Origin: Armatimonadota bacterium
GTDB lineage: Bacteria; Sysuimicrobiota; Sysuimicrobiia; Sysuimicrobiales; Sysuimicrobiaceae
Direction of reading: 5' to 3'
Length of the DNA stretch: 64,000 nucleotides
NCBI GenBank assembly: GCA_025060455.1
Contig: JANXBY010000025.1
Coordinates: forward strand, 4,867 to 68,866
In this document: piece after piece, positions 1 through 64,000 of the stretch
Layout of the letters: each line of letters starts with the position of its first letter
Numbering within the stretch: the stretch's first letter is position 1
Notes under the pieces: model-generated
What the model was told of the DNA's origin: nothing
Database searches by the model: none
The model's input: the letters and a program-made list of their open reading frames with translations, nothing else
Made by a program: the position numbers and the translations under genes

Positions 1-1
1 G

Positions 2-1180
2 GCGCGGGACGCCTCCGGCAGGGCTGTACGGGGCCGGGCGCAGGCCCAGGACCGGCGGGAGCTGGCTGCGCTGCTACGCCGGCAGGGTCTGTTCCTCACC
101 TCTGTGGACGCGCACGAGGACAGCCCGAGCTCCGCAGTGCGCGTGAGCCTCCGGGCACGGGAGCTGGCGGAGTTCGCACACCACATGGCCACCCTGCTCG
201 GCGCCGGCCTCACCGTGTTCGCGGCCCTGCAGGCGGTGGAGGAGCACTCGGACACCGAGGACCTGCGTCGCCTGGCCCGAGCTCTACGGGAGGAGGTGGA
301 AAGGGGCAGCGCGCTGTCCGCAGCCCTGGACAGGGTCTGTCGTGGGCTCCCTCCGGTGTTCGTGGGAGTGGTTCAGAGCGGGGAGGCTACCGGACGGCTG
401 GACGCGGCCTTCCAGCGCCTGAGCGCTCACCTGGAGCGGGAGCTGGAGTTCCGGCGGAAGGTCCGGGACGCACTGGCGTACCCCGCGGTGGTGCTGGCGG
501 CGGCGGCGGTGGTGGTGGGGGTGTTCCTCGTCTACGTGGTCCCCGCGTTTGAACGGGTGTACAGGTCCGCGGGCGCCTCCCTTCCGCCCCTCACACAGGC
601 ACTGCTGGCGACAAGCGCGGCTGTGCGTTCCGCGCTCCCAGGACTGGCAGGCGTAGGAGTGTTTTTCGCGTGGCCGGCACTGAGGCAGGCCGGGTGGGCG
701 CTGCTGGGGCCTGCGGTGACCAGGTGGGTAGAGGGGTTGCCCGCGGTGGGGGCCCTCGTCAGAACCGCACGGGCAGGCCGTTTCCTCCACGCCCTGGGCG
801 CCGGCCTCACGGGGGGAGTGCCGCTGCTGACCGCGGTGGACGTCGCGGCGCGGGCAGCGGGGTGGCCAGCGTGGTCGGCGGTTTGCCGCGCGCGGCTGGA
901 GGGAGGAGGTCGGCTCAGCGACTCCTTGCGGCTGCTTCCAGGATTTCCACCCCTGGCGTCCCGCTTCGTGGGGCTCGGAGAGGAGTCCGGGAGGGTCGCC
1001 GACATGGTCCTGGAGGCGGCGCGCCTGCTCGACAGGGAGTTTGAACAGCGGGTCCGGCGCCTGCTTGCGGGCCTGGAGCCCGCCCTGACGATCGCCCTGG
1101 CCGTGGTGGTCGGGGGCATCTTGGCCGCCCTGTACATGCCCATCTTCGGGCTCGGCCGGGCTGTCCTCCGGGGTCAGTAG
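2..1180 (+). CDS. pilC: Type IV pilus / T2SS inner-membrane platform protein (PilC/GspF family), 5'-truncated by window edge
   Basis: Frame is open from base 2 (ARDASGRAVRGRA...LRRQGLFLTSV, a typical PilC N-terminus). Two T2SSF repeats (GESTGRLD-like SGEATGRLD, GEESGRV); C-terminal LEPALTI...ALYMPIF. Confidence 0.93.
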   Translation, partial: ARDASGRAVRGRAQAQDRRELAALLRRQGLFLTSVDAHEDSPSSAVRVSLRARELAEFAHHMATLLGAGLTVFAALQAVEEHSDTEDLRRLARALREEVERGSALSAALDRVCRGLPPVFVGVVQSGEATGRLDAAFQRLSAHLERELEFRRKVRDALAYPAVVLAAAAVVVGVFLVYVVPAFERVYRSAGASLPPLTQALLATSAAVRSALPGLAGVGVFFAWPALRQAGWALLGPAVTRWVEGLPAVGALVRTARAGRFLHALGAGLTGGVPLLTAVDVAARAAGWPAWSAVCRARLEGGGRLSDSLRLLPGFPPLASRFVGLGEESGRVADMVLEAARLLDREFEQRVRRLLAGLEPALTIALAVVVGGILAALYMPIFGLGRAVLRGQ

Positions 1181-1209
1181 AGGATCGGGGCCGTCGCAGG
1201 TTCCAAGTG

Positions 1210-1225
1210 TGGTACGAAACTTGCT
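1210..1225 (+). promoter_or_regulatory. sigma54 (RpoN) -24/-12 promoter upstream of the major pilin
   Basis: TGGTACGAAACTTGCT versus consensus TGGCACG-N4-TTGCW, with exact GG-N10-GC spacing, in the pilC-pilin intergenic gap. Confidence 0.75.
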
Positions 1226-1266
1226 CTAGACCAACTCGGGCACCGACAGACGAAGGAGGTGGAGGA

Positions 1267-1641
1267 ATGCGGATGCAGTACGTGCGCGACGAAAGAGGTC
1301 TCACCCTGGTGGAGCTGCTGGCGGTCATCCTCATCCTGGGGATCCTGGTGGCGGCGGCACTGCCCAACTTCTTGTCGGCGGAGGACAACGCCCGCGACGC
1401 GGTGGACCGTGCCAACGTGCGGTCCATCAACGCGGCCATCCAGCTGTACCGCTACCGGACGGGCGCTTGTCCCGCGAGCGGCGCGACGCTGTCCAGCGCC
1501 ATCCTAAACAACACCACGTACTTCCCGGACGGAGCGCCACAGGATCCCATTGACGGGTTCAACACGAGCAGCGTCACGCGGCCGGGTGACCCGTACCAGA
1601 ACGACTACAACGCCGCACAGTGCCGGGTGACCTTGGACTGA
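1267..1641 (+). CDS. pilA: Type IV major pilin (class III signal peptide)
   Basis: RDERG|LTLVELLAVILILGILVAAALPNF with E5; C-terminal Cys pair; GGAGG RBS before ATG 1267/1273. Confidence 0.85.
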   Translation: MRMQYVRDERGLTLVELLAVILILGILVAAALPNFLSAEDNARDAVDRANVRSINAAIQLYRYRTGACPASGATLSSAILNNTTYFPDGAPQDPIDGFNTSSVTRPGDPYQNDYNAAQCRVTLD

Positions 1642-1670
1642 GGGCCGCCGTGCCCGCCCTGCGGGCGAAG

Positions 1671-2111
1671 GTGGAGGGTCAGGACGGGCTGACACTGCTG
1701 GAAGCGGTCGCCGTCCTGATCCTCCTCGCAGTTCTGGCGGCGGTGGCGGTTCCAAATCTCGTCCCCACGGGGGCCGCGGTGCAGGCGGCAGGGCGTGAGC
1801 TGGCAGCGGATATGGGGATGGCCAGGCAGCTTGCGGTCTCAAGAGGCTTGGCGTACGTGGTCGAGTTCCAGCCACCCGGCGGTCCGTTCACCCGTTACAC
1901 CGTCAGAGCGGTAGCCGGCGCCGACGAGTCCGGGTTCCCCAAGGACCTGCCCGCGGGCGTGACCGCGTCCGGGCCCTCGATGGTGAGGTTCCTCCCCTCC
2001 GGGCAGGCAGACCTCTCCACGCCGTGGGCGGAGTGGCGGCTGGAAGCGGGATCGGAGTCTGCTACGGTGCGGCTGTGGGCCGTCACGGGGTACGCGAGGG
2101 CCAGCCGGTGA
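1671..2111 (+). CDS. Minor pilin, FimT/GspH-like
   Basis: QDG|LTLLEAVAVLILLAVLAAVAVP N-methylation motif; ARQLAVSRG and VRFLPSG motifs typical of GspH/FimT. Confidence 0.75.
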   Translation: MEGQDGLTLLEAVAVLILLAVLAAVAVPNLVPTGAAVQAAGRELAADMGMARQLAVSRGLAYVVEFQPPGGPFTRYTVRAVAGADESGFPKDLPAGVTASGPSMVRFLPSGQADLSTPWAEWRLEAGSESATVRLWAVTGYARASR

Positions 2112-2506
2112 ACCAGGGCGGTGCGACCCTGTTGGAGGTCGTGGTGAGTGTCCTGTTGTTGGCAGTGGCGCTCGTGCCGTTGTTGCAGCTGTACCCGCCG
2201 TTGCTGTCCGCGGGAACGGCACGAGAGGAGGTGACCCTGCTGGGTGCCGCGGCGTCGGGGAAGCTGGAAGAGCTGGCCCAGGGGCTCCGCGGGGGCTCCG
2301 TGGGCGTGGGCACGGGCACCCAGCCGTGCGCGGCACCTCCAGCTTGCCGGCTGTCGTACGGAGTCCAGCAGGTAGCGGTAGACCCACTGGGAGGCTGGCT
2401 GCGGCACGCGTGGGTGGTGGCCTGCCTGGACAGCAACGGGAACGGCGCGTGCGATTCCGGAGAGCCACAGGTGCGCTATGAGACGCGGGTCACTTCTCGG
2501 CCGTAG
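2108..2506 (+). CDS. Minor pilin, PilV/GspI-like
   Basis: QGG|ATLLEVVVSVLLLAVALVPLL; GTGA overlap with the upstream stop; two Cys pairs. Confidence 0.7.
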   Translation: MNQGGATLLEVVVSVLLLAVALVPLLQLYPPLLSAGTAREEVTLLGAAASGKLEELAQGLRGGSVGVGTGTQPCAAPPACRLSYGVQQVAVDPLGGWLRHAWVVACLDSNGNGACDSGEPQVRYETRVTSRP

Positions 2507-3023
2507 GTGGGCGGAAGCCGGCTTCACCCTGTTGGAGACGGCGGTGGTCGTGCTGCTCCTGAGCCTGGTGGTGGCGGGGGTGGTTCCCCTGCTGGCCTTG
2601 GGGGAAGAGGCTTACCAGGAGGCGTGGCGCCGTCAGGAGATGCTGCGAAACACCCGGGTGGCCCTGGACCGGCTGGCTGCCGATTTCGCTCGCGCTTCGG
2701 CCGTTCACCAGGCGGCGTCTGCGCGCCTCCGGTTCGAGGTGGTCACGCAGACAGGGCCACAGACCGTCGAGTTCGCCCTCCTGCCGGACGGGGACCTCAC
2801 TTACCGGGTCGGCAGCAGCCCGGCACAGCCCCTGGCCGGACCGTTCGCTGCCGTGGACGTCCGGTGCCTGGACGGAGCGGGAGTCTCGGTAGACTGCTCA
2901 GACCTGCCGAGAGTCCGCCAGTTGGAACTCCAGCTGGAAGCCGCAGACCCCCAGCCGGACCCGGTCCGCGGGCCGGTGCCCAACCTCCGCGTGACCACCC
3001 GGGTCGCCAGGAGGCTTCCGTGA
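2478..3023 (+). CDS. Minor pilin, PilW/GspJ-like
   Basis: EAG|FTLLETAVVVLLLSLVV; RVALDRLAADFARA helix typical of PilW/GspJ. Confidence 0.72.
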   Translation: MRRGSLLGRRWAEAGFTLLETAVVVLLLSLVVAGVVPLLALGEEAYQEAWRRQEMLRNTRVALDRLAADFARASAVHQAASARLRFEVVTQTGPQTVEFALLPDGDLTYRVGSSPAQPLAGPFAAVDVRCLDGAGVSVDCSDLPRVRQLELQLEAADPQPDPVRGPVPNLRVTTRVARRLP

Positions 3024-3496
3024 TTGCGAGTGGACCGCCCAGGCAGGAAGCGGGGTTTGCGTTCCCCTTGACCCTGTTCGCGCTGACGGTGATGGCGTTG
3101 CTCACCGCGGCACTCGCCGGCGTGACGTCCGCGGAGCTGGAAAGCGGGCGGCTGTGGGAGTGGGACCGCCGGGCGCTGTACGCCGCGGAGGCCGGGGTGG
3201 AGCACCAACTGTTCCAGCTGAAGCGAGACCGGCTGGCTGGGCCTGTCGGCCTGGTGAGCTTGGGCGGGACGCCGCTGGATGTCCGGTACGTGGTGGGGCT
3301 GGCTCCGGCCGGTCCCGGAGGAATCTGCACCGCGGACCCTGGAGCCGACGAGAGTTGGTGGGAGGTTACCTCCCGAGGACAGCTGTGGCAGGGAGCCAGC
3401 CTCGTCCACGAGCGGAGGGTGACGGCCCTGGTGGAGATCCGGTACGCCGTCCTCGTGCCGCTGCACGTCACCGTCTGCCGCTGGAGCCTCGACTGA
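3020..3496 (+). CDS. Minor pilin, PilX/GspK-like
   Basis: QEAG|FAFPLTLFAL lacks E5, as PilX/GspK do; RALYAAEAGVE PilX N-terminal motif; GTGA overlap. Confidence 0.72.
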   Translation: MIASGPPRQEAGFAFPLTLFALTVMALLTAALAGVTSAELESGRLWEWDRRALYAAEAGVEHQLFQLKRDRLAGPVGLVSLGGTPLDVRYVVGLAPAGPGGICTADPGADESWWEVTSRGQLWQGASLVHERRVTALVEIRYAVLVPLHVTVCRWSLD

Positions 3497-3500
3497 GCGC

Positions 3501-3530
3501 CTGACAGTCGGTCTCAGACACCTGTAGAAT
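3501..3530 (+). promoter_or_regulatory. sigma70-type promoter for nusB, probably (near-)leaderless
   Basis: CTGACA-18bp-TAGAAT; ATG lies 9 nt after the -10 and has no SD. Confidence 0.55.
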
Positions 3531-3539
3531 GGCCTTGCC

Positions 3540-3998
3540 ATGGCCAGCCGTCACAAGGCGCGGCAGGCGGTGCTGCAGGTCCTCTACCAGGCGGAGGTGG
3601 GCCGCCACCGGGTGGAGGACGTGTTGGCCCGCTACGCGGACGGGTGGACGCCGCCCGAGGACGGCCCGCCGGAGCCGTGGGACGAGGACGACTGGCGCTT
3701 CCTGGTCCGCCTCAGCCGCGGCGCGTGGGAAGGGCGCCAGGAGGCCGACCGCCTGATCGACCGGTTCGCGGAAGGGTGGACCGCGGACCGGCTCGCCCGG
3801 GTGGACCTGTGCATCCTCCGCATGGCCATCCACGAGCTGCTGCACTTCGACACCCCTCCCGGGGTGGTGATCAACGAGGCCGTGGAGCTCGCAAAGCGGT
3901 ACAGCACCGAGGACTCCGGCCGGTTCGTGAACGGGATCCTCGGGCGGGTGTACCGGGAGGTGGTGGTGCCCCGCAAACAGCCCGCACCGTCCTCCTGA
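3540..3998 (+). CDS. nusB: Transcription antitermination factor NusB
   Basis: RHKARQAVLQVLYQ, RLARVDLCILRMA, VINEAVELAKRYSTEDSGRFVNGIL. Confidence 0.96.
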   Translation: MASRHKARQAVLQVLYQAEVGRHRVEDVLARYADGWTPPEDGPPEPWDEDDWRFLVRLSRGAWEGRQEADRLIDRFAEGWTADRLARVDLCILRMAIHELLHFDTPPGVVINEAVELAKRYSTEDSGRFVNGILGRVYREVVVPRKQPAPSS

Positions 3999-4072
3999 AG
4001 CCCACCCCGGTGTCCTGGCGCCCCGCCTACTCAGCGCGCGGCAGGGGGTGATAACGTAGGCGGGGAGGAGGA

Positions 4073-4378
4073 ATGTCGCGGGAGTCCCCGGTACGCGGAG
4101 GGCGCACGGTGCGGGCCCGGGCGGTGCTGTCCGGCCGGGTGCAGGGCGTGGGCTTCCGCTTCTTCGCGGAGGAGTGGGCGGAGCGCCTGGGGGTGGGAGG
4201 GTACGCGCGTAACCTCCCCGACGGCCGGCTGGAGGTGGTGGCTGAGGGGCCGGAGGAGGCGGTGCGGGAGTTTCTGAACGCGGTGCGGCGGGGGCCCCGC
4301 AGCGCGGTGGTCACGGGTGTGGAGCTGCACTGGGAGCCGCCGGCGGGCGAGCGTACCTTCCGCATCCGGTACTCGTAG
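4073..4378 (+). CDS. acyP: Acylphosphatase
   Basis: SGRVQGVGFR signature, GYARNLPDGRLEV, RRGPRSAVV. Confidence 0.93.
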   Translation: MSRESPVRGGRTVRARAVLSGRVQGVGFRFFAEEWAERLGVGGYARNLPDGRLEVVAEGPEEAVREFLNAVRRGPRSAVVTGVELHWEPPAGERTFRIRYS

Positions 4379-4459
4379 CGTGTCGCGAAAGCTACGCGCC
4401 AGCGCGACCGCAGGGCCGGCCTGTCCTCGGGACAGGGGGTCGCTCTGATCGGTTCCCGG

Positions 4460-5338
4460 GTGGAGGCGTTCCTGGAGGAGGCGGGCCGCCGGGTGGACGC
4501 GGCCCTGGACTCGTTGCTGCCGCCCGCACAGGCCGAGCCGCGTCTACTGCACGAGGCCGTCCGGTACAGCGTGTTCGCAGGCGGAAAACGCTTCCGTCCC
4601 GCCCTGGTGCTGGCGTCCGCGGAGGCCTGCGGCCTGGACCCCGAGACGGTCCTCCCGGTGGCGTGCGCGGTGGAGGCGGTGCACACCTACTCCCTGATCC
4701 ACGACGACCTCCCGAGCATGGACAACGCGGACTGGCGGCGGGGCTGGCCCACCTGCCACGTCCGGTACGGGGAAGCCATCGCGGTGCTGGCCGGCGACGC
4801 CCTGCACGACATGGCGTTTGAGTGGATCCTCGCCGCGGGCGACCGGCTGGGGCCGCCCGAGCGTGTGCTGCGGGTGGCGTTGGACCTCGCCACGGCCCTG
4901 GGCACCGGCGGGATGGTGGGCGGCCAGGTGCTGGACCTGCTCGCGGAACGGGGCGTCGTGCCCGCGGAGTGGGTCCCGGAGATCCACCGGAGGAAGACCG
5001 GGTGCCTGATCCGCGCGTGCGCGCGGGTGGGACCTCTTCTGAGCGGACGCGAGGACGAGCTCGCGTGTCTGACCGCGTACGGCGAACACCTGGGGTTGGC
5101 GTTCCAGATCACCGACGATGTCCTGGACGTGGTGGGCGAACAGGAGAAGCTGGGCAAGCGCACGGGGTCCGACCAGGCGGCCAGCAAGGTCACCTTCCCA
5201 CGGGTGTTCGGGCTGGAGCGGGCGCGGGAGATGGCGCGGGAGCAGGCGCAGGCCGCGGTGGCGGCCATCGCGCCCCTCGGACCGCGGGGCCAGCTGCTGG
5301 CGGAGTTGGCCCGCTTCGTGGTGGAGCGCGACCGGTAG
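4460..5338 (+). CDS. ispA: Polyprenyl (farnesyl/geranylgeranyl) diphosphate synthase
   Basis: GGKRFRP, SLIHDDLPSMDNADWRRG (FARM), KTG, FQITDDVLD (SARM). Confidence 0.93.
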   Translation: MEAFLEEAGRRVDAALDSLLPPAQAEPRLLHEAVRYSVFAGGKRFRPALVLASAEACGLDPETVLPVACAVEAVHTYSLIHDDLPSMDNADWRRGWPTCHVRYGEAIAVLAGDALHDMAFEWILAAGDRLGPPERVLRVALDLATALGTGGMVGGQVLDLLAERGVVPAEWVPEIHRRKTGCLIRACARVGPLLSGREDELACLTAYGEHLGLAFQITDDVLDVVGEQEKLGKRTGSDQAASKVTFPRVFGLERAREMAREQAQAAVAAIAPLGPRGQLLAELARFVVERDR

Positions 5339-5372
5339 GGCTTTGCACGCGGGGACGGCTCGAAGGGCACAG

Positions 5373-6194
5373 TTGGCCGCGGCGCGACCGGCGCGGAAGC
5401 GGCTGGACGTGCTGCTGGTGGAGCGGGGCCTGGCGCCCACCCGCGAGCGGGCGCAGGCGCTCATCCTCGCCGGCCGGGTGCGGGTGGACGGCCGGCGGGT
5501 GGACAAGGCAGGCGCGCAGGTGGCGGAACACGCCCTCGTGGAGGTCGAAAGACCGCCGCACCCGTACGTGAGCCGCGGCGGGCTGAAGCTGGAGGCGGCA
5601 CTCCTGCGGTTCGGGCTGGACGTGCGGGGCGTGGTGGCCTTGGACCTGGGTGCTGGGACCGGGGGGTTTACAGACTGCCTGCTGCAGCGCGGGGCCCGGA
5701 AGGTGTACGCGGTGGACGTCGGACGGGGCCAGCTGCACCCGAAGCTGCGCACCGACCCGCGGGTGGTAGTGCTGGAGCGGACCCACGCCAGGCTCCTGGA
5801 CCCGCACCTGGTGCCGGAGCCCATTGACTTCGCGTGCGCGGACGTGTCGTTCATCTCGTTGCTGAAGGCGCTGCCGCCGGTGGTGCCGTTGTTGCGCCCG
5901 GGCGCGACTGTGGTGGCCCTGGTGAAGCCGCCGTTTGAAGCTGGCCGGGGCGTGGCGCGGCGCGGGGTGGTGCGGGACCCGGAAGTGCACCGCGCGGTGC
6001 TGCGGAACGTGGCCCGGGGCCTGGAGCAGCACGGCCTAGGGGCGCAGGACGTCACACCCTCGCCCATCCTCGGCGACAAGGGCAACGTGGAGTTCCTGCT
6101 GCTGCTGCGGAAGGGCGTGCCCCGGTCCCTCCAGGACGAAGACGTGGACCGCGCGGTGGCGGAGGCACACGGGAGGTTCCTGACGGAGGCGTAG
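5373..6194 (+). CDS. tlyA: TlyA family rRNA 2'-O-methyltransferase (S4 + FtsJ domains)
   Basis: RKRLDVLLVERGL, YVSRGGLKL, LDLGAGTGGFTDCLLQRGA, VDVGRGQL, LVKP, GDKGNVEF; TTG start inferred. Confidence 0.92.
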   Translation: MAAARPARKRLDVLLVERGLAPTRERAQALILAGRVRVDGRRVDKAGAQVAEHALVEVERPPHPYVSRGGLKLEAALLRFGLDVRGVVALDLGAGTGGFTDCLLQRGARKVYAVDVGRGQLHPKLRTDPRVVVLERTHARLLDPHLVPEPIDFACADVSFISLLKALPPVVPLLRPGATVVALVKPPFEAGRGVARRGVVRDPEVHRAVLRNVARGLEQHGLGAQDVTPSPILGDKGNVEFLLLLRKGVPRSLQDEDVDRAVAEAHGRFLTEA

Positions 6195-6196
6195 GC

Positions 6197-7066
6197 GTGC
6201 GCAGCGTGGGCGTGGTGGTGAACCCAGAGAAGGTGCAACAGAACCCGGAGGTGGTGGTGCGGGTCCGGCAGGTGCTGGCCGCCCTGCTTCGGTGCGGGCT
6301 CGCGGTGCGGGTGAACGAGGACGGCGCGCGGGCGGTGGGCGCGGAGGAGTTGGCGGCCACCGAGCAGGAGCTGGCGGACCTGTCCGACGCCCTGGTGGTG
6401 GTGGGCGGGGACGGCACTATCCTGCGGGCCGCGCGCACCGGCGCGGTCCGCGGGGTTCCGGTGCTCGGGGTGAACGTGGGCGGGTTCGGGTTTCTCGCGG
6501 AGGTGGGGCTGGACGAGCTCCAGGACGCCGTGGACCGGCTGGTGGCGGGGCGCCACGCGGTGGAAGAGCGCATGATGCTGGCCGCGGAGGTGGTGCGGGA
6601 CGGTGGCGTGGCCGAGCGGTACCTGGCGCTCAACGACATGGTGCTGACCAAGGGCGGCTACGCGCGGCTTATGCCCCTGCGCGTGTGCGTGAACGGAGAG
6701 CACCTGGCCACCTACCTGGCGGACGGCCTCATCGTGTCCACGCCCACCGGATCCACCGCGTACAACCTGTCCGCGGGGGGGCCTATCCTGAGCCCCGGGG
6801 TGCGTGCCCTGGTGATCACCCCCATCTGCCCCCACACCCTCACCGCGCGGCCAGTGGTGGTGGACGCGGACGACGTGGCCACCGTGGAGGTGGCCACCGG
6901 GGTGGAGGGGGTGCTGCTGACCGTGGACGGGCAGGTGGGCTGTCCGCTGCGGGGCGGGGATGTGGTGCGGGTGCACAGAGCGGAGGAACGGGCCCGATTG
7001 GTGCGGCTGAAGCCGCCGTCGTTTTACGAGCTGCTGCGACGGAAGTTCGCGTGGGGAGAGCGGTAG
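6197..7066 (+). CDS. nadK: NAD kinase
   Basis: GGDGTIL, GVNVGGFGFL, LND, ADGLIVSTPTGSTAYNLSAGGP. Confidence 0.96.
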   Translation: MRSVGVVVNPEKVQQNPEVVVRVRQVLAALLRCGLAVRVNEDGARAVGAEELAATEQELADLSDALVVVGGDGTILRAARTGAVRGVPVLGVNVGGFGFLAEVGLDELQDAVDRLVAGRHAVEERMMLAAEVVRDGGVAERYLALNDMVLTKGGYARLMPLRVCVNGEHLATYLADGLIVSTPTGSTAYNLSAGGPILSPGVRALVITPICPHTLTARPVVVDADDVATVEVATGVEGVLLTVDGQVGCPLRGGDVVRVHRAEERARLVRLKPPSFYELLRRKFAWGER

Positions 7067-7106
7067 GACGCATCCGGCCGGGGCACGCCGGCTTGCGGAG
7101 TCGGGG

Positions 7107-8810
7107 GTGAGTCGGGTGCTGCGGGAGCTGCATGCCCGTGACTTCGTGCTGCTGGACGACGTGCGGGTGGAGTTCGGCCCGGGCCTGAACGTGCTCACGG
7201 GCGAGACGGGGGCCGGCAAGTCCATGCTGGTGGACGCTCTCGGCGCGATCCTGGGACAACGGACCCCTTCCGACGTGGTGCGTGGTGGGGCCACCTGCGC
7301 GCGGGTGGCCGCGGTGTTCGACCCGCGGCCGGCGCCGCGCCTGCGCGCCGTGGTGGAGGAGCTGGGCCTGCCGTGGGAAGACGACGGGTTGGTGCTGGTC
7401 CGGGAGGTGGGCGGCCGGTCCCGCGCCTACGTGAACGGCGAGCCCACCACGGTGGGCGTGCTGCGCCGTCTGGGATCTTTCCTCGCGGAGATCCACGGCC
7501 AGCACGAAGGGCAGCGGTTGCTGGAGCCTGCGTCTCACCGCGCGCTGCTGGACGAGTTCGGCGCGGACGAGGTGCTGTCGCGCCGTGCCGTGGTGGAGGC
7601 GCTCTTTGGCCGGTGGCGGGCGCTGCGGGAAGAGCTGCGAGCCCTGGACGTGGGCGAACGGGAGCGGGCCCAGCGGGTGGATCTGCTGCGGTTTCAGGTG
7701 TCCGAGATCGACGCGGTGCGACCTCGGCCCGGAGAGGTGGAGGAGCTCTCACAGCTACGCATCCGCCTACTGAACGCCGAGCGGCTGCGGGAGTCGGTGA
7801 CCGCGGCGTATGAAGCCCTGTACGGGGGCGAGGGGGCTGCCGCGGACCGTGTGGGGCGGGCTCTGGGGCTGCTGCGGCAGGCGGCGGCCTGGGACCCTGC
7901 CCTCGTTCCTGTGGCGGAGGCCCTGGAGGCGGTGGAAGCACAGCTCGTGGACCTTTCCCGGGAGGTGCGGGCGGCCGTGGAGCGCACCGAAGGTGACCCC
8001 GGCCGCCTGGACGAGGTGGAAGGCCGGATCGCGGCCCTCCGGAGCCTGCTGCGCAAGTACGGGGACACGGTGGAAGCGGTCCTGGACTACCGGGAACGAG
8101 TTGCGCGGGAGCTCGCCGTGCTGGAAAACGCGGACAGCCGGCGCGGGGAGGTGGAGCGGGAGCTGGGCCAGGTGGAAGCGCAGCTGGAGGCAGCCGTGGG
8201 AGAACTGTCTGCAGCCCGGGTCCAGGCGGCCCGCCGTCTGGAGAAGGCAGTGCTGCGCCACCTGCAGGACCTGGCCATGCCCGCCGCGCGGTTCAGGGTC
8301 CAGCTGGAGGCTTCGGAGGATCCCGAAGGGTTGCCGGTGGGAGGGCGTCGGCTTGCTGTGGGGCCGTGGGGAGCGGACCGGGTGGAGTTCCTGCTGTCCG
8401 CCAACCCAGGGGAACCCCCTCGGCCGCTGCATCGGGTGGCCTCCGGCGGGGAGCTGTCCCGCGTGATGCTGGCCCTGCGCACCGTCCTGGCCAGAGCGGA
8501 CCCTCCCGCGGTGATGGTGTTTGACGAGGTGGACGCGGGCGTCGGCGGCCGCACGGGCCACGTCATCGGGGCCAAGCTCGCCGAGCTCGCGGGGGTGTGT
8601 CAGGTGCTGTGCGTCACCCACCAGCCGCAGATCGCGGCGCTGGCGCACCACCACCTGGCGGTGCGGAAGGTCACCCAGCGCGGCAGGACCCGCATCGCGG
8701 TGGAGGTCCTGCAGGGCGAGGACCGGGTGGACGAGATCGCCCGCATGCTCGCCGGCCCCACACCTACGGAGACCGCCCGCCGCCACGCCCGCGAGTTGCT
8801 GAGGTTGTAG
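7107..8810 (+). CDS. recN: DNA repair protein RecN
   Basis: Walker A GETGAGKS, IHGQHE Q-loop, ASGGELSRVML signature, FDEVDAGVGG, VTHQPQIAA. Confidence 0.97.
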   Translation: MSRVLRELHARDFVLLDDVRVEFGPGLNVLTGETGAGKSMLVDALGAILGQRTPSDVVRGGATCARVAAVFDPRPAPRLRAVVEELGLPWEDDGLVLVREVGGRSRAYVNGEPTTVGVLRRLGSFLAEIHGQHEGQRLLEPASHRALLDEFGADEVLSRRAVVEALFGRWRALREELRALDVGERERAQRVDLLRFQVSEIDAVRPRPGEVEELSQLRIRLLNAERLRESVTAAYEALYGGEGAAADRVGRALGLLRQAAAWDPALVPVAEALEAVEAQLVDLSREVRAAVERTEGDPGRLDEVEGRIAALRSLLRKYGDTVEAVLDYRERVARELAVLENADSRRGEVERELGQVEAQLEAAVGELSAARVQAARRLEKAVLRHLQDLAMPAARFRVQLEASEDPEGLPVGGRRLAVGPWGADRVEFLLSANPGEPPRPLHRVASGGELSRVMLALRTVLARADPPAVMVFDEVDAGVGGRTGHVIGAKLAELAGVCQVLCVTHQPQIAALAHHHLAVRKVTQRGRTRIAVEVLQGEDRVDEIARMLAGPTPTETARRHARELLRL

Positions 8811-8843
8811 GCGGGTCCCCGCACCTTCGGGTGACGCAGACCG

Positions 8844-8866
8844 TTGACAGGCGTTATATATTATAA
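8844..8866 (+). promoter_or_regulatory. Promoter/operator patch upstream of gntR
   Basis: TTGACA at 8844-8849 followed by the AT-rich near-palindrome TTATATATTATAA (8854-8866), conspicuous in GC-rich DNA; -35/-10 spacing is not canonical. Confidence 0.5.
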
Positions 8867-9553
8867 GTGATACCAAGGTCCCAACGCGCCGTGGCGTCCA
8901 CCGCGCTACCCCGCAGCCTGGCCGAGCTGGCCTGGCTGGCGCTGCGGGAGGAAATCCTCACCGGCGAGCTGCCCCCGGGACGGCCCCTGCGGCTGCGCGA
9001 GCTGGCCGCTCGCCTGGGGATGAGCGTCATCCCGGTCCGGGAGGCGTTGCATCGGCTCCACCAGGAGGGCTTGGTGAGCCGCGAGGCCCAAAAGGGCGCC
9101 GTGGTCGCACCCCTCTCGGTGGAGGACATGGAGGACCTGTACCGGGTCCGGATCGAGCTGGAGGGGCTGGCCATCCAGCTGGCGTGCCAACGCTTCAACC
9201 GGGAACACTACCGTCGGCTTTCCGGCCTGCTGGACCAGTTCGTGGAGGCCTACGAAACCGGACAGGCACGGCTGGGCCGGGAGCTGCACCGCCGCTTCCA
9301 CCTCGAGCTGTACGCCCTGGCGGGCTCTCCCACCCTGGACCGCCTGGTCCCCCCGCTCCTCGACGCGGCGGAACGGTACCGGGTGATGTCCGTGGCGGAC
9401 CGCGGCGATCCCCGGCAGCGGCGGCAGGAACACCAGCGCATCCTGGACGCCTGCCTGAGCGGTGACGGCCAGCGGGCGCGCCGGGAGCTGGCCGAGCACC
9501 TGTCCCGCACCGTGGAGGTGGTGCGGGCGAAGTTGCGAGGAGGTGCGTGGTGA
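8867..9553 (+). CDS. GntR family regulator (HTH + FCD domain)
   Basis: LREEILTGELPPG..L....LA.RLGMSVIPVREAL..L..EG; FCD motif HRRFH...EHQRILDA. True start may be 8891. Confidence 0.92.
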   Translation: MIPRSQRAVASTALPRSLAELAWLALREEILTGELPPGRPLRLRELAARLGMSVIPVREALHRLHQEGLVSREAQKGAVVAPLSVEDMEDLYRVRIELEGLAIQLACQRFNREHYRRLSGLLDQFVEAYETGQARLGRELHRRFHLELYALAGSPTLDRLVPPLLDAAERYRVMSVADRGDPRQRRQEHQRILDACLSGDGQRARRELAEHLSRTVEVVRAKLRGGAW

Positions 9554-10443
9554 AGCTGGTCACGTTTGAGGTGGCAGGGCGTTCGAGGGTCGGCGTGGTC
9601 CGGGACGGGTGGGTGGTGAGCGTGGACGTCCCGGATATGCGCACCCTGTTCGAGCTGGGGGAGGAGGGGATGCGCCGGGCCCGGGAAGCCTCGGGGGAGC
9701 GTTTCCCCCTGGAGGCGGTACGACTGCGGGCGCCCATCGTGCCCAAGAAGTTCTTCCACACCGCGGGCAACTTCCGGGAGCACGCGGAGGAAGGGGAGAA
9801 GTCTCAGTGGGTCGCCCCCATCCTCCCGTGGATCGTGTTCTTCCAGAACGTGGACGCCATCATCGGTCCCGAGGATCCCATCATCTACCCGGAGCACCTC
9901 ACCCGGGAGCTGGACTACGAGTTGGAACTGGCGGTGGTGATCCGCAAGAGCGGGAAGCACTTCGGCCCGGAGGAGGCCTGGGATTACGTGGGCGGCTACG
10001 TGATCTTCAACGACATCACCGCCCGGGACATCCAGCGGCGCGAGATGGAGTCGAAGGTGTTCACCTTCTGCAAGTCCATCGACACCTTCTGCCCCCTCGG
10101 CCCGTGGATCGTCACGCCGGACGAGATTCCCGACCCGCACAACCTGCGCATGGAGCTGCGGGTGAACGGGCAGGTGCGCCAGAGTTCCTCCACCTCCCGC
10201 ATGTGGGTGACCATCCCGCAGGTGATCGCCCACTACTCCCCCATGGGCTACTCCGCGGGCGACGTGCTGTCGCTGGGGACGGTTTCCGGGGTGGCCGCGT
10301 TCCGGGAGGACCCGCAGGCGTACTACCTGAAGCCCGGGGACGTGGTGGAGGCGGAGATCGAGGGCATCGGGGTGCTGCGCAACCGCGTGATCTCGTGGCA
10401 GGAGGCGTACGGTCGTCCCGCGCCGCCCCCCGTCCGGTGGTGA
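9547..10443 (+). CDS. Fumarylacetoacetate hydrolase (FAH) family protein
   Basis: GNFREH, LDYELELAVVI, FNDITARDIQ, KSIDTFCPLGP, GDVLSLGT. Confidence 0.92.
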   Translation: MVKLVTFEVAGRSRVGVVRDGWVVSVDVPDMRTLFELGEEGMRRAREASGERFPLEAVRLRAPIVPKKFFHTAGNFREHAEEGEKSQWVAPILPWIVFFQNVDAIIGPEDPIIYPEHLTRELDYELELAVVIRKSGKHFGPEEAWDYVGGYVIFNDITARDIQRREMESKVFTFCKSIDTFCPLGPWIVTPDEIPDPHNLRMELRVNGQVRQSSSTSRMWVTIPQVIAHYSPMGYSAGDVLSLGTVSGVAAFREDPQAYYLKPGDVVEAEIEGIGVLRNRVISWQEAYGRPAPPPVRW

Positions 10444-10451
10444 GGTGAGCC

Positions 10452-11612
10452 GTGTTCTGGGTTGGGACGCTGAACCAAGAAGTGCTTCCGAGGGTGACGC
10501 AGCCGGTGGGGCTGTATGACACCACCCTCCGGGACGGAGAGCAGGCGGTGGGGGTGGTCCTGGGGGCGGACGAGAAGGTGGAGCTGGCGCGGCTGCTGGA
10601 CGAGGTGGGGGTGGACCGCATCGAGGCGGGATTCCCGCGGGTTTCGGAGGAGGACTTTGAGGCGGCGGCACGGATCGGGCGGGTGGGCTTGAGGGCGGAG
10701 GTGTGGGGGTTTGCACGGGCGTTGGTGGCCGACGTGGAGGCGGTGTTGCGGGCGGGGCTGGCGTCCACGGTGGTGGAGGCGCCAGTTTCAGAGGTGAAGC
10801 TGCGGGCGTTCGGGCTGACCGCGGAGGAGGTGCTGCGGCGGGTGGAGGAGGCGGTGGGGTTCGGGGCGCGGCAGGGGATGCGGGTGGCGTTCTTCGCGGT
10901 GGACGGGTCGCGGGCGGACCTGGGGTTTTTGCGGCGGGCGTACGAGGTCGCCCTGGGCGCCGGTGCGGCCGAGCTGGTGGTGGTGGACACGTTGGGGGTG
11001 TTGAGTCCTGCCGCGGCGGGACAGCTGGTTCGGCGAGTGCGGGGGTGGGTGGGGTCGGCGGTCCCTCTGCACTTCCACGGGCACAACGACTTCGGGCTAG
11101 CGACGGCGACGGCGCTGGCAGCGGTGGAGGCCGGGGTACGGTGGGTGCACGGCACGGTGGACGGGATGGGCGAACGGGCTGGCAACGCGGACCTGTTCCA
11201 GGTGGCGCTGGCGCTGGCGGGGCTGTACGGGAAGCCGACGGGGCTCCGGCTGGAGCGGGTCCAGGAGGTGTCGCGGCGGGTGCGGGAGCTGGCCGGGTAC
11301 TGTTTGGAGCCGTGGAAGCCGTTGGTCGGCGAGAACCTGTTCCGGCGGGAGACGGGAGCGGTGGCGGCGCAGTTCCACGTCCCGGAGGCCATCGAGCCGT
11401 ACGCGGCGGAGGTGGTGGGGGCGCGGCGGAGGGTGGTGCTGGGCAAGAAGAGCGGGGTGGCGTCCGTGCGGATCAAGTGTGACGAGCTCGGGCTTGTGGT
11501 GCCCGAGGAGGCGTACGGGGAGCTGCTGGCTCGGGTGAAGGAGCTGGCCATCCGCAAGCGGGGACTGGTCTCCGACGAGGAGTTCCGGACCCTGGTGGCT
11601 GAGGTGGTGTAG
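10452..11612 (+). CDS. Homocitrate/isopropylmalate synthase-like DRE-TIM metallolyase without regulatory domain
   Basis: YDTTLRDGEQ, IEAGFP, HFHGHNDFGLA, GMGERAGNA, LGKKSG. Confidence 0.88.
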   Translation: MFWVGTLNQEVLPRVTQPVGLYDTTLRDGEQAVGVVLGADEKVELARLLDEVGVDRIEAGFPRVSEEDFEAAARIGRVGLRAEVWGFARALVADVEAVLRAGLASTVVEAPVSEVKLRAFGLTAEEVLRRVEEAVGFGARQGMRVAFFAVDGSRADLGFLRRAYEVALGAGAAELVVVDTLGVLSPAAAGQLVRRVRGWVGSAVPLHFHGHNDFGLATATALAAVEAGVRWVHGTVDGMGERAGNADLFQVALALAGLYGKPTGLRLERVQEVSRRVRELAGYCLEPWKPLVGENLFRRETGAVAAQFHVPEAIEPYAAEVVGARRRVVLGKKSGVASVRIKCDELGLVVPEEAYGELLARVKELAIRKRGLVSDEEFRTLVAEVV

Positions 11613-11640
11613 GAGGATCCGGCGAAAGGAGGCGGGGACC

Positions 11641-12636
11641 ATGAGGAGGCTCGGGTGGTTGGTGACGGCGGCGGTGGTTCTGGCTCTGGCCGGAGGGCTG
11701 CAGGCCGCGCCGGCGCGGTGGAAGATCCGCATGGGTTACATACCCGTGGACTCCCACGCCGCGCAGTACATCGCTGCGGAGCGATACCTGCCCCAGGAGG
11801 GCTTCGAGGTGGAGCTCGTGCGGCTCCCGAGCGGGGCGGAGATCCTCTCCCAGGTGGCCATCGGACAGCTGCAGATCGGAGGGGGAGCCCTCGGGGCTGC
11901 GGCCTACAACGCGGTGGCCCAAGGACACCCGGTGAAGTTCGTGGCGCCCCTCCACAGCGGCTTTGTGGAGGACTACTTCACGGTGCGCCGGGCCATCTGG
12001 GGTAGCGAGATCAACCGGATCGCCCAGCTGCGGGGCAAGCCCGTGGCCATCAATGCCCGCGGCGTGGCCACGGAGTACATGCTGGACCGGGCCCTGGCCA
12101 CCGACGGGCTGGCCGTGGAGGACGTGGACCTGAAGACCATGCCGTTCCCCGACATGGTGCCTGCCCTGGAGAGCGGTGCCATCTGGGCCGGCATCGTGTC
12201 CGAGCCCTTCCCCACCATCGCGGAGGACCGCGGGGTGGGCGTGCGGCCCCTCCGCAAGCCCCCGGGAGCGCGGCCGTTCCCCATCACGTTCGTGTTCATC
12301 AACACCGACTGGGCCAGGCAGAACCCGCAGGCGGCCCAGCGGTTCGTGGTGGCCCACGTGAAAGCGGCCCGGGACCTGGCGCTGGACAACGGCTGGAAGC
12401 GGGAGGACAACCTGCAGCTGATGGTCAAGTACACGGGTGCCCGGATCGAGCTGCTGCGCCGGGCCCGCCCGCACTACCTGGATCCCAACCTGGCGGTGAA
12501 CCTGCGGGCTCTGGAGGACCAGCAGAAGTTCTACCTGCGCCGCGGTTACCTCACCTACCGGGAGCCCCTGCCCCTGGAGCGGGTCTTCGACTTTAGCTAC
12601 CTGCACGCGGCCCTCCGGGAGCTGGGCCGCCGGTGA
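11641..12636 (+). CDS. ABC substrate-binding protein, NMT1/SsuA/TauA-like
   Basis: Signal peptide (ALAGGLQA), YIAAERYL..EGFEVELV, QLRGKPVAIN, MPFPDMVPALESG. Confidence 0.82.
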   Translation: MRRLGWLVTAAVVLALAGGLQAAPARWKIRMGYIPVDSHAAQYIAAERYLPQEGFEVELVRLPSGAEILSQVAIGQLQIGGGALGAAAYNAVAQGHPVKFVAPLHSGFVEDYFTVRRAIWGSEINRIAQLRGKPVAINARGVATEYMLDRALATDGLAVEDVDLKTMPFPDMVPALESGAIWAGIVSEPFPTIAEDRGVGVRPLRKPPGARPFPITFVFINTDWARQNPQAAQRFVVAHVKAARDLALDNGWKREDNLQLMVKYTGARIELLRRARPHYLDPNLAVNLRALEDQQKFYLRRGYLTYREPLPLERVFDFSYLHAALRELGRR

Positions 12637-12640
12637 AGGG

Positions 12641-13411
12641 ATGGCCGGACGGTTGGAAGGGCGCTTCGCGCTGGTGACGGGGGCGGGCCGGGGCCTCGGC
12701 AGCGCCATCGCTCTGGGCCTGGCCCGGGAGGGCGCGCACGTGGCGGTGCACTACCGACGGTCCGCAGATGGGGCCGAGGCGGTGGCGAGGACCATCCGGG
12801 AGATGGGCCGGGAGAGCTTCACGGTCCAGGGAGACATCGCCCGCTGGGACGACGTGCGGCGGGTGGCCGACGAGGTGTTCGGACGGTTCGGCCGGCTGGA
12901 CGTGTTGGTGAACAACGCGGGGGATATGGCCGCGGACCAGATGTCGTGGCGGGACCTGCGGGAGGAGGTGCTCGACCGCATCCTCCTGGTGGACGTGAAG
13001 GGCACGCAGCTCATGATCCACGAGGTGGGTTCGCGGATGTTGGAGCAGGGGTCGGGTGCCATCGTAAACATCGGGTCCCGCGTGGTGGTCACCGGGAGCC
13101 CCAGGGCGCCCCAGTACGCGGCGGCCAAGTACGCCATCATCGGGCTGACGAAGTCCTACGCGCGGGCCTTCGCCCCCGCGGTACGGGTGAACGCGGTGGG
13201 GCCTGGGTTCATCGAGACCGAGGCCACCCTGCAGCGCGAGGACTGGCGTACGGGCCGGCGGGAAGAGATCTTGAGCCAGACGCCCCTGCGGCGGATCGCC
13301 ACGCCGGACGACGTAGTCCCGGCGGTGGCGTTCCTGGCTAGCGACGACGCACGCCACATCACCGGTGCGTTCCTCCTGTGCGACGGCGGGATGAGCATGG
13401 TGGGCGCGTAG
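12641..13411 (+). CDS. Short-chain dehydrogenase/reductase (classical SDR)
   Basis: TGAGRGLG, LVNNAG, IVNIGS, YAAAK catalytic YxxxK, VRVNAVGPG. Confidence 0.94.
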   Translation: MAGRLEGRFALVTGAGRGLGSAIALGLAREGAHVAVHYRRSADGAEAVARTIREMGRESFTVQGDIARWDDVRRVADEVFGRFGRLDVLVNNAGDMAADQMSWRDLREEVLDRILLVDVKGTQLMIHEVGSRMLEQGSGAIVNIGSRVVVTGSPRAPQYAAAKYAIIGLTKSYARAFAPAVRVNAVGPGFIETEATLQREDWRTGRREEILSQTPLRRIATPDDVVPAVAFLASDDARHITGAFLLCDGGMSMVGA

Positions 13412-13557
13412 ACGCACCCGGGTCCGCCCGCGCGCCGGCAGGCCCGGGCGGGCCGCAGCGGGCCTGGGTCCGTGGCGTCCGGGACGGCACCATCCTAAGG
13501 TAGGGGCTCAGCCAGGGAGCGCCCGGCAGGGTGTGGCGGGCGTAAGAGGCGACGCCC

Positions 13558-13840
13558 TTAAGCGGTCCACGGGCACCGTTGCCATACAGTCCCCGTGCAG
13601 GTGGGGCTCCGTACTGAGACCGGTGGAGCCCACAAAGCCCACCAGGGTACCGGCGTGCACCGCCTGGCCGGACGCGAACGTGGGCCAGGTGGAGCTAGGA
13701 ACTGAACACGCCCGCTCCGTGGTCCACGATCACCGTGTTGCCGCCAAGGGGGAGCTGCTCCGGCAACACCGACGCCCCGTTGGGCCGCGCGCACCGGGGT
13801 GCCCGCGACCGCCGCGGTGGCTACAAACCCCGCCATGCGC
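13558..13840 (-). pseudogene. Degraded M23 family peptidase (murein endopeptidase) remnant
   Basis: Minus-strand pieces in different frames: GTPVRAAQRGV / LPLGGNTVIVDHGAGVFSS*LHL / GQAVHAGTLVGFVGSTGLSTEPHLH; in-frame TAG at 13695-13697. Confidence 0.85.
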
Positions 13841-14000
13841 CCAGCAAGTGGCATCGAGGACCCTGCCACGGAAGCCGGCGTAGCTCCGGGCCCCTCAGAA
13901 CACCCCTTCACCGCGTCCTCCCTCCTGGCGGCCGCACGAGCCGGATCCCAGCACCTGTGTCACGCTCCGCCCGTTCCCAGTAGGGCCGCGGGGCGCGCGT

Positions 14001-14903
14001 GTGGCAACATGGAACCCAGTTGTGGTGACCGGGGAGCTTTTCGGACTGCTGGCAGCAGCAGCCTTTGCCCTGGCCACGGTGCTTTCGCGCCGCTTCATGG
14101 TGGGGCCGAAGCCCGTGGCGCCGGAGGCCGGCGTGTTTGTGAGCATCGTCACCAACGTGGTCGTGTTTTCCCTTTTGGCCGCGCTGGAAGCAGGCCGCGG
14201 TTCCTCCCCGCCGCTCACGGGCCGGTCCCTCTTGTACTTCGTCCTGGGAGGGCTGTGTGGGACGGTAGCCGGGCGGAACCTGTCCTACCAGAGCGTGCTC
14301 CGGATCGGGCCGTCCCGGTCCACGGCCATCCGGCTGTCCAACACGCTGTTTGCAGCCCTCATCGGGCTTGCGGTCCTGCGGGAGCTGCCCCGACCAGGCC
14401 AGCTGGCCGGCGCGGTGCTCATCACGGTGGGGCTGTGGCTCGTGCTGCGGGAGCGGGCGTCCGGACCTGAGGGCCGCCCAGACCCCGCGGGCGCGCTGCT
14501 GGCCGTCGGCGGAGCCGTTGGGTTCGCCCTGGGCGACACCTTCCGGAGAGCAGGCCTCCAGATCACCCCGGCACCGTTTCTGGGGGCCGCCGTGGGTGCG
14601 TGCACCGCCCTGCTGGTGCAGACCGGCTGGCTGGCCCTGCGGCACCGTCCGGCGGGGTGGGACCGGCCGTGGAGGTTGGACGTCCTGGCAAGCGCCATTG
14701 CCAATACCGCGGCCATCCTCCTCCTGTTCCTCGGGCTCCAGCGCAGTCCGGTGGCCAACGTGGCGGTGCTGTACAACCTACAGGTGCTGCTCGTGATCCT
14801 CCTGAGCCGTTGGATGCTGCGGGGAGACGAGCGGGTGGGTGCAGGGCTGGTGGTGGGAAGCGTGGTGTGCGTGGTGGGCACCGCGGCGGTGCTGTTTGGG
14901 TAG
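14001..14903 (+). CDS. DMT/EamA family transporter
   Basis: About 10 hydrophobic segments in two EamA repeats (YQSVLRIGPSRST; FLGLQRSPVANVA). Start may be 14022/14025. Confidence 0.88.
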   Translation: MATWNPVVVTGELFGLLAAAAFALATVLSRRFMVGPKPVAPEAGVFVSIVTNVVVFSLLAALEAGRGSSPPLTGRSLLYFVLGGLCGTVAGRNLSYQSVLRIGPSRSTAIRLSNTLFAALIGLAVLRELPRPGQLAGAVLITVGLWLVLRERASGPEGRPDPAGALLAVGGAVGFALGDTFRRAGLQITPAPFLGAAVGACTALLVQTGWLALRHRPAGWDRPWRLDVLASAIANTAAILLLFLGLQRSPVANVAVLYNLQVLLVILLSRWMLRGDERVGAGLVVGSVVCVVGTAAVLFG

Positions 14904-15125
14904 GAGTCCCGGTGGGCGTGCGTTGGGCGGCCGTCACACACCCGCGCTTCTCTAGCGACGTGCGACGCCTGCTGTGGGCTGGCTGGCGTCCGGGGCGCTC
15001 ACGTTGGGGCCCGTGCCGGTGGGGCTTCCTCTGTGCCTGGGCCTTGCGGTGGACGTACGGCCGCCCGTGGAGGCGCTTGGGGAGCGGGCTAGCCTGGGCG
15101 TGGCAACCTCGATGTTGCGGACCCT

Positions 15126-15160
15126 TGTTAAAATGTGAATGGTTCTCATTGCCATGAGAA
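15126..15160 (+). promoter_or_regulatory. Extended -10 promoter overlapped by a Fur/Per-type box
   Basis: TG-T-TAAAAT (15126-15134). AATGGTTCTCATT (15138-15150) has reverse complement AATGAGAACCATT, 11/13 to the Fur core AATGATAATCATT. Inverted repeat TTCTCAT-N4-ATGAGAA spans the start codon. Confidence 0.62.
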
Positions 15161-15531
15161 TGACCAGGCAGCGCCAGCAGATCCTGGCCGTGCTCGCGGC
15201 CAAGCGCACCCACCCGAGTGCGGAGGAGGTGCTCGCGGAGGTCCGGCGGGTCCTGCCGAGGGTGAGCCTGGGGTCGGTGTACCGGAATCTGCGGCTGCTC
15301 CGGGAGGCGGGCCTGGTGCGGGAGATCGTGACGTCCGAGGGGCGGCGCTACGATGCGGTCACCTCTCCCCACCCCCACTTCGTCTGCGAACGGTGCAGCC
15401 GGGTATACGACCTCGCGGAACCTGTAGCCGCGGAGGCCCTGCAGCAGGCGCTGCCAGAGGGGTTCGCGGTGAGCCAGATCCACCTGGAGTTGAGGGGGAC
15501 GTGCTCGGAATGCGGAAGCCAGGCCTCGTGA
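15154..15531 (+). CDS. Fur family regulator, PerR-like
   Basis: MTRQRQQIL, THPSAEEV, SLGSVYRNL, RYD...HPHFVCERC..VYD, CSEC; the H/D/H/H/D PerR-type ligand set and two CxxC motifs are present. Confidence 0.9.
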   Translation: MRMTRQRQQILAVLAAKRTHPSAEEVLAEVRRVLPRVSLGSVYRNLRLLREAGLVREIVTSEGRRYDAVTSPHPHFVCERCSRVYDLAEPVAAEALQQALPEGFAVSQIHLELRGTCSECGSQAS

Positions 15532-15911
15532 ACTCTTCCCGGACGGAGGACTACCTTCGCGCGGTGCTCCACCTGCGCACGCAGGGGCGGGTCACCCTAA
15601 CCGCCCTGGCCCGCTACCTAGGGGTGTCGGTGGCGTCGGTGCACGAGATGGTGGAGCGGCTGGGCCGCGCGGGGTTGGTGACGTACTCGCGGGACCAGGG
15701 TGTGCGGCTCACGCCGGAGGGCAGCCGGCTCGCCTTCGGCAAGGAGCGGCGGTACCGCCTGTGTCAGCGATTCCTGCAGGATGTGCTCGGCATGGACCCG
15801 CAGACCGCGGAGCGGGAGGCGGTGCGGTTCGAGCAGGGGATGACCCAGCTGGTCGAACAGCAGATCATCCGGTTGTTCGCGCACAGCCGCGCCTCGGGGG
15901 TCGAGGGGTGA
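15528..15911 (+). CDS. DtxR/MntR family regulator with degenerate metal ligands, no FeoA domain
   Basis: TEDYLRAV, LGVSVASVHEMVERL HTH, VRLTPEG, RFLQDVLG; GTGA overlap with the fur gene. Confidence 0.85.
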   Translation: MNSSRTEDYLRAVLHLRTQGRVTLTALARYLGVSVASVHEMVERLGRAGLVTYSRDQGVRLTPEGSRLAFGKERRYRLCQRFLQDVLGMDPQTAEREAVRFEQGMTQLVEQQIIRLFAHSRASGVEG

Positions 15912-16303
15912 GGCGGTTTCTGTCGTACGAGGAGGCCAGTGCCCACCTGCCCGCGGTGCGGGAAGCGGTGCTGGAGCTGCGCCGGCTGCGCGAGCGTCTG
16001 GTGCTGCTGCGCGCCGCCCTGGAGCAGGCCGGCCCGGCGGACCGCTCCCGGCTGGAGCAGCAGGCCGAAGAGATCCTGGCGCGCATGTCCGAGGCCGTCC
16101 GCCGCATCGAGCAAGCCGGCGGGGAGCTGAAGGACCTGGATTTGGGACTGGTGGACTTCCTCACCTTACGGGCGGGCCAACCCGCGTACTACTGCTGGCG
16201 GCTGGGGGAGCCGGAGATCCGCTACTGGCACGGGCTGGACGAAGGTTTCGCAGGCCGCAAGCCCATCGACCCTGACGGGTGGACGGGCCTGCCCGTGGCC
16301 TGA
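15908..16303 (+). CDS. DUF2203 family protein
   Basis: F.YEEA..HLP.VR, GGELKDLDLGLVDF, YYCWRLGEPEIRYWH...EGFAGRKP; GTGA overlap. Confidence 0.85.
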   Translation: MRRFLSYEEASAHLPAVREAVLELRRLRERLVLLRAALEQAGPADRSRLEQQAEEILARMSEAVRRIEQAGGELKDLDLGLVDFLTLRAGQPAYYCWRLGEPEIRYWHGLDEGFAGRKPIDPDGWTGLPVA

Positions 16304-16390
16304 CGCCGCGCCCGCCTCCGTTCTGTACTGGGATCTATACTGGAGCTGGAGGCGTGCCGGCTGCGGCCGCTGCCGACGCTTCCACACTCC

Positions 16391-17017
16391 ATGGCAGAGG
16401 GGGTGATCCCCGTGAGGCAGGCGGTGAGCTCCCACAACCCTCTCGTCCTGATCCTCGCCCTGGTTACCGCCGCCGGCGTTGCCGGTGCCGTCTATCTGTA
16501 CTACGTGGCCACGGGACGGGAGACCGCGGAGCTGCGCAAGTCCTTCGGTGCCCTGTTCTTCGCCCTCGGCGTGTTCTCCCTGGGGGGCTTCGTGCAGCTC
16601 CTTTGGTCGGACTGGGCCGGTTTCCCGGTGGGGCACTACTCCGAACTGTTCGGGACCAGCACCGGCCTGTTCTCCCTGATGCTCATCCTGGCCGGCTTCT
16701 ACCTGTACACGGGGCTGGACCTGCGGATGGTGGCCTGGCCCGCGGCGCTGCTGGGCCTGTTCCTGCTCCAGGGCGCTCGGGCGGTGCTGGACTTCAAACT
16801 GACCCGCAACCCGACCGTGACCTTCGTCCTGTGGCTGTCCGCGGGGCTTGCCAGCGTGGGGATGTTGCCCTACGCGTACAGCCAGCAGGGGGCGCGGCGG
16901 ACTCTGGCGTACTTGGGCGTGGTGGTGCTCGCGCTCATGGCCCTGGCGGCCCTGATCACCGGTGTGAACGCCTTCTACGGTCACATCGCGGAGGTGGTGC
17001 GGCAGCAGGCGCGGTGA
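16391..17017 (+). CDS. Multi-pass membrane protein, DUF981-like
   Basis: About 6 TM helices; W..FP.GHYSELFG resembles the DUF981 conserved loop. Confidence 0.55.
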   Translation: MAEGVIPVRQAVSSHNPLVLILALVTAAGVAGAVYLYYVATGRETAELRKSFGALFFALGVFSLGGFVQLLWSDWAGFPVGHYSELFGTSTGLFSLMLILAGFYLYTGLDLRMVAWPAALLGLFLLQGARAVLDFKLTRNPTVTFVLWLSAGLASVGMLPYAYSQQGARRTLAYLGVVVLALMALAALITGVNAFYGHIAEVVRQQAR

Positions 17018-17046
17018 GTGGCGGCGGTGAACGAAGACATGGCTGG

Positions 17047-17087
17047 GCGGCCCCGCGCCCGGGTGGGCAGCCCCGGCGCGGGGCCGC
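17047..17087. repeat. Perfect 13-bp inverted repeat (stable hairpin) upstream of lpdA
   Basis: GCGGCCCCGCGCC (17047-17059) / GGCGCGGGGCCGC (17075-17087); no U-tract. Confidence 0.7.
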
Positions 17088-17119
17088 ACCGTGAAGGGAG
17101 TTCCCAACGGGAGGACCGC

Positions 17120-18520
17120 ATGGGCGATGGGTATGACCTCGTGGTGATCGGAGCGGGACCGGGAGGATACGTGGGGGCCATCCGCGCCGCGCAGCTGGGG
17201 ATGCGGACCGCCATCGTGGAGCGGGACAAGCTCGGGGGCACCTGCCTCCACTACGGATGCATCCCCACCAAAGCGCTGCTGCACGCGGCCGAGGTAGCGG
17301 AGCTGGCGCGGCACGCGGGCCAGGTGGGCGTGCGGGTGGAGTCGGTGTCCGTGGACTTCGCCGCGGTGCACCGCTACCGGGAGCGCACCGTGAGCACCCT
17401 CCACCGCGGCGTGGAGTACCTCATGCGCAAGCACCGGATCGCCACCTTCGCGGGGACCGCGCGGCTGGTGGGCCGCAACCGGGTGCACGTGAGCCTGAAC
17501 GATGGGTCGGAGACGGAGCTGGAGACCCGGAACGTGCTGGTGGCCACGGGCTCTCGGCCGCGCAGCCTGCCATGGCTGGCGGTGGACGGAGACCGGGTGC
17601 TGAGCAGTGACCACCTGGTGTCCTTACAGGAACTGCCCGCCCGGCTGGCAGTCCTCGGGGCGGGCGTGATCGGGGTGGAGTTCGCCAGTGCCTTCGCCAG
17701 CCTGGGAAGCCAGGTGACCGTGGTGGAGATCCTCCCCAGGGTGCTGCCCGGGGAGGACGAGGAGGTGAGCGCGGCGGTGGAGAAGGCCCTGACCCGTAGG
17801 GGGATCCGGGTGCTCACCTCCGCCACCCTGAAGGGTGTGGAGCGCGCGGGGTCCGGGCTGCAGCTGTCCGTGGAGAAGGACGGGAAGGTGGAGGTCCTGG
17901 AGGCGGATCGGCTGCTGATCGCGGTGGGCCGTGCCCCCGTCACCGACGGCCTGGGCTTGGAGGAGGCAGGGGTGGAGGTGGACGGGCAGGGGTTTGTGCG
18001 GACCGAGGGCACCTACCGGACCACCGCGGCCGGCATCTGGGCCGTGGGAGACGTGATCCACGCGCAGCCCATGCTGGCCCACGTGGCCTCCGAGGAGGCG
18101 GTGCGGGCGGTGGAGGACATGGCGGGCCACCCCACCGCTCCCTTGGACTATGACGCGGTGCCCCGCTGCACGTACTCCAACCCGGAGGTGGCCTCCTTCG
18201 GCCTGACGGAGGCCCAGGCCCGGGAGCGCGGCTACGACGTGCGGGTGGGACGGTTCCCGTTTTCCGCCAACGGAAAGGCCCTCATTCTCGGTGAGCGGGA
18301 TGGGTTCGTGAAGGTGGTCACCGACGCCAAGCACGGAGAGATCCTGGGCATGCACCTGGTGGGACCCCGGGTGACGGAACTGCTGCCGGAGGGGATCCTG
18401 GGCAAGAGCGTCGAAGCCACCATCCACGAGCTGGCCGCGGCGGTGCACGCCCACCCGACCCTGTCGGAGGCGGTGCACGAGGCCGCCCTGGACGCCCTCG
18501 GCCGCGTGGTGCACGTGTAG
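17120..18520 (+). CDS. lpdA: Dihydrolipoyl dehydrogenase (E3)
   Basis: GAGPGGY, GGTCLHYGCIPTK redox disulfide, GAGVIGVE, HAHPTLSE; GGAGG RBS before ATG 17120. Confidence 0.96.
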   Translation: MGDGYDLVVIGAGPGGYVGAIRAAQLGMRTAIVERDKLGGTCLHYGCIPTKALLHAAEVAELARHAGQVGVRVESVSVDFAAVHRYRERTVSTLHRGVEYLMRKHRIATFAGTARLVGRNRVHVSLNDGSETELETRNVLVATGSRPRSLPWLAVDGDRVLSSDHLVSLQELPARLAVLGAGVIGVEFASAFASLGSQVTVVEILPRVLPGEDEEVSAAVEKALTRRGIRVLTSATLKGVERAGSGLQLSVEKDGKVEVLEADRLLIAVGRAPVTDGLGLEEAGVEVDGQGFVRTEGTYRTTAAGIWAVGDVIHAQPMLAHVASEEAVRAVEDMAGHPTAPLDYDAVPRCTYSNPEVASFGLTEAQARERGYDVRVGRFPFSANGKALILGERDGFVKVVTDAKHGEILGMHLVGPRVTELLPEGILGKSVEATIHELAAAVHAHPTLSEAVHEAALDALGRVVHV

Positions 18521-18540
18521 GAAGACGGGGAGGGAGCGGC

Positions 18541-19596
18541 ATGAGCGCGAAGGAAGTGCGGGCCGAGGCCCGCCACGTGGAGTTGGGACTCTCCGACCAG
18601 GACGTGCTCCAGATGTACTACTACATGGTCCTGGCGCGCGCCCTGGACGAGCGCATGTGGCAGCTCCAGCGGGCGGGCAAGGCGATGTTCGTAATCTCGG
18701 GGCCGGGGCACGAGGGCGCGCAGGTGGGCATGGTGTGGCCCTTGGATCGGGAGCGCGACTGGTTCGTGCCGTACTACCGGTCCGTGGCCGCGGTGCTGGT
18801 GAAGGGCATGACGCCCACGGACATCCTGCTGGCGGTGCTGGCCAAGGCCACAGACCCGAGCAGCGGGGGCCGGCAGATGCCCGGCCACTACGCGCACCCC
18901 AAGCACCGGATCCTCTCCACCAGCAGCCCCGTGGGGACGCAGTACCCGCACGCCGCCGGGCTCGCGTACGCGGCCAAGGTGCGGAAGACGGGTGAGGTGG
19001 TGCTGGTCACGATCGGCGACGGGGGCACCAGCCAGGGCGACTGGCACGAGGCGCTGAACTTCGCCGCCATCCACAAGGTCCCGTGCCTGTTCGCGGTGGA
19101 GAACAACCGGTACGCCATCTCGGTGCCGCTGCACAAGCAGATGGCCGTCCCCAGCGTTGCCCTCCGGGCGCCAGGCTATGGGATGGTGGGGGCCAGCGTG
19201 GACGGGTCAGACGTGCTGGAGTGCTACCGGGCCGCCAAGGAGGCGTATGACCGGGCCAAGCGGGGCGAGGGGCCCACCCTGCTGGAGTTCCGGGTAGAGC
19301 GCCTGGGGTCGCACAGCAGCGACGACCAGCAGGAGCGCTACCGCCCAAAGGAGGAGATCGAGGCGGCGCGCCAGCGGGATCCCATCCCCAACTTCCGCCG
19401 CTACCTGGAGTCCGTGGCCCTGTGGGACGAGGAGCGGGAGCAGGCCCTGCGGGACCGGGTGCGCCGCGAGGTGGACGCGGCCACCGACGAGGCGGAGCGG
19501 GCGCCGGACCCCGACCCTGCCACCGCCGCCCGGCATGTGTACTACGACCCGGACCCTGCCCGCCCGGTGGACCCGGTGTGGTGGACGGGCCGCTGA
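18541..19596 (+). CDS. 2-oxoacid dehydrogenase E1 alpha (branched-chain type)
   Basis: TPP motif GDGGTSQGDWHEALNF...ENNRYAIS; HSSDD loop; resembles Bacillus BfmBAA. Confidence 0.92.
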   Translation: MSAKEVRAEARHVELGLSDQDVLQMYYYMVLARALDERMWQLQRAGKAMFVISGPGHEGAQVGMVWPLDRERDWFVPYYRSVAAVLVKGMTPTDILLAVLAKATDPSSGGRQMPGHYAHPKHRILSTSSPVGTQYPHAAGLAYAAKVRKTGEVVLVTIGDGGTSQGDWHEALNFAAIHKVPCLFAVENNRYAISVPLHKQMAVPSVALRAPGYGMVGASVDGSDVLECYRAAKEAYDRAKRGEGPTLLEFRVERLGSHSSDDQQERYRPKEEIEAARQRDPIPNFRRYLESVALWDEEREQALRDRVRREVDAATDEAERAPDPDPATAARHVYYDPDPARPVDPVWWTGR

Positions 19597-19607
19597 GGGA
19601 GGACGCC

Positions 19608-20591
19608 ATGGCGGAGCTGCGGTACGTGGACGCCCTGAACCGGGCCCACCACGAGGAGATGGAGCGGGACGAGCGGGTGGTGGTGCTGGGCGAGGACGTG
19701 GGACGGAAGGGCGGGGTGTTCGGGGTGACCCAGGGCCTGTTCGAGCGGTTCGGGGAAGACCGGGTGATCGACACCCCGCTGGCGGAGTCCTCCATCGTGG
19801 GCTGCGCCATCGGGATGGCGTGCAACGGGCTGGTGCCCATCGCCGAGATCCAGTTCGCGGACTTCATCCACCCCGCCTTCAACCAGATCGTGAGCGAGGC
19901 AGCCCGCATGCGCTACCGATCCAACGGCGCCTTCGGGGTCCCCCTGGTGATCCGGGTGCCGTACGGCGGCGCCCACGGCACCGCCCTGTACCACTCCCAG
20001 TGCGTGGAGGCGTTCTACGCCCACGTGCCGGGCCTGAAGGTGGTGGCACCCAGCACCCCCTACGACGCCAAGGGGATGCTGAAGGCAGCGGTCCGTGACC
20101 CCGACCCCGTGCTGTTCCTCGAGCATAAGCGCATGTACCGGCTGATCCGGGGAGAGGTGCCCAACGAGGACTATACGGTGCCGCTGGGGCCCGCGGCGGT
20201 GCGCCGGGAGGGCCGCGATCTTTCCGTGTTCACGTACGGCTGGACCCTGCACGAGGCGCTGCAGGCCGCGGAGGCCGCCGCCCGGGAGGGCATCGAGGTG
20301 GAGGTGGTGGACGTACGCTGCCTGCGGCCCCTGGACAAGGAGACCATCCTGCGCAGCGTGGCCAAAACCAACAAAGCCCTGGTAGTGTACGAGGACAACC
20401 GGTTCGGTGGGTTCGGGGCGGAGATCGCGGCCCTGATCGCGGAGGAGGCCTTCGAGGACCTGGACGGGCCGGTGATGCGGCTGGCGGGCCCGGACGTGCC
20501 CGGGATCCCCTTCGCCCGGCCGCTGGAGCAGTGGTATTGGATCAGCCAGGAGAAGCTCCTGGCCGCGGTCCGGAAGCTGGCCCACTACTGA
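19608..20591 (+). CDS. 2-oxoacid dehydrogenase E1 beta
   Basis: GEDVGRKGGVF, DTPLAESSI, EIQFADF, LYHSQ, FLEHK. Confidence 0.94.
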   Translation: MAELRYVDALNRAHHEEMERDERVVVLGEDVGRKGGVFGVTQGLFERFGEDRVIDTPLAESSIVGCAIGMACNGLVPIAEIQFADFIHPAFNQIVSEAARMRYRSNGAFGVPLVIRVPYGGAHGTALYHSQCVEAFYAHVPGLKVVAPSTPYDAKGMLKAAVRDPDPVLFLEHKRMYRLIRGEVPNEDYTVPLGPAAVRREGRDLSVFTYGWTLHEALQAAEAAAREGIEVEVVDVRCLRPLDKETILRSVAKTNKALVVYEDNRFGGFGAEIAALIAEEAFEDLDGPVMRLAGPDVPGIPFARPLEQWYWISQEKLLAAVRKLAHY

Positions 20592-20598
20592 GGCGCCC

Positions 20599-21768
20599 AT
20601 GGCCACGGACGTGCGCCTCCCGCAGCTCGGCGAGAGCACCTATGAGGCCACCATCGGGCGGTGGCTGAAGTCACCCGGCGACCAGGTGGAACGGTTCGAG
20701 CCACTGGTGGAGCTCATCACGGACAAGGTGAACGTGGAGATGCCCTCCCCCGTGGCGGGACGGCTGGTGGAGATCCTCGCCCAGGAGGGGCAGACCCTGC
20801 CCGTGGGCTCGGTGATCGCGCGGGTGGAGGAGGCGCCGGACAAAACTGCGGAGGAGGAACGGCCCGCGGCGGAGGAGCGGCGGGCGGCAGGCCGGCTTTC
20901 GCCCCTTGTGAGCCGCCTGGTGCAGGAGCACGGAATCACCCCCGAGGAGCTGACCCAGATCCGGGGCACCGGCGCCGGCGGCCGGATCACCAAGCAGGAC
21001 GTACTGGCCTTCCTGGAGCGGAAGAAGGCGGCCGCGTCCGCCCCCGCGGCGCCCGCGGCGCAGACACCCCCAGCCGCCGAAGAGCGGCGCGTGCCGCTTT
21101 CGCCCATCCGCCGGGCCATCGCGGAGCGGCTCACCAGGGCCAAGCGGGAGATCCCCCACGCGTACGGGGTGGTGGAGGCAGACGTCACGGAGCTGGTACG
21201 TTGGTACGAGGCGCACCGGGAGCCCTTTCAGCGCCAGCATGGGGTCCGGCTGACCTACACCGCCCTGTTCGCCCGGGCCGCGGTGGAGGCGCTGCGGGCG
21301 TTCCCCGTGGTGAACGCGCGGTGGGCGGAGGATGCCATCGTCCTGCAGCCGCACGTGAACCTGGGGATCGCGGTGTCCGTGGAGGACGGGCTGGTGGTGC
21401 CGGTGATCCACCGGGCGGAGGAGAAGAGCCTGGTGGGGATCGCCCGGGAGCTGGAGGACCTCACCCGCCGGGCCCGGGAGGGCAAGCTGGGCCTGGAGGA
21501 CGTACAGGGCGGTACCTTCACCCTCACCAACCCCGGTGTGTTCGGCTCCATCTGGTCTCTGCCCATCGTGAACTACCCCCAGGCCGCCATTCTGGCCACC
21601 GACGCCATCGTGAAGCGTCCCGTGGTGCGGGAGGACGCCATCGCCATCCGGGCGGTGATGCACCTGGGGCTCTCGTTCGACCACCGGGTGTTCGACGGGG
21701 CGGTGGCTGTCCAGTTCCTGAACCACGTGAAGGCAAGCCTGGAAGCCGTGGAGCCCGTCACCCGTTGA
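20599..21768 (+). CDS. Dihydrolipoamide acyltransferase (E2)
   Basis: Lipoyl domain TDKVNVEMPSP, E3-binding GTGAGGRITKQDV, catalytic FDHRVFDG. Confidence 0.94.
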   Translation: MATDVRLPQLGESTYEATIGRWLKSPGDQVERFEPLVELITDKVNVEMPSPVAGRLVEILAQEGQTLPVGSVIARVEEAPDKTAEEERPAAEERRAAGRLSPLVSRLVQEHGITPEELTQIRGTGAGGRITKQDVLAFLERKKAAASAPAAPAAQTPPAAEERRVPLSPIRRAIAERLTRAKREIPHAYGVVEADVTELVRWYEAHREPFQRQHGVRLTYTALFARAAVEALRAFPVVNARWAEDAIVLQPHVNLGIAVSVEDGLVVPVIHRAEEKSLVGIARELEDLTRRAREGKLGLEDVQGGTFTLTNPGVFGSIWSLPIVNYPQAAILATDAIVKRPVVREDAIAIRAVMHLGLSFDHRVFDGAVAVQFLNHVKASLEAVEPVTR

Positions 21769-21780
21769 AAGGAGGTCCCC

Positions 21781-22650
21781 GTGGCAGTTGTCCCGCAGCG
21801 CCCGCCCTGGCTGAAGGCCCGCCTGCCCTCCGGCCCCAACTACCGGGAGCTGGTGACCATCCTGCGCAGCCAGCGGCTGCACACGGTTTGCGAGGAGGCC
21901 CGCTGCCCCAACATCGGCGACTGCTGGGAGCGGCGCACCGCCACCTTCCTGATTCTGGGGAACGTGTGCACCCGCAACTGCTCGTACTGCGCCATCGCCC
22001 ACGGCCTGCCCACGGAGGTGGACTGGCGGGAGCCGGAGCGGGTGGCGCAGGCGGTGGCCGCCATGGGGCTGCGCCACGCGGTAGTGACCTCCGTGGACCG
22101 GGACGACCTGAAAGACGGCGGGGCCAGCGTGTTCGCGCAGACCATCCGCCGCATTCGGGAGCTGAGGCCAGGCTGCAGCGTGGAGGTGTTGATCCCCGAT
22201 TTCAAGGGCGACCCGGACGCCCTGCGGACGGTGCTGGACGCGGGTCCGGACATCCTGAACCACAACATCGAGACGGTCCGTCCGGTGTTCCGCCGGGTGC
22301 GCAGCGGGGGCAACTACGACCGGTCGTTGGAGCTGCTGGCACGGGTCAAGCGGTGGGGCTACCCGTGCCTCACCAAGAGCGGCCTCATGGTGGGCCTGGG
22401 AGAGACCTTCGACCAGGTGGTGCAGACCTTGGAGGATCTGCGCTCGGTGGGCTGCGACATCGTGACGGTGGGCCAGTACCTGAGCCCGGGGCCCGGGTAC
22501 GAGCCCGTGCACCGGTACTGGCACCCGGAGGAGTTCGCGGAGCTCAAGCGGCTCGGCCTGGACATGGGCTTCCGCCACGTGGAGGCTGGCCCCCTGGTGC
22601 GCAGCAGCTACCACGCGGACGAACAGGTCCTGCGGGCGGTGGCGCGGTGA
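21781..22650 (+). CDS. lipA: Lipoyl synthase
   Basis: CEEARCPNIGDC, CTRNCSYC, RSSY. Confidence 0.97.
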   Translation: MAVVPQRPPWLKARLPSGPNYRELVTILRSQRLHTVCEEARCPNIGDCWERRTATFLILGNVCTRNCSYCAIAHGLPTEVDWREPERVAQAVAAMGLRHAVVTSVDRDDLKDGGASVFAQTIRRIRELRPGCSVEVLIPDFKGDPDALRTVLDAGPDILNHNIETVRPVFRRVRSGGNYDRSLELLARVKRWGYPCLTKSGLMVGLGETFDQVVQTLEDLRSVGCDIVTVGQYLSPGPGYEPVHRYWHPEEFAELKRLGLDMGFRHVEAGPLVRSSYHADEQVLRAVAR

Positions 22651-23105
22651 CGGGCGCAGAGGTGTGGGCGGACGGGCCCCGCGGGGCGGAGCGGGTGGCC
22701 CCGTGGCGGCTGCGGGCGCAGGTGGTGCTCGCGGTGGAGGGAGCCGGGTGCCACGGCTGCGTGCAGCTGGCTGCGGAGGCGGTCCAGCGGGCGGCGTGGT
22801 GGGCCGGGTGGGGTGTGGAGCTCTTGCTGCTCTGCGAGGGGCCGCCCTTGCCGGTGCCGGCGCATCAGGCCCGGGACCCCAGGGGCCGAACCCGGGGCGG
22901 CGCGGACGCGGTGTGTCTGGTGTTTGACCGGCGGGGCAGGCCTGCGGGCCGGTGGGTCCTCACCCACCCCCACCGGCTCCCATGGGAGGAGCTGGACGCC
23001 CTGGTGCGGTGGGTGGGAGTGCAAGAACCCGAGTGTGGAACGTGTGTGGTGGAGCCTGCGTGGGAGGAGCTGGACAGGGAGGAGTCGGCATGGAAGTCCA
23101 CGTGA
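22647..23105 (+). CDS. Hypothetical redoxin/thioredoxin-fold-like protein with two CxxC motifs
   Basis: GTGA overlap with the lipA stop; VVLAVEGAGCHGC, DPRG, VFDRRG, LPWEEL, QEPECGTC; C-terminal part of track ORF 20661..23105. Confidence 0.65.
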   Translation: MTGAEVWADGPRGAERVAPWRLRAQVVLAVEGAGCHGCVQLAAEAVQRAAWWAGWGVELLLLCEGPPLPVPAHQARDPRGRTRGGADAVCLVFDRRGRPAGRWVLTHPHRLPWEELDALVRWVGVQEPECGTCVVEPAWEELDREESAWKST

Positions 23106-23761
23106 CCACCCGGAGGTTCGAGCTGGGCGAGCACGCGCGAGAGGTGCTGGACCGGTCCGTGGCCAGGTTGCAGCGGCGGCTGCGCCACTTCCGGCCCGAC
23201 CTGGTGCACTTGCAGGTGAAGCTCGAACGCGCCGCGCGCAAGGAAGAGTACACCGGCAGCGCCCGGCTGTACCTGCCGGGGCGGGTGTTGTACGCACGGC
23301 GCAACCGGTCCGCCACCCCGGAGGGGTGGCTCCGGGCCGCCTTCGATGACCTGGAGCAGCAGCTGTCCCGGTACAAGGCCCAGCTCCGGCGGGAGCACGC
23401 CCACGAGCGCCGGCGGGCTTCCCTTTCCCCTGAGGTGGTGGAGGCTTACGAGCGGTCGTTAATGGAGGAGCGGGAGCTGCTGGACCGGGCCCTGGCGGGA
23501 GACCGGGAAGCGTTTGAGCGGCTGGCGGACGAGGATCTGCCCGTGTTGCGCCGCGCGGTGGAGCGCGAGCTGCTGCGTCTGGGGCGGCCCGTGACGCCGG
23601 AAGCGGTCCAGCAGGCGGTGGCGGAGGCGATGTCCGCGGCCTTCCGGAACTTGAGCCGCAAACCCGCCCGGTGGAGCGTGGGCGGCTGGCTGGCCTGGGT
23701 GGCCAAGCGCACTCTGCGCATGGAGCCCGTGGCGGCAGCCACCCGGGGAGGCCGCCAGTAG
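23090..23761 (+). CDS. HPF/RaiA (S30AE) domain fused to an ECF-sigma region-2-like domain
   Basis: N-term MEVHVTTRRFEL...LYLPGRVL...AAFDDLEQQLSRYK; C-term ELLDRALAGDREAFERL...AFRNL...WLAWVAK; GGAG RBS before ATG 23090. Confidence 0.8.
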   Translation: MEVHVTTRRFELGEHAREVLDRSVARLQRRLRHFRPDLVHLQVKLERAARKEEYTGSARLYLPGRVLYARRNRSATPEGWLRAAFDDLEQQLSRYKAQLRREHAHERRRASLSPEVVEAYERSLMEERELLDRALAGDREAFERLADEDLPVLRRAVERELLRLGRPVTPEAVQQAVAEAMSAAFRNLSRKPARWSVGGWLAWVAKRTLRMEPVAAATRGGRQ

Positions 23762-23763
23762 CC

Positions 23764-24777
23764 CTACCCTGCCCGGGCCGCCTCCCGCTCCTTCTTCTCC
23801 ATGATGGCGCTGGAGTGGCCGGGGAAGGCCTTCGCGCCCGGGTTCAGATAGGTGTAGGCGTTATTCACCGCCGTGGCTGCCTCCCCGTAGCCAGTGGCGA
23901 TGAGCTTGAGCTTGCCCGGGTAGGTGGCGATGTCCCCGGCCGCGTACACGCCCGGGAGGTTGGTCTCCATCTTGGTGTTCACCACGATGGAGTCCTCCTC
24001 GATCTGCAACCCCCACTCCCGGATGGGCCCAAGGTTGCTCACCAGGCCCAGAAAGGCTAGCACCGCGTCCACCTCCAGGACCTCTTCCTCCTTCGTGCGG
24101 TTGTTGAAGATCACCGCGCGCTCCACCCGCTCGTTCCCCTCCAAGGCCTTCAGCTCGTAGAACAACTTCACCCTGGCGGACGAGCTCAGGAGCTTCCGCA
24201 CGGAGTCCTCATGGGCGCGGAACTGGTCCCGGCGGTGGATGAGGGTGAGCTCCCGGGTGATGGGCAGGAGGTTGAGGGCCCAGTCGAGGGCGCTGTCGCC
24301 CCCACCCACCACCAGCACCCGCCGGTCTCGAAAGTCCTCCCGGTTGCGGACCGCGAAGAACAGCCCACGCCCCTCGTACTGGTCCAGCTCCGGCCGGTTG
24401 TACTTCTTGGGGGTGAAGGCCCCGATCCCCGCGGCGATGAGGACCACCCGGGTGAAGTGCTCCTGGCCCGTGTGGGTGACCAGCCGGTAGTTGCCGTCCG
24501 GAAGCCGCTCGAGGACCTCCACCCGCTCGTTCAGCACCACCGTGGGGTTGTACTGCATGGCCTGCTCTATCTGGTTGCGGATGAGGTCCTTGCCGAGGAT
24601 CTTGGGAAAGCCCGCCACGTCGTAGATGTACTTGTCAGGGTACAGCGCGGTGACCTGTCCACCGAGGTCCGACTGGCTGTCGATGATCTTCGTCCGCAGG
24701 GCCCGGAACCCTGCGTAGTAGGCCGCGAACAGACCGGTGGGTCCCGCTCCGACGATGGTGATGTCGTACAGGTCCAT
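23764..24777 (-). CDS. Ferredoxin--NADP+ reductase, TrxR-like (YumC type)
   Basis: GAGPTGLFAAYY, GGQVTALYPDKYIYDVAGFP, GGGDSALDW, GKLKLIATG, PGHSS; no CxxC. Confidence 0.9.
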   Translation of the reverse strand: MDLYDITIVGAGPTGLFAAYYAGFRALRTKIIDSQSDLGGQVTALYPDKYIYDVAGFPKILGKDLIRNQIEQAMQYNPTVVLNERVEVLERLPDGNYRLVTHTGQEHFTRVVLIAAGIGAFTPKKYNRPELDQYEGRGLFFAVRNREDFRDRRVLVVGGGDSALDWALNLLPITRELTLIHRRDQFRAHEDSVRKLLSSSARVKLFYELKALEGNERVERAVIFNNRTKEEEVLEVDAVLAFLGLVSNLGPIREWGLQIEEDSIVVNTKMETNLPGVYAAGDIATYPGKLKLIATGYGEAATAVNNAYTYLNPGAKAFPGHSSAIMEKKEREAARAG

Positions 24778-24804
24778 GGTGCCTCCTCCGGGCGTTCTCC
24801 GGGC

Positions 24805-24813
24805 ATTGTAGCA
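24805..24813 (-). promoter_or_regulatory. Extended -10 promoter (TGcTACAAT) for the FNR gene
   Basis: Reverse complement of ATTGTAGCA; GGAGGAGG SD downstream, before the ATG at 24777. Confidence 0.62.
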
Positions 24814-24856
24814 GAGGGTCCTCCAAGCCCGCGCGTTGACCTATGTCAGCGGGCGT

Positions 24857-24886
24857 TTGACACCCGCCCCCGCGGTGGGGTACCCT
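24857..24886 (+). promoter_or_regulatory. sigma70 promoter for moeB
   Basis: TTGACA-18bp-TACCCT. Confidence 0.55.
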
Positions 24887-24934
24887 GCTAGCCGTGGGCG
24901 GCCTGCGGAAGCCTCGCGAGTGCATCTGTCCCCG

Positions 24935-25015
24935 GCGGGGGTAACTCCTCCTTCGGGAGGATTCCCCCGCGCCTCCTCGTTTTCCAGTTCGGATCCACGT
25001 GAGCTCGGGAGAGGC
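24935..25015 (+). promoter_or_regulatory. Structured 5' leader of moeB (candidate cis-regulatory RNA)
   Basis: Hairpin GCGGGGG..TCCTCC-TTCG-GGAGGA..CCCCCGC (24935-24970, cUUCGg loop), then GCCTCCTCG (24971-24979) complementary to CGGG-A-GAGGC (25006-25015), which covers the SD. Confidence 0.5.
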
Positions 25016-25017
25016 AC

Positions 25018-26202
25018 ATGGCGACGGTTCAGGCCCTGACGGAGGAGCAGCTGCAGAGGTACTCCAGACAGATCATCCTGGAGGAGGTGGGGGTCGCCGG
25101 CCAGCGGCGGCTGCTGGAAAGCCGGGTGCTGGTGGTGGGCGCCGGCGGTCTGGGATCCCCGGCGGCCCTGTACCTGGCCGCGGCCGGGATCGGGACCATC
25201 GGCATCGTGGACGGCGACCGGGTGGACCTCACCAACCTGCACCGCCAGATCCTGCACTTCCACCACGACATCGGCCGTCCCAAGACCCAGTCCGCACGCA
25301 GGACCCTGGAGGACGTGAACCCCGACGTGCGGGTGGTCCCCCACCAGACGGTGCTCACCTCCGCCAACGCTCTGGAGATCCTGTCCCAGTACGACGTGGT
25401 GGTCAACGGAAGCGACAACTTCCCCACCCGGTACCTGGTCAACGACGCGTGCGTGCTACTGGGCAAGCCTCTGGTGGACGCCAGCATCCTGCGGTGGGAG
25501 GGCCAGGCTACCACCTTCCTGCCGGGCCGGGGGTGCTATCGGTGCCTGTTCCCGAGCCCCCCGCCCCCCGGTGCCGTGCCCTCCTGCGCGGAGGCGGGGA
25601 TCGTGGGAGCGGTGGCGGGCTTCATGGGCACCCACCAGGCTCTGGAGGTCGTCAAGATCCTCCTGGGGGTCGGCCAGACCCTGGCCAACCGGCTGATGCT
25701 GTTCGACGCCCTCACGGGGGAGATCCGGTTCGTGCGGTGGTCCCGGAACCCAGACTGCCCCGTGTGCGGCGACCGCCCCACCATCCGGGAGCTCATCGAC
25801 TACGAGGCGTTCTGCGGCGTACCCGCACACGACCGGGTCCAGCAGACCCAGCCCCGCCCCCCGGAGGTGTCCGTGGCGGAGGTGGACGCTTTGGTGCGGG
25901 AGGGGGCGGTGCTGGTGGACGTGCGGGAGGCGTGGGAGGTGGCGCAGGCCCACATCGAGGGCACGCGGTGGATCCCCATGGGAGAGGTGGAGTCCCGGGT
26001 GCACGAGATCCCCGCGGACCGGACGGTGGTGGTCTACTGCGCCTCCGGCCAGCGCAGCGGCAAAGTCACCCAGTGGCTGCGGGAGCGGGGCTACGACCGG
26101 GTGTTCAACCTGGTGGGCGGGATCATCGCCTGGCAGAACGCCGGAAAGCCGGTGCGGACCGGGCTCCCACAGCCGCAGGGAGAACCCGCGGGCCGCACCT
26201 GA
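25018..26202 (+). CDS. moeB: MoeB/ThiF adenylyltransferase fused to rhodanese (MoeZ/MoeBR type)
   Basis: RYSRQIIL, GAGGLGSP, NLHRQILH, CYRCLFP, PSCAEAG, CPVC; rhodanese YCASGQRS. Confidence 0.93.
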   Translation: MATVQALTEEQLQRYSRQIILEEVGVAGQRRLLESRVLVVGAGGLGSPAALYLAAAGIGTIGIVDGDRVDLTNLHRQILHFHHDIGRPKTQSARRTLEDVNPDVRVVPHQTVLTSANALEILSQYDVVVNGSDNFPTRYLVNDACVLLGKPLVDASILRWEGQATTFLPGRGCYRCLFPSPPPPGAVPSCAEAGIVGAVAGFMGTHQALEVVKILLGVGQTLANRLMLFDALTGEIRFVRWSRNPDCPVCGDRPTIRELIDYEAFCGVPAHDRVQQTQPRPPEVSVAEVDALVREGAVLVDVREAWEVAQAHIEGTRWIPMGEVESRVHEIPADRTVVVYCASGQRSGKVTQWLRERGYDRVFNLVGGIIAWQNAGKPVRTGLPQPQGEPAGRT

Positions 26203-26252
26203 CACCGGGGCGTCCCGGATCCCCAGCGCCAGCCGGGACCGGGGCCCTCGGG

Positions 26253-26714
26253 CTACACCCCCATGACCTGGGCCACGATGCGCCGCGTCTGGGGGCCATC
26301 GAGCTCCGCGAAGATCACGCTCTGGAAGCGGCCGAGCAGCAGCTTGCCCTCGTGGATGGGGATGGTGACGCTGTTGCCCAGCAGCAACGACCGCAGGTGC
26401 GAGGCGGCGTTGCTGCGGTCGCAGTCCGAATACGCCGGGTCGTTGTGGAAGTACTTCTCCGTCTCCGCCACCAGCCGCTGCAGCAGCTCGCGGACGTCCT
26501 GGAGGAGGGCGTCCTGGAACTCGTTCAGGAACAGGGCGGTGGTGGTGTGAAGGGACTGGAGGTGGACGATCCCGTGGGTGACCTCCGCCAGGGCGGGGAG
26601 GTTACGGACCAGATCGGTGATGTTTCGGACTTCGAATCGCTCCGTGCTGTGGACCTGAAAGGTTTCCGTGAAGACCTTGAACAGCCCAGAAGCCGCCTCG
26701 GCCGCCCGCTTCAC
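26253..26714 (-). CDS. yjbQ: YjbQ/UPF0047 family protein
   Basis: HTTTALFLNE, NAASHLRSLLLG, LGRFQSVIFAELDGP. Confidence 0.9.
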   Translation of the reverse strand: MKRAAEAASGLFKVFTETFQVHSTERFEVRNITDLVRNLPALAEVTHGIVHLQSLHTTTALFLNEFQDALLQDVRELLQRLVAETEKYFHNDPAYSDCDRSNAASHLRSLLLGNSVTIPIHEGKLLLGRFQSVIFAELDGPQTRRIVAQVMGV

Positions 26715-26801
26715 GCCTGCCTACCTCCCTCTGTCGCACCCCGCGCGGCCTCCGCGGCCCGCCAGGGTTTCGGTCCGTGGATTCCGTACGAGATCAGCGG
26801 G

Positions 26802-26810
26802 ATTGTAGCA
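26802..26810 (-). promoter_or_regulatory. Extended -10 promoter (TGcTACAAT) for yjbQ
   Basis: Reverse complement of ATTGTAGCA, identical to the 9-mer at 24805. Confidence 0.58.
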
Positions 26811-26850
26811 CAGCCGCCGCGGGGGGCCAAGCGCGCACGCGACCGTGCGT

Positions 26851-26879
26851 TTGACAGCCCGCGGGGCGGCGCCTAGAAT
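26851..26879 (+). promoter_or_regulatory. Near-consensus sigma70 promoter for iscA-nfu
   Basis: TTGACA-17bp-TAGAAT. Confidence 0.8.
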
Positions 26880-26925
26880 CGACTCAGGGTTCCGCGGCGG
26901 TCCCGCCGCGGGGCAGGGAGGCGGC

Positions 26926-27294
26926 ATGATCACCCTGACGGAAGTGGCGGCCCAGAAGATCCGGGAGCTGATGGCCGAGCAGCCGGGGGAGGTGTACCTG
27001 CGGCTGTTCGTCACCAAGGGCGGGTGCGAGGGGTTCACCTACGGGATGGGGTTTGACGACCAGGTACAGCCGGACGACCGGGTTACCGAGCAGCACGGGA
27101 TCCGGCTGGTGGTGGATCCCCTCACCTGGCGGGTGATGGACGGCGCGCGCATCGACTACCGACAAACACCTTTCGGCGAGGGGTTCGCGGTGCACAACCC
27201 GAGGGCGGTGGCCACCTGTGGCTGCGGCCACTCCTTCAAGACCACGGACGACCCCGGGGAGGCGCAGCCGTGCGGGGAGGGCCAGCCGGCATAG
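26926..27294 (+). CDS. iscA: A-type Fe-S carrier (HesB/IscA/ErpA family)
   Basis: MITLTEVAAQKI, GGCEGFTY, TCGCGHSF (3 Cys). Confidence 0.92.
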   Translation: MITLTEVAAQKIRELMAEQPGEVYLRLFVTKGGCEGFTYGMGFDDQVQPDDRVTEQHGIRLVVDPLTWRVMDGARIDYRQTPFGEGFAVHNPRAVATCGCGHSFKTTDDPGEAQPCGEGQPA

Positions 27295-27304
27295 GGAGGA
27301 AGGC

Positions 27305-27559
27305 ATGAGCGACGCGGTCTCCCAGGAGCTGGACGTACGGGCACGCGTGGAGCGTGTGCTGCAGGCGATCCGTCCGTACATCCAGGCGGACGGTGGTGAC
27401 ATCGAGCTCGTGGACGTGAGCGACGGGGTGGTGCAGATCCGCCTGGCGGGGGCGTGCGTGGGGTGCATGTACTCCATGATGACGCTACAGGCCGGGGTGG
27501 AGCGGATGATCCGCGAGGAGGTCCCGGAGATCCAGGCGGTGGAGGCCGTGCCCTTCTAG
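27305..27559 (+). CDS. NifU/Nfu-domain Fe-S carrier
   Basis: IRPYIQADGGDIEL, GACVGC, TLQAGVE. Confidence 0.92.
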   Translation: MSDAVSQELDVRARVERVLQAIRPYIQADGGDIELVDVSDGVVQIRLAGACVGCMYSMMTLQAGVERMIREEVPEIQAVEAVPF

Positions 27560-27586
27560 CCGCGCTTCCGCGACGGCCATCGCGGG

Positions 27587-27617
27587 GCCCCTCACGGAGG
27601 TGGGGGGCTTCTTGTTT
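27587..27617 (+). terminator. Intrinsic terminator after nfu
   Basis: GCCCCTCAC-GGAG-GTGGGGGGC stem (one G-U pair) followed by TTCTTGTTT. Confidence 0.7.
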
Positions 27618-27629
27618 GGAGGTGCGGCC

Positions 27630-29084
27630 GTGACGCAGTGGACTCGGGTGTTGCGGAAGGTGGACGAGTACCGCTGGGAGATCCCGCAGGACTACAAGCC
27701 GGGGATGCGGGTGCCCGGGCTGGTGTACGCGGACGAGGCCATGCTGCGGCAGATCGGCCAGGACCAGGCCCTGGAGCAGGTGGCCAACGTGGCCACCCTG
27801 CCCGGGATCGTGCGGTACTCCCTCGCCATGCCGGACATCCACTGGGGCTACGGGTTCCCCGTCGGCGGGGTGGCGGCCCTGCGCGCGGACGACGGCGTCA
27901 TCTCCCCGGGCGGCGTGGGGTACGACATCAACTGCGGCGTTCGCCTGCTGCGCACCGAGCTCACCGAGGACGACGTCCGGGCCAAGCTGCGGGAGCTGGT
28001 GGAGGAGCTGTTCCGCAACGTGCCCTCGGGCGTGGGCAGCACGGGGAAGGTACGGGTGTCGCTACGGGAGGTGGACGATGTCCTGCGGGGCGGCGCCCGG
28101 TGGGCGGTGGGGCGCGGGTTCGGGACGGCGGCGGATCTGGAGACCATCGAGGCGGGCGGGCAGCTCCCGGACGCGGACCCGGACGCGGTGAGCCCGCGGG
28201 CCAAGGAGCGGGGCAAGGACCAGATCGGCACCCTGGGCTCGGGTAACCACTTCCTGGAGGTCCAGGTGGTGGAGGAGGTGTACGACCGCCGCGCCGCGGA
28301 GGTCATGGGCCTGTTGCCCGGGCAGGTGGTGGTGTTCATCCACACGGGCTCCCGGGGCCTGGGCTACCAGGTGTGCGAGGACTACCTTCGGGTGGCGGAC
28401 CGGGCCCTGAAGAAGTACGGCATCAGCCTGCCGGACCGGCAGCTGGCGTGCGCGCCGTTTTCCTCGCCCGAGGGCCAGGAGTACTTCCGGGCCATGTGCT
28501 GCGCGGCTAACTTCGCGTGGGCCAACCGCCAGATGATCACCCACTGGGTCCGCGAGTCCTTCACCAAGGTCCTGGGCCGCCCCCTGCGGGAGGTGGGGCT
28601 GCAGGTGGTGTACGACGTGGCCCACAACATCGCGAAGCTGGAGACGTATCCCGTAAATGGGCGGCCGGTGCGTGTGGTGGTGCACCGGAAGGGCGCCACC
28701 CGTGCTTTCCCCCCGGGCCACCCCGAGATCCCTGCCCGGTACCGCGACATCGGCCAGCCAGTACTCATCCCCGGGGACATGGGCCGGTACTCCTTCGTGG
28801 CGGTGGGGACCCACCGGGCCATGGAGGAGACCTTCGGGAGCACCTGCCACGGCGCGGGCCGCGTGCGCAGCCGCAAGGCGGCGGTGCGGGAGCTGCGGGG
28901 CGTGGACATCGCCGCGGAGCTGGAAAAGCGGGGCATCCTGGTGCGGGCGCAGAACCGCAGCCTGCTGGCGGAGGAGGCGTCGGAGGCCTACAAGGACGTG
29001 GCGGACGTGGTGGAGGTTTGCCACGGGGCGGGGATCTCCCGGAAGGTGGCCAAGATGCGGCCCATCGCGGTGGTGAAGGGGTAG
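27630..29084 (+). CDS. rtcB: RNA ligase RtcB (long, archaeal/eukaryal-like type)
   Basis: [50 protein letters not shown]. Confidence 0.96.
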
Positions 29085-29088
29085 GGGC

Positions 29089-30231
29089 GTGCGGTTCGAG
29101 CTGACCGAAAGCCAGCGGCTGGTCTACCGGGCTGTCGAGGAGTTCGCCGCCCGGCAGGTACGGCCGCGGGCGGCCGACTGGGACCGCGAGGGCCGCTTTC
29201 CCCACGAGGTGATCCCCCAGCTGGCGGAGCTGGGGCTGCTGGGACTTCAGGTGCCGGAGGAGTACGGGGGCAGCGGGCTGGACGCGGTGTCCGCCGCCGT
29301 GGCGGTGGAGCGCATCGCGTGGGCGGACGGGTCCCTGGCCCTCACCGTGGCCTCCCACAACTCCCTGTGCACCGCCCACATCCTGCTGTTCGGTCGGGAG
29401 GAGCAGAAGCGGCGCTACCTGCCGCGCCTGGCCCGGGGGGAGGCTCTGGGCGCGTGGTGCCTGACCGAGCCTCACGCGGGCAGTGATGCGGCGGCCCTAC
29501 AAACCCGCGCGGACCGGCGGGGCGACCGGTACGTGCTGAACGGCACCAAGGCGTTCGTCACCCAGGGGTCGGTGGCAGGGGTGTACGTGGTGCTGGCCCG
29601 CACGGGCGGTGAAGGGCCCGGTGGCATCACCGCCTTCGTGGTGGAGCGGGGCGCCCCCGGGCTGCGGGTTGGGAAAAAGGAGGAGAAGCTCGGCCTGCGG
29701 GCCTCCGACACCGCGGAGGTGGTCTTCGAGGACGTGGAAGTGCCCGAGGAGAACCGCCTGGGCGCGGAGGGAGAAGGGTATGCCCAGGCCATGCGGGTGC
29801 TGGAGGGCGGCCGCATCGGGATCGGGGCCATGGCGGTGGGGATCGGACGGGCGGCCCTGGAGGCCGCGGTGGAGTACGCGAAGACGCGGCGGGCCTTCGG
29901 CCAGCCCATCGCCCAGTTCCAGGCCATCCAGTGGATGCTGGCGGACTCCGCGGTGGAGCTGGACGCAGCGTGGCTGCTGGTGCTGCGGGCTGCGTGGCTG
30001 GTGGATCAAGGTTTGCCCTTCCGTAAGGAGGCCAGCATGGCCAAGCTCTATGCCTCCGAGGCGGCCCACCGTGCCACAGACCGCGCCCTGCAGGTGCACG
30101 GGGGGTACGGCTACATCCGCGAGTACGCCGTGGAGCGCTATTATCGGGACGTGCGCCTCTGCGAGATCGGAGAGGGCACCAGCGAGATCCAGCGGCTCAT
30201 CGTGGCTAAGGCGATCCTCCGGGCCACGTGA
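29089..30231 (+). CDS. Acyl-CoA dehydrogenase
   Basis: [52 protein letters not shown]. Confidence 0.94.
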
Positions 30232-30250
30232 CCGCAGAAGGAGGGAGGCG

Positions 30251-31231
30251 TTGCGCACCACCCACGTGGGGAGCTACCCCAAGATCCCTGACCTACCAGC
30301 TCCCGGCCGGTGGCGGACCGCGGCGGAGAAGCTGCAGCGGGGCGAGATCACCCGGGAGGAGTTCCGCCGGGTGGAGGACGAGGTCACCCGGGAGGCCATC
30401 GCGGACCAGGTGGGGGCCGGGCTGGACATGGTCACGGACGGCCAGATCCGGTGGGAGGACCCGCAGACCTACTTCGCCCGCCGCATGGACGGGTTCTCCA
30501 TCGACGGGCTGCAGCGCTGGTTCGACACCAACGTGTACTACCGCCAGCCGGTGGCGCAGGGCCGCGTGGCCTGGCGCGAGCCCGTCACCGTGGAGGACTA
30601 CCGGTTCGCCCGCAGCCACAGCCCCCGACCCGTCCGGCCGGTGGTAACAGGCCCCTATACCCTGGCCCGCTTGAGTCAGAACCGCTACTACCCCCGTTTT
30701 TCGGACTTCGTGCTGGACGTGGCCCAGGCCCTGAACCGAGAGCTGCGAGCCCTGGACGCGGAGTCCCCTCCTCTGATCCAGGTGGACGAGCCCGCCATCC
30801 TGCAGCACAAGGAGGACCTGGCGCTGTTCCGGGAGGCCGCGGCCGCCCTGCTGGAGGGGGTACGCGCGCCGGTGGCCCTGTACACCTACTTCGGCGACGC
30901 CCGCGGAGTGGTGCGGGTGTTTTACGAGCTGCCCGTGGAGGTGGTGGGGCTGGACTTCGTGGCGGGTGTGCGCAACTGGGAAGTTTTGGAGTCCGAGGGC
31001 TTCCCGCAGGACCGGCGGCTGGGCTTCGGCGTGGTGGACGCGCGGAACACCCGGCTGGAGACGGTGGACGAGGTCCTGCGGGCCCTGGACCGGGTCTCCC
31101 GGTTCGTCCCCCTGGACCGCGTCGACCTGGGGCCCACCGCGGGGCTCGAGTTCCTGCCCCGCCGTGCGGCCAAGGCCAAGTTGGTCCGGATTGCGGAGGT
31201 CAAGCGTGCGGCGTTGGAGGTGACCCGTTGA
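30251..31231 (+). CDS. metE: Split cobalamin-independent methionine synthase, N-terminal (folate-binding-like) half
   Basis: HVGSYPK, TDGQIRW, RWFDTNVYYRQP (cf. MetE N-barrel KWF(D/N)TNYHY); no HxC Zn ligands; TTG start after GGAGG. Confidence 0.82.
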   Translation: MRTTHVGSYPKIPDLPAPGRWRTAAEKLQRGEITREEFRRVEDEVTREAIADQVGAGLDMVTDGQIRWEDPQTYFARRMDGFSIDGLQRWFDTNVYYRQPVAQGRVAWREPVTVEDYRFARSHSPRPVRPVVTGPYTLARLSQNRYYPRFSDFVLDVAQALNRELRALDAESPPLIQVDEPAILQHKEDLALFREAAAALLEGVRAPVALYTYFGDARGVVRVFYELPVEVVGLDFVAGVRNWEVLESEGFPQDRRLGFGVVDARNTRLETVDEVLRALDRVSRFVPLDRVDLGPTAGLEFLPRRAAKAKLVRIAEVKRAALEVTR

Positions 31232-32211
31232 ACGGCCTTCCCCTGTTCCCCACCACCACCGTGGGCTCCTTCCCCAAACCTCCCTACCTCCTGGAGGCCC
31301 GCCGCAAGCGGCTGCGGGGCCAGATCGAGCCCGAGCAGCTGCGCCAGCTGGAGGAGCAGGCGACCCGGGAGTGGATCCAGCGCCAGGAGGAGCTGGGGCT
31401 GGATGTGTTCGTGGACGGGGAGATGTACCGCGGCGACATGGTGGCGTACTTCGCGGACGAGATGGAGGGGTTCGCCATCGCGGGCCTGGTGCGGTCCTAC
31501 GGGAACCGGTACTACCCCAAGCCCGTGGTGGTAGGCCCCGTGGGGCGCCGGCGGCCGATTACCGTGGAGTGGTTCCGGTTCGCCCAGTCACTCACCGGCA
31601 AGCCCGTGAAGGGCATGTTGACAGGCCCGTACACCATCGCGGAGTGGTCGTTCAACGAGTACTATCCGACCCGGCGGGAGCTGGTGCTAGAGCTGGCACG
31701 GGCCATCCACGAGGAAGCCGTGGACCTGGAGCGCGCGGGCGCGCGGTTCATCCAGATCGACGAGCCCGCCATCCACACCCGGCCGGACGAGGACTTCGAC
31801 CTGGCCCGGGAGGCCATGGAGATCGTCACCGACGGCCTCAGCGCCTACACCATCACCCACGTGTGCTACGGCGACGTGCCCCGCATCTACCCGAGGATGC
31901 TGGATCTGCCCGTGCACCAGATCGACCTGGCCCTGAAGAACGAAGACTTCGCCCTCCTCGAGGTGTTCCGCCAGCACCGGTTCACCAAGGACATCGGCCT
32001 GGGGGTCATCGACGCCCACTCACACCGGGTGGAGACGGCGGAGGAGGTCCTGGACGGCATCCGCCGCTCCTTGGAGGTGTTCGAGCCGCGACAGGTGTAC
32101 GTCTCGCCGGACTGCGGCCTGAAGACCCGCACCATCGACGAGACGGTGGGCAAGCTGGCCGCCATGGTGGAGGGTGCGCGGCGGGCCCGGGAGGAGTTGG
32201 GAGCGGGCTGA
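31228..32211 (+). CDS. metE: Split cobalamin-independent methionine synthase, C-terminal catalytic half
   Basis: TTTVGSFPK, DGEMYRGDMV, QIDEPA, Zn ligands HVCYG and PDCGLKT; TTGA overlap. Confidence 0.9.
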   Translation: MNGLPLFPTTTVGSFPKPPYLLEARRKRLRGQIEPEQLRQLEEQATREWIQRQEELGLDVFVDGEMYRGDMVAYFADEMEGFAIAGLVRSYGNRYYPKPVVVGPVGRRRPITVEWFRFAQSLTGKPVKGMLTGPYTIAEWSFNEYYPTRRELVLELARAIHEEAVDLERAGARFIQIDEPAIHTRPDEDFDLAREAMEIVTDGLSAYTITHVCYGDVPRIYPRMLDLPVHQIDLALKNEDFALLEVFRQHRFTKDIGLGVIDAHSHRVETAEEVLDGIRRSLEVFEPRQVYVSPDCGLKTRTIDETVGKLAAMVEGARRAREELGAG

Positions 32212-32214
32212 GGG

Positions 32215-32955
32215 ATGGAAGGCCCCCGGCGCAGGCGGCGGCGCAGGCCGCGCCCTGGGGCCGCGGCCCCTGAGCCGGCTGCCGCGGTGGTGGACACGCC
32301 ACGGGGTGTGCAGGCCACGGCCCAGCGGCTGTTGCGGGTGGCCTTGGCGGCCGCGTACGGCATGGCCAGCCGCCTGGAGCACCTACCCCGGTGGTCGGAC
32401 CTGTGGATGCGCGCCGATACTATGGAAAAGCGGCCGGGGCGTTGGGTGCTGCGCCTAAGGGGGTTCGTGGCCGGGTTGCCCGTAGAGTCCGTGGTGCGGG
32501 CGGAGCTGGAGCCGGGTCGCACGGTGCGGTGGCGGCAGGCGCACGGCACCTTCCTCCACTACGCCGCCCAATTCGAGGTGGAGCCGGCGGAGGACGGCAC
32601 ACGGGTCCGGTACACGGTGGAGCTGGACCCGGGCATCAACCTGCTGGACCTGCCCTCCGCGCAGCGGGTGGCTGTGCAGGAGGCGGAGCGGACCCTGGAC
32701 CGCATGAAGTGGAGCGCGGAGCGGGAGCTGGTGGCGGAGGAGGTGCGGCTGATGAAGTCCCGCCCCGCCGGGCAGGAGGTGAAGGAGGTGCACGCCGAGG
32801 CCCAGCTGCAACCGTCCCAGGAAAGTGAGCTGGAAGCGGCACCTCCTCCCGCCGACGAGCTCGCAGAGAGAGCTCCCGGCCGCGGAAGCCGTCGCCGGCG
32901 CCGCAGGAAGCGCCGGAGGGCATCCGCCACCCAGGCGGCTGCCGGCGGCACCTGA
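32215..32955 (+). CDS. SRPBCC/START-fold protein with Arg-rich termini
   Basis: Central LEHLPRW...VRWRQAHG.F..YAAQF.VEP....TRVRY; RRRRRRR at the N-terminus and RRRRRRKRRR near the C-terminus. Confidence 0.72.
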   Translation: MEGPRRRRRRRPRPGAAAPEPAAAVVDTPRGVQATAQRLLRVALAAAYGMASRLEHLPRWSDLWMRADTMEKRPGRWVLRLRGFVAGLPVESVVRAELEPGRTVRWRQAHGTFLHYAAQFEVEPAEDGTRVRYTVELDPGINLLDLPSAQRVAVQEAERTLDRMKWSAERELVAEEVRLMKSRPAGQEVKEVHAEAQLQPSQESELEAAPPPADELAERAPGRGSRRRRRRKRRRASATQAAAGGT

Positions 32956-32964
32956 CCTCACCGC

Positions 32965-34848
32965 GTGGCACAGCCCCACGGCGAGAAAGACTTCCAGCCG
33001 GTTGTGCAGCTGGCCTACTGGGACGTCCAGGGTCGGGTGCGCAGGGCCTCGCCGGAGGCGGTCAAGGCCGTGTGGGAGGCCCTGGACGTGGATCCCTTGG
33101 CACCCCGGCCGGTCGTAGAGCCGGTGGCGGTGGCGTGGGACGGGAGGCTTCGGCTACGCGTGCGGCTGGCCGGGGTGGAGCGGGTGCGGTGTGCGCTGCT
33201 CCTGGAGGACGGGCGCGAGCTGGGCTGGACGGAGGTTGAGGCCGGTCTGCGCAGGCGGCCCGGCTTCGCGGAGTTCGCGGTCCCCGGGCGGGTGCCGCTG
33301 GGCGCCCACCGGGCCCTGGTAGAGGCCGCGGGGCAGCGGTTCGAGACCGTGGTGCTGTCCGCGCCCCGACGGCTGACCCCCGACCCTCCGCCTCGCCTGG
33401 GCCTGTGGGTCCCCACCTACGCCCTGTGGTCCAGGGTGGACGGGAGGTTTGCCGACTTCGAACTCCTGCGGCGTGCGGCGCGATGGGCCTGCGGCCACGG
33501 GGCGGGGGTTCTGGCGACCCTTCCACTTTTCACGGCGCTGCTGGACGAACCTTTCGAGCCCAGTCCGTACCTTCCCGCCAGCCGGCTGTTCTGGAACGAG
33601 CTGTTCGTGCACGTGCCCGGGAGCGACCTGCCCTCCTCGCTGGACCCGCTGGTGGACTACCGGGCCGCCTTCGCCCGAAGGCGGGATGCCCTGGAACGGG
33701 CGTGGCGGGGGCTTCCGGAAGGTATTAGGGAGCGGGTGCGGGCGTGGGCGCGGGCGAGGAAGTGGCTAGGCCGGTACGCGGCCTTTCGGGCGTGGCTGGA
33801 GCGGTACCGCAGGCCGTGGAGGCAGTGGTCAGTGGCCGCGGAGGCCAAGAACGCGGACCCAGGCGTGTGTGAGGTGTACACCTACGCCCAGTGGCTTGCG
33901 CACCTTCAGCTGCAGGAGGTGGCGCAAACAGGGGTGTGGCTGTACCTGGACCTGCCCTTGGGGGTGCACCCGGACGGGTTCGACACCTGGCAGTTCCCCC
34001 AGCTGTTCGTGCCGGGGGTGTCCGTGGGCGCTCCGCCCGACCCGTTCTCACCCGCGGGACAGGACTGGAGCTTCGCCCCGGTGCACCCGCAGCGAGCCCG
34101 GCAGGACGGGCACGCTTACCTGCGGGCGTGTCTGGCCCACCTGTTTCAGGTGGCGAAGATGGTGCGCCTGGACCACGTGATGGCGCTGCACCGGCTGTAC
34201 TGGATCCCCAGAGGTTTTTCGCCTGACCAGGGGGTTTACGTACGCTATCCGGTGGAGGAAATGTACGCCGCGGTGCTTCTGGAGGCTGCCCGTGCCGGGG
34301 CCGTGGTGGTGGGCGAGGACCTGGGGACGGTCCCGCGGGAGGTGCGGCGGGAGCTGGACCGGCGGGGGCTGTGGCGCATGTACGTCCTCGCGTTCGAAGC
34401 GGCGCGGGCGCTCCGACCGCCGGGCCGCAACTCCGTGGCCTCGCTCGGAACCCACGACACCGCCCCGTTCGCGGCCTTCTGGGAAGGCAGCGACCTCGAG
34501 GACCGTGAGCGCGTGGGCCTGTTGACACCGGAACAGGCGCAGGCGGAGCGGGCGCGGCGGCAGCGGGCGGTGGAAGACCTCGCCCACGCCCTCGGGCTTC
34601 ACGACCGTTCCCCGCCGGCGGCGCTGCGGGCGGCGCTGCGCTGGCTGGCGGAAAGCCCCGCGGGCTGCGTCCTGGTGCACCTGGAGGACCTGTGGCTGGA
34701 CCGGGCGGCGCACAACGTGCCCGGCACCACCGACCACCAGCACCCCAACTGGCGCCGGCGGCTGCGCTACCCGGTGGAGGCGTGGGACGCGCCGGAGGTG
34801 CGCCGGCTGCTGCAGGAGCTGGCCGCGGCGCGACGTACGGCCCCATGA
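32965..34848 (+). CDS. malQ: 4-alpha-glucanotransferase (GH77)
   Basis: [49 protein letters not shown]...NWRRR. Confidence 0.93.
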
Positions 34849-36712
34849 TCGGCGAGCTGGACGTGTACCTGTTCCGGGAGGGCACCCACACCCGGCTGTA
34901 CGAAAAGCTGGGTTCGCACCCCGGGGAGGCTGGCACCCACTTCGCCGTCTGGGCCCCGAACGCCGCCTCGGTGCGGGTCATGGGCGACTTCAACGGGTGG
35001 GATCCCGAAGCCCACGCCCTGGAGCCTTTGGGGGAGTCGGGCCTGTGGGCGGGGCTCGTGCGTTCCGCCAGACCCGGGCACCGGTACAAGTACCGCATCG
35101 TCCCGAAGGGCGGAGGACCGCCCCTCGATAAGGCGGACCCCTTCGCCTTCTGGTCCGAGCCGCCGCCGGGGAACGCCTCGGTGGTGTGGGACCTCTCGTA
35201 CACCTGGCAGGACGGGGCGTGGATGGCCGGCCGCGCCGAGCGTAACGCGCTGGACGCGCCGGTGAGCGTGTACGAGGTGCACCTGGGGTCGTGGGCGCGG
35301 GGGGAAGGCGGACGGCACCTCACGTACCGGGAGCTGGCCACAAGGCTGGCGGAGTACGTGCGGCAGCAGGGCTTCACGCACGTGGAGCTGCTTCCGGTGA
35401 TGGAGCACCCCTTCTACGGGTCGTGGGGCTACCACGTGACCGGCTATTTCGCTCCCACGTGCCGGTACGGGACCCCACAGGACTTCATGTCCCTGGTGGA
35501 CGCCCTGCACCAAGCCGGGGTGGGGGTGATTCTGGACTGGGTGCCCTCCCACTTCGCCACCGACCCGCACGGCCTGGCCCGCTTCGACGGCTCGGCCCTG
35601 TACGAGCACCCGGACCCGCGCCGCGGGTGGCACCCGGACTGGGGCAGCGCCATCTTCGACTACGGCCGACCGGAAGTCCGCAGCTTCCTGCTCAGCAGCG
35701 CCCACTTCTGGCTGGACCGCTACCACGCGGACGGCCTGCGGGTGGACGCGGTGGCCTCCATGCTGTACCTGGACTACTCGCGCCGGGAAGGGGAGTGGCT
35801 GCCCAACGAGTACGGAGGCAGGGAGAACCTAGACGCCATCCGGTTCCTGCGCCGGTTGAACGAGTCCGTCTACCGCGACTTCCCGGGCGTGCAGACGGTG
35901 GCGGAGGAGTCCACCGCGTGGCCTCTGGTGAGCCGGCCCACCTCGGTGGGCGGGCTGGGGTTCGGGATGAAGTGGGACATGGGCTGGATGCACGACACCC
36001 TGAGGTACCTTGGTCGGGACCCCGTGTACCGCAAGTATCACCACCACGAGCTTACCTTCCGGATGCTGTACGCGTTCTCGGAAAACTTCCTCCTGCCCCT
36101 GTCGCACGACGAGGTGGTGCACGGCAAACGGTCCCTGCTGGAGAAGATGCCCGGCGACGACTGGCAGAAGTTCGCGAACCTACGGCTGCTTTTGGGCTAC
36201 CAGTACGCGCAGCCGGGCAAAAAGCTGCTGTTCATGGGGGCAGAGGTGGCCCAGCGGCGGGAGTGGGACCACGAATCGAGCGTGGACTGGCACCTGCTGG
36301 CCGACCCGCACCACGCGGGCGTGCAGCGGTGGGTGCGGGACTTGAACCGGCTGTACCGCGAGGAGCCGGCGCTGCACCAGCTGGACTGCGACCCCGCCGG
36401 GTTCGAGTGGATCGACCCCAACGACCGCGAGTCCAGCGTGCTGAGCTTCCTGCGCAAGAGCCGCGACGGCCGCCTGGTGGCGGTGGTGTGCAACTTCACC
36501 CCGGTCCCCCGGGAGGGGTATCGAGTCGGCGTGCCGGAACCCGGACGGTGGCAGGAGGTGTTGAACAGCGACGCCCGCGAGTACGGGGGCAGCGGCTGGG
36601 GCAACTACGGAGGGGTTCAGGCGGAGCCTGTCCCCCACCACGGCCGGCCGTGCTCCCTCCGGCTGGCCCTGCCGCCCCTCGGGGTGCTGTTCCTCAGGTG
36701 GGAGGGGAACCG

Positions 36713-36716
<4 letters not shown>
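34845..36716 (+). CDS. glgB: 1,4-alpha-glucan branching enzyme (GH13_9)
   Basis: [52 protein letters not shown]. Confidence 0.96.
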
Positions 36717-40460
<3,744 letters not shown>

Positions 40461-40478
40461 GGGGGCGTCGGTGGTAGC

Positions 40479-41588
40479 ATGGGAGGGAAAGGGGGCGGTG
40501 TCGTGCGGTTCGGACGGCGGGAGCCGGAACTCACCCGGGAGCAGGTGATGGAGGCGCTCCGGGACGTGGAGGATCCAGAGCTGCGGCGGTCCATCGTGGA
40601 GTTGGACATGGTCCGGGACGTGCGGGTGCAGGACGGGCAGGTGACGGTGCAGGCGGTGCTCACCATCGGCGGCTGCCCCCTGCGGGAGGTGATCGTGCAG
40701 TCCATCCGGGACCGCGTGGGGCGCTTGCCGGGCGTGCGGTCCGTAGACGTGCAGTTGGGCGTGATGACCCCGGAGGAGCGGCAGGCCCTCATCAGCCGGC
40801 TGCGGGGCGCGGAGGGGAGCGCGCCGTCGCCGTTCCTCCGCCCGGACAGCGCGGTGCGCGTGCTGGCGGTGGCCAGCGGAAAGGGTGGGGTGGGCAAGTC
40901 CACGGTCACCGCGAACCTGGCGGTGGCCCTGGCGCAGGAGGGCGCGCGGGTCGGGGTGCTGGACGCGGATGTGTACGGCTTTTCCATTCCGCGGATGCTA
41001 GGCATCGACGGCCGACCCACGGTGATCGACCAGATGATCATCCCTCTCGAACGGTGGGGCGTCCGGGCGGTGTCCATGGGCATGCTGGTGGACCGGGACG
41101 AGGCGGTGATCTGGCGCGGCCCCATGCTGCACAAGGCCCTCGTCACCTTCATCACCGAGGTGCACTGGGGCGACGTGGACACGCTGCTGCTGGACCTGCC
41201 CCCGGGGACCGGGGACGTGTCCATCACCGTGGCCCAGCAGCTGCCGCAGGCGGAGATGCTGGTGGTGACCACGCCGCAGCAGGCCGCGGTGGAGGTGGCG
41301 GCCCGCGCCGGGCGGATGGCGGAGAAGGTGAACATGAAGGTGGCGGGCGTGATCGAGAACATGAGCTACCTCGACGGCCCGGAGCCGGTGCCGGTGTTCG
41401 GGCAGGGTGGAGGCCAGGCGCTGGCCGAACGCCTGCGGGTCCCCCTGCTGGCCCGCATCCCCCTGGACCCGCGCATCTGCGAGGCGGGCGACGCCGGCGA
41501 GCCGGTGGTGGTCCGCTACCCCGGCAGCGCGGGGGCCCGTGCCTTCCGGGAGGCGGCCCGGCGGCTGCGGGCCGCGAGGGTCTGTTGA
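40479..41588 (+). CDS. mrp: Mrp/NBP35 (ApbC) Fe-S carrier ATPase with N-terminal DUF59 domain
   Basis: VEDPELRRSIVELDMV, GCP, GKGGVGKS, DADVYG, IWRGP, DLPPGTGD, ENMS. Confidence 0.93.
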   Translation: MGGKGGGVVRFGRREPELTREQVMEALRDVEDPELRRSIVELDMVRDVRVQDGQVTVQAVLTIGGCPLREVIVQSIRDRVGRLPGVRSVDVQLGVMTPEERQALISRLRGAEGSAPSPFLRPDSAVRVLAVASGKGGVGKSTVTANLAVALAQEGARVGVLDADVYGFSIPRMLGIDGRPTVIDQMIIPLERWGVRAVSMGMLVDRDEAVIWRGPMLHKALVTFITEVHWGDVDTLLLDLPPGTGDVSITVAQQLPQAEMLVVTTPQQAAVEVAARAGRMAEKVNMKVAGVIENMSYLDGPEPVPVFGQGGGQALAERLRVPLLARIPLDPRICEAGDAGEPVVVRYPGSAGARAFREAARRLRAARVC

Positions 41589-41602
41589 CGTCGGGAGGAC
41601 CC

Positions 41603-43099
41603 ATGGCCCGGACGTACCTGAACTACATCGGCGGCCGGTGGGTCCCGGCCCGGTCGGGGGCCACCTTCGAGTCGGTGGACCCTGCCACCTCCGAGGTCCT
41701 GGGGGTGTGCGCTCGGTCGGGACCGGAGGACGTGGCGGACGCGGTGGCCGCGGCCAGGGAGGCGTACCCGCGGTGGCGGAAGGTACCCGCGCCGCGGCGG
41801 GCGGAGGTGCTGTTCCGGGCCGCGGAGCTGCTGGTGCGGCGCAAGGAGGAGCTGGCGCAGCTGATGACCCGGGAGATGGGAAAGATCCTGCTGGAGTCCC
41901 GGGGAGACGTCCAGGAAGCCATCGACATGACGTACTTCATCGCGGGCGAGGGCCGTCGGCTGCACGGTTATACCACGCCCAGCGAGATGCCCCACAAGGT
42001 CGCCTACTGCGTGCGCCAGCCCGTGGGGGTGGTGGGCGTCATCACGCCGTGGAACTTCCCCTTCGCCATCCCCTCGTGGAAGGTCGTCCCCGCCTTGGTG
42101 TGCGGTAACACCGTGGTGTTCAAACCCGCGCCGGAAGTTCCCATCTGCGCGGTGAAGTTCGTGGAGATCCTGGAGGAGGCTGGGCTGCCGCCCGGGGTCC
42201 TGAACCTGGTGCTGGGCGGGGACGACGCTGGTGCGGCGCTGGTGGACCACCCGGACGTGGCCCTCATCTCCTTCACCGGTTCCACGGAGGTGGGGCTGCA
42301 GGTGGCAGAGAAGAGCGCGGCCCGGGGCAAGCGGGTGTCCCTGGAGATGGGCGGGAAGAACGCGGCCATCGTCATGGACGACGCAGACCTGGACCTGGTG
42401 GCGGACGCCCTCACGTGGAGCGCGTTTGGGACTTCCGGGCAGCGGTGCACCGCCTGCAGCCGCGTGCTGGTGCACCCAAAGGTGCACGGGGACGTGGCGG
42501 ACCTGCTGGTAGACCGGGCGCGCCGGCTGCGGCTGGGACACGGCCTGGACCCGAACACGGACATGGGTCCGCTCGTCAGCGAGGCCCAGCTGCAGCGAGT
42601 GGAGCGGTACGTGCGGGTGGGCCAGGAGGAGGGGGCGGTGGTCCTGGTGGGCGGCGAGCGGGCCAGGGGAGACGGCCTGGAACGCGGGTTCTTCTTCCAG
42701 CCCACGGTGTTCGACCGGGTAGATCCCCGCATGCGCATCGCGCAGGAGGAGATCTTCGGTCCGGTCACCGACCTCATCCGGGTGGAGACCCTGGAGGAGG
42801 CGGTGGAGGTGGTGAACGGGGTCCGGTACGGGCTTTCGGCTTCCATCTTCACCCGGGACGTGAACAAGGCGATGCGGGCCATTGAGGACATCCACACGGG
42901 CATCGTTTACGTGAACCACGGCACCATCGGGGCGGAGGTGCACCTGCCCTTCGGCGGGACCAAGTTCACCGGCAACGGCCACCGGGAGGGCGGCCTGCAG
43001 GTGCTGGACGTGTTCACCGAGTGGAAGTCGGTGTACATCGACTACAGTGGCCGGCTGCAGCGGGCCCAGATTGACCTGCAGCCCGTGACCTCGGGGTGA
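41603..43099 (+). CDS. Aldehyde dehydrogenase
   Basis: ITPWNFP, FTGSTEVG, LEMGGKN, GQRCTA, EEIFGP. Confidence 0.94.
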   Translation: MARTYLNYIGGRWVPARSGATFESVDPATSEVLGVCARSGPEDVADAVAAAREAYPRWRKVPAPRRAEVLFRAAELLVRRKEELAQLMTREMGKILLESRGDVQEAIDMTYFIAGEGRRLHGYTTPSEMPHKVAYCVRQPVGVVGVITPWNFPFAIPSWKVVPALVCGNTVVFKPAPEVPICAVKFVEILEEAGLPPGVLNLVLGGDDAGAALVDHPDVALISFTGSTEVGLQVAEKSAARGKRVSLEMGGKNAAIVMDDADLDLVADALTWSAFGTSGQRCTACSRVLVHPKVHGDVADLLVDRARRLRLGHGLDPNTDMGPLVSEAQLQRVERYVRVGQEEGAVVLVGGERARGDGLERGFFFQPTVFDRVDPRMRIAQEEIFGPVTDLIRVETLEEAVEVVNGVRYGLSASIFTRDVNKAMRAIEDIHTGIVYVNHGTIGAEVHLPFGGTKFTGNGHREGGLQVLDVFTEWKSVYIDYSGRLQRAQIDLQPVTSG

Positions 43100-43899
43100 G
43101 GTGGCAGAAGGCGGCGCTGGCGGCCGCGGCGGCCCTCGCGTGGGTGGGGCCTGCTGCCGCGGCCTCCTTCGTGCTTACCGCGCAGCGGGTGGACCTGGAC
43201 GCCGAACGGGGAGTCGTGCGCGCCTGGCAGGTGCGGATCACCGACGGGCTGCGGGTGGTGACCGCACCGGAGCTCGGCCTGGACCGGGGTTTGGGGGTGG
43301 GCACCCTGTCCGGAGGGGTGGCCGCCACAGGTCCCGAGGGGCAGCTGCGGGGCCGTACGGCCCGCATCCGGTTCACGAGGGGGCTTGAGCTGCTGCAGGT
43401 GGAGGCAGAAGGGGATGCCCGCCTGCGGCAGGGCGGTTGGACGCTGTCCGCGGATTGGGTCCGCCTGGATGTGCGGAGCGGCGTGGCCACCGCGCAGGGC
43501 CGTCCCGCGCGGCTGGAGGGCGAGCAGGTGACCGCCACCGGCAGCCGGGTCGTGTACCGCGCGCGCCAGGAGGAAGCGGAGCTGGAGTCACCCGCGCGGT
43601 TCGAGACGCAAGAGGGCGCCCTGGAGGGCACCTCGGCCACCTTCCGGCTGCGCGGGAAGACCGCTCGCGTGGCAGGGCCGGTGGAAATCCGGTTCGCCGC
43701 GGGCCGAGGAGCGGCGCAGGAGGCGGTGGCGGACTTCGCCCGCGGCCGCGTGGACCTAGTGGGCCAGGTCCGGGTCCGGTGGCGATCCAGCGTGCTCGAA
43801 GGGCAGCGGGTGGTGGTGTGGTACCGGGAGGGACGGGTGTTGGTGGAAGGGCCGAGCCGCATGCGCGTGGAAGAGGAGGACCTGCCGCGCACCCCTTAG
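43096..43899 (+). CDS. LptA/OstA-like beta-jellyroll exported protein
   Basis: Signal peptide; repeated LTAQRVDLD / LSADWVRLD / ATGSRVVY / AEGDARL units. Confidence 0.6.
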   Translation: MRWQKAALAAAAALAWVGPAAAASFVLTAQRVDLDAERGVVRAWQVRITDGLRVVTAPELGLDRGLGVGTLSGGVAATGPEGQLRGRTARIRFTRGLELLQVEAEGDARLRQGGWTLSADWVRLDVRSGVATAQGRPARLEGEQVTATGSRVVYRARQEEAELESPARFETQEGALEGTSATFRLRGKTARVAGPVEIRFAAGRGAAQEAVADFARGRVDLVGQVRVRWRSSVLEGQRVVVWYREGRVLVEGPSRMRVEEEDLPRTP

Positions 43900-43906
43900 G
43901 GAGGAG

Positions 43907-44836
43907 ATGACTATGGAGCTGGGGTACCGGAAGCCGCTGTACATCCTTGCCTTCGACCATCGGGGTTCGTTCCTGAAGCTGGCAGGGATCCGGGGCGAGC
44001 CCACGGCGGAGGAAGCCGCGCGGATTCGCGACGCGAAGCAGGTGATCTACGAGGGCTTCTTGCGGGCCCTGGACGCAGGGGCTCCGCGCGACGCCGCCGG
44101 GGTGCTGGTGGACGAGCAGTTCGGCGCGGAGGTGGCCCGGGACGCCCGACGCAGGGGTGTGATCTTCGCCATGCCCGTGGAGCGCAGCGGTCAGGACGAG
44201 TTCGACTTCGAGTACGGGGAGGCCTTCGGGGAGCACATCGAGGCCTTCGACCCGACCTTCGCGAAGGTGCTGGTGCGCTACAACCCGCAAGGAGACCGGG
44301 ACCTGAACGCCCGCCAGGCCGGGCGCCTGCGCAGGCTCTCGGGCTGGCTGCACGGGCGGGGCCGCAAGTTCCTGTTCGAGCTGCTGGTCCCTCCCACCGC
44401 CCAGCAGCTGCAGGCGGTCGGCGGCGACGAGGGGCGGTACGACCGGGAGGTGCGCCCGCACCTGATGGTGGACGCCATCCGCCAGCTGCAAGAGGCGGGG
44501 GTGGAGCCGGACGTGTGGAAAATCGAGGGCTTGGACCTGCGGGCGGACTGCGAGCGGATCAGCGCCCAGGTGCGGTCCGGGGGCAGGGAAGGCGTGGCGT
44601 GCGTGGTCCTGGGCCGGGGTGCGGACGAGGCAGCGGTCGTGCGGTGGGTGCAGGCGGCCGCCGGGGTGCCCGGCTACGTGGGCTTCGCCATCGGCCGGAC
44701 CATCTGGTGGGACGGGGTTAAGGGACACCTGGAAGGCCGCCTTTCGCGGGAGCAGGCCGCGGAGGCGGTGAAGGCCAACTACCTGCGGATGATCGAAGTC
44801 TACCGGTCCGCGGAACAGGCCGCGGTGGCGGGGTAG
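43907..44836 (+). CDS. Stand-alone DUF2090 / IolC-C-terminal class I aldolase
   Basis: LYILAFDHR, GVLVDEQFG, KVLVRYNP, PDVWKIEG (Schiff-base Lys), VVLGRG, FAIGRTIW. Confidence 0.85.
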   Translation: MTMELGYRKPLYILAFDHRGSFLKLAGIRGEPTAEEAARIRDAKQVIYEGFLRALDAGAPRDAAGVLVDEQFGAEVARDARRRGVIFAMPVERSGQDEFDFEYGEAFGEHIEAFDPTFAKVLVRYNPQGDRDLNARQAGRLRRLSGWLHGRGRKFLFELLVPPTAQQLQAVGGDEGRYDREVRPHLMVDAIRQLQEAGVEPDVWKIEGLDLRADCERISAQVRSGGREGVACVVLGRGADEAAVVRWVQAAAGVPGYVGFAIGRTIWWDGVKGHLEGRLSREQAAEAVKANYLRMIEVYRSAEQAAVAG

Positions 44837-44839
44837 CCC

Positions 44840-45868
44840 ATGCGGGCGGTGCGCGTCTACCACCACGGCGGTCCTGAGGTGTTGCGGGTGGAGGACGTCC
44901 CCGTCCCCGAGCCGGGGCCCGGGCAGGTGCGGGTGCGGGTACGGGCGGCTGCCATGAACCACCTGGACCTGTGGGTGCGTAAAGGGATTCCCGGCGTGCG
45001 TTTCCCCCTGCCCCTCACGTTGGGCTCAGACGGAGCGGGTGTGGTGGACGCCGTGGGGCCCGGGGTGAAGTCCGCCCAGCCCGGCGACGAGGTGGTGCTG
45101 AACCCAGGGGTGTCGTGCGGCGTGTGTACCGCCTGCCTGCGGGGAAGGGACAACCTGTGCCGCGAGTACGGGCTTCTGGGAGAACACCGGGACGGCACCG
45201 ACGCGGAGTTCGTGGTGGTCCCGGAGGCGAACGTGGTCCGCAAGCCGGCCAATTTGAGCTTCGAGGAGGCGGCGGCGTTCCCCCTGGTGTTTTTGACCGC
45301 GTGGAACATGTTGGTCACCAACGCCCGGTTGCGTCCGGGGGAGGACGTGCTGGTGTGGGGGGCCGGAAGCGGGGTGGGAAGCGCGGCGATCCAGATCGCC
45401 AAGGCGTTCCGCGCCCGGGTGATCGCGGTGGCGGGGGACGACTGGAAGCTGGAGCGGGCCCGGCAGCTGGGCGCGGACGAGACCGTCAACCACCGCACCC
45501 AGGACGTGTTGCAGGAGGTGCGCCGGATCACCGGCCGCCGCGGGGTGGACGTGGTGTTCGAGCACGTGGGACAGGCCACGTGGGACACCAGCGTCAAGGC
45601 CCTCGCCCGCGGGGGCCGGCTGGTCACCTGTGGTGCCACCTCCGGGCCGCAGGTCCAGACGGATGTGCGGTACTTGTTCGGACGGGCTGTAAGCGTGCAC
45701 GGCACGTGGCTGGGCAGCAAGGGGGAGCTGTACGACCTGCTGCCTTTGGTGGAGGCAGGGGTGCTGCGGCCAGTGGTGGACCGGGTGCTTCCCCTCTCGG
45801 AGGTGCGGGAGGCCCACGCCTACCTGGAATCCGGTCAGCACTTCGGGAAGGTGGTGCTGGTCCCGTGA
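44840..45868 (+). CDS. MDR family oxidoreductase (quinone reductase/ADH-like)
   Basis: HGGPEVL; structural-Zn CGVCTAC..C retained, catalytic-Zn ligands replaced (NHLD, GSDGAG); GAGSGVG; HFGKVVL. Confidence 0.9.
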   Translation: MRAVRVYHHGGPEVLRVEDVPVPEPGPGQVRVRVRAAAMNHLDLWVRKGIPGVRFPLPLTLGSDGAGVVDAVGPGVKSAQPGDEVVLNPGVSCGVCTACLRGRDNLCREYGLLGEHRDGTDAEFVVVPEANVVRKPANLSFEEAAAFPLVFLTAWNMLVTNARLRPGEDVLVWGAGSGVGSAAIQIAKAFRARVIAVAGDDWKLERARQLGADETVNHRTQDVLQEVRRITGRRGVDVVFEHVGQATWDTSVKALARGGRLVTCGATSGPQVQTDVRYLFGRAVSVHGTWLGSKGELYDLLPLVEAGVLRPVVDRVLPLSEVREAHAYLESGQHFGKVVLVP

Positions 45869-46196
45869 GACGACGCTGGACCTGGGTGGTGAGGGAGGAA
45901 GGCCAGCCGCTGGCGGAGCCCCACTCGGTGAGGGTGGCCGGTCTCTGAGCGTCCTGCTGCGTGCGTTCGCGGCAGGGCGTGCAAAGTCCGTTTTGTGAAG
46001 GCGGCACGCCTGGACTCCGGGGCGGTGGCGGGCTTCTGGGCCCGGGTGGGGTGGCTGTTGGGGGGACCTACCCCCGCCTCGCTGCCTGGAGGAGCTACTT
46101 CCAAAGGCATCCCAAAACCGGGTCGGTTCGGGAGGAGACCGCAGGGTTCCCGCAGAACACGCAGGCAGCAAGCCGCATGAAAGGGGGGGCGAGGAC

Positions 46197-47453
46197 ATGC
46201 GGGGTCTGTGGATGGCGGGGTTGGTGTTGGCGGTTCTGGCGCTGGCCTCTCCCACCACCGCGCAGGCGCCTCTGCCGGCCAGCATCAAGGTTGGAGCTCT
46301 GTTCGACCTCACGGGGCCCACCTCAGACGTGGGTGTGGACTACTCCAAGGGCGTGCTGGACCACGTGCGCTACATCAACGAGGTCCTGGGAGGCATCCGG
46401 GGCAAGGTGAAGATCGACCTGGTGTGGGCCGACTACGCGTACCGCATCCCGGAGAGCCTGGCCCTCTACCGGAAGTACCGGGACGTGGACCGGGTGGTGG
46501 CGATCATCGGGTGGGGCACCAACGACACCGAGGCCCTGAAGGAACAGGTGGCCGCGGACCAGATCCCGTTCATCTCCGCCTCGTACTCGTCGCACCTCAA
46601 CGACCCTTCCAAGACACCCTACAACTTCTACCCGGTGTCCAGCTACTCCGACCAGCTGCGGGCGGTGTTGAAGTTCGCCCGGGAGCTGGCGCGCCGGGAA
46701 GGGATCGCGCGCCCCAAGTTCGTGTTCGTGTACCCGGACCACCCGTACGGCCGCGCCCCCATCCCCGCGGGCAAGGCTTACGCCCAGGAGCTGGGCTTTG
46801 AGGTGCTGCCGGACCAGATCGTGGCCCTCACGGCCCTGGAGGCGCGGTCCCAGGTGACCGCTATCCGCGACCAGGGGGCGGACTTCGCGTGGTTCGGGGG
46901 GACCACCAGCTCCGCCTCGGTGACGGTGCGGGACGCCAAGCAGGTGGGCGCCAGGGCCCGGTGGTTCGTGAACGTGTGGGGGTTTGACGAGAGCATGATC
47001 AAGCGCATCGGTGCCGCCGCGGAGGGCGTGTACGGCAGTACCCCCCACGCGTACTACGGAGAGCCCGTCCCGGGGATGCGCACCATCCTCGACGCTTACC
47101 GCCGGTTCCAGGGCAAGGAAGTGCCGAAGTTCGAGTGGGGCACCGTGGACTCCCCGTACATCGCCTCCTACGTGCGGGGCTGGCTGAACGTGTACCTCCT
47201 GCGGCGGGCCCTGGAGACGGTGGTGGACAACTGGTCCACCTACGCGCGGCTGGGCCTCACGGGCGCTTCCATCCGCGCCACCCTGGAGCTGATCCGGAAC
47301 TGGGACCCGGAAGGGCTCGCACCACCCATCACCCTGACCCGGGACGACCACCGGCCTTCCACCACCACCCGCATCATGCAGATCCGGGGCGGCAGGATCC
47401 GGCCGGTGGAGACGGTGACCGTGGAGCGGAGGAAGGACTGGCTGGGCTGGTAG
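46197..47453 (+). CDS. Liv-type ABC substrate-binding protein
   Basis: Signal peptide; IKVGALFDLTGPTS, DYAYRIP, IGWGT, DHPYGR. Confidence 0.88.
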   Translation: MRGLWMAGLVLAVLALASPTTAQAPLPASIKVGALFDLTGPTSDVGVDYSKGVLDHVRYINEVLGGIRGKVKIDLVWADYAYRIPESLALYRKYRDVDRVVAIIGWGTNDTEALKEQVAADQIPFISASYSSHLNDPSKTPYNFYPVSSYSDQLRAVLKFARELARREGIARPKFVFVYPDHPYGRAPIPAGKAYAQELGFEVLPDQIVALTALEARSQVTAIRDQGADFAWFGGTTSSASVTVRDAKQVGARARWFVNVWGFDESMIKRIGAAAEGVYGSTPHAYYGEPVPGMRTILDAYRRFQGKEVPKFEWGTVDSPYIASYVRGWLNVYLLRRALETVVDNWSTYARLGLTGASIRATLELIRNWDPEGLAPPITLTRDDHRPSTTTRIMQIRGGRIRPVETVTVERRKDWLGW

Positions 47454-47454
47454 G

Positions 47455-48240
47455 GTGCTTTCCGTCAACAACATCGAGGTCGTCTTCTGGAACACCATCC
47501 TGGTGCTGAAGGGGGTGTCCCTGCAGGTCGCACCGGGGTCCATCACCGCCCTCATCGGCGCGAACGGGGCCGGCAAGACCACGACCCTCAAGGCCATCTC
47601 GGGCTTGGTACGGCTGGAGCGGGGGGAGGTGGCGCGGGGCTCCATCGAGTTCGATGGGCAGCGCATCGAGAACCGGCTGCCGGAGGAGGTGGGCCGGCTG
47701 GGGGCGGTGATGGTGCGGGAGGGCCGGCGGCTGTTCGAGGAGCTCACCGCGGAGGAGAACCTCCTGGTGGCCACGGCCCTGAACCCCCGCGGGACTCGGG
47801 AGGCGCTGGACCTGGTGTATGCCTACTTCCCCCGGCTGCGGGAGAGGCGCAGGGTGCGGGCAGGCTACCTGTCGGGTGGGGAGCAGCAGATGCTGGCCAT
47901 CGGGTGCGCCCTCATGGCGCGGCCCAAGCTCCTGCTGCTGGACGAACCCAGCCTGGGTCTTGCGCCTGTGGTAGCCGGAGAGATCTTCCGGCTGGTGCGG
48001 CGGCTAAACCAGGAGCAAGGGATCACGGTCCTGCTGGTGGAGCAGAACGCGCGCATGGCCCTGCAGCTGGCCAGCTACGGCTACGTGATGGAGAATGGCA
48101 AGATCGTGCTCGACGGTCCCGCGGAACGGCTGCGGGAGGACGCGGACGTGCGGGAGTTCTACCTGGGGATGACCAAGTCCGGCCGGCGCTCGTTTGCCGA
48201 GGTGAAAAGCTACAAACGGCGGAAGCGCTGGCTGGCGTAG
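47455..48240 (+). CDS. livF: Liv-type ABC ATPase (LivF-like)
   Basis: GANGAGKTT, LSGGEQQMLA, LLLDEPSLGL, VEQNA. Confidence 0.92.
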   Translation: MLSVNNIEVVFWNTILVLKGVSLQVAPGSITALIGANGAGKTTTLKAISGLVRLERGEVARGSIEFDGQRIENRLPEEVGRLGAVMVREGRRLFEELTAEENLLVATALNPRGTREALDLVYAYFPRLRERRRVRAGYLSGGEQQMLAIGCALMARPKLLLLDEPSLGLAPVVAGEIFRLVRRLNQEQGITVLLVEQNARMALQLASYGYVMENGKIVLDGPAERLREDADVREFYLGMTKSGRRSFAEVKSYKRRKRWLA

Positions 48241-48251
48241 ACGGGTCCTGG

Positions 48252-49295
48252 CTAGTGGGGGAAGGGCCACAGGTCCACGTACCGCTTGAACTTCCGCAAC
48301 AGGGTCGCCAGACCCCCGGGTTCCCAGATGAGGAAGACGATGAGGATCACGCCGAACACCACGTCGTGGACGGAAGTGGTGGCGCGGCCCAGCACGGGAA
48401 TGACGGCGCCCAGCACCGGGGCCCACATCTTCAGCAGCTGGGTCAGCATGCGGACGAAGGCAGCCCCCAGGTGGGGACCCCACACGCTGCCGAGGCCGCC
48501 AATCACCAGCATGGCCACGAAGTCGATGGACTGCGCCAGGCTGAAGTGCTCCGCCCCGATGACCCGGTTGTAGTGGGCAAAGAGGCTGCCGGCGACTCCG
48601 GCGTAGGCAGCCCCCAGGGCGAAGGCCAACGTCTTGTAGTACAGGAGGTTGACACCCAGCACCTGCGCTGCATAGTCCCGGTCGCGCACCGCCATCAGGG
48701 CTAGGCCCACCCGGGTGCGGGTGAGGTTGGTGGCGAACACCGCGCCCACCACCCACACCGTGGCCACCACGTACCAAAACCGGACCTCGGTGTTCACCGG
48801 GACCCCGAACAGGTCCATGGGCGGGACCGGCGTGCCGCCCATGCCGCTCACAGTCTGAACGATCAGGTACTCCACCAGGAACTGGAACGCCAGGGTGGCG
48901 ATGGCCAGGTACAGGCCCTTGATCCGCAGGGATGGCAGCCCCACCACCGCCCCCACCGCGAACGCCACCACCGCGCTCAAGGGCAGGGCGGCCACGAAGG
49001 GTAGCTTGAGGTGCGTGGTGGCGAACCACGAGGTGTACGCGCCCACGGCCATGAAGGCCGCGTGGCCCAGGGAGATCTGGCCCGCAAACCCCATCACCAG
49101 GGACAACCCCACGGCCCCGATGGCGAACACCGCGATGTCGTTCAGGAGGTAGATCCACCTCCCCAGGACCCAGGGGGCGGCCACCATGGCCGCCAGGAGC
49201 AGCAGGAAGCCCCACCGGTACAGGCGGATGTCCAGCAGGGCCATGTCCTGCGCGTAGGAGGTCTTGAAATCCCCACAGGGCCGCGCGTACGCCAC
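48252..49295 (-). CDS. livM: Liv-type ABC permease (LivM-like)
   Basis: GQISLGHAAF, GLYLAIATLAF, ALMAVRDRDYAA, GGLGS. Confidence 0.92.
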   Translation of the reverse strand: MAYARPCGDFKTSYAQDMALLDIRLYRWGFLLLLAAMVAAPWVLGRWIYLLNDIAVFAIGAVGLSLVMGFAGQISLGHAAFMAVGAYTSWFATTHLKLPFVAALPLSAVVAFAVGAVVGLPSLRIKGLYLAIATLAFQFLVEYLIVQTVSGMGGTPVPPMDLFGVPVNTEVRFWYVVATVWVVGAVFATNLTRTRVGLALMAVRDRDYAAQVLGVNLLYYKTLAFALGAAYAGVAGSLFAHYNRVIGAEHFSLAQSIDFVAMLVIGGLGSVWGPHLGAAFVRMLTQLLKMWAPVLGAVIPVLGRATTSVHDVVFGVILIVFLIWEPGGLATLLRKFKRYVDLWPFPH

Positions 49296-49296
49296 G

Positions 49297-50220
49297 CTAC
49301 AGCCTCTCGATGCGTTCGGTGCCGAACAGCCCGTGCGGGCGCACCATGAGGGCCAGGAGAATCACCAGGTACGCGGTCACTTCCTTGAAGCCGTGCAGGG
49401 GCTGCCCTAGCACCCGCACGTGCGCCTCCATGTACCCGCCCAGCACCGTCTCCACCACGCCCACCAGAAGCCCCCCCAGGATGGCCCCGGGGACGCTGTC
49501 GAGACCCCCCAGGATCACCGCCGCCAGAGCCTTCAGCCCCACCGCGGCCAGGGCGAAGTTCACGCCCAGCCACAGGCCTAGGAGGATCCCGCCCACAGCC
49601 CCCGCCACCGCGGCGAACGCCCATGCGTACGCGAACACCCGCCGCAGGCTCACGCCCAGGGTGGAGGCGGTGAGCTGTTCGTTGGCCGCGGCGCGCATGG
49701 CGATGCCCCACCGGCTGTAGCGGAAGAACAGCGAGAAGGTCACCAGCAGGGTCGCCGCGGCCGCCGCGCTCCACACGCCGACCAGGGACACGGGCACCCC
49801 CGCCACCCGGACCACGGTGGCCGGGATCACGGGCGGGAAGGTGCGGGTCTCCCCGCTCCAGATCCCCACCATGATGCCCCGCACCACGTAGCCCAGGGCC
49901 AGGGTCACGATGATCACCGAGAGCAGCGGCTGGCCGAACAGCGGCCGCATCACCGCCCGCTCCACAGCAAAGCCCAGGGCCGCCGCCGCCAGGAGGGTCA
50001 CCGCCACCCCCGCGGCAAAAGCCGCGGGGGTGGGGAGGAATCCGAAGGCGGAGGTGGCCGCGATGGCCAGGTAGCCGCCGAACAGCACCAGCTCCCCGTG
50101 CGCCAGGTTCAGGATCTTGGTCGACTTGTACAGGACGGTGAACCCCACCGCGATGAGGGCGTAGATGGAGCCTACCGCGAGCCCGACCACCACGCCCTCC
50201 AACACGAACTGCCCGCTCAC
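49297..50220 (-). CDS. livH: Liv-type ABC permease (LivH-like)
   Basis: GSIYALIAVGF, LNLAHGE, GIAMRAAA, LGGLDS; start at GTG 50220 overlapping the upstream stop. Confidence 0.92.
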   Translation of the reverse strand: MSGQFVLEGVVVGLAVGSIYALIAVGFTVLYKSTKILNLAHGELVLFGGYLAIAATSAFGFLPTPAAFAAGVAVTLLAAAALGFAVERAVMRPLFGQPLLSVIIVTLALGYVVRGIMVGIWSGETRTFPPVIPATVVRVAGVPVSLVGVWSAAAAATLLVTFSLFFRYSRWGIAMRAAANEQLTASTLGVSLRRVFAYAWAFAAVAGAVGGILLGLWLGVNFALAAVGLKALAAVILGGLDSVPGAILGGLLVGVVETVLGGYMEAHVRVLGQPLHGFKEVTAYLVILLALMVRPHGLFGTERIERL

Positions 50221-52190
50221 CCTTCCCCCTCCAGCCGCCGGATCTCCATCACGGGGTGCAGGGTCGCCACGCGGCCGTCCTCGTACCGGACGGTCACCGT
50301 GGCTTGGAACCGCGGTTCTCCCGCGTACACCGCGTCCACCAGGTGGCGGTACCGGTCCAGGATGTGGCGCCGGCGTAGCTTGCGGGTGCGGGTCAGCTCG
50401 TCGTCGTCGGGGTGGAACTCCTTGTACAGGGACACGAACGCGCGCACCCGCCAGGCGGGCTGCAGGCGGGCGTTGGTCTCCCGGACCAGCCGCTCCAGGA
50501 GGTCCAGGACCTCCGGCTTCTGGGACAGGTCCATGTACGAGGTGTAGGCGATCCCCCGGTCCTCCGCCCACTTGCCCACGTTCTGAAAGTCGATGTTGAG
50601 GATGGCGGCCAGGTACCGCCGGCCTTCGCCCAGGACCATGGCCTGCTGCACATACGGCGTGAACTTCAGCATGTCCTCGATGACCCGGGGCGGGATCCGG
50701 GTCCCGTCCTCCAGGGTGATGATGTCCCCGCTGCGGTCGAACAGGATGATGTCCCCGCTGGGGTCCAGGACCCCCGTGTCGCCGGAGTACAGCCATCCGT
50801 CCCGCAGGGCCTCCCGGGTGGCTTCGGGGTTCTTGTAGTAGCCGAGGAACACCGACGGGCTGCGCGTGACGATCTCCTGCTGGTCCGTGATCCGGATCTC
50901 CGTGTTGGCGATGGGGGCGCCCATGGTCCAGAACCGCACCTGCCCGTCCCGGTGCACGCAGGAGATCCCCGCCACCTCCGTCTGCCCGTAGATCTGCTTG
51001 AGGTTCAGCCCCAGCCCGCGGAAGAACCGGAAGTAGTCCGGACCCAAGGACGCGCCGCCGTTCCACGCCACCCGCATGCGCACCATCCCCACCTTGTCCA
51101 GCAGGGGCCGGTACACGGTCCAGTAGCACACCGTCCACAGCAGCCGCAGCCAACCCGGCAGCCGCTGGCCGGAGGCCTCCAGGTCCACCCGGCGGGAGGC
51201 CACGGCCATGGCGGCCTCGTACACCCGGCGGCGCAGGGGCCCGGAGTCCAGCATGCGCACGGTGACCGCGGAGTGGATGCCCTCGTAGATGCGGGCCGGG
51301 GCGAACATGAAGTGCGGGCCGATCTCCCGCAGGTCCCGCTGGGCCGTCTCGGGCTCTTCGGGGAAGTTCACCGTGAACCCCACCAGCTGGTGGAGGGTGA
51401 AGGAGATCATCTGCTCGCCGATCCACGCGAAGGGCAGGAAGCTCACGAACTCGTCCGCCTCGGTCACGTGGGGTTCCACCGCCAGGAAGTTTTCCCCCTG
51501 GGCCAGCAGGTTGCGGTGGGACAGCATGGCCAGCTTCGGCAGGGAGGTTGTACCCGAGGTGAGGCAGAAGATGGCCACGTCGTCCCCGCGGCCCCGGGCC
51601 ACCTCCTGCAGGAACCGGTCCGGGTGGTCCCTCAGGTAGTCCCGCCCCATGGCCTCCAGGTCCGTGAACCGCAGGAGCTTGGGATGGCGGTAGCGCCACA
51701 TGCCGCGCCAGTCGTCCACCACCACCCGCTCCACCTTGGGAAGGCGCGCCTCCATGGCGAGAACCTTGTCCACCTGCTCCTGGTCCTCGCAGAACACGAA
51801 CCGCGCGTCGGAGAAGTCCACCAGCTCCGCCAGCTGGTCCGCCAGGGTGTCCTGGTACATGCCGCAGGACACGCCACCCAAGGCCTGGGCCGCCATGGCC
51901 ACGTAGTACAGCTCCGGCCGGTTGTCGCCCACCAGCGCCATCACGTCTCCTCGGCGCATCCCCAGAGCCAGCAGCCCACCCGCGCACGCCCGCACGTGGT
52001 CCAGGTACTCCCGCCACGTGATCTCGCGCCAGATCCCGAACTCCTTTTCGCGGAAGGCCACCCGGTCGCCGAACCGGTTCGCGTTGTGCACCAGCCGCTT
52101 GGGGAAGGTATCCAGGGCCTGCAGGGAGGCCCGGACCTCCTCGGGCGACAGAAGCGGGCTGGGCCGCTCCAGGACCGTCTGGGCGCTCAT
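50217..52190 (-). CDS. Long-chain acyl-CoA synthetase (AMP-binding)
   Basis: LTSGTTSLPK, SFLPFAWI.EQ, YGQTE, SGDTG, ELTRTRKLRR. Confidence 0.9.
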   Translation of the reverse strand: MSAQTVLERPSPLLSPEEVRASLQALDTFPKRLVHNANRFGDRVAFREKEFGIWREITWREYLDHVRACAGGLLALGMRRGDVMALVGDNRPELYYVAMAAQALGGVSCGMYQDTLADQLAELVDFSDARFVFCEDQEQVDKVLAMEARLPKVERVVVDDWRGMWRYRHPKLLRFTDLEAMGRDYLRDHPDRFLQEVARGRGDDVAIFCLTSGTTSLPKLAMLSHRNLLAQGENFLAVEPHVTEADEFVSFLPFAWIGEQMISFTLHQLVGFTVNFPEEPETAQRDLREIGPHFMFAPARIYEGIHSAVTVRMLDSGPLRRRVYEAAMAVASRRVDLEASGQRLPGWLRLLWTVCYWTVYRPLLDKVGMVRMRVAWNGGASLGPDYFRFFRGLGLNLKQIYGQTEVAGISCVHRDGQVRFWTMGAPIANTEIRITDQQEIVTRSPSVFLGYYKNPEATREALRDGWLYSGDTGVLDPSGDIILFDRSGDIITLEDGTRIPPRVIEDMLKFTPYVQQAMVLGEGRRYLAAILNIDFQNVGKWAEDRGIAYTSYMDLSQKPEVLDLLERLVRETNARLQPAWRVRAFVSLYKEFHPDDDELTRTRKLRRRHILDRYRHLVDAVYAGEPRFQATVTVRYEDGRVATLHPVMEIRRLEGEG

Positions 52191-53005
52191 GGGCCGCCTG
52201 CCACCTCCTCTGCCACCCCGTGCTCCTCGCCGAGGTACGCCCGGATCACGTCGGGGTGCTGCTGGACCTCCTTGGGGGGGCCTTCTGCAATCTTGCGGCC
52301 GTAGTCCATGGCCAGAAGCCGGTCGCACAGGTCCATGACCACACCCATGTCGTGCTCGATGAGGATCATGGAAAGCCCCCGGACCTCGCGCAGCTCCAGG
52401 ATGTAGCGGGCCATGTCCGCCTTCTCGTCCACCGTCATCCCCGCCATGGGCTCGTCCAGGAGCAGCAGGCGGGGTTCCATAGCCAGGGCGCGGCCCAGCT
52501 CCACCTTCTTCTGGATGCCGTAGGGCAGTTCCGCCACCCGGTGGTCCCGGTACGCCTCGATCTCCAGGAAGTCGATGATCTCCTCCACCCGCTGTCGGTG
52601 CCGCAACACCTCCCGCTGTCCGAAGCCCCAGTACACCCCGCAGCCCAGCAGGGAGCTGCGCATGTGCACCAGGCGGCCCGACAGGATGTTCTGCAGCACC
52701 GTCATGTGAGGGTAGAGGGCGATGTTCTGGAAGGTGCGGGCGATGCCCGTGGAGGCGCGGGCGTGGGGCGGCAGGTGGGTGATGTCCCGGCCCAAGAAGA
52801 AAACCTGGCCTGCCTGCGGCCGGTAGAACCCGTTGATGCAGTTGAGAACGCTGGTCTTCCCGGCCCCGTTGGGCCCGATGATGCCCAGCAGCTCTCCTGC
52901 GTGCAGGCTGAACGACAGGTCCGAGACCGCCACCACCCCCGCAAAGCGCACCGTCATCCTGCGCACGCTGAGGACCGTGTCCACCAGCGGGACCCCTTCC
53001 GCCAC
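52187..53005 (-). CDS. livG: Liv-type ABC ATPase (LivG-like)
   Basis: GPNGAGKTS, ARTFQN, LPYGIQK, DEPMAG, IEHDM, YLG. Confidence 0.92.
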   Translation of the reverse strand: MAEGVPLVDTVLSVRRMTVRFAGVVAVSDLSFSLHAGELLGIIGPNGAGKTSVLNCINGFYRPQAGQVFFLGRDITHLPPHARASTGIARTFQNIALYPHMTVLQNILSGRLVHMRSSLLGCGVYWGFGQREVLRHRQRVEEIIDFLEIEAYRDHRVAELPYGIQKKVELGRALAMEPRLLLLDEPMAGMTVDEKADMARYILELREVRGLSMILIEHDMGVVMDLCDRLLAMDYGRKIAEGPPKEVQQHPDVIRAYLGEEHGVAEEVAGGP

Positions 53006-53012
53006 CCTGGCG

Positions 53013-53714
53013 TCAGGGTACGCGTTGTGCGGGGCTTTCTCCTGCTGAGGAGTCCGAGGGTTCTTCCGCCCCCACCCACCGCGCCCCGCCCTCCCACACC
53101 TCTTTCTTCCAGATGGGTACCCGGACTTTGAGGGCGTCGATGGCGTACCGGCCGGCTTCGAAGGCCTCCCGGCGGTGCGGGGCGGCCACGGCCACCGCCA
53201 CGCTCACCTCCCCAACCTCGAGGCTGCCGACCCGGTGCTCCATGGCCAGGGTTACTAGCGGCCACCGCTGCAGCGCCTCCTGGGCGATGCGCTCCATCTC
53301 CGCCCGGGCCAGGCGCTCGTACGCCTCGTACTCCAGGTGCAGCACCCGGGGGCCGGTCGGGTTGTCCCGCACCGTGCCCAAAAACAGCACCACCGCTCCC
53401 GCATGGGGATGGCGCACCCTGGCCAGCAGCTCCTCCACGCGGATGGGGCCGTCCACCAGGGCCACGTGCACGCTTCCGCCGCTCACCGGCGGAATCAAGG
53501 TGAGCTCGTCGTCCTCCCGCAGGGGGTGGTCCGGCTGCACGTACCGGTCGTCCACCGCAAACGCGGGTGCGGGAAACCGGGCCAGCTGGGGGTACAGGGC
53601 TACAAGGCCCCTCCACGCGTCGGAGGCTGCCGCGGACCCGCCCACTTCCAGCTCCACCAGCGGGGAGCCTACCGCCTCCCGGTACGCAGCGAAGAGCCTC
53701 AACCGCACCCGCAC
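53013..53714 (-). CDS. MoaD-MoaE fusion (molybdopterin synthase, MoaX-like)
   Basis: MoaD part RLFAAYREAVG...LIPPVSGG in frame with MoaE part GAVVLFLGTVR, YEAYE, HRVG, PHRREAF, PIWKKE. GTG start inferred from GGGAGGT; alternative ATG at 53735. Confidence 0.92.
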   Translation of the reverse strand: MRVRLRLFAAYREAVGSPLVELEVGGSAAASDAWRGLVALYPQLARFPAPAFAVDDRYVQPDHPLREDDELTLIPPVSGGSVHVALVDGPIRVEELLARVRHPHAGAVVLFLGTVRDNPTGPRVLHLEYEAYERLARAEMERIAQEALQRWPLVTLAMEHRVGSLEVGEVSVAVAVAAPHRREAFEAGRYAIDALKVRVPIWKKEVWEGGARWVGAEEPSDSSAGESPAQRVP

Positions 53715-53777
53715 ACGGGCTACCTCCCGGGCCATTCTACCGTACCGGGCCCGTGGTCCCCCAAAATAGGGAAGGCC

Positions 53778-54656
53778 ATGCGGATCCTGGACCCGTACGC
53801 CGTGCCGGGCGAAGACCGGAGGGCACAGCTGCACGTACACACCACGGCCTCTGACGGACAGTACACCCCGCAGGCGGTGGCAGAGCGGTACCGGTCCCGG
53901 GGCTTCAGCTTTCTCGCCCTTACCGACCACAACGTGGTGGCGTGTACCGAGGGTCTGTCGGACGCGGAGTTCTGCGTGGTCCCTGGGGTGGAGGTCACCG
54001 TCCCCGCGCCCTTCCGGCCCCTGGGCCCACACCTCGGCTGCCTGCTGGTCCGGTCGGTACCCGGGGGCCGGGACCCACAACGGTTGGTGGACCAGGTGGC
54101 ACAACAGGGTGGGCTGGCGGGGCTGAACCACCCTTCCTGGGGTGGCAACCTGTGGACCGCGCGGTGGAGTCCACAGCGCACCCGCCGCCTTCGCGGGGTT
54201 CGCTTCGTGGAGGTGTGGAACCCGCACTCCGACCCCGACGAGGACACCCGGCGGTGGGTGGAGGTGGTACGGCTGAACGGGCCGGGCCACGTGGTGTTCC
54301 CCGTGGCCTCCGACGACTTCCACCGTGACGGCCAGCTGGGCCACGGGTGGGTGGTGGTGCGCACCGAGAAGGTCACCGAGGACGCCCTGCGGGAGGCCTT
54401 AGAACGCGGTTCGGTGTACGCCACCACCGGCCCTCAGGCGCACTTCGGAGTGCGAGCGGGATGCGTGGTGGTGGAAAGCGACGCCACCCGGGTGTGCTTC
54501 TACGACGGCCACGGCCAGCTGAAAGCCGCCTTCGCGACCGGGGCCGGCGAGTACGAACCGTCGCCCGGCGACACTTTCGTCTACGCGGAGTGCCTCGGCC
54601 GCGGCGCAGGCCGCGCCTGGTCGGCCCCCTTCTGGATCCTGCCTGAAAAGCGGTGA
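53778..54656 (+). CDS. PHP-domain metallohydrolase
   Basis: LHVHTTASDG, LTDHN, PGVE, NHP, ASDDFH. Confidence 0.85.
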   Translation: MRILDPYAVPGEDRRAQLHVHTTASDGQYTPQAVAERYRSRGFSFLALTDHNVVACTEGLSDAEFCVVPGVEVTVPAPFRPLGPHLGCLLVRSVPGGRDPQRLVDQVAQQGGLAGLNHPSWGGNLWTARWSPQRTRRLRGVRFVEVWNPHSDPDEDTRRWVEVVRLNGPGHVVFPVASDDFHRDGQLGHGWVVVRTEKVTEDALREALERGSVYATTGPQAHFGVRAGCVVVESDATRVCFYDGHGQLKAAFATGAGEYEPSPGDTFVYAECLGRGAGRAWSAPFWILPEKR

Positions 54657-54660
54657 CCCG

Positions 54661-56631
<1,971 letters not shown>

Positions 56632-56702
56632 ACAGCCCCCCTTCCTCACTGGTCCGGTTGGTCCGAACGGTCCTGCTCTGGAGTTCGCCCGTCCCGGGGC
56701 GT

Positions 56703-58619
56703 TCACCTGCCGAGCTCTGACTGGAGCTGGCGCCAGGCCGCCCGGGCTTCCTCCACCGACCCCTCGTCCTCGATGGTGGTGATGTCCCCGGGGTCGCGGC
56801 CGAGGATCACCGACCGCAGGACCCGCCGCATGATCTTGCCGCTGCGCGTCTTCGGCAACATGGAGACGAAGTTCACTTCACCGATCACGGCTACCGGCCC
56901 CAGCTCCCGCCGGACGGTGTCCACCAGCTCCTGCCGCAGGGCGGGGGAGGGGTCGTGACCCTGCTTGAGCACCACGAAGGCGGAGATCACCTCCCCCCGC
57001 ACCTCGTCGGGGCGGCCTACCACCCCGGCCTCCGCCACCGCGGGGTGCTTGAGGAAAGCGGTCTCCACCTCGATGGTGCCGATCCGGTGGGCGGCGATCT
57101 TGATCACCTCGTCCGCCCGGCCCGCAAACCACACGTAGCCGTCGGCGTCGAACTGCGCTGCGTCTCCCGTGAAGTAGACGTCGTGGCCCGGGATCCGCTG
57201 CCAGTAGTCCCGGGCGTACCGCTCCGGCTCCCCCCACAGGGTGGGGGTAAGGCTGGGGAAGGGCCGGCGGATCACCAGGATCCCGCGCTCCCCCGGACCG
57301 CACAGCTCGCCTTCCGGGGTCATGACCGCCACCTCCATGCCCGGGAGCGGCATTCCCGCAGAGCCAGGCTTGATGGGCAGCTGGCAGACCCCGTAGGGGT
57401 TCCCGATCACCGGCCCTCCCGTCTCCGTCTGCCACCAGTGGTCGATCACGGGGACGCGATCCTCCAGCACCTTCTTCTGGAGCCACTCCCACGCGGGCGC
57501 GTTCAACACCTCCCCGGCGCACACCACACGCTCCAGAGACGAACGGTCGTACCGCAGGGCCGGTTCCTCCCCGTACTTCATGAGGAGTCGCACCCCGGTG
57601 GGTGAGGTGAAGATACCGGTGATCCGCAGCTCCTCTACGATGCGCCAGGGGGTCTCCGGCCCCGGGTGGTCCAGGGCACCCTCGTACGCCACGGTGGTGC
57701 AGCCCGCCAGCAGAGGCGCGTAGACGATATAACTGTGCCCGACCACCCACCCGATGTCGGAGGTGGACCACCACACGTCTTCGGGCTTCAGCCCGAAGCA
57801 CCACCGGCCCACGCTGTGGATGCCCACCTGGTAGCCCCCGTGGGTGTGCACCGCCAGCTTGGGCTTGGCCGTCGTGCCTGAGGTGGCCAGGATGTAGGCA
57901 GGCTCGTTGGCCTCCATGGGCTCGAACTCGGACGGCTGTCCATCGGCCCGGGCCAGGAACTGGTCCCACCGCAGGTCCCGGCCTGGCTCCAAGGAGGCAC
58001 CTTCCGAGCTGCGTTCCAGGACGACCACGTGTTCGACCCCTCCGCGCACCTGCCGCAGCGCTTGGTCCACGACGCCCTTCAGGGGTACCTGGGCTCCCTT
58101 CCGGTAGGTGACGTCCGCGGTGAACACCACCCTGGAGCCGCTGGCGTGGATCCGGTCTGCGAGGGCACCCGAGCCGAACCCCGCGAACACCACGGAGTGG
58201 ATCGCCCCCACGCGCACGCAGGCTACCATCAGGGCGATGGCCTCGGGGCAGGTGGGCATGTAGAGGGTGATCCGGTCGCCCTTGCGTACTCCCAGCCCCC
58301 GCAGGGCGGCGCTCAGCCGGCGGACCAAGTGCAGGAGTTGCCCGTAGGTGAGCACGCGGCGTTCCCCGCGCTCGTTGGCGTACACCAGGGCTGCCCGGCC
58401 GGCCCTGCCGAACTCCACGTGCCGGTCCACCGAGTTGTAGGCGAGGTTGGTGAGCGCCCCCTCGAACCAGCGGAACGAAGCACCTTCGCGGCGGTACACC
58501 CGATCCCACGGTCGCAGCCACGGAAGAGCCTGGGCCGCCCGGGCCCAGAACCCTTCGGGGTCGGCCCGGGCGGCCTGCACCATCCACCGGACCTGCGGAG
58601 GGACCAGCTCCACGGTCAC
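56703..58619 (-). CDS. Second acetate/propionate--CoA ligase paralogue
   Basis: [41 protein letters not shown]. Confidence 0.92.
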
Positions 58620-58638
58620 AGCACCCTCCGCGGCGTCC

Positions 58639-60450
58639 TTAGCGGGTGGCCCGCCGGTCCTCCTCCTGCGAGGCGCCCGCTACCGCGGGCACCCGCGCCA
58701 GCTCCGGTAGCCGCATGCGATCCACGAACCGCATGACCGCCTCACCCTCCGGCTGCGTCAGCAAGGAGACCACCACGGAGACGACCAGGTTCACCAGGAA
58801 CGCGACGCACCCCCACCCGATGGTTCCCACGGGCTGGCCGAACAGCGAGAGGGGCCGCGCCTGGAAGACGCCCACGGCCAGAACGTACGGCAGGGCGGTG
58901 GCCATGCCCGCCACCATGCCCCACACGATCCCGTACCGGTTCAGCCGCTTCCAGAAGGTCCCCAGCACCACCGCGGGGGTGAAGCTGGCGGCGGCGAACA
59001 CGAAGGCCCAGCCCACGAGCAGCGCCACGTACAGGGCGAACCGAGGGTCCTGGATGGCCAGGAACGCCAGGAAGCTGGCGGCCACCGATAGGATCATGAC
59101 CAGCACCCGCGTCATCCGGATCTCCACTTCCTCCGGGACGTTGGGGTTGATGAAGCGGTGGTAGATGTCTCGGGTAATCCCCGTCACCATCACCATCAGA
59201 AGCCCGTCCGCGGTGCTGAGGGCGGCAGCCAGCCCGCCCACCGCGACGAAGGGCGCGACCCACCACGCGAGGTTCCACATGTCGGGCATGCCGATGACCA
59301 CGATGTCCCCGTGGAAGGTGAGCTCCGCGGCCTGTAGGACCCCGTCGCCGTTGGCGTCGTTGATCTTGATGAGCCCCGTGGGCAGGAACTTCGCCACCCA
59401 CGGCACGTTCTGGACCTCCGCGATGGGCTTGCCCCACAGCCCGCTGAAGGCGTAGCGGGCCATGGCCGCGTACATGGGCGCAGTGCAGTAGAGTAGCCCG
59501 ATGAAGAACAGGGCCCAGCCGACGCTCAGGCGCGCTGCCGAGGCGGTGGGCGTGGTGTAGGAGCGCATGAGGATGTGCGGCAGGCCGATGGTGCCCAGCA
59601 TGAGCAACAGCGCCGACAGGATCCAGTTCAGCTGGCCCGAGGCGCCGCCGAGGGGCTTGGCAAACGGCGTGGTCCAGGGGGGTAATCCCGCCTGGGCCTC
59701 CCGGGACTGCAGCGCCTGGATCAACTCTCCGTACCCGAACCAGGGGAGCGGTTTCCAGATCCCCACGATGCTGGCGACGATCAGCGCCGCCCCCAGGTAG
59801 GCGATGATGAGCACGATGTACTGGGCGAACTGGGTCCACGTGATGCTCTTCCAGCCGCCGCTGGCCGCGTAGATGCCCATCCCGAAGAGGGCACCGAACA
59901 CGCCGATCTGGGCGGGGATCCCCAGGAACCGGCTGAACACCACGCCGGCACCCACCAGCTGGGCGGTCAGGTAGACGAGGGACGTGATGAACAGCATGAT
60001 GACCGCGATGACCCGGGCGGGGCCGTACCCGCCAGCCCGGGTCTCCACCAGGTCGGGCACCGTCCACGTGTGGGACTTGCGGACGTAGGGGGCAATGAAG
60101 AAGGCATGGATGGTATAGCCCAAGGTCCAGCCGATGATGTAGGGAAGTCCGTCGTAGCCCAGAAGGGCGATGGCGCCGGCCATACTGAGGAAGCTGGCCG
60201 CGCTCATCCAGTCGGCAGCGGTGGCCGCGCCGTTGATCACGGGCGGGATTCTCCGCTCTGCCACGTACAGGGCGTGGGCCGTGGTCCCGCGGGCCACGTA
60301 CGCGATGGCGATGTACATGAGGATCGAGCCAATGACCATCCACGCGGACGCCACCCGGGGGCCGAGCAGCGCCGCCACGAGGACGATGGAGACCACGTAC
60401 CCCACGACGCTGGGGATCAACACACGTCGGACCTCTGGATGTACGCGCAT
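58639..60450 (-). CDS. actP: Cation/acetate symporter ActP-like (SSS family, VC_2705 subfamily)
   Basis: GAATAADWMSAASF, GWTLG, GGWKSITWTQ, GTIGLPHIL, GGLAAALSTADGLL. Confidence 0.9.
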   Translation of the reverse strand: MRVHPEVRRVLIPSVVGYVVSIVLVAALLGPRVASAWMVIGSILMYIAIAYVARGTTAHALYVAERRIPPVINGAATAADWMSAASFLSMAGAIALLGYDGLPYIIGWTLGYTIHAFFIAPYVRKSHTWTVPDLVETRAGGYGPARVIAVIMLFITSLVYLTAQLVGAGVVFSRFLGIPAQIGVFGALFGMGIYAASGGWKSITWTQFAQYIVLIIAYLGAALIVASIVGIWKPLPWFGYGELIQALQSREAQAGLPPWTTPFAKPLGGASGQLNWILSALLLMLGTIGLPHILMRSYTTPTASAARLSVGWALFFIGLLYCTAPMYAAMARYAFSGLWGKPIAEVQNVPWVAKFLPTGLIKINDANGDGVLQAAELTFHGDIVVIGMPDMWNLAWWVAPFVAVGGLAAALSTADGLLMVMVTGITRDIYHRFINPNVPEEVEIRMTRVLVMILSVAASFLAFLAIQDPRFALYVALLVGWAFVFAAASFTPAVVLGTFWKRLNRYGIVWGMVAGMATALPYVLAVGVFQARPLSLFGQPVGTIGWGCVAFLVNLVVSVVVSLLTQPEGEAVMRFVDRMRLPELARVPAVAGASQEEDRRATR

Positions 60451-60460
60451 CGCTGCCCTC

Positions 60461-60835
60461 CTACGGCCGCTGGGCTCCGCTGGGGGTCACCCCCGCGAGG
60501 CGCAGGCTCATCTTCACGTCCTCCGGCAACTGGTCCCAGTCCGCCAGGGCGTGGGCGCGGAACTGCTCGTCCACCCGTTCCATGACCCAGTGGTATACGA
60601 AGATCATGAGGACCCCAGCCCAGATGCTGAAGAAGGCAGCCAGGTACCAGTGCAGGGGCATGTTGCCGAACAACAGGACGTTCCGCCATGCGTGCGGGGC
60701 GGGGATGTGCCACCAGACCGCGATCACCGTCCACAGCAGGAAGAAGACCGCGGTGACGCGGACCAACCGGCTCCAGTACCACGCCTTGTGAGGTTCCGGC
60801 AGGTGCTCTTCGGGAAACTCGACGGGCGCTGCCAC
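60461..60835 (-). CDS. DUF4212 small subunit of solute symporter
   Basis: YW....R, GNMPLHWYLAA, IFVY..VMERVD; immediately upstream of the SSS gene. Confidence 0.8.
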   Translation of the reverse strand: MAAPVEFPEEHLPEPHKAWYWSRLVRVTAVFFLLWTVIAVWWHIPAPHAWRNVLLFGNMPLHWYLAAFFSIWAGVLMIFVYHWVMERVDEQFRAHALADWDQLPEDVKMSLRLAGVTPSGAQRP

Positions 60836-61046
60836 GTACCTCCCCCCTTTCCGCCGTGGATCCGGCGCTGGAGTGCACTTGATGTGTGCGGGAGCCGACC
60901 CCCGACTGTTGCGTAGAGCCCGGCGGGCAACTTGGCAAGACTTCTTCGGTGAGCGGGGCTTCCGAGGCGGCGAGGAGGGGCGCGAGGCGGGTTGGACGCG
61001 GAGACCAGGACGGCGAACCGGCCAAAAAGCGCCGTGACCTGCACCG

Positions 61047-61076
61047 TGAGCGGTGGCCGGAGGCGGGGTGAGTGGG
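61047..61076 (-). promoter_or_regulatory. Candidate LytTR (BtsR/YehT-like) direct-repeat site
   Basis: Minus strand CCCACTCA-14bp-ACCGCTCA versus ACC[G/A]CT[C/T]A; third copy CCCGCTCA at 60950-60957. Confidence 0.4.
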
Positions 61077-61141
61077 GAGCAGGGCAGCTAGGGTGCTGGC
61101 AAAATGTTAGTGTAGGACGGGCTCCAGTCGAGGGGTGGAGG

Positions 61142-62377
61142 GTGCTGCGCATCGCCGCGCCCAGCGCGGGGTTGCTGACGGTTCTGGAGACCATTGTCCT
61201 GCACACCCTCGTGCGCGCAGACCCCCTGACCTTGGCGGTGTCCCTCACGTTGTTCAACGGGGTCCTGGCCGTGGTGGTCGGCCGGCTCGGTGTGGCCCAG
61301 GTGAGCTACAGCCGCGGGCGCCGGGCTTTTCCAGGGTTCCCGGAGCCGCTCCCGGTGCTGCGGGACGGGCTCAACCGGGAGACAGCCCGGCAGACCGCCG
61401 AGCTCCTGGCGCGGCTGGAGGGGGTGCGGGCGGCGGCGGTGGCAGACCGGCAGGAGGTTCTGGCGGTTTGTGGCCCTGCCGCGGAAGACCCCACTGTGGG
61501 CGGTGCGGTGACCCGGGCTGTGGCCGCGGTCCGGGACCAAGCCCGCCCGCAGCGGCAGCCCTTGGCCGCGGGGGTCGTGGTGGCCTACCCCCTGGCCCAC
61601 CGCCGGGAGGTGCTGGGCGCCCTGGCCGTGGTGGTGGGGCCTGAGTGCCCCTCGGTGGAGGACGTCTGCCGGTCGGCGGAGCTGTTTGCGCGGTTTTTGG
61701 CGGTGCAGCTGGAGCTGGCGCAGGCGGACCAGCAGGCCCGGCTCGCCGCGGAGGCGGAGCTGAGGGCCCTGCGGGCGCAGATCAACCCGCACTTCTTCTT
61801 CAACACGCTGAACACCGTGGTCAGCTACCTGCGGGACGACCCGGAAACCGCCCGCAGGTTGCTGCTGCGCCTGGCCGACCTGTTCCGCATGAACATGCAG
61901 CTGCAGGGCCAGATCATTCCCTTCGCGGACGAGTACCAGTACATCCGGGACTACCTGTTCATCGAGCAGGCGCGATTCCGGGACCGGCTCCGGGTCGTGT
62001 ACGACATCGACCCTCAGGTGCTGAAGGTCGGGGTACCTGCTCTGTCCCTCCAGCCCATCGTGGAGAACGCGGTCCGTCACGGGATCGCGCCCAAGAACGG
62101 CCCTGGGACGGTGGAGATCCGGGCGCGGGTGGACCTGCTGACCCTGCGGGTCCACGTGGTGGTCCGGGACGACGGGGTGGGGATGCCTCCCGAACGGGTG
62201 GCGGAGCTGCTGGCGCCCAAGGGGGCGAACGGCGACCGGCGGGCCGGCCGGCGCGGCGTGGGACTGGCCAACGTGGCGGAGCGGCTGCGGCGGCTGTACG
62301 GCGACGCGTACGGCCTGCAGATCGACAGCGCACCGGGCAAGGGCACCACGGTGCACCTGCGCCTGCCCATGCGGTGA
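61142..62377 (+). CDS. LytS/YehU-type sensor histidine kinase (short TM input + GAF-like + His_kinase + HATPase)
   Basis: ELRALRAQINPHFFFNTLN, LQPIVENAVRHG, DDGVG, GVGLANVAERL..LYG, SAPGKGTTV; start inferred from GAGGGG RBS. Confidence 0.92.
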   Translation: MLRIAAPSAGLLTVLETIVLHTLVRADPLTLAVSLTLFNGVLAVVVGRLGVAQVSYSRGRRAFPGFPEPLPVLRDGLNRETARQTAELLARLEGVRAAAVADRQEVLAVCGPAAEDPTVGGAVTRAVAAVRDQARPQRQPLAAGVVVAYPLAHRREVLGALAVVVGPECPSVEDVCRSAELFARFLAVQLELAQADQQARLAAEAELRALRAQINPHFFFNTLNTVVSYLRDDPETARRLLLRLADLFRMNMQLQGQIIPFADEYQYIRDYLFIEQARFRDRLRVVYDIDPQVLKVGVPALSLQPIVENAVRHGIAPKNGPGTVEIRARVDLLTLRVHVVVRDDGVGMPPERVAELLAPKGANGDRRAGRRGVGLANVAERLRRLYGDAYGLQIDSAPGKGTTVHLRLPMR

Positions 62378-62378
62378 C

Positions 62379-63998
62379 GTGGACCCCATAGGGTTCGTGC
62401 GGGCTGCGCGGCCGTTCGGGGACCTCACCGAACGGGAGCTGGCGCACCTGGTCGGTGCCCTGGAGGTGGTGTACGTCCCGCGGGGGGACCGGGTGGCCGA
62501 CCGCGTGGCCAGCAGCCAGTACGTGTACCTGGTTCGCAAGGGCGCAGTACGCGTGGAAAAGGACGGGACCACCGCACACCTGGAAGAGGCGGAGGTGTTC
62601 GGGGGCCCGGACGGCACGTTTTGCGCCCCTCTGGAGGCGTGGGCGGAGGAGGACAGCCTGCTGTACCGGTGGCCCGCGCACGTGGTGGAAGCGGTGCGCC
62701 AACGCGGGGCGGTGGAGGGGGAGGTGCGATCCGGGGTGCTCGTGCCCGTGGAGCAGCTGGTACGGCGCGCTCCCGTGTGGGTGCCCCTGGACGCCACGTG
62801 CCAGCAGGCGGCGCAGCGGATGGCGCAGGAAGGCGTGAGCTCGGTGCTGGTGGTCCGGCAGCCGCCGGCGGGGGAGGGCCTTCCCGTAAGCGCCCTGGCA
62901 GGCATCCTTACGGACCGGGACCTGCGGATCAAGGTGGTGGCCCGCGGCCTCGGGGGGGACGTCCCGGTGGCACACGTCATGAGCTCTCCCGTGCACACCG
63001 TGGACTCCACCACCGCCACCTTCTCCGCGGTGCTGCGGATGTTGGAGCTGGGCGTGCACCACCTGCCCGTGGTGCGGGACGGCTTCGTGGTGGGGATGGT
63101 GACCGACACAGACCTGGTCCGGCTGCAGGCGCACAGCCCCCTGTTCCTGCTCAAGCGGCTCGAGGCCGGAGAGGTGGGCCGGTATGCGGAGGAGGTGGCG
63201 CAGACCGCCGGGGCGTTGCTCGGGGCGGGGGTGGACGTGGCGCAGGTGTGCCGGGCGGTAACCCAACTGCACGATGCCCTCTGCCGCCGTGTGGTGGCGG
63301 ACGCGCACGCCCGCGTGGGGCCGGCTCCGGTCCCATACGCCTGGGTGGTGTGCGGGTCAGAGGGGCGCGAGGAGCAGGTGCTGCCCACAGACCAGGACAA
63401 CTTCTTGGTGACCGCTCAGGACGGGCACGAGGCGTTCTTCGCGGCCTTTGCGGAAGCCGTGGCGGAGGGGCTGCAGGCCGCGGGCTTCCCTCCTTGCCCC
63501 GGGGGCTACATGGCCACCCGGTGGTGCCTCCCCCTGCGCCGCTGGGCGGAGGAGTTCCACCGGTGGCTGTCCGACCCGCAGGGGGAGTCGCTGCTGCACC
63601 TGCAGGTGTTCTTGGACTTCCGCAGGGTGGCTGGCACGCTTTCGCTGGAGCCCCTCGAGCAGGTGGTACAGTCCGCCCGTCACGCGCCCGTGGCCCTGGC
63701 CCATATGGCCAGGAGCTGTGTGGGGTTCCCCGTGCCCCTGGGGCCGTTCCGCGGGCTGCGCAGCCGGCACGGCAAGGTGGATCTGAAGGGGGGTCTGGTG
63801 GCACCGCTGGTGTGTGTTGCACGGGTGATGGCGCTGGCGGCGGGCAGCCGGGCCCGGAACACCTTCGAGCGGCTGCAAGCGGCTGCGCAGGCGGGCCTGG
63901 TGAGCCGCGAGGACGCGGAGGCGGCCAGCGACGCGCTGGGCTTCGGGCTGCGGTTGCGGCTGCAGTCGCAGCTCCGGGCTGTGCGGGAAGGTAGGCGG
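62379..63998 (+). CDS. cNMP-binding / tandem CBS / DUF294 nucleotidyltransferase protein, 3'-truncated (absent from ORF track)
   Basis: Frame open from GTG 62379 to the window end: YVYLVRKGAV (cNMP), GILTDRDLR and HHLPVV (CBS), GSEGREEQ..PTDQDN (Pol-beta NTase), FLDFR and DLK (DUF294_C). Confidence 0.9.
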   Translation, partial: MDPIGFVRAARPFGDLTERELAHLVGALEVVYVPRGDRVADRVASSQYVYLVRKGAVRVEKDGTTAHLEEAEVFGGPDGTFCAPLEAWAEEDSLLYRWPAHVVEAVRQRGAVEGEVRSGVLVPVEQLVRRAPVWVPLDATCQQAAQRMAQEGVSSVLVVRQPPAGEGLPVSALAGILTDRDLRIKVVARGLGGDVPVAHVMSSPVHTVDSTTATFSAVLRMLELGVHHLPVVRDGFVVGMVTDTDLVRLQAHSPLFLLKRLEAGEVGRYAEEVAQTAGALLGAGVDVAQVCRAVTQLHDALCRRVVADAHARVGPAPVPYAWVVCGSEGREEQVLPTDQDNFLVTAQDGHEAFFAAFAEAVAEGLQAAGFPPCPGGYMATRWCLPLRRWAEEFHRWLSDPQGESLLHLQVFLDFRRVAGTLSLEPLEQVVQSARHAPVALAHMARSCVGFPVPLGPFRGLRSRHGKVDLKGGLVAPLVCVARVMALAAGSRARNTFERLQAAAQAGLVSREDAEAASDALGFGLRLRLQSQLRAVREGRR

Positions 63999-64000
63999 CC

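Follow-up and report, generated by a model that had tools for sequence, protein, structure and literature searches.

An accessory cassette pairing a FAH-family enzyme with a divergent DRE-TIM metallolyase, probably for the breakdown of an imported organic acid

A five-gene cassette in a 64,000-nt stretch of an Armatimonadota bacterium genome (the window, which denotes the whole stretch analysed) is likely to degrade an imported organic acid through undescribed chemistry. The cassette encodes a DRE-TIM metallolyase related to homocitrate synthase (HCS) and isopropylmalate synthase (IPMS), which is probably not an acetyl-CoA-dependent synthase because the residues for acetyl-CoA use have been lost. 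We favour a C-C cleavage that is centred on a 2-oxo acid and proceeds without CoA. The original prediction that the cassette does not serve amino-acid biosynthesis is borne out by the position of the DRE-TIM protein outside HCS, IPMS and CimA, by a leu gene set on another contig (C32) and by the conserved linkage to the FAH gene. From head to tail, the cassette contains a GntR/FCD regulator, the FAH-family enzyme, the HCS-like DRE-TIM enzyme, an NMT1-type binding protein and an SDR:

8815..13560, no strand assigned: extent of the accessory cassette, from blastn against same-genus genomes without it
8844..8872, + strand: putative promoter/operator patch (TTGACA, palindrome, TATAAG -10-like hexamer, then a conserved GTGATAC)
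8867..9553, + strand: FadR-subfamily GntR regulator carrying an FCD effector domain (Pfam)
9550..10443, + strand: FAHD1/YisK/LRA6-type FAH metalloenzyme, predicted to hydrolyse acylpyruvates or to decarboxylate oxaloacetate-type substrates (PF01557)
10452..11612, + strand: DRE-TIM metallolyase from a separate clade related to HCS/IPMS, HMGL-like plus HCS_D2, without LeuA_dimer
11641..12636, + strand: solute-binding protein, NMT1/SsuA-like (NitT/TauT type), its N-terminal segment signal-like (Pfam NMT1_2/NMT1)
12641..13411, + strand: FabG-like classical SDR oxidoreductase, adh_short (Pfam)

The Pfam domains and the spacing, which ranges from a 4-nt overlap to 28-nt gaps, agree with the earlier description of five tightly packed co-directional open reading frames behind an AT-rich patch. 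The GTG start of the FAH gene overlaps the TGA stop of the GntR gene by 4 nt, and gaps of 8, 28 and 4 nt separate FAH from DRE-TIM, DRE-TIM from the binding protein and the binding protein from the SDR. The FAH frame, previously placed at 9609, was wrong and is corrected to 9547/9550-10443. For the DRE-TIM gene, the start at 10452 is preferred over the residue-15 start of the gene callers because the N-terminus (W3, N8) is conserved. For the GntR gene, translation could begin at GTG 8867 or at GTG 8891; the ATG start used in a near-identical strain is AGG at 8876 in the window, which represents a start polymorphism. No credible terminator was found for the cassette.

The cassette is present in three of the eight genomes of the genus and absent from the other five, and it forms a clean indel between recN and a remnant M23 peptidase gene. 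In one genome that lacks it (G491, locus L122), blastn places recN approximately 125 bp from a segment homologous to window positions 13591-13803. The canonical leuA-leuC-cimA-leuB set, with a LeuA of 516 aa, lies on contig C32, which argues that the cassette is not devoted to Leu/Lys biosynthesis. Genes of the aconitase or isocitrate/isopropylmalate-dehydrogenase families were not found on the window's contig, only on other contigs. The true DmpG/DmpF pair of the genome is located on C63, and no DmpF gene adjoins the cassette DRE-TIM gene.

The DRE-TIM protein (386 aa; HMGL-like, 206.7 bits) contains R27-D28 in YDTTLRDGEQ and H209/H211 in HFHGHND, which are invariant in 77 sequences and place it in the DRE-TIM superfamily. 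The predicted structure is a TIM barrel (pLDDT 82.6), and no PF08502 LeuA_dimer domain is present. Pfam and contig searches upheld the earlier observation that the protein has no regulatory domain and that its gene has no adjoining leu/lys aconitase or dehydrogenase genes. The protein scores below every NCBIfam equivalog cut-off for HCS, IPMS and CimA: 302.7 against 462.9 for NifV (TIGR02660), 246.1 against 413.55 for LysS (TIGR02146), 225.5 against 598.7 for leuA_bact and 148 against 450 for CimA. The true NifV proteins of two genomes (G001 and G002) score 500-505 with TIGR02660. The score with the DmpG/BphI model TIGR03217 (72.8, cut-off 286) likewise leaves the protein outside that family. 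A phylogeny, proposed earlier as a check, does not group it with bona fide HCS, IPMS or CimA; instead, the FAH-linked DRE-TIM proteins form a separate monophyletic clade (SH-like support 0.999).

HCS, IPMS and MAMS (PDB codes: 6ktq, 6e1j, 3rmj, 2ztj) are nevertheless its best sequence and fold matches. They share with it 31-37% identity, the TIM barrel and HCS post-barrel subdomain in the same order, RDGEQ, the HxH metal ligands and the substrate-binding Thr. Compared with these enzymes, the cassette protein lacks the Glu-His-Tyr triad and a regulatory domain, carries Ala at the specificity position, misses the curated cut-offs, belongs to a separate clade and is linked to FAH rather than to aconitase and dehydrogenase genes. 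The position occupied by Arg in HCS and Glu in IPMS is Ala146 when aligned to SaHCS (6ktq), and this Ala is invariant in the clade; the HCS Arg, in V-R-F-T/S-x-E-D, binds the distal carboxylate of 2-oxoglutarate.

The metal and 2-oxo-acid site is retained (R27, D28, Q31, T180, H209 and H211). In MAMS, Glu227, His388 and Tyr399 form the triad that enolises acetyl-CoA, and the Claisen activity is abolished by E227A/D, H388A/D/E/Q and Y399S (PMC11532901). In the cassette protein, Glu227 is replaced by V150 and Tyr399 by I314, while His388 is deleted (or aligned with V304). This loss extends to all 77 family members and appears in three independent phmmer PDB alignments and two MAFFT alignments, whereas E/H/Y is retained by every LeuA, NifV and CimA paralogue aligned with them. 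The original label, homocitrate-synthase-like, overstates the likeness, as the acetyl-CoA-enolising triad is gone. The clade-specific invariants H207, R299, Q307, H309 and K289 share the active-site segment with the lost triad; they could stand in for the lost base, so that acetyl-CoA chemistry may have been retained. Segment 286-324, where the new invariants lie, has pLDDT <50 in the predicted structure, and its geometry therefore lends no weight to the CoA-free scheme proposed below. The sister clade lacks both the triad and His309.

The FAH protein (PF01557, 233 bits) has 6iym, 8sky and 8gsr as its best solved relatives. With the motifs defined as a water-activating Glu-His dyad and a Glu-Glu-Asp metal site (PMC13669639), the His78/Glu81 dyad and the Glu124/Glu126/Asp155 metal triad are invariant in 24 orthologues, together with Arg159, Gln162, Lys175 and Thr244. 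The sequence thus retains a complete acylpyruvase/oxaloacetate-decarboxylase site and is classified as a FAHD1-type C-C hydrolase/decarboxylase. Its top NCBIfam match, the LRA6 model NF053535, gives 158.8 against a cut-off of 500, and the HpaG C-terminal model gives 139 against 276.4. Compared with FAHD1, YisK and Cg1458, the protein has the same small N-terminal domain and FAH domain, every catalytic and metal residue and the Gln linked to decarboxylation; it differs in an identity of at most ~40%, as implied by the scores, in its fixed linkage to DRE-TIM and in a conserved clade-specific C-terminal tail (W-x-E-A-Y-G...VRW). The SDR (adh_short_C2, 185.9 bits), whose translation contains VTGAGRGLG, VNNAG and YAAAK, is a predicted classical SDR with FabG as its best PDB matches. 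In Bacillota-like and proteobacterial loci, orthologues with 58-63% identity to it lie directly 3' of the FAH/DRE-TIM pair.

The regulator (PF00392, 60.1 bits; PF07729, 95.4 bits) belongs to the FadR/FCD subfamily of the GntR family and is 60% identical to the regulator adjoining the same module in locus L124. Positions 8847-8877 contain the most AT-rich 20-mer stretch of the window (17 of 20 A/T, against a genome of 70% GC). Within it, the perfect palindrome TTATA-TAT-TATAA (TTATA-N3-TATAA, 8854-8866) occurs once in the 2.26-Mb genome, overlaps the TATAAG hexamer, and is identical in close relatives L081, L083 and L086, with one mismatch in L087. We infer that this palindrome is a candidate GntR operator. 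TTGACA lies at 8844-8849; the spacing of the two promoter hexamers is poor (12 nt), and a consensus scan found no sigma-70-like promoter at the cassette.

The binding protein scores 76.9 bits with NMT1_2 and 86.8 with SsuA_fam, below the cut-off of 163.5, and its solved relatives are remote only. It had been described as an orphan, which is correct in that the window encodes no permease, and a search of its contig yielded no NitT/TauT-type permease. However, a paralogue of 78% identity (C63:2443-3360) directly follows an ATPase and two permeases, so the protein is not really an orphan; its probable docking partner is the ABC transporter encoded there.

The cluster is conserved elsewhere, as the original prediction required: of 80 related loci, 71 have a FAH gene upstream of DRE-TIM and on the same strand, and of the other nine, seven have <700 nt of upstream sequence. 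The pair spans Actinomycetota, Acidobacteriota, Pseudomonadota and Bacillota-like MAGs, with identities across at least four phyla of 57-67% for DRE-TIM and 64-77% for FAH. The third gene that recurs with the pair encodes a hydroxyacid/oxoacid oxidoreductase, either an SDR, which joins the minimal versions, a PanE-type protein scoring above the apbA_panE subfamily cut-off, or a D-2-HADH in the sister clade. Regulators of the GntR, LysR or IclR type and carboxylate transporters (NMT1-type ABC, TRAP, MFS or CitMHS) recur beside the module, and these contexts fit the uptake and breakdown of an organic anion. Extended LLM-M20-FAH-(VOC)-M24-DRE-TIM-PanE-M24 islands are found in dozens of loci. In those of Gaiellales and Acidobacteriota, FAH and DRE-TIM are orthologous to the window's enzymes, whereas the window lacks the hydrolases, LLM and PanE; its cassette, with only the pair, SDR, binding protein and GntR, is thus a minimal form of the system. 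At least five loci (L016, L040, L072, L124 and L126) carry an enoyl-CoA hydratase (ECH) gene directly after the SDR gene, and CoA ligases occur nearby in L084 and L125, which hints at thioester chemistry near the module. One locus adds genes for a beta-alanine-type aminotransferase and an aldehyde dehydrogenase.

Two known pathways also resemble parts of the cassette. The meta-cleavage lower pathway pairs the same two superfamilies, a FAH-fold 2-oxopent-4-enoate hydratase (MhpD/DmpE) and a DRE-TIM 4-hydroxy-2-oxovalerate aldolase (DmpG/BphI/HsaF); each binds a 2-oxo acid by chelation to a divalent metal, and they provide a precedent for CoA-independent C-C cleavage by a DRE-TIM enzyme beside a FAH-fold one. 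The cassette enzymes belong to different subfamilies of both superfamilies, however; its DRE-TIM protein has no DmpG communication domain and has Gln31 in place of the catalytic His of RDGxH, and no acylating aldehyde dehydrogenase partner is present. In the L-rhamnose/L-fucose routes, an SDR (LRA5) and a FAH (LRA6) act on 4-hydroxy-2-oxo and then 2,4-dioxo acids. LRA5 is the 2-keto-3-deoxy-L-rhamnonate/fuconate 4-dehydrogenase and LRA6 (PDB code: 8gsr) the 2,4-diketo-3-deoxy acid hydrolase. These routes likewise combine an SDR with a FAHD1-type FAH bearing a His/Glu dyad and free pyruvate from a 2,4-dioxo acid. In contrast to the cassette, they include no DRE-TIM enzyme, and the cassette has no sugar dehydrogenase, lactonase or dehydratase genes.

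We tentatively propose a plausible scheme in which the accessory cassette handles an imported organic acid under GntR repression, with three enzymes acting on one 2-oxo-acid scaffold and the DRE-TIM protein serving as a CoA-free aldolase or lyase. Repression, the catabolic direction, CoA independence, the order of steps and the substrate are all inferred. The FCD-type GntR would occupy the unique palindrome overlying its own promoter until a carboxylate effector releases it, and the secreted NMT1-type protein would hand the anion to an ABC transporter whose genes lie elsewhere in the genome. Candidates for the scaffold that the three intracellular enzymes share are 4-hydroxy-2-oxo acids, 2,4-dioxo acids and substituted oxaloacetates. 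The SDR, replaced by a PanE-type reductase in other lineages, would oxidise the hydroxyl group, and FAH would cut or decarboxylate the resulting beta-dicarbonyl by means of a His/Glu-activated water and its Mg/Mn site. The DRE-TIM enzyme would hold the 2-oxo acid on its metal and make or break a C-C bond without canonical acetyl-CoA enolisation, acting as an aldolase or lyase rather than a homocitrate or isopropylmalate synthase; this reaction would yield a small acid or aldehyde alongside a 2-oxo acid such as pyruvate. Against the scheme, an aldolase would partly duplicate an SDR-FAH branch that works on the same scaffold.

A CoA-dependent route is a serious though rather unlikely alternative. 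The DRE-TIM enzyme would condense acetyl-CoA with a 2-oxo acid or cleave an alkylmalyl-CoA by a non-canonical base such as His309, while SDR and FAH would act as a 'split isopropylmalate dehydrogenase', the former oxidising a substituted malate and the latter decarboxylating the substituted oxaloacetate. A 2-oxo acid would thereby be lengthened or shortened, or an alkyl-substituted dicarboxylate degraded, and crotonases, where present, would dehydrate or rehydrate the CoA ester. FAHD1-type enzymes do decarboxylate oxaloacetate, the nearest folds and sequences are acetyl-CoA-dependent synthases, the cap segment has gained invariant His and Arg, and the ECH and CoA ligase neighbours would suit this route. 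RDGEQ is also invariant, including the Gln that lies beside the CoA thiol in MAMS (PMC11532901). However, the whole triad is replaced, where one substitution abolishes or cripples MAMS (PMC11532901), and the sister clade dispenses with the proposed substitute as well. The ECH genes, at ~35% identity, are not orthologous between lineages; neither the window's cassette nor the islands of Actinomycetota and Acidobacteriota contain any, and the module is without an aconitase-type isomerase.

That the protein is a genuine homocitrate, isopropylmalate or citramalate synthase for amino-acid or cofactor biosynthesis, adjoining unrelated genes by chance, is barely credible. The HMGL-like plus HCS_D2 architecture, the IPMS and HCS models as best NCBIfam matches and the automatic database names ('isopropylmalate/homocitrate/citramalate synthase') speak for it. 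We rejected it on the missed equivalog cut-offs, the lost triad and Ala146; the leu cluster elsewhere in the genome, the FAH linkage kept across phyla and the absence of the gene from most genomes of the genus also oppose it. It is also improbable, though less so, that the pair forms the last module of a single orphan pathway with lineage-specific upstream steps, a late intermediate of which the window's lineage imports directly. In its favour, the extended islands recur, and the strong sequence conservation of the two core enzymes, pocket residues among them, points to one common intermediate. Against it, TDO-like, CrtI-like and other neighbour genes vary by locus. The substrate might be an amide- or amidine-bearing amino-acid-like compound, given the M24/M20 hydrolases, LLM oxidoreductase and PanE reductases of Actinomycetota and Acidobacteriota. 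More speculatively, the pathway could be pantothenate/pantoate catabolism: the PanE scores and the locus with the aminotransferase and aldehyde dehydrogenase are compatible with it, and the identity of pantothenase remains unknown (PMC10393543). However, none of these enzymes has been tied to pantoate, the classical route leaves no necessary roles for both FAH and DRE-TIM, and the window carries an SDR rather than a PanE homologue.

For the family as a whole, the favoured CoA-free chemistry opens a broader view, which we regard as distinctly doubtful. Within the HCS/IPMS lineage, the FAH-linked DRE-TIM clade and its sister would have exchanged acetyl-CoA Claisen condensation for aldol or lyase chemistry that acts on a 2-oxo acid and needs no CoA. 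Paired with a dedicated FAHD1-type enzyme, the FAH-linked clade would form the common end-module of an undescribed catabolic pathway widespread in soil Actinomycetota and Acidobacteriota. If so, that pathway might prove to be a classical 'orphan' route, such as pantothenate/pantoate breakdown.

The evidence firmly supports that the cassette is a real and conserved accessory operon, with an orphan FAH/DRE-TIM pair at its core. As originally predicted, five tightly spaced genes lie behind an AT-rich operator-like patch, with intergenic gaps of -4, 8, 28 and 4 nt. The genes and their neighbours are as follows:

7107-8810: recN, the upstream neighbour of the cassette (TIGR00634, 540 bits)
8867-9553: GntR+FCD regulator, co-directional with the other four cassette ORFs
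9550-10443: FAA_hydrolase (FAH) enzyme, co-directional, with a GTG start that overlaps the TGA stop of the regulator
10452-11612: DRE-TIM protein (HMGL-like + HCS_D2), co-directional, 386 aa, without a LeuA_dimer domain
11641-12636: NMT1_2/NMT1 binding protein, co-directional, with a signal-like N-terminus
12641-13411: classical SDR, co-directional
14001-14903: EamA transporter gene, the downstream neighbour of the cassette

The G+C content of the window is ~70%, and the patch preceding the regulator gene is its most AT-rich 20-mer stretch. Positions 8854-8866 of the patch form the palindrome TTATA-TAT-TATAA, a sequence with a single occurrence in the 2.26-Mb genome. Three relatives have it 5´ of the orthologous regulator too, and a fourth has it there with one mismatch; the spacers are otherwise diverged. 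The palindrome is overlapped by the hexamer TATAAG, and TTGACA is located 12 nt upstream; a sigma-70 consensus scan called no promoter. No terminator candidate stands out after the SDR gene, where the hairpin equals shuffled sequence in folding (z = -0.01). Where a near-identical strain (L081) and a further relative (L087) have the ATG start of the regulator, the window has AGG (8876-8878), which leaves GTG 8867 or GTG 8891 as the regulator start, or else indicates an assembly error.

The DRE-TIM protein is present in 3 of the 94 genomes of the phylum sample, all from one genus (3/8, including the window's own), and in 1 of 401 Pseudomonadota genomes, which is the source of the query itself. 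Two same-genus genomes that lack the cassette have recN, the EamA gene and the genes after EamA in the same order. In G491, whose locus is without the cassette, recN lies only ~125 bp away from the M23-peptidase segment, which in the window comes after the cassette. No flanking repeats marking an insertion mechanism were found, and a plasmid search gave no match at E <= 1e-60. Between the SDR and EamA genes (13560-13990), the window contains only fragments that match the 300-aa M23 peptidase gene of relatives (L087:8980-9882), and its own copy appears truncated. The recN orthologue of G491 (G491:C8:74805-76496, locus L122) carries one in-frame TAG.

Scanning one genome per species revealed at least 453 relatives of the DRE-TIM protein, and the best 80 (56–67% identity) were analysed. 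They come from Gaiellales/Thermoleophilia, Acidobacteriota, Bradyrhizobium, Rhodoplanes, Burkholderiales, Sulfuritalea and Bacillota-labelled MAGs. The original prediction had been staked in part on the cluster being conserved elsewhere, and 71 of these 80 loci have an orthologous FAH gene (64–77% identical) 42 to 2467 nt upstream in the same orientation; seven of the other nine have <700 nt of upstream sequence. In the extended islands of Actinomycetota and Acidobacteriota, FAH and DRE-TIM are accompanied by an LLM oxidoreductase, an M20 deacylase, an M24 creatinase-like enzyme, PanE-type reductases and another M24 enzyme, sometimes with a VOC protein and with variable CrtI-like, TDO-like and Liv-type ABC genes. 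Minimal modules, the type to which the window cassette belongs, consist of FAH-DRE-TIM-SDR plus a regulator of the GntR, LysR or IclR type and a transporter of the NMT1-type ABC, TRAP, MFS or CitMHS kind, often with crotonases next in order. The window's regulator (60% identity) and SDR (58% identity) are orthologous to their counterparts in other minimal modules. After the SDR, ECH/crotonase genes are a recurrent find, but those of different lineages are not orthologues; they were therefore left out of the core.

An association of the cassette with organic-anion uptake is firmly supported. Complete NMT1-type transporters adjoin the module in three of the compared loci (L088, L124 and L001), and the binding proteins there are only ~25% identical to that of the window; judged from these sequences, the recurrent feature is the transporter type, not the protein. 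The window's binding protein, which is remote from the solved SsuA and NrtA, has no permease or ATPase in the window, as had been noted, but it is not a true orphan. On contig C63 of the same genome (L089:1-9000), an ABC ATPase and two permeases are directly followed by its 78% paralogue, and this transporter is most likely shared by the window's protein. The next genes on C63 encode a 1183-aa indolepyruvate:ferredoxin-oxidoreductase-like protein (POR + DUF6537), then a further permease and NMT1 binding protein, a gene order that hints at 2-oxo or aryl acids as the ligands of this binding-protein family. Further along C63 is a true DmpG/DmpF aldolase-dehydrogenase pair.

That the cassette is unrelated to Leu/Lys synthesis is likewise firmly supported. 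The genome contains six HMGL-like genes, and a separate contig (C32) groups LeuA (516 aa), aconitase-type LeuC, a CimA-like gene and LeuB. The claim that the DRE-TIM enzyme has no regulatory domain holds, and the claim that it has no neighbouring leu/lys aconitase or dehydrogenase genes holds for the entire contig of the window, on which no aconitase or Iso_dh family gene was found. The protein missed all of the curated cut-offs, including those of the models for NifV (302.7; cut-off 462.9), LysS (246.1; 413.55), leuA_bact (225.5; 598.7), CimA (148; 450) and HOA aldolase (72.8; 286), and the true NifV, LeuA and CimA proteins of other carrier genomes passed theirs. An Atlas search with the protein returned generic 'homocitrate synthase' clusters only.

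Three phmmer alignments to the solved synthases SaHCS (6ktq), BjMAMS (6e1j) and NmIPMS (3rmj) and two MAFFT alignments with paralogues are concordant on the metal site and the triad loss. The metal/2-oxoacid site is retained and invariant (R27, D28, Q31, T180, H209 and H211). The triad that enolises acetyl-CoA in the Claisen-condensing enzymes (Glu227/His388/Tyr399, MAMS numbering) is lost, with V150 at Glu227, I314 at Tyr399 and a one-residue deletion (alternatively V304) at His388; E, H and Y are present in every LeuA, NifV and CimA paralogue that was aligned. The MAMS variants E227A/D, H388A/D/E/Q and Y399S are inactive (PMC11532901). Ala146 occupies the position held by Arg in HCS and by Glu in IPMS/MAMS, and is flanked by the invariant Phe148 and Val150, which makes the side-chain pocket apolar (pocket positions from PMC8468904). 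H207, W288, K289, R299, Q307 and H309 are new, clade-specific invariants, mostly within the segment 286-324, which has a pLDDT <50 in the AlphaFold model. In solved dimers, the equivalent segment caps the active site of the partner subunit.

The fold neighbours of the protein are MAMS, HCS and IPMS. A FastTree phylogeny of 47 sequences places the FAH-linked proteins in one clade (support 0.999), whose sister (0.975) is a second triad-less clade; the placement of both relative to NifV is poorly supported (0.095). The second clade, also found in Rhodoplanes (L101), includes a 415-aa paralogue from contig C48 of the same genome (L090:655-5771, minus strand; 40% identical to the window's protein), flanked by a D-2-hydroxyacid dehydrogenase on one side and a small cupin on the other, and followed by the tricarboxylate-transporter genes TctC and TctA. 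This set looks like a further oxidoreductase, DRE-TIM and carboxylate-transporter module. The window's DRE-TIM protein starts at residue 15 in the public gene calls (P0001, the Atlas record), which omit 10452-10493; the longer ORF is favoured by W3 and N8, both of them invariant across phyla.

The closest solved relatives of the FAH enzyme are eaFAH (6iym), 8sky and LRA6 (8gsr); LRA6 is also its top NCBIfam model, with a score far under the cut-off. The His78/Glu81 dyad, the Glu124/Glu126/Asp155 metal site, Arg159, Gln162, Lys175 and Thr244 are invariant in 24 orthologues, and such a residue set is the signature of FAH-family C-C hydrolases and decarboxylases (PMC13669639). Because the clade-specific C-terminal tail of FAH and the N-terminus of DRE-TIM are conserved, a complex prediction was run for the two; the score of 0.00 weighs neither way.

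We tentatively propose chemistry around a 2-oxo acid chelated to the metal: a partner of SDR or PanE type would set the oxidation state, FAH would cut or decarboxylate a beta-dicarbonyl, and the triad-less DRE-TIM enzyme would be a CoA-independent aldolase or lyase. The main rival, only somewhat less likely in our view, is that a replacement base lets the enzyme keep to acetyl-CoA or CoA-ester chemistry; the SDR and FAH would then form a split oxidative decarboxylase. Literature searches on the FAH + HCS/IPMS-like pairing, on 'homocitrate synthase-like aldolase' and on DRE-TIM functions returned no described pathway, and a search on pantothenate catabolism yielded no known genes for it; a link to pantoate is speculation. 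In one acidobacterial-type locus (L082:1-6728), the island comes after a pair of class-III aminotransferases, a pair of aldehyde dehydrogenases and an amino-acid permease, a set that would suit a substrate from which an omega-amino acid, for example beta-alanine or GABA, is released.

Thousands of proteins of this clade are automatically named isopropylmalate, homocitrate or citramalate synthase, or even homoaconitate hydratase. These names are probably wrong because the residues that define that chemistry are absent from the sequences. The FAH/DRE-TIM pair is the invariant core of islands in abundant uncultured soil bacteria, and the window holds the smallest self-contained version, with a regulator, a binding protein and three enzymes. 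Cultured carriers include Bradyrhizobium manausense BR 3351 and Rhodoplanes serenus DSM 18633. An annotation problem thus becomes experimentally tractable: the components to be studied are three enzymes, a binding protein and a predicted repressor, and such work could reveal a new reaction type within a textbook enzyme family together with a new catabolic route.

Follow-up and report, generated by a model that had tools for sequence, protein, structure and literature searches.

A 152-aa protein is encoded, in translational coupling with lipA, at the end of the lipoyl synthase (LipA) operon of a hot-spring genome of the uncultured phylum Sysuimicrobiota (CSP1-3), and modelling assigns it a TlpA/ResA/peroxiredoxin-like thioredoxin fold. 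Our preferred reading, which is tentative, is that the protein acts as a metal- or Fe-S-thiolate accessory of LipA, a dithiol function being less likely. A cysteine/metal helper of LipA appears more likely than a switch for the downstream HPF-like gene, the role proposed in an earlier note on this DNA. Positions refer to the window, i.e. the whole 64,000-nt stretch of DNA that was analysed, and the features discussed are collected in Table 1.

The gene, its junctions and its operon

The 152-aa ORF runs on the forward strand from a GTG start codon (22647-22649) to a stop codon at 23103-23105, where the earlier note had placed it inside a long shadow ORF. It occupies the last 152 codons of an enclosing open frame of 814 codons (20661-23105), a shadow frame of high GC that lies across E2 and lipA. 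The ORF is a real gene, beyond chance, since the GC3 signal leaves the lipA frame for that of the 152-aa ORF at 22650 and moves on to the HPF frame at ~23090 (GC3 of 0.876 in the 152-aa ORF frame, a coding-type value), homologues are found at E values of 1e-29 to 1e-78, all four cysteines are invariant in 15 orthologues and dN/dS is below 1 (0.44-0.61, about 0.5, versus 0.12 for lipA). Identity within the genus is 49-56 % for the 152-aa protein, versus 90-93 % for LipA and 85-90 % for the HPF fusion, the 152-aa gene evolving at ~7x the rate of the fusion. The gene had been described as unannotated; an identical 152-aa protein is in fact a called gene in a public protein collection. Its relatives are filed as 'hypothetical protein', and no family name for it was returned by Pfam or NCBIfam models. 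The sole Pfam/NCBIfam match, to the UxxU seleno-metal-binding model (E value 0.15), was taken as noise, and a selenocysteine or pseudogene in the orthologue of genome G009 was discarded, as the in-frame TGA is its terminal stop.

Both junctions that had been reported, the GTGA overlap with the lipA stop and the 16-nt overlap with the HPF start, are seen in the sequence. Within the phylum, the gene is restricted to one family (f1), in which the 4-nt RTGA overlap with lipA is kept in 9/10 genomes, spanning three genera. The 16-nt HPF overlap is also present in three other orthologues of the genus, whereas in genus g2 the two genes either overlap by 4 nt or lie 24 nt apart. The C-terminal codons of the 152-aa ORF contain the Shine-Dalgarno sequence of the HPF gene (GGGAGGAG); we therefore attribute conservation of 'EE..WKST' at the C-terminus of the protein to the HPF ribosome-binding site and start codon that overlap there.

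The operon has the order DUF981-Lpd-E1alpha-E1beta-E2-LipA with the 152-aa gene at its end, and the order Lpd-E1-E2-lipA-orf recurs in another MAG. Together with the GTGA overlap, this order bears out the suggestion that the gene is coupled to lipA in a 2-oxoacid dehydrogenase operon. No promoter-like site was detected within 16000-25200, the terminator scan returned three terminator-like matches, at chance level, and an Rfam scan of 20000-26000 returned no RNA family. The expression search found the stretch in hot-spring DNA metagenomes only and in no RNA run. IscA (26929-27294) and a canonical Nfu (27305-27559) are also encoded in the window, and the FNR-type flavoprotein, IscA and Nfu all lie <=4.5 kb from the 152-aa gene, placing it in an Fe-S context. 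The possibility that the ORF substitutes for a missing Nfu was rejected on account of the Nfu domain gene and IscA 4 kb downstream.

Outside f1, lipA directly abuts a convergent FNR-type gene, or ThiF, in this phylum; the 152-aa gene and the HPF fusion are thus an f1-specific insertion between lipA and the FNR-type gene. Among the f1 genomes, G011 has lipA directly beside FNR and lacks the 152-aa gene, while the ORF directly abuts FNR in G003 and is followed by ThiF in G009, both without the HPF fusion.

Table 1. Features of the lipA-HPF region and of the 152-aa protein, in window coordinates
Feature	Position	Strand	Basis
lipA (lipoyl synthase), upstream partner	21781..22650	+	Pfam Radical_SAM and LIAS_N; NCBIfam lipoyl synthase, 413 bits vs cutoff 203
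152-aa thioredoxin-fold gene, atypical, predicted cytoplasmic, unnamed family	22647..23105	+	GC3, homologues, AF2, Foldseek
GTGA, ORF start codon over lipA stop (translational coupling)	22647..22650	+	Sequence; lipA stop TGA 22648-22650
C35-H-G-C38, CxxC at helix alpha-1 N-cap (thioredoxin active-site position)	22749..22760	+	DSSP, orthologues
Ala88 at cis-proline position, first residue of strand 88-93	22908..22910	+	Alignment; strand from AF2 model
His107-Pro108, loop after beta-hairpin	22965..22970	+	Invariant in 15 orthologues
Most conserved segment, residues 113-139, W..D..VRWVGVQEPECGTCxVEPxW, including knuckle	22983..23063	+	Mean conservation
P128-E-C130-G-T-C133, C-terminal Cys pair	23028..23045	+	Alignment
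16-nt overlap, ORF end/HPF-like gene start (ATG 23090)	23090..23105	+	Sequence, orthologue junctions
HPF/YfiA N-domain and helical C-domain fusion	23090..23761	+	Pfam PF02482, 8.5e-9
FNR-type thioredoxin-reductase-like flavoprotein, Cys-free, convergent, phylum-wide neighbour of lipA	23764..24777	-	TrxR model, 172 bits vs cutoff 343; synteny

Predicted fold, conserved residues and family

The AF2 model of the 152-aa protein (pLDDT 87.9, pTM 0.77) returned DsbE, ResA, TlpA-like proteins and peroxiredoxins (Prx) as top matches in Foldseek (E value ~1e-6, TM ~0.6), including archaeal Prx with Cys-bearing C-terminal arms. The search against the PDB gave 407 matches at E<=1e-3, and the best 50 of the 407 were all thioredoxin-fold. 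A branch A homologue is predicted to share the fold (TM ~0.7). The earlier expectation of a thioredoxin/AhpC-like fold is thus supported by AF2 and Foldseek; however, the label 'redoxin-like' does not extend to a canonical redoxin, as the protein lacks both the cis-Pro and the Prx motif and its CxxC dipeptide varies freely. The 152-aa protein had no match to Pfam Redoxin/AhpC-TSA at E<=1, and its relatives match these models below the Pfam gathering threshold only (best E value 3.9e-6), with weak AhpC-TSA matches in 41/63 family members. No match to Pfam 2Fe-2S_thioredx or NifU domains was returned. Judged by eye, there is no hydrophobic segment, and hence no apparent export signal or membrane anchor, at the N-terminus (MTGAEVWADGPRGAERVAPWRLRAQ).

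The best structural matches, ResA/DsbE(CcmG)/TlpA, are thiol-disulfide oxidoreductases of cytochrome maturation and share with the 152-aa protein an N-terminal beta-hairpin and a thioredoxin core, the alpha-1 N-cap CxxC and a 'vvDrxG' hairpin motif. They are exported or membrane-anchored and possess a cis-Pro and a family-specific XX dipeptide (e.g. CEPC), whereas the 152-aa protein is predicted to be cytoplasmic, has Ala and a free XX, and carries in addition two conserved His residues and, at the C-terminus, a Cys knuckle. Peroxiredoxins (AhpE, BCP/PrxQ, archaeal Prx) are of the same fold with weak sequence matches; C38 aligns with the peroxidatic Cys, and in archaeal Prx, too, a mobile C-terminal arm carries two Cys. 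The P-x3-T-x2-C of AhpE is in the same register as E31-x3-C35-x2-C38, so that PxxxTxxC is replaced, and the Prx catalytic Arg, which occupies the cis-Pro-equivalent position (PMC2757866), corresponds to Ala88.

The reported CHGC at the thioredoxin position and C-terminal PECGTC are both present, as C35/C38 and C130/C133. In the AF2 model, DSSP assigns coil to residues 31-35 and helix to 36-54, with C35 ending the coil, and WCGPC, in CITRX and similar proteins, is the motif with which the CxxC aligns. Each of the 15 orthologues has a different XX dipeptide. The cis-Pro column, at the start of the third core strand, holds an invariant Pro in branch A only and A/V/G/T/I in branch B, and contains no conserved Arg. 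His107-Pro108 would lie beside the CxxC according to fold topology, as probably would H31; a conserved His is also found in branch A (H124 of A4), and position 31 is Glu in the 152-aa protein and His in relatives. Mean conservation is 0.84 over residues 113-139 versus about 0.55-0.6 elsewhere. The PECGTC register is shifted relative to the QCPECG of Actinomycetota homologues, the C-terminal Cys motif is of low pLDDT (~57-59) in both AF2 models, and this CPxCG-type knuckle gave weak zinc-ribbon/knuckle Pfam matches. A single intramolecular Cys4 zinc site built from both CxxC pairs is disfavoured because C130, where the last core helix ends, would by fold topology lie at the far end from the active site, and because homologue P0019 has lost H31, C35, C38 and H107 together and keeps the C-terminal pair.

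The family is rare and unnamed: out of 5.8 billion proteins, about 70 clusters belong to it. Its signature consists of (H/E)-x3-C-x2-C, a His in the post-hairpin loop, a flexible Q[C/E]PECG knuckle at the C-terminus and a Trp, and the 152-aa protein belongs to it by virtue of its four Cys, P128-E129-C130 and W139. All four Cys are kept in 61/62 full-length members, and P128, E129, C130 and W139 are invariant in 63/63 members; branch A has the spacing H-x2-C. Homologue P0085 is fused to a glutaredoxin (Grx) domain, P0019 precedes msrA and one homologue is labelled 'anti-sigma YlaD' by JGI. No homologue outside f1 has lipA as a neighbour and none in other phyla neighbours an HPF or sigma gene, the contexts there being sucCD, Rieske/PQ-loop, an AI-2E transporter and a response regulator.

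Candidate functions

In the mechanism that we prefer, the protein would be a non-essential accessory of the lipoyl synthase/lipoyl-E2 system, translated by ribosomes that have just finished LipA, and would act through Cys thiolates holding a metal or Fe-S centre and not through a tuned disulfide. Site 1, at the end of the fold that bears the active site, would comprise E/H31, C35, C38 and H107; the cis-Pro is lost there and the XX dipeptide is free. Site 2 (C130/C133) would be a mobile arm independent of site 1, serving either as a metal bridge, within a dimer or to the CxxC of a partner (Nfu, LipA), or as a shuttle for reducing equivalents. The cluster-ligand Cys of LipA (or of the nearby Nfu/IscA) would thereby be kept reduced and loaded after consumption of the auxiliary 4Fe-4S cluster. 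We favour a metal over a tuned disulfide because the XX dipeptide varies in 15/15 orthologues, Ala is found at the cis-Pro position (Pro being kept in branch A), the conserved His31/His107 probably flank a site whose four residues are co-lost in P0019, the CPxCG-type knuckle weakly matches Zn-ribbons and the four Cys are so widely retained among full-length members.

Over the thioredoxin fold class, conservation of the cis-Pro exceeds that of the CxxC, and a role in blocking metal binding is ascribed to it (PMC2757866). Replacement of the cis-Pro in human Trx1 is described as leading to [2Fe-2S] cluster binding (PMC6210436, citing Su et al. 2007). Human Trx1 P75S/T/A, Arabidopsis TRXo, Grx2 and monothiol Grx are cases in which cis-Pro loss or an altered site allows a [2Fe-2S] cluster to sit on the CxxC in a dimer. 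Besides binding Fe-S, TRXo acts as a reductant of the CxxC in the NFU carriers that serve lipoyl synthase pathways (PMC6210436). The relationship of the 152-aa protein to these Fe-S thioredoxins and glutaredoxins is one of fold only, and it differs from them in its extra His pair and second Cys pair. Sco/SenC copper chaperones have the same Prx-like fold and bind metal via an active-site Cys pair and a distal post-hairpin His, to which H107 may correspond; however, Sco proteins are membrane-anchored with CxxxC, the 152-aa protein has CxxC and no Pfam SCO1-SenC match, and no Sco was among the best 50 of 407 fold matches. We consider the most relevant functional settings to be NfuA/Nfu and A-type carriers and the Mtb Lpd-DlaT-AhpD-AhpC relay, CxxC proteins that service LipA or draw electrons from lipoyl-E2, with no homology to the 152-aa protein. 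A literature search for lipoyl synthase with thioredoxin-like or glutaredoxin-like partners returned nothing relevant. The most specific form of this proposal, an undescribed class of lipoyl-synthase helper in which a cis-Pro-less thioredoxin fold carries iron or Fe-S on Cys2/His(Glu)2 and docks through its C-terminal knuckle onto LipA/Nfu to re-reduce and reload the auxiliary-cluster site, is quite improbable as a whole.

Several observations sit uneasily with a metal-binding accessory of LipA. The CxxC is in canonical redox geometry at the alpha-1 N-cap, branch A retains the cis-Pro, and the Grx fusion of P0085 and the msrA neighbour hint at thiol-disulfide chemistry. Regarding LipA itself, homologues outside f1 lack the lipA neighbour, G011 has lipA beside FNR without the gene, a dN/dS of ~0.5 indicates weak constraint and, with canonical Nfu and IscA nearby, a cluster donor is not missing.

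It is possible, though rather unlikely in our estimation, that the protein is instead a classical, if divergent, thiol-disulfide oxidoreductase. Its two redox-active dithiols would be the CxxC of the active site and a C-terminal shuttle or resolving pair comparable to those of 2-Cys/archaeal Prx arms, Erv tails and RNR tails, and the protein would either trade electrons with E2/Lpd through the dihydrolipoyl arm or reduce oxidized Cys of LipA/Nfu. Precedents are AhpD/AhpC and Ohr, which depend on lipoamide, and the protection of 2-oxoacid dehydrogenases by thioredoxin. The canonical CxxC position in a ResA/Prx-like fold, the Cys-bearing arms of archaeal Prx among the top fold matches, the Grx-domain fusion, the cis-Pro of branch A and the Lpd and lipoyl-E2 encoded in the operon are all consistent with this, as is the low pLDDT of the C-terminal motif, which fits a mobile arm. 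However, Ala replaces the cis-Pro here and A/V/G/T/I do so across branch B, an XX dipeptide fully unconstrained among close orthologues is unusual for a tuned redox centre, and neither the PxxxTxxC motif nor the catalytic Arg of Prx is present. The msrA neighbour, which would point in the same direction, belongs to P0019, which lacks the active-site CxxC.

Less probable again is that the gene is an operon passenger, i.e. a horizontally acquired, fast-evolving small Cys protein (for metal buffering or stress) in a permissive lipA/FNR junction, unrelated to LipA and overlapping lipA only to secure expression. Its confinement to one family of the phylum, with lipA abutting FNR or ThiF elsewhere, the absence of the gene from G011, the unrelated contexts in other phyla, the dN/dS of ~0.5 and the low within-genus identity relative to LipA are what would be expected of a passenger, but the 4-nt lipA coupling is kept across three genera, and the four Cys and the 27-residue C-terminal block are strictly conserved.

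The two-gene switch put forward in the earlier note, here understood as one in which a redox/metal sensor binds the sigma-region-2-like domain of the HPF fusion in the style of a zinc anti-sigma (ZAS) factor and relays lipoamide/Fe-S status to ribosome hibernation, is very unlikely. The 16-nt overlap with the fusion, the H-x3-C-x2-C spacing of the ZAS motif in most family members and the 'anti-sigma YlaD' label are compatible with it, and the fusion is never found without the 152-aa gene (8/8 genomes), a figure that reflects synteny and not independent co-occurrence because it always concerns one same locus. In the converse direction the association fails, as the gene persists without the fusion in two of the ten f1 genomes (G003, G009) and likewise throughout the other phyla. 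Nor does the conserved 'EE..WKST' end of the protein speak for the switch, given the HPF signals that overlap it. The two also show no sign of co-evolution, the fusion being far better conserved within the genus than the ~7x faster 152-aa gene. ZAS factors carry H-x3-C-x2-C in an all-helical anti-sigma domain (zf-HC2), whereas the 152-aa protein has Glu at position 31 and a thioredoxin-like fold, branch A has H-x2-C, and zf-HC2 was not among the best 25 of 28 Pfam families matched by the 63 members. The 'HPF-sigma fusion' is itself an HPF/YfiA N-domain fused to a helical C-domain, the sigma-70 region-2 likeness of the latter being sub-threshold (NCBIfam sigma models, E values of 3e-4 to 0.04, all under cutoff; PDB ECF sigma match, E value 0.45). 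'Thiol/metal' is a fair description of the protein, but its casting as a sensor reporting to HPF-sigma is not supported.

Implications

Each turnover of lipoyl synthase costs the enzyme its auxiliary 4Fe-4S cluster, which it destroys itself. To our knowledge, the re-reduction and reloading of LipA are known in a few model systems only, namely through NfuA or IscU in E. coli and NFU1/BOLA3 in mitochondria. If the protein turned out to be a plain reductase or a passenger gene, the gain would be a modest one of annotation, giving a name and a fold to ~70 'hypothetical protein' clusters. The family also appears to represent a natural thioredoxin fold without a cis-Pro and without a tuned CxxC dipeptide, the same change that makes human Trx1 an Fe-S binder in the laboratory. 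If our preferred reading of a metal- or Fe-S-thiolate accessory is true, LipA would have a thioredoxin-fold partner of its own, produced in step with it, and this would constitute a new reloading route.

Reality and boundaries of the lipA-linked gene

The 152-aa orf between lipA and the HPF fusion is a real and conserved gene. At ~70 % G+C the window is rich in long shadow frames, and the frame holding the orf is open for 814 codons (20661–23105). GC3 is 0.93–0.97 in the lipA frame until about 22600; the orf frame then takes over with 0.88–0.95 from 22660 to about 23000 (0.876 over the whole orf), and the HPF frame is dominant from about 23080. This GC3 switch, the overlaps with both neighbours and the presence of CHGC and PECGTC bear out the gene proposed in the earlier note; its description as unannotated was inaccurate, since a public protein collection already lists the identical 152-aa product as a called gene, and its relatives are entered as hypothetical proteins. 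An RTGA overlap of orf start and lipA stop is found in 9/10 genomes of f1 (the Sysuimicrobiota family holding the window genome), across three genera, and the orf is probably translated by termination–reinitiation from lipA. A promoter scan of window positions 16000–25200 returned no promoter-like site.

Features of the lipA locus, in gene order (window positions)
Feature	Position	Strand	Remark
Fur-family regulator
DUF981
Lpd	17120–18520
E1 alpha
E1 beta
E2	20599–21768
LipA	21781–22650
orf	22647–23105	+	Cys motifs C35-H-G-C38 and P128-E-C130-G-T-C133
orf start codon GTG	22647	+	GTGA shared with lipA stop
orf stop codon	23103–23105	+
HPF fusion	23090–23761	+	start ATG at 23090, 16-nt overlap with orf end
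FNR-type flavoprotein	23764–24777	-	convergent; Cys-free, TrxR-like
ThiF-rhodanese
UPF0047		-
IscA, A-type carrier	26929–27294		Pfam Fe-S_biosyn
Nfu domain, stand-alone	27305–27559		GACVGC; follows IscA, 4 kb downstream of lipA

The orf evolves fast. Within the genus, its amino acid identity is 49–56 % (dN/dS 0.44–0.61), compared with 90–93 % for LipA (about 0.12–0.14) and 85–90 % for the HPF fusion (about 0.10–0.14). Constraint is focused on residues 113–139 (mean conservation 0.84 vs about 0.55–0.6 elsewhere) and on six Trp residues that are invariant among 15 orthologues.

Fold, family branches and active site

The window protein has a thioredoxin fold by modelling, two Cys pairs that are conserved and a predicted cytoplasmic location, and the thioredoxin/AhpC-like fold guessed from the sequence was right. 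The AlphaFold2 model (63-sequence alignment; pLDDT 87.9, pTM 0.77) comprises a β-hairpin, strand 24–30, helix 36–54, strands 57–63, 73–76, 88–93 and 99–105, helix 113–130, a low-confidence loop (131–140, pLDDT 59) and a last helix (137–151). Foldseek matched it to DsbE, ResA, TlpA-like oxidoreductases and peroxiredoxins in the PDB (E about 1e-6, TM about 0.6), and the model of a branch A member has the same fold (pLDDT 89, TM about 0.7), its C-terminal knuckle again being of low confidence. Sequence-profile matches to AhpE and to other Prx/Trx proteins (E about 0.01) cover only their N-terminal half. Sub-threshold AhpC-TSA matches occur in 41/63 family members, weak zinc-ribbon or knuckle matches come from the C-terminal motif, and no curated family (Pfam, NCBIfam) claims the protein.

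Six relatives were returned by a single-sequence search against 5.8 billion proteins, 20 by an exhaustive HMMER search against 1.84 billion representatives and 71 clusters by a profile search, indicating that the family is rare. The source genome is a 2.26-Mb MAG (95 % complete), and near-identical DNA was found in hot-spring metagenomes only. Two branches are apparent. Branch A (mainly Actinomycetota MAGs) has the active site LHDxCxxC, an invariant Pro at the cis-Pro position and the C-terminal motif QCPECGVS, while branch B (Sysuimicrobiota, Armatimonadota-labelled and unbinned contigs) has LHGxxCxxC, a non-proline residue (A/V/G/T/I) and QEPECGxC. The four Cys are kept in 61/62 full-length members, and P128, E129, C130 and W139 are invariant in 63/63 aligned; the Cys partner of C130 lies three residues upstream in branch A and three downstream in branch B.

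The cis-Pro of thioredoxin-fold oxidoreductases, conserved more strongly than CxxC across the class, is thought to keep metals away from the thiolates, and peroxiredoxins carry Arg there (PMC2757866). The window protein has neither, residue 88 (the first of the third core strand) being Ala; unlike peroxiredoxins, its family presents (H/E)xxxCxxC in register with Prx PxxxTxxC. The N-terminal CxxC dipeptide differs in all 15 Sysuimicrobiota orthologues (HG, RG, LS, WD, SD, SS, RA, EA, AG, AA, PA, PG, PD, GW and GF), and about 31 distinct forms occur among the 63 aligned members.

His31 and His107 are conserved in the family. The former is four residues ahead of the first Cys and the latter is in the loop after the hairpin, which we take to correspond to the Gly92 loop in E. 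coli thioredoxin; judging from known thioredoxin structures, the fold topology should place the two next to the CxxC. Among the 15 Sysuimicrobiota orthologues, 13 have His at residue 31 (22737–22739), as does almost the entire family, whereas the window protein and a relative at 84 % have Glu. Glu31 is a recent change of ligand type at the putative site 1 (E/H31, C35, C38, H107). P0019, an Armatimonadaceae homologue, has lost H31, C35, C38 and H107 together yet retains QEPECGVC; the active-site group and the C-terminal Cys pair therefore behave as separate units. At locus L020 (6001–7158), the P0019 gene lies 46 nt upstream of msrA.

Genomic context of the orf and its homologues

A second MAG has the identical order Lpd-E1-E2-LipA-orf-223aa-FNR. 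In the remaining families of the phylum, the gene directly after lipA is a convergent FNR-type one (1–84 nt away) or ThiF, and FNR also comes directly after lipA in the orf-less f1 genome G011. The orf, together with the HPF fusion, is therefore an f1-specific, dispensable insertion. Attachment of the orf to lipA is lineage-specific. The pairing of lipA with the Cys-free FNR-type gene is phylum-wide, recurring in several Sysuimicrobiota families (loci L047, L049, L051, L053, L054, L059, L061 and L062, and window 21781–24777) and may mark reductant supply for lipoyl synthase, a radical-SAM enzyme. The stops of the HPF fusion and FNR-type gene are merely 2 nt apart (23761–23764), leaving no room for an intergenic terminator; any termination signal must be within coding sequence.

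In the 223-aa HPF fusion, the N-domain is clearly of the HPF/YfiA type (Pfam 8.5e-9), and the helical C-terminal part has only sub-threshold likeness to sigma-70 region 2 (NCBIfam E 3e-4 to 0.04; PDB ECF sigma E 0.45). Restricted to f1, it occurs in 8/10 orf-bearing genomes, always at the lipA locus and never in orf-less genomes. The conserved orf tail 'EE..WK(S/C)T', which encodes the HPF Shine–Dalgarno sequence and first codons, is present only where the HPF start overlaps the orf.

Homologues beyond Sysuimicrobiota have no lipA neighbour; genes near them include msrA, sucCD with a B12-binding protein, those for an AI-2E transporter, a response regulator and a cyclase-AAA-TPR regulator, and, in two cases, Rieske and PQ-loop genes. 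The 102-aa Rieske and 141–150-aa PQ-loop membrane proteins lie near a branch A homologue in two Actinomycetota contexts (L022/L023, 1719–2866; L026/L027, 2929–5004), which may represent a separate conserved module; L022 also carries a cupredoxin and L026 PpoB2.

Candidate roles

Because of the lost cis-Pro, free XX dipeptide, flanking His, co-loss pattern and CPxCG-like knuckle, a metal or Fe-S centre ligated by thiolates would fit the window protein better than a tuned redox disulfide. Experimental precedents are given in PMC6210436 (citing Su et al. 2007): cis-Pro replacement suffices for [2Fe-2S] binding in a human Trx1 dimer, and TRXo of plants is an Fe-S binder that also reduces the CxxC in NFU carriers. 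Since the orf is coupled to LipA, with FNR, IscA and Nfu nearby, we tentatively favour an accessory that would keep the cluster-ligand cysteines of LipA or Nfu reduced and loaded.

An oxidoreductase with two dithiols that acts on LipA or together with lipoyl-E2/Lpd, consistent with the two Cys pairs and the Foldseek matches, is somewhat less likely given the features pointing to a metal or Fe-S centre. That the orf is a passenger with a role unrelated to LipA is unlikely; the lipA-free settings outside the phylum are compatible with it, and the recurrent overlap with the lipA stop speaks for coupling. The switch proposed in the earlier note, with the orf as sensor and the HPF fusion as effector, is very improbable, as no evidence for such a pair was seen and an obligate one is opposed by the intact orfs without HPF fusion in the f1 genomes G003, where FNR directly abuts the orf, and G009, where ThiF follows it.

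Within the thioredoxin-fold class, the window protein represents an unnamed, new variant whose active site is unusual. P0085 (277 aa, ENA contig), in which a glutaredoxin-family domain (PF00462) is fused to a branch A-like domain ending LECPECAGEIPW, hints in Rosetta-stone fashion at a tie between this family and thiol or Fe-S chemistry.
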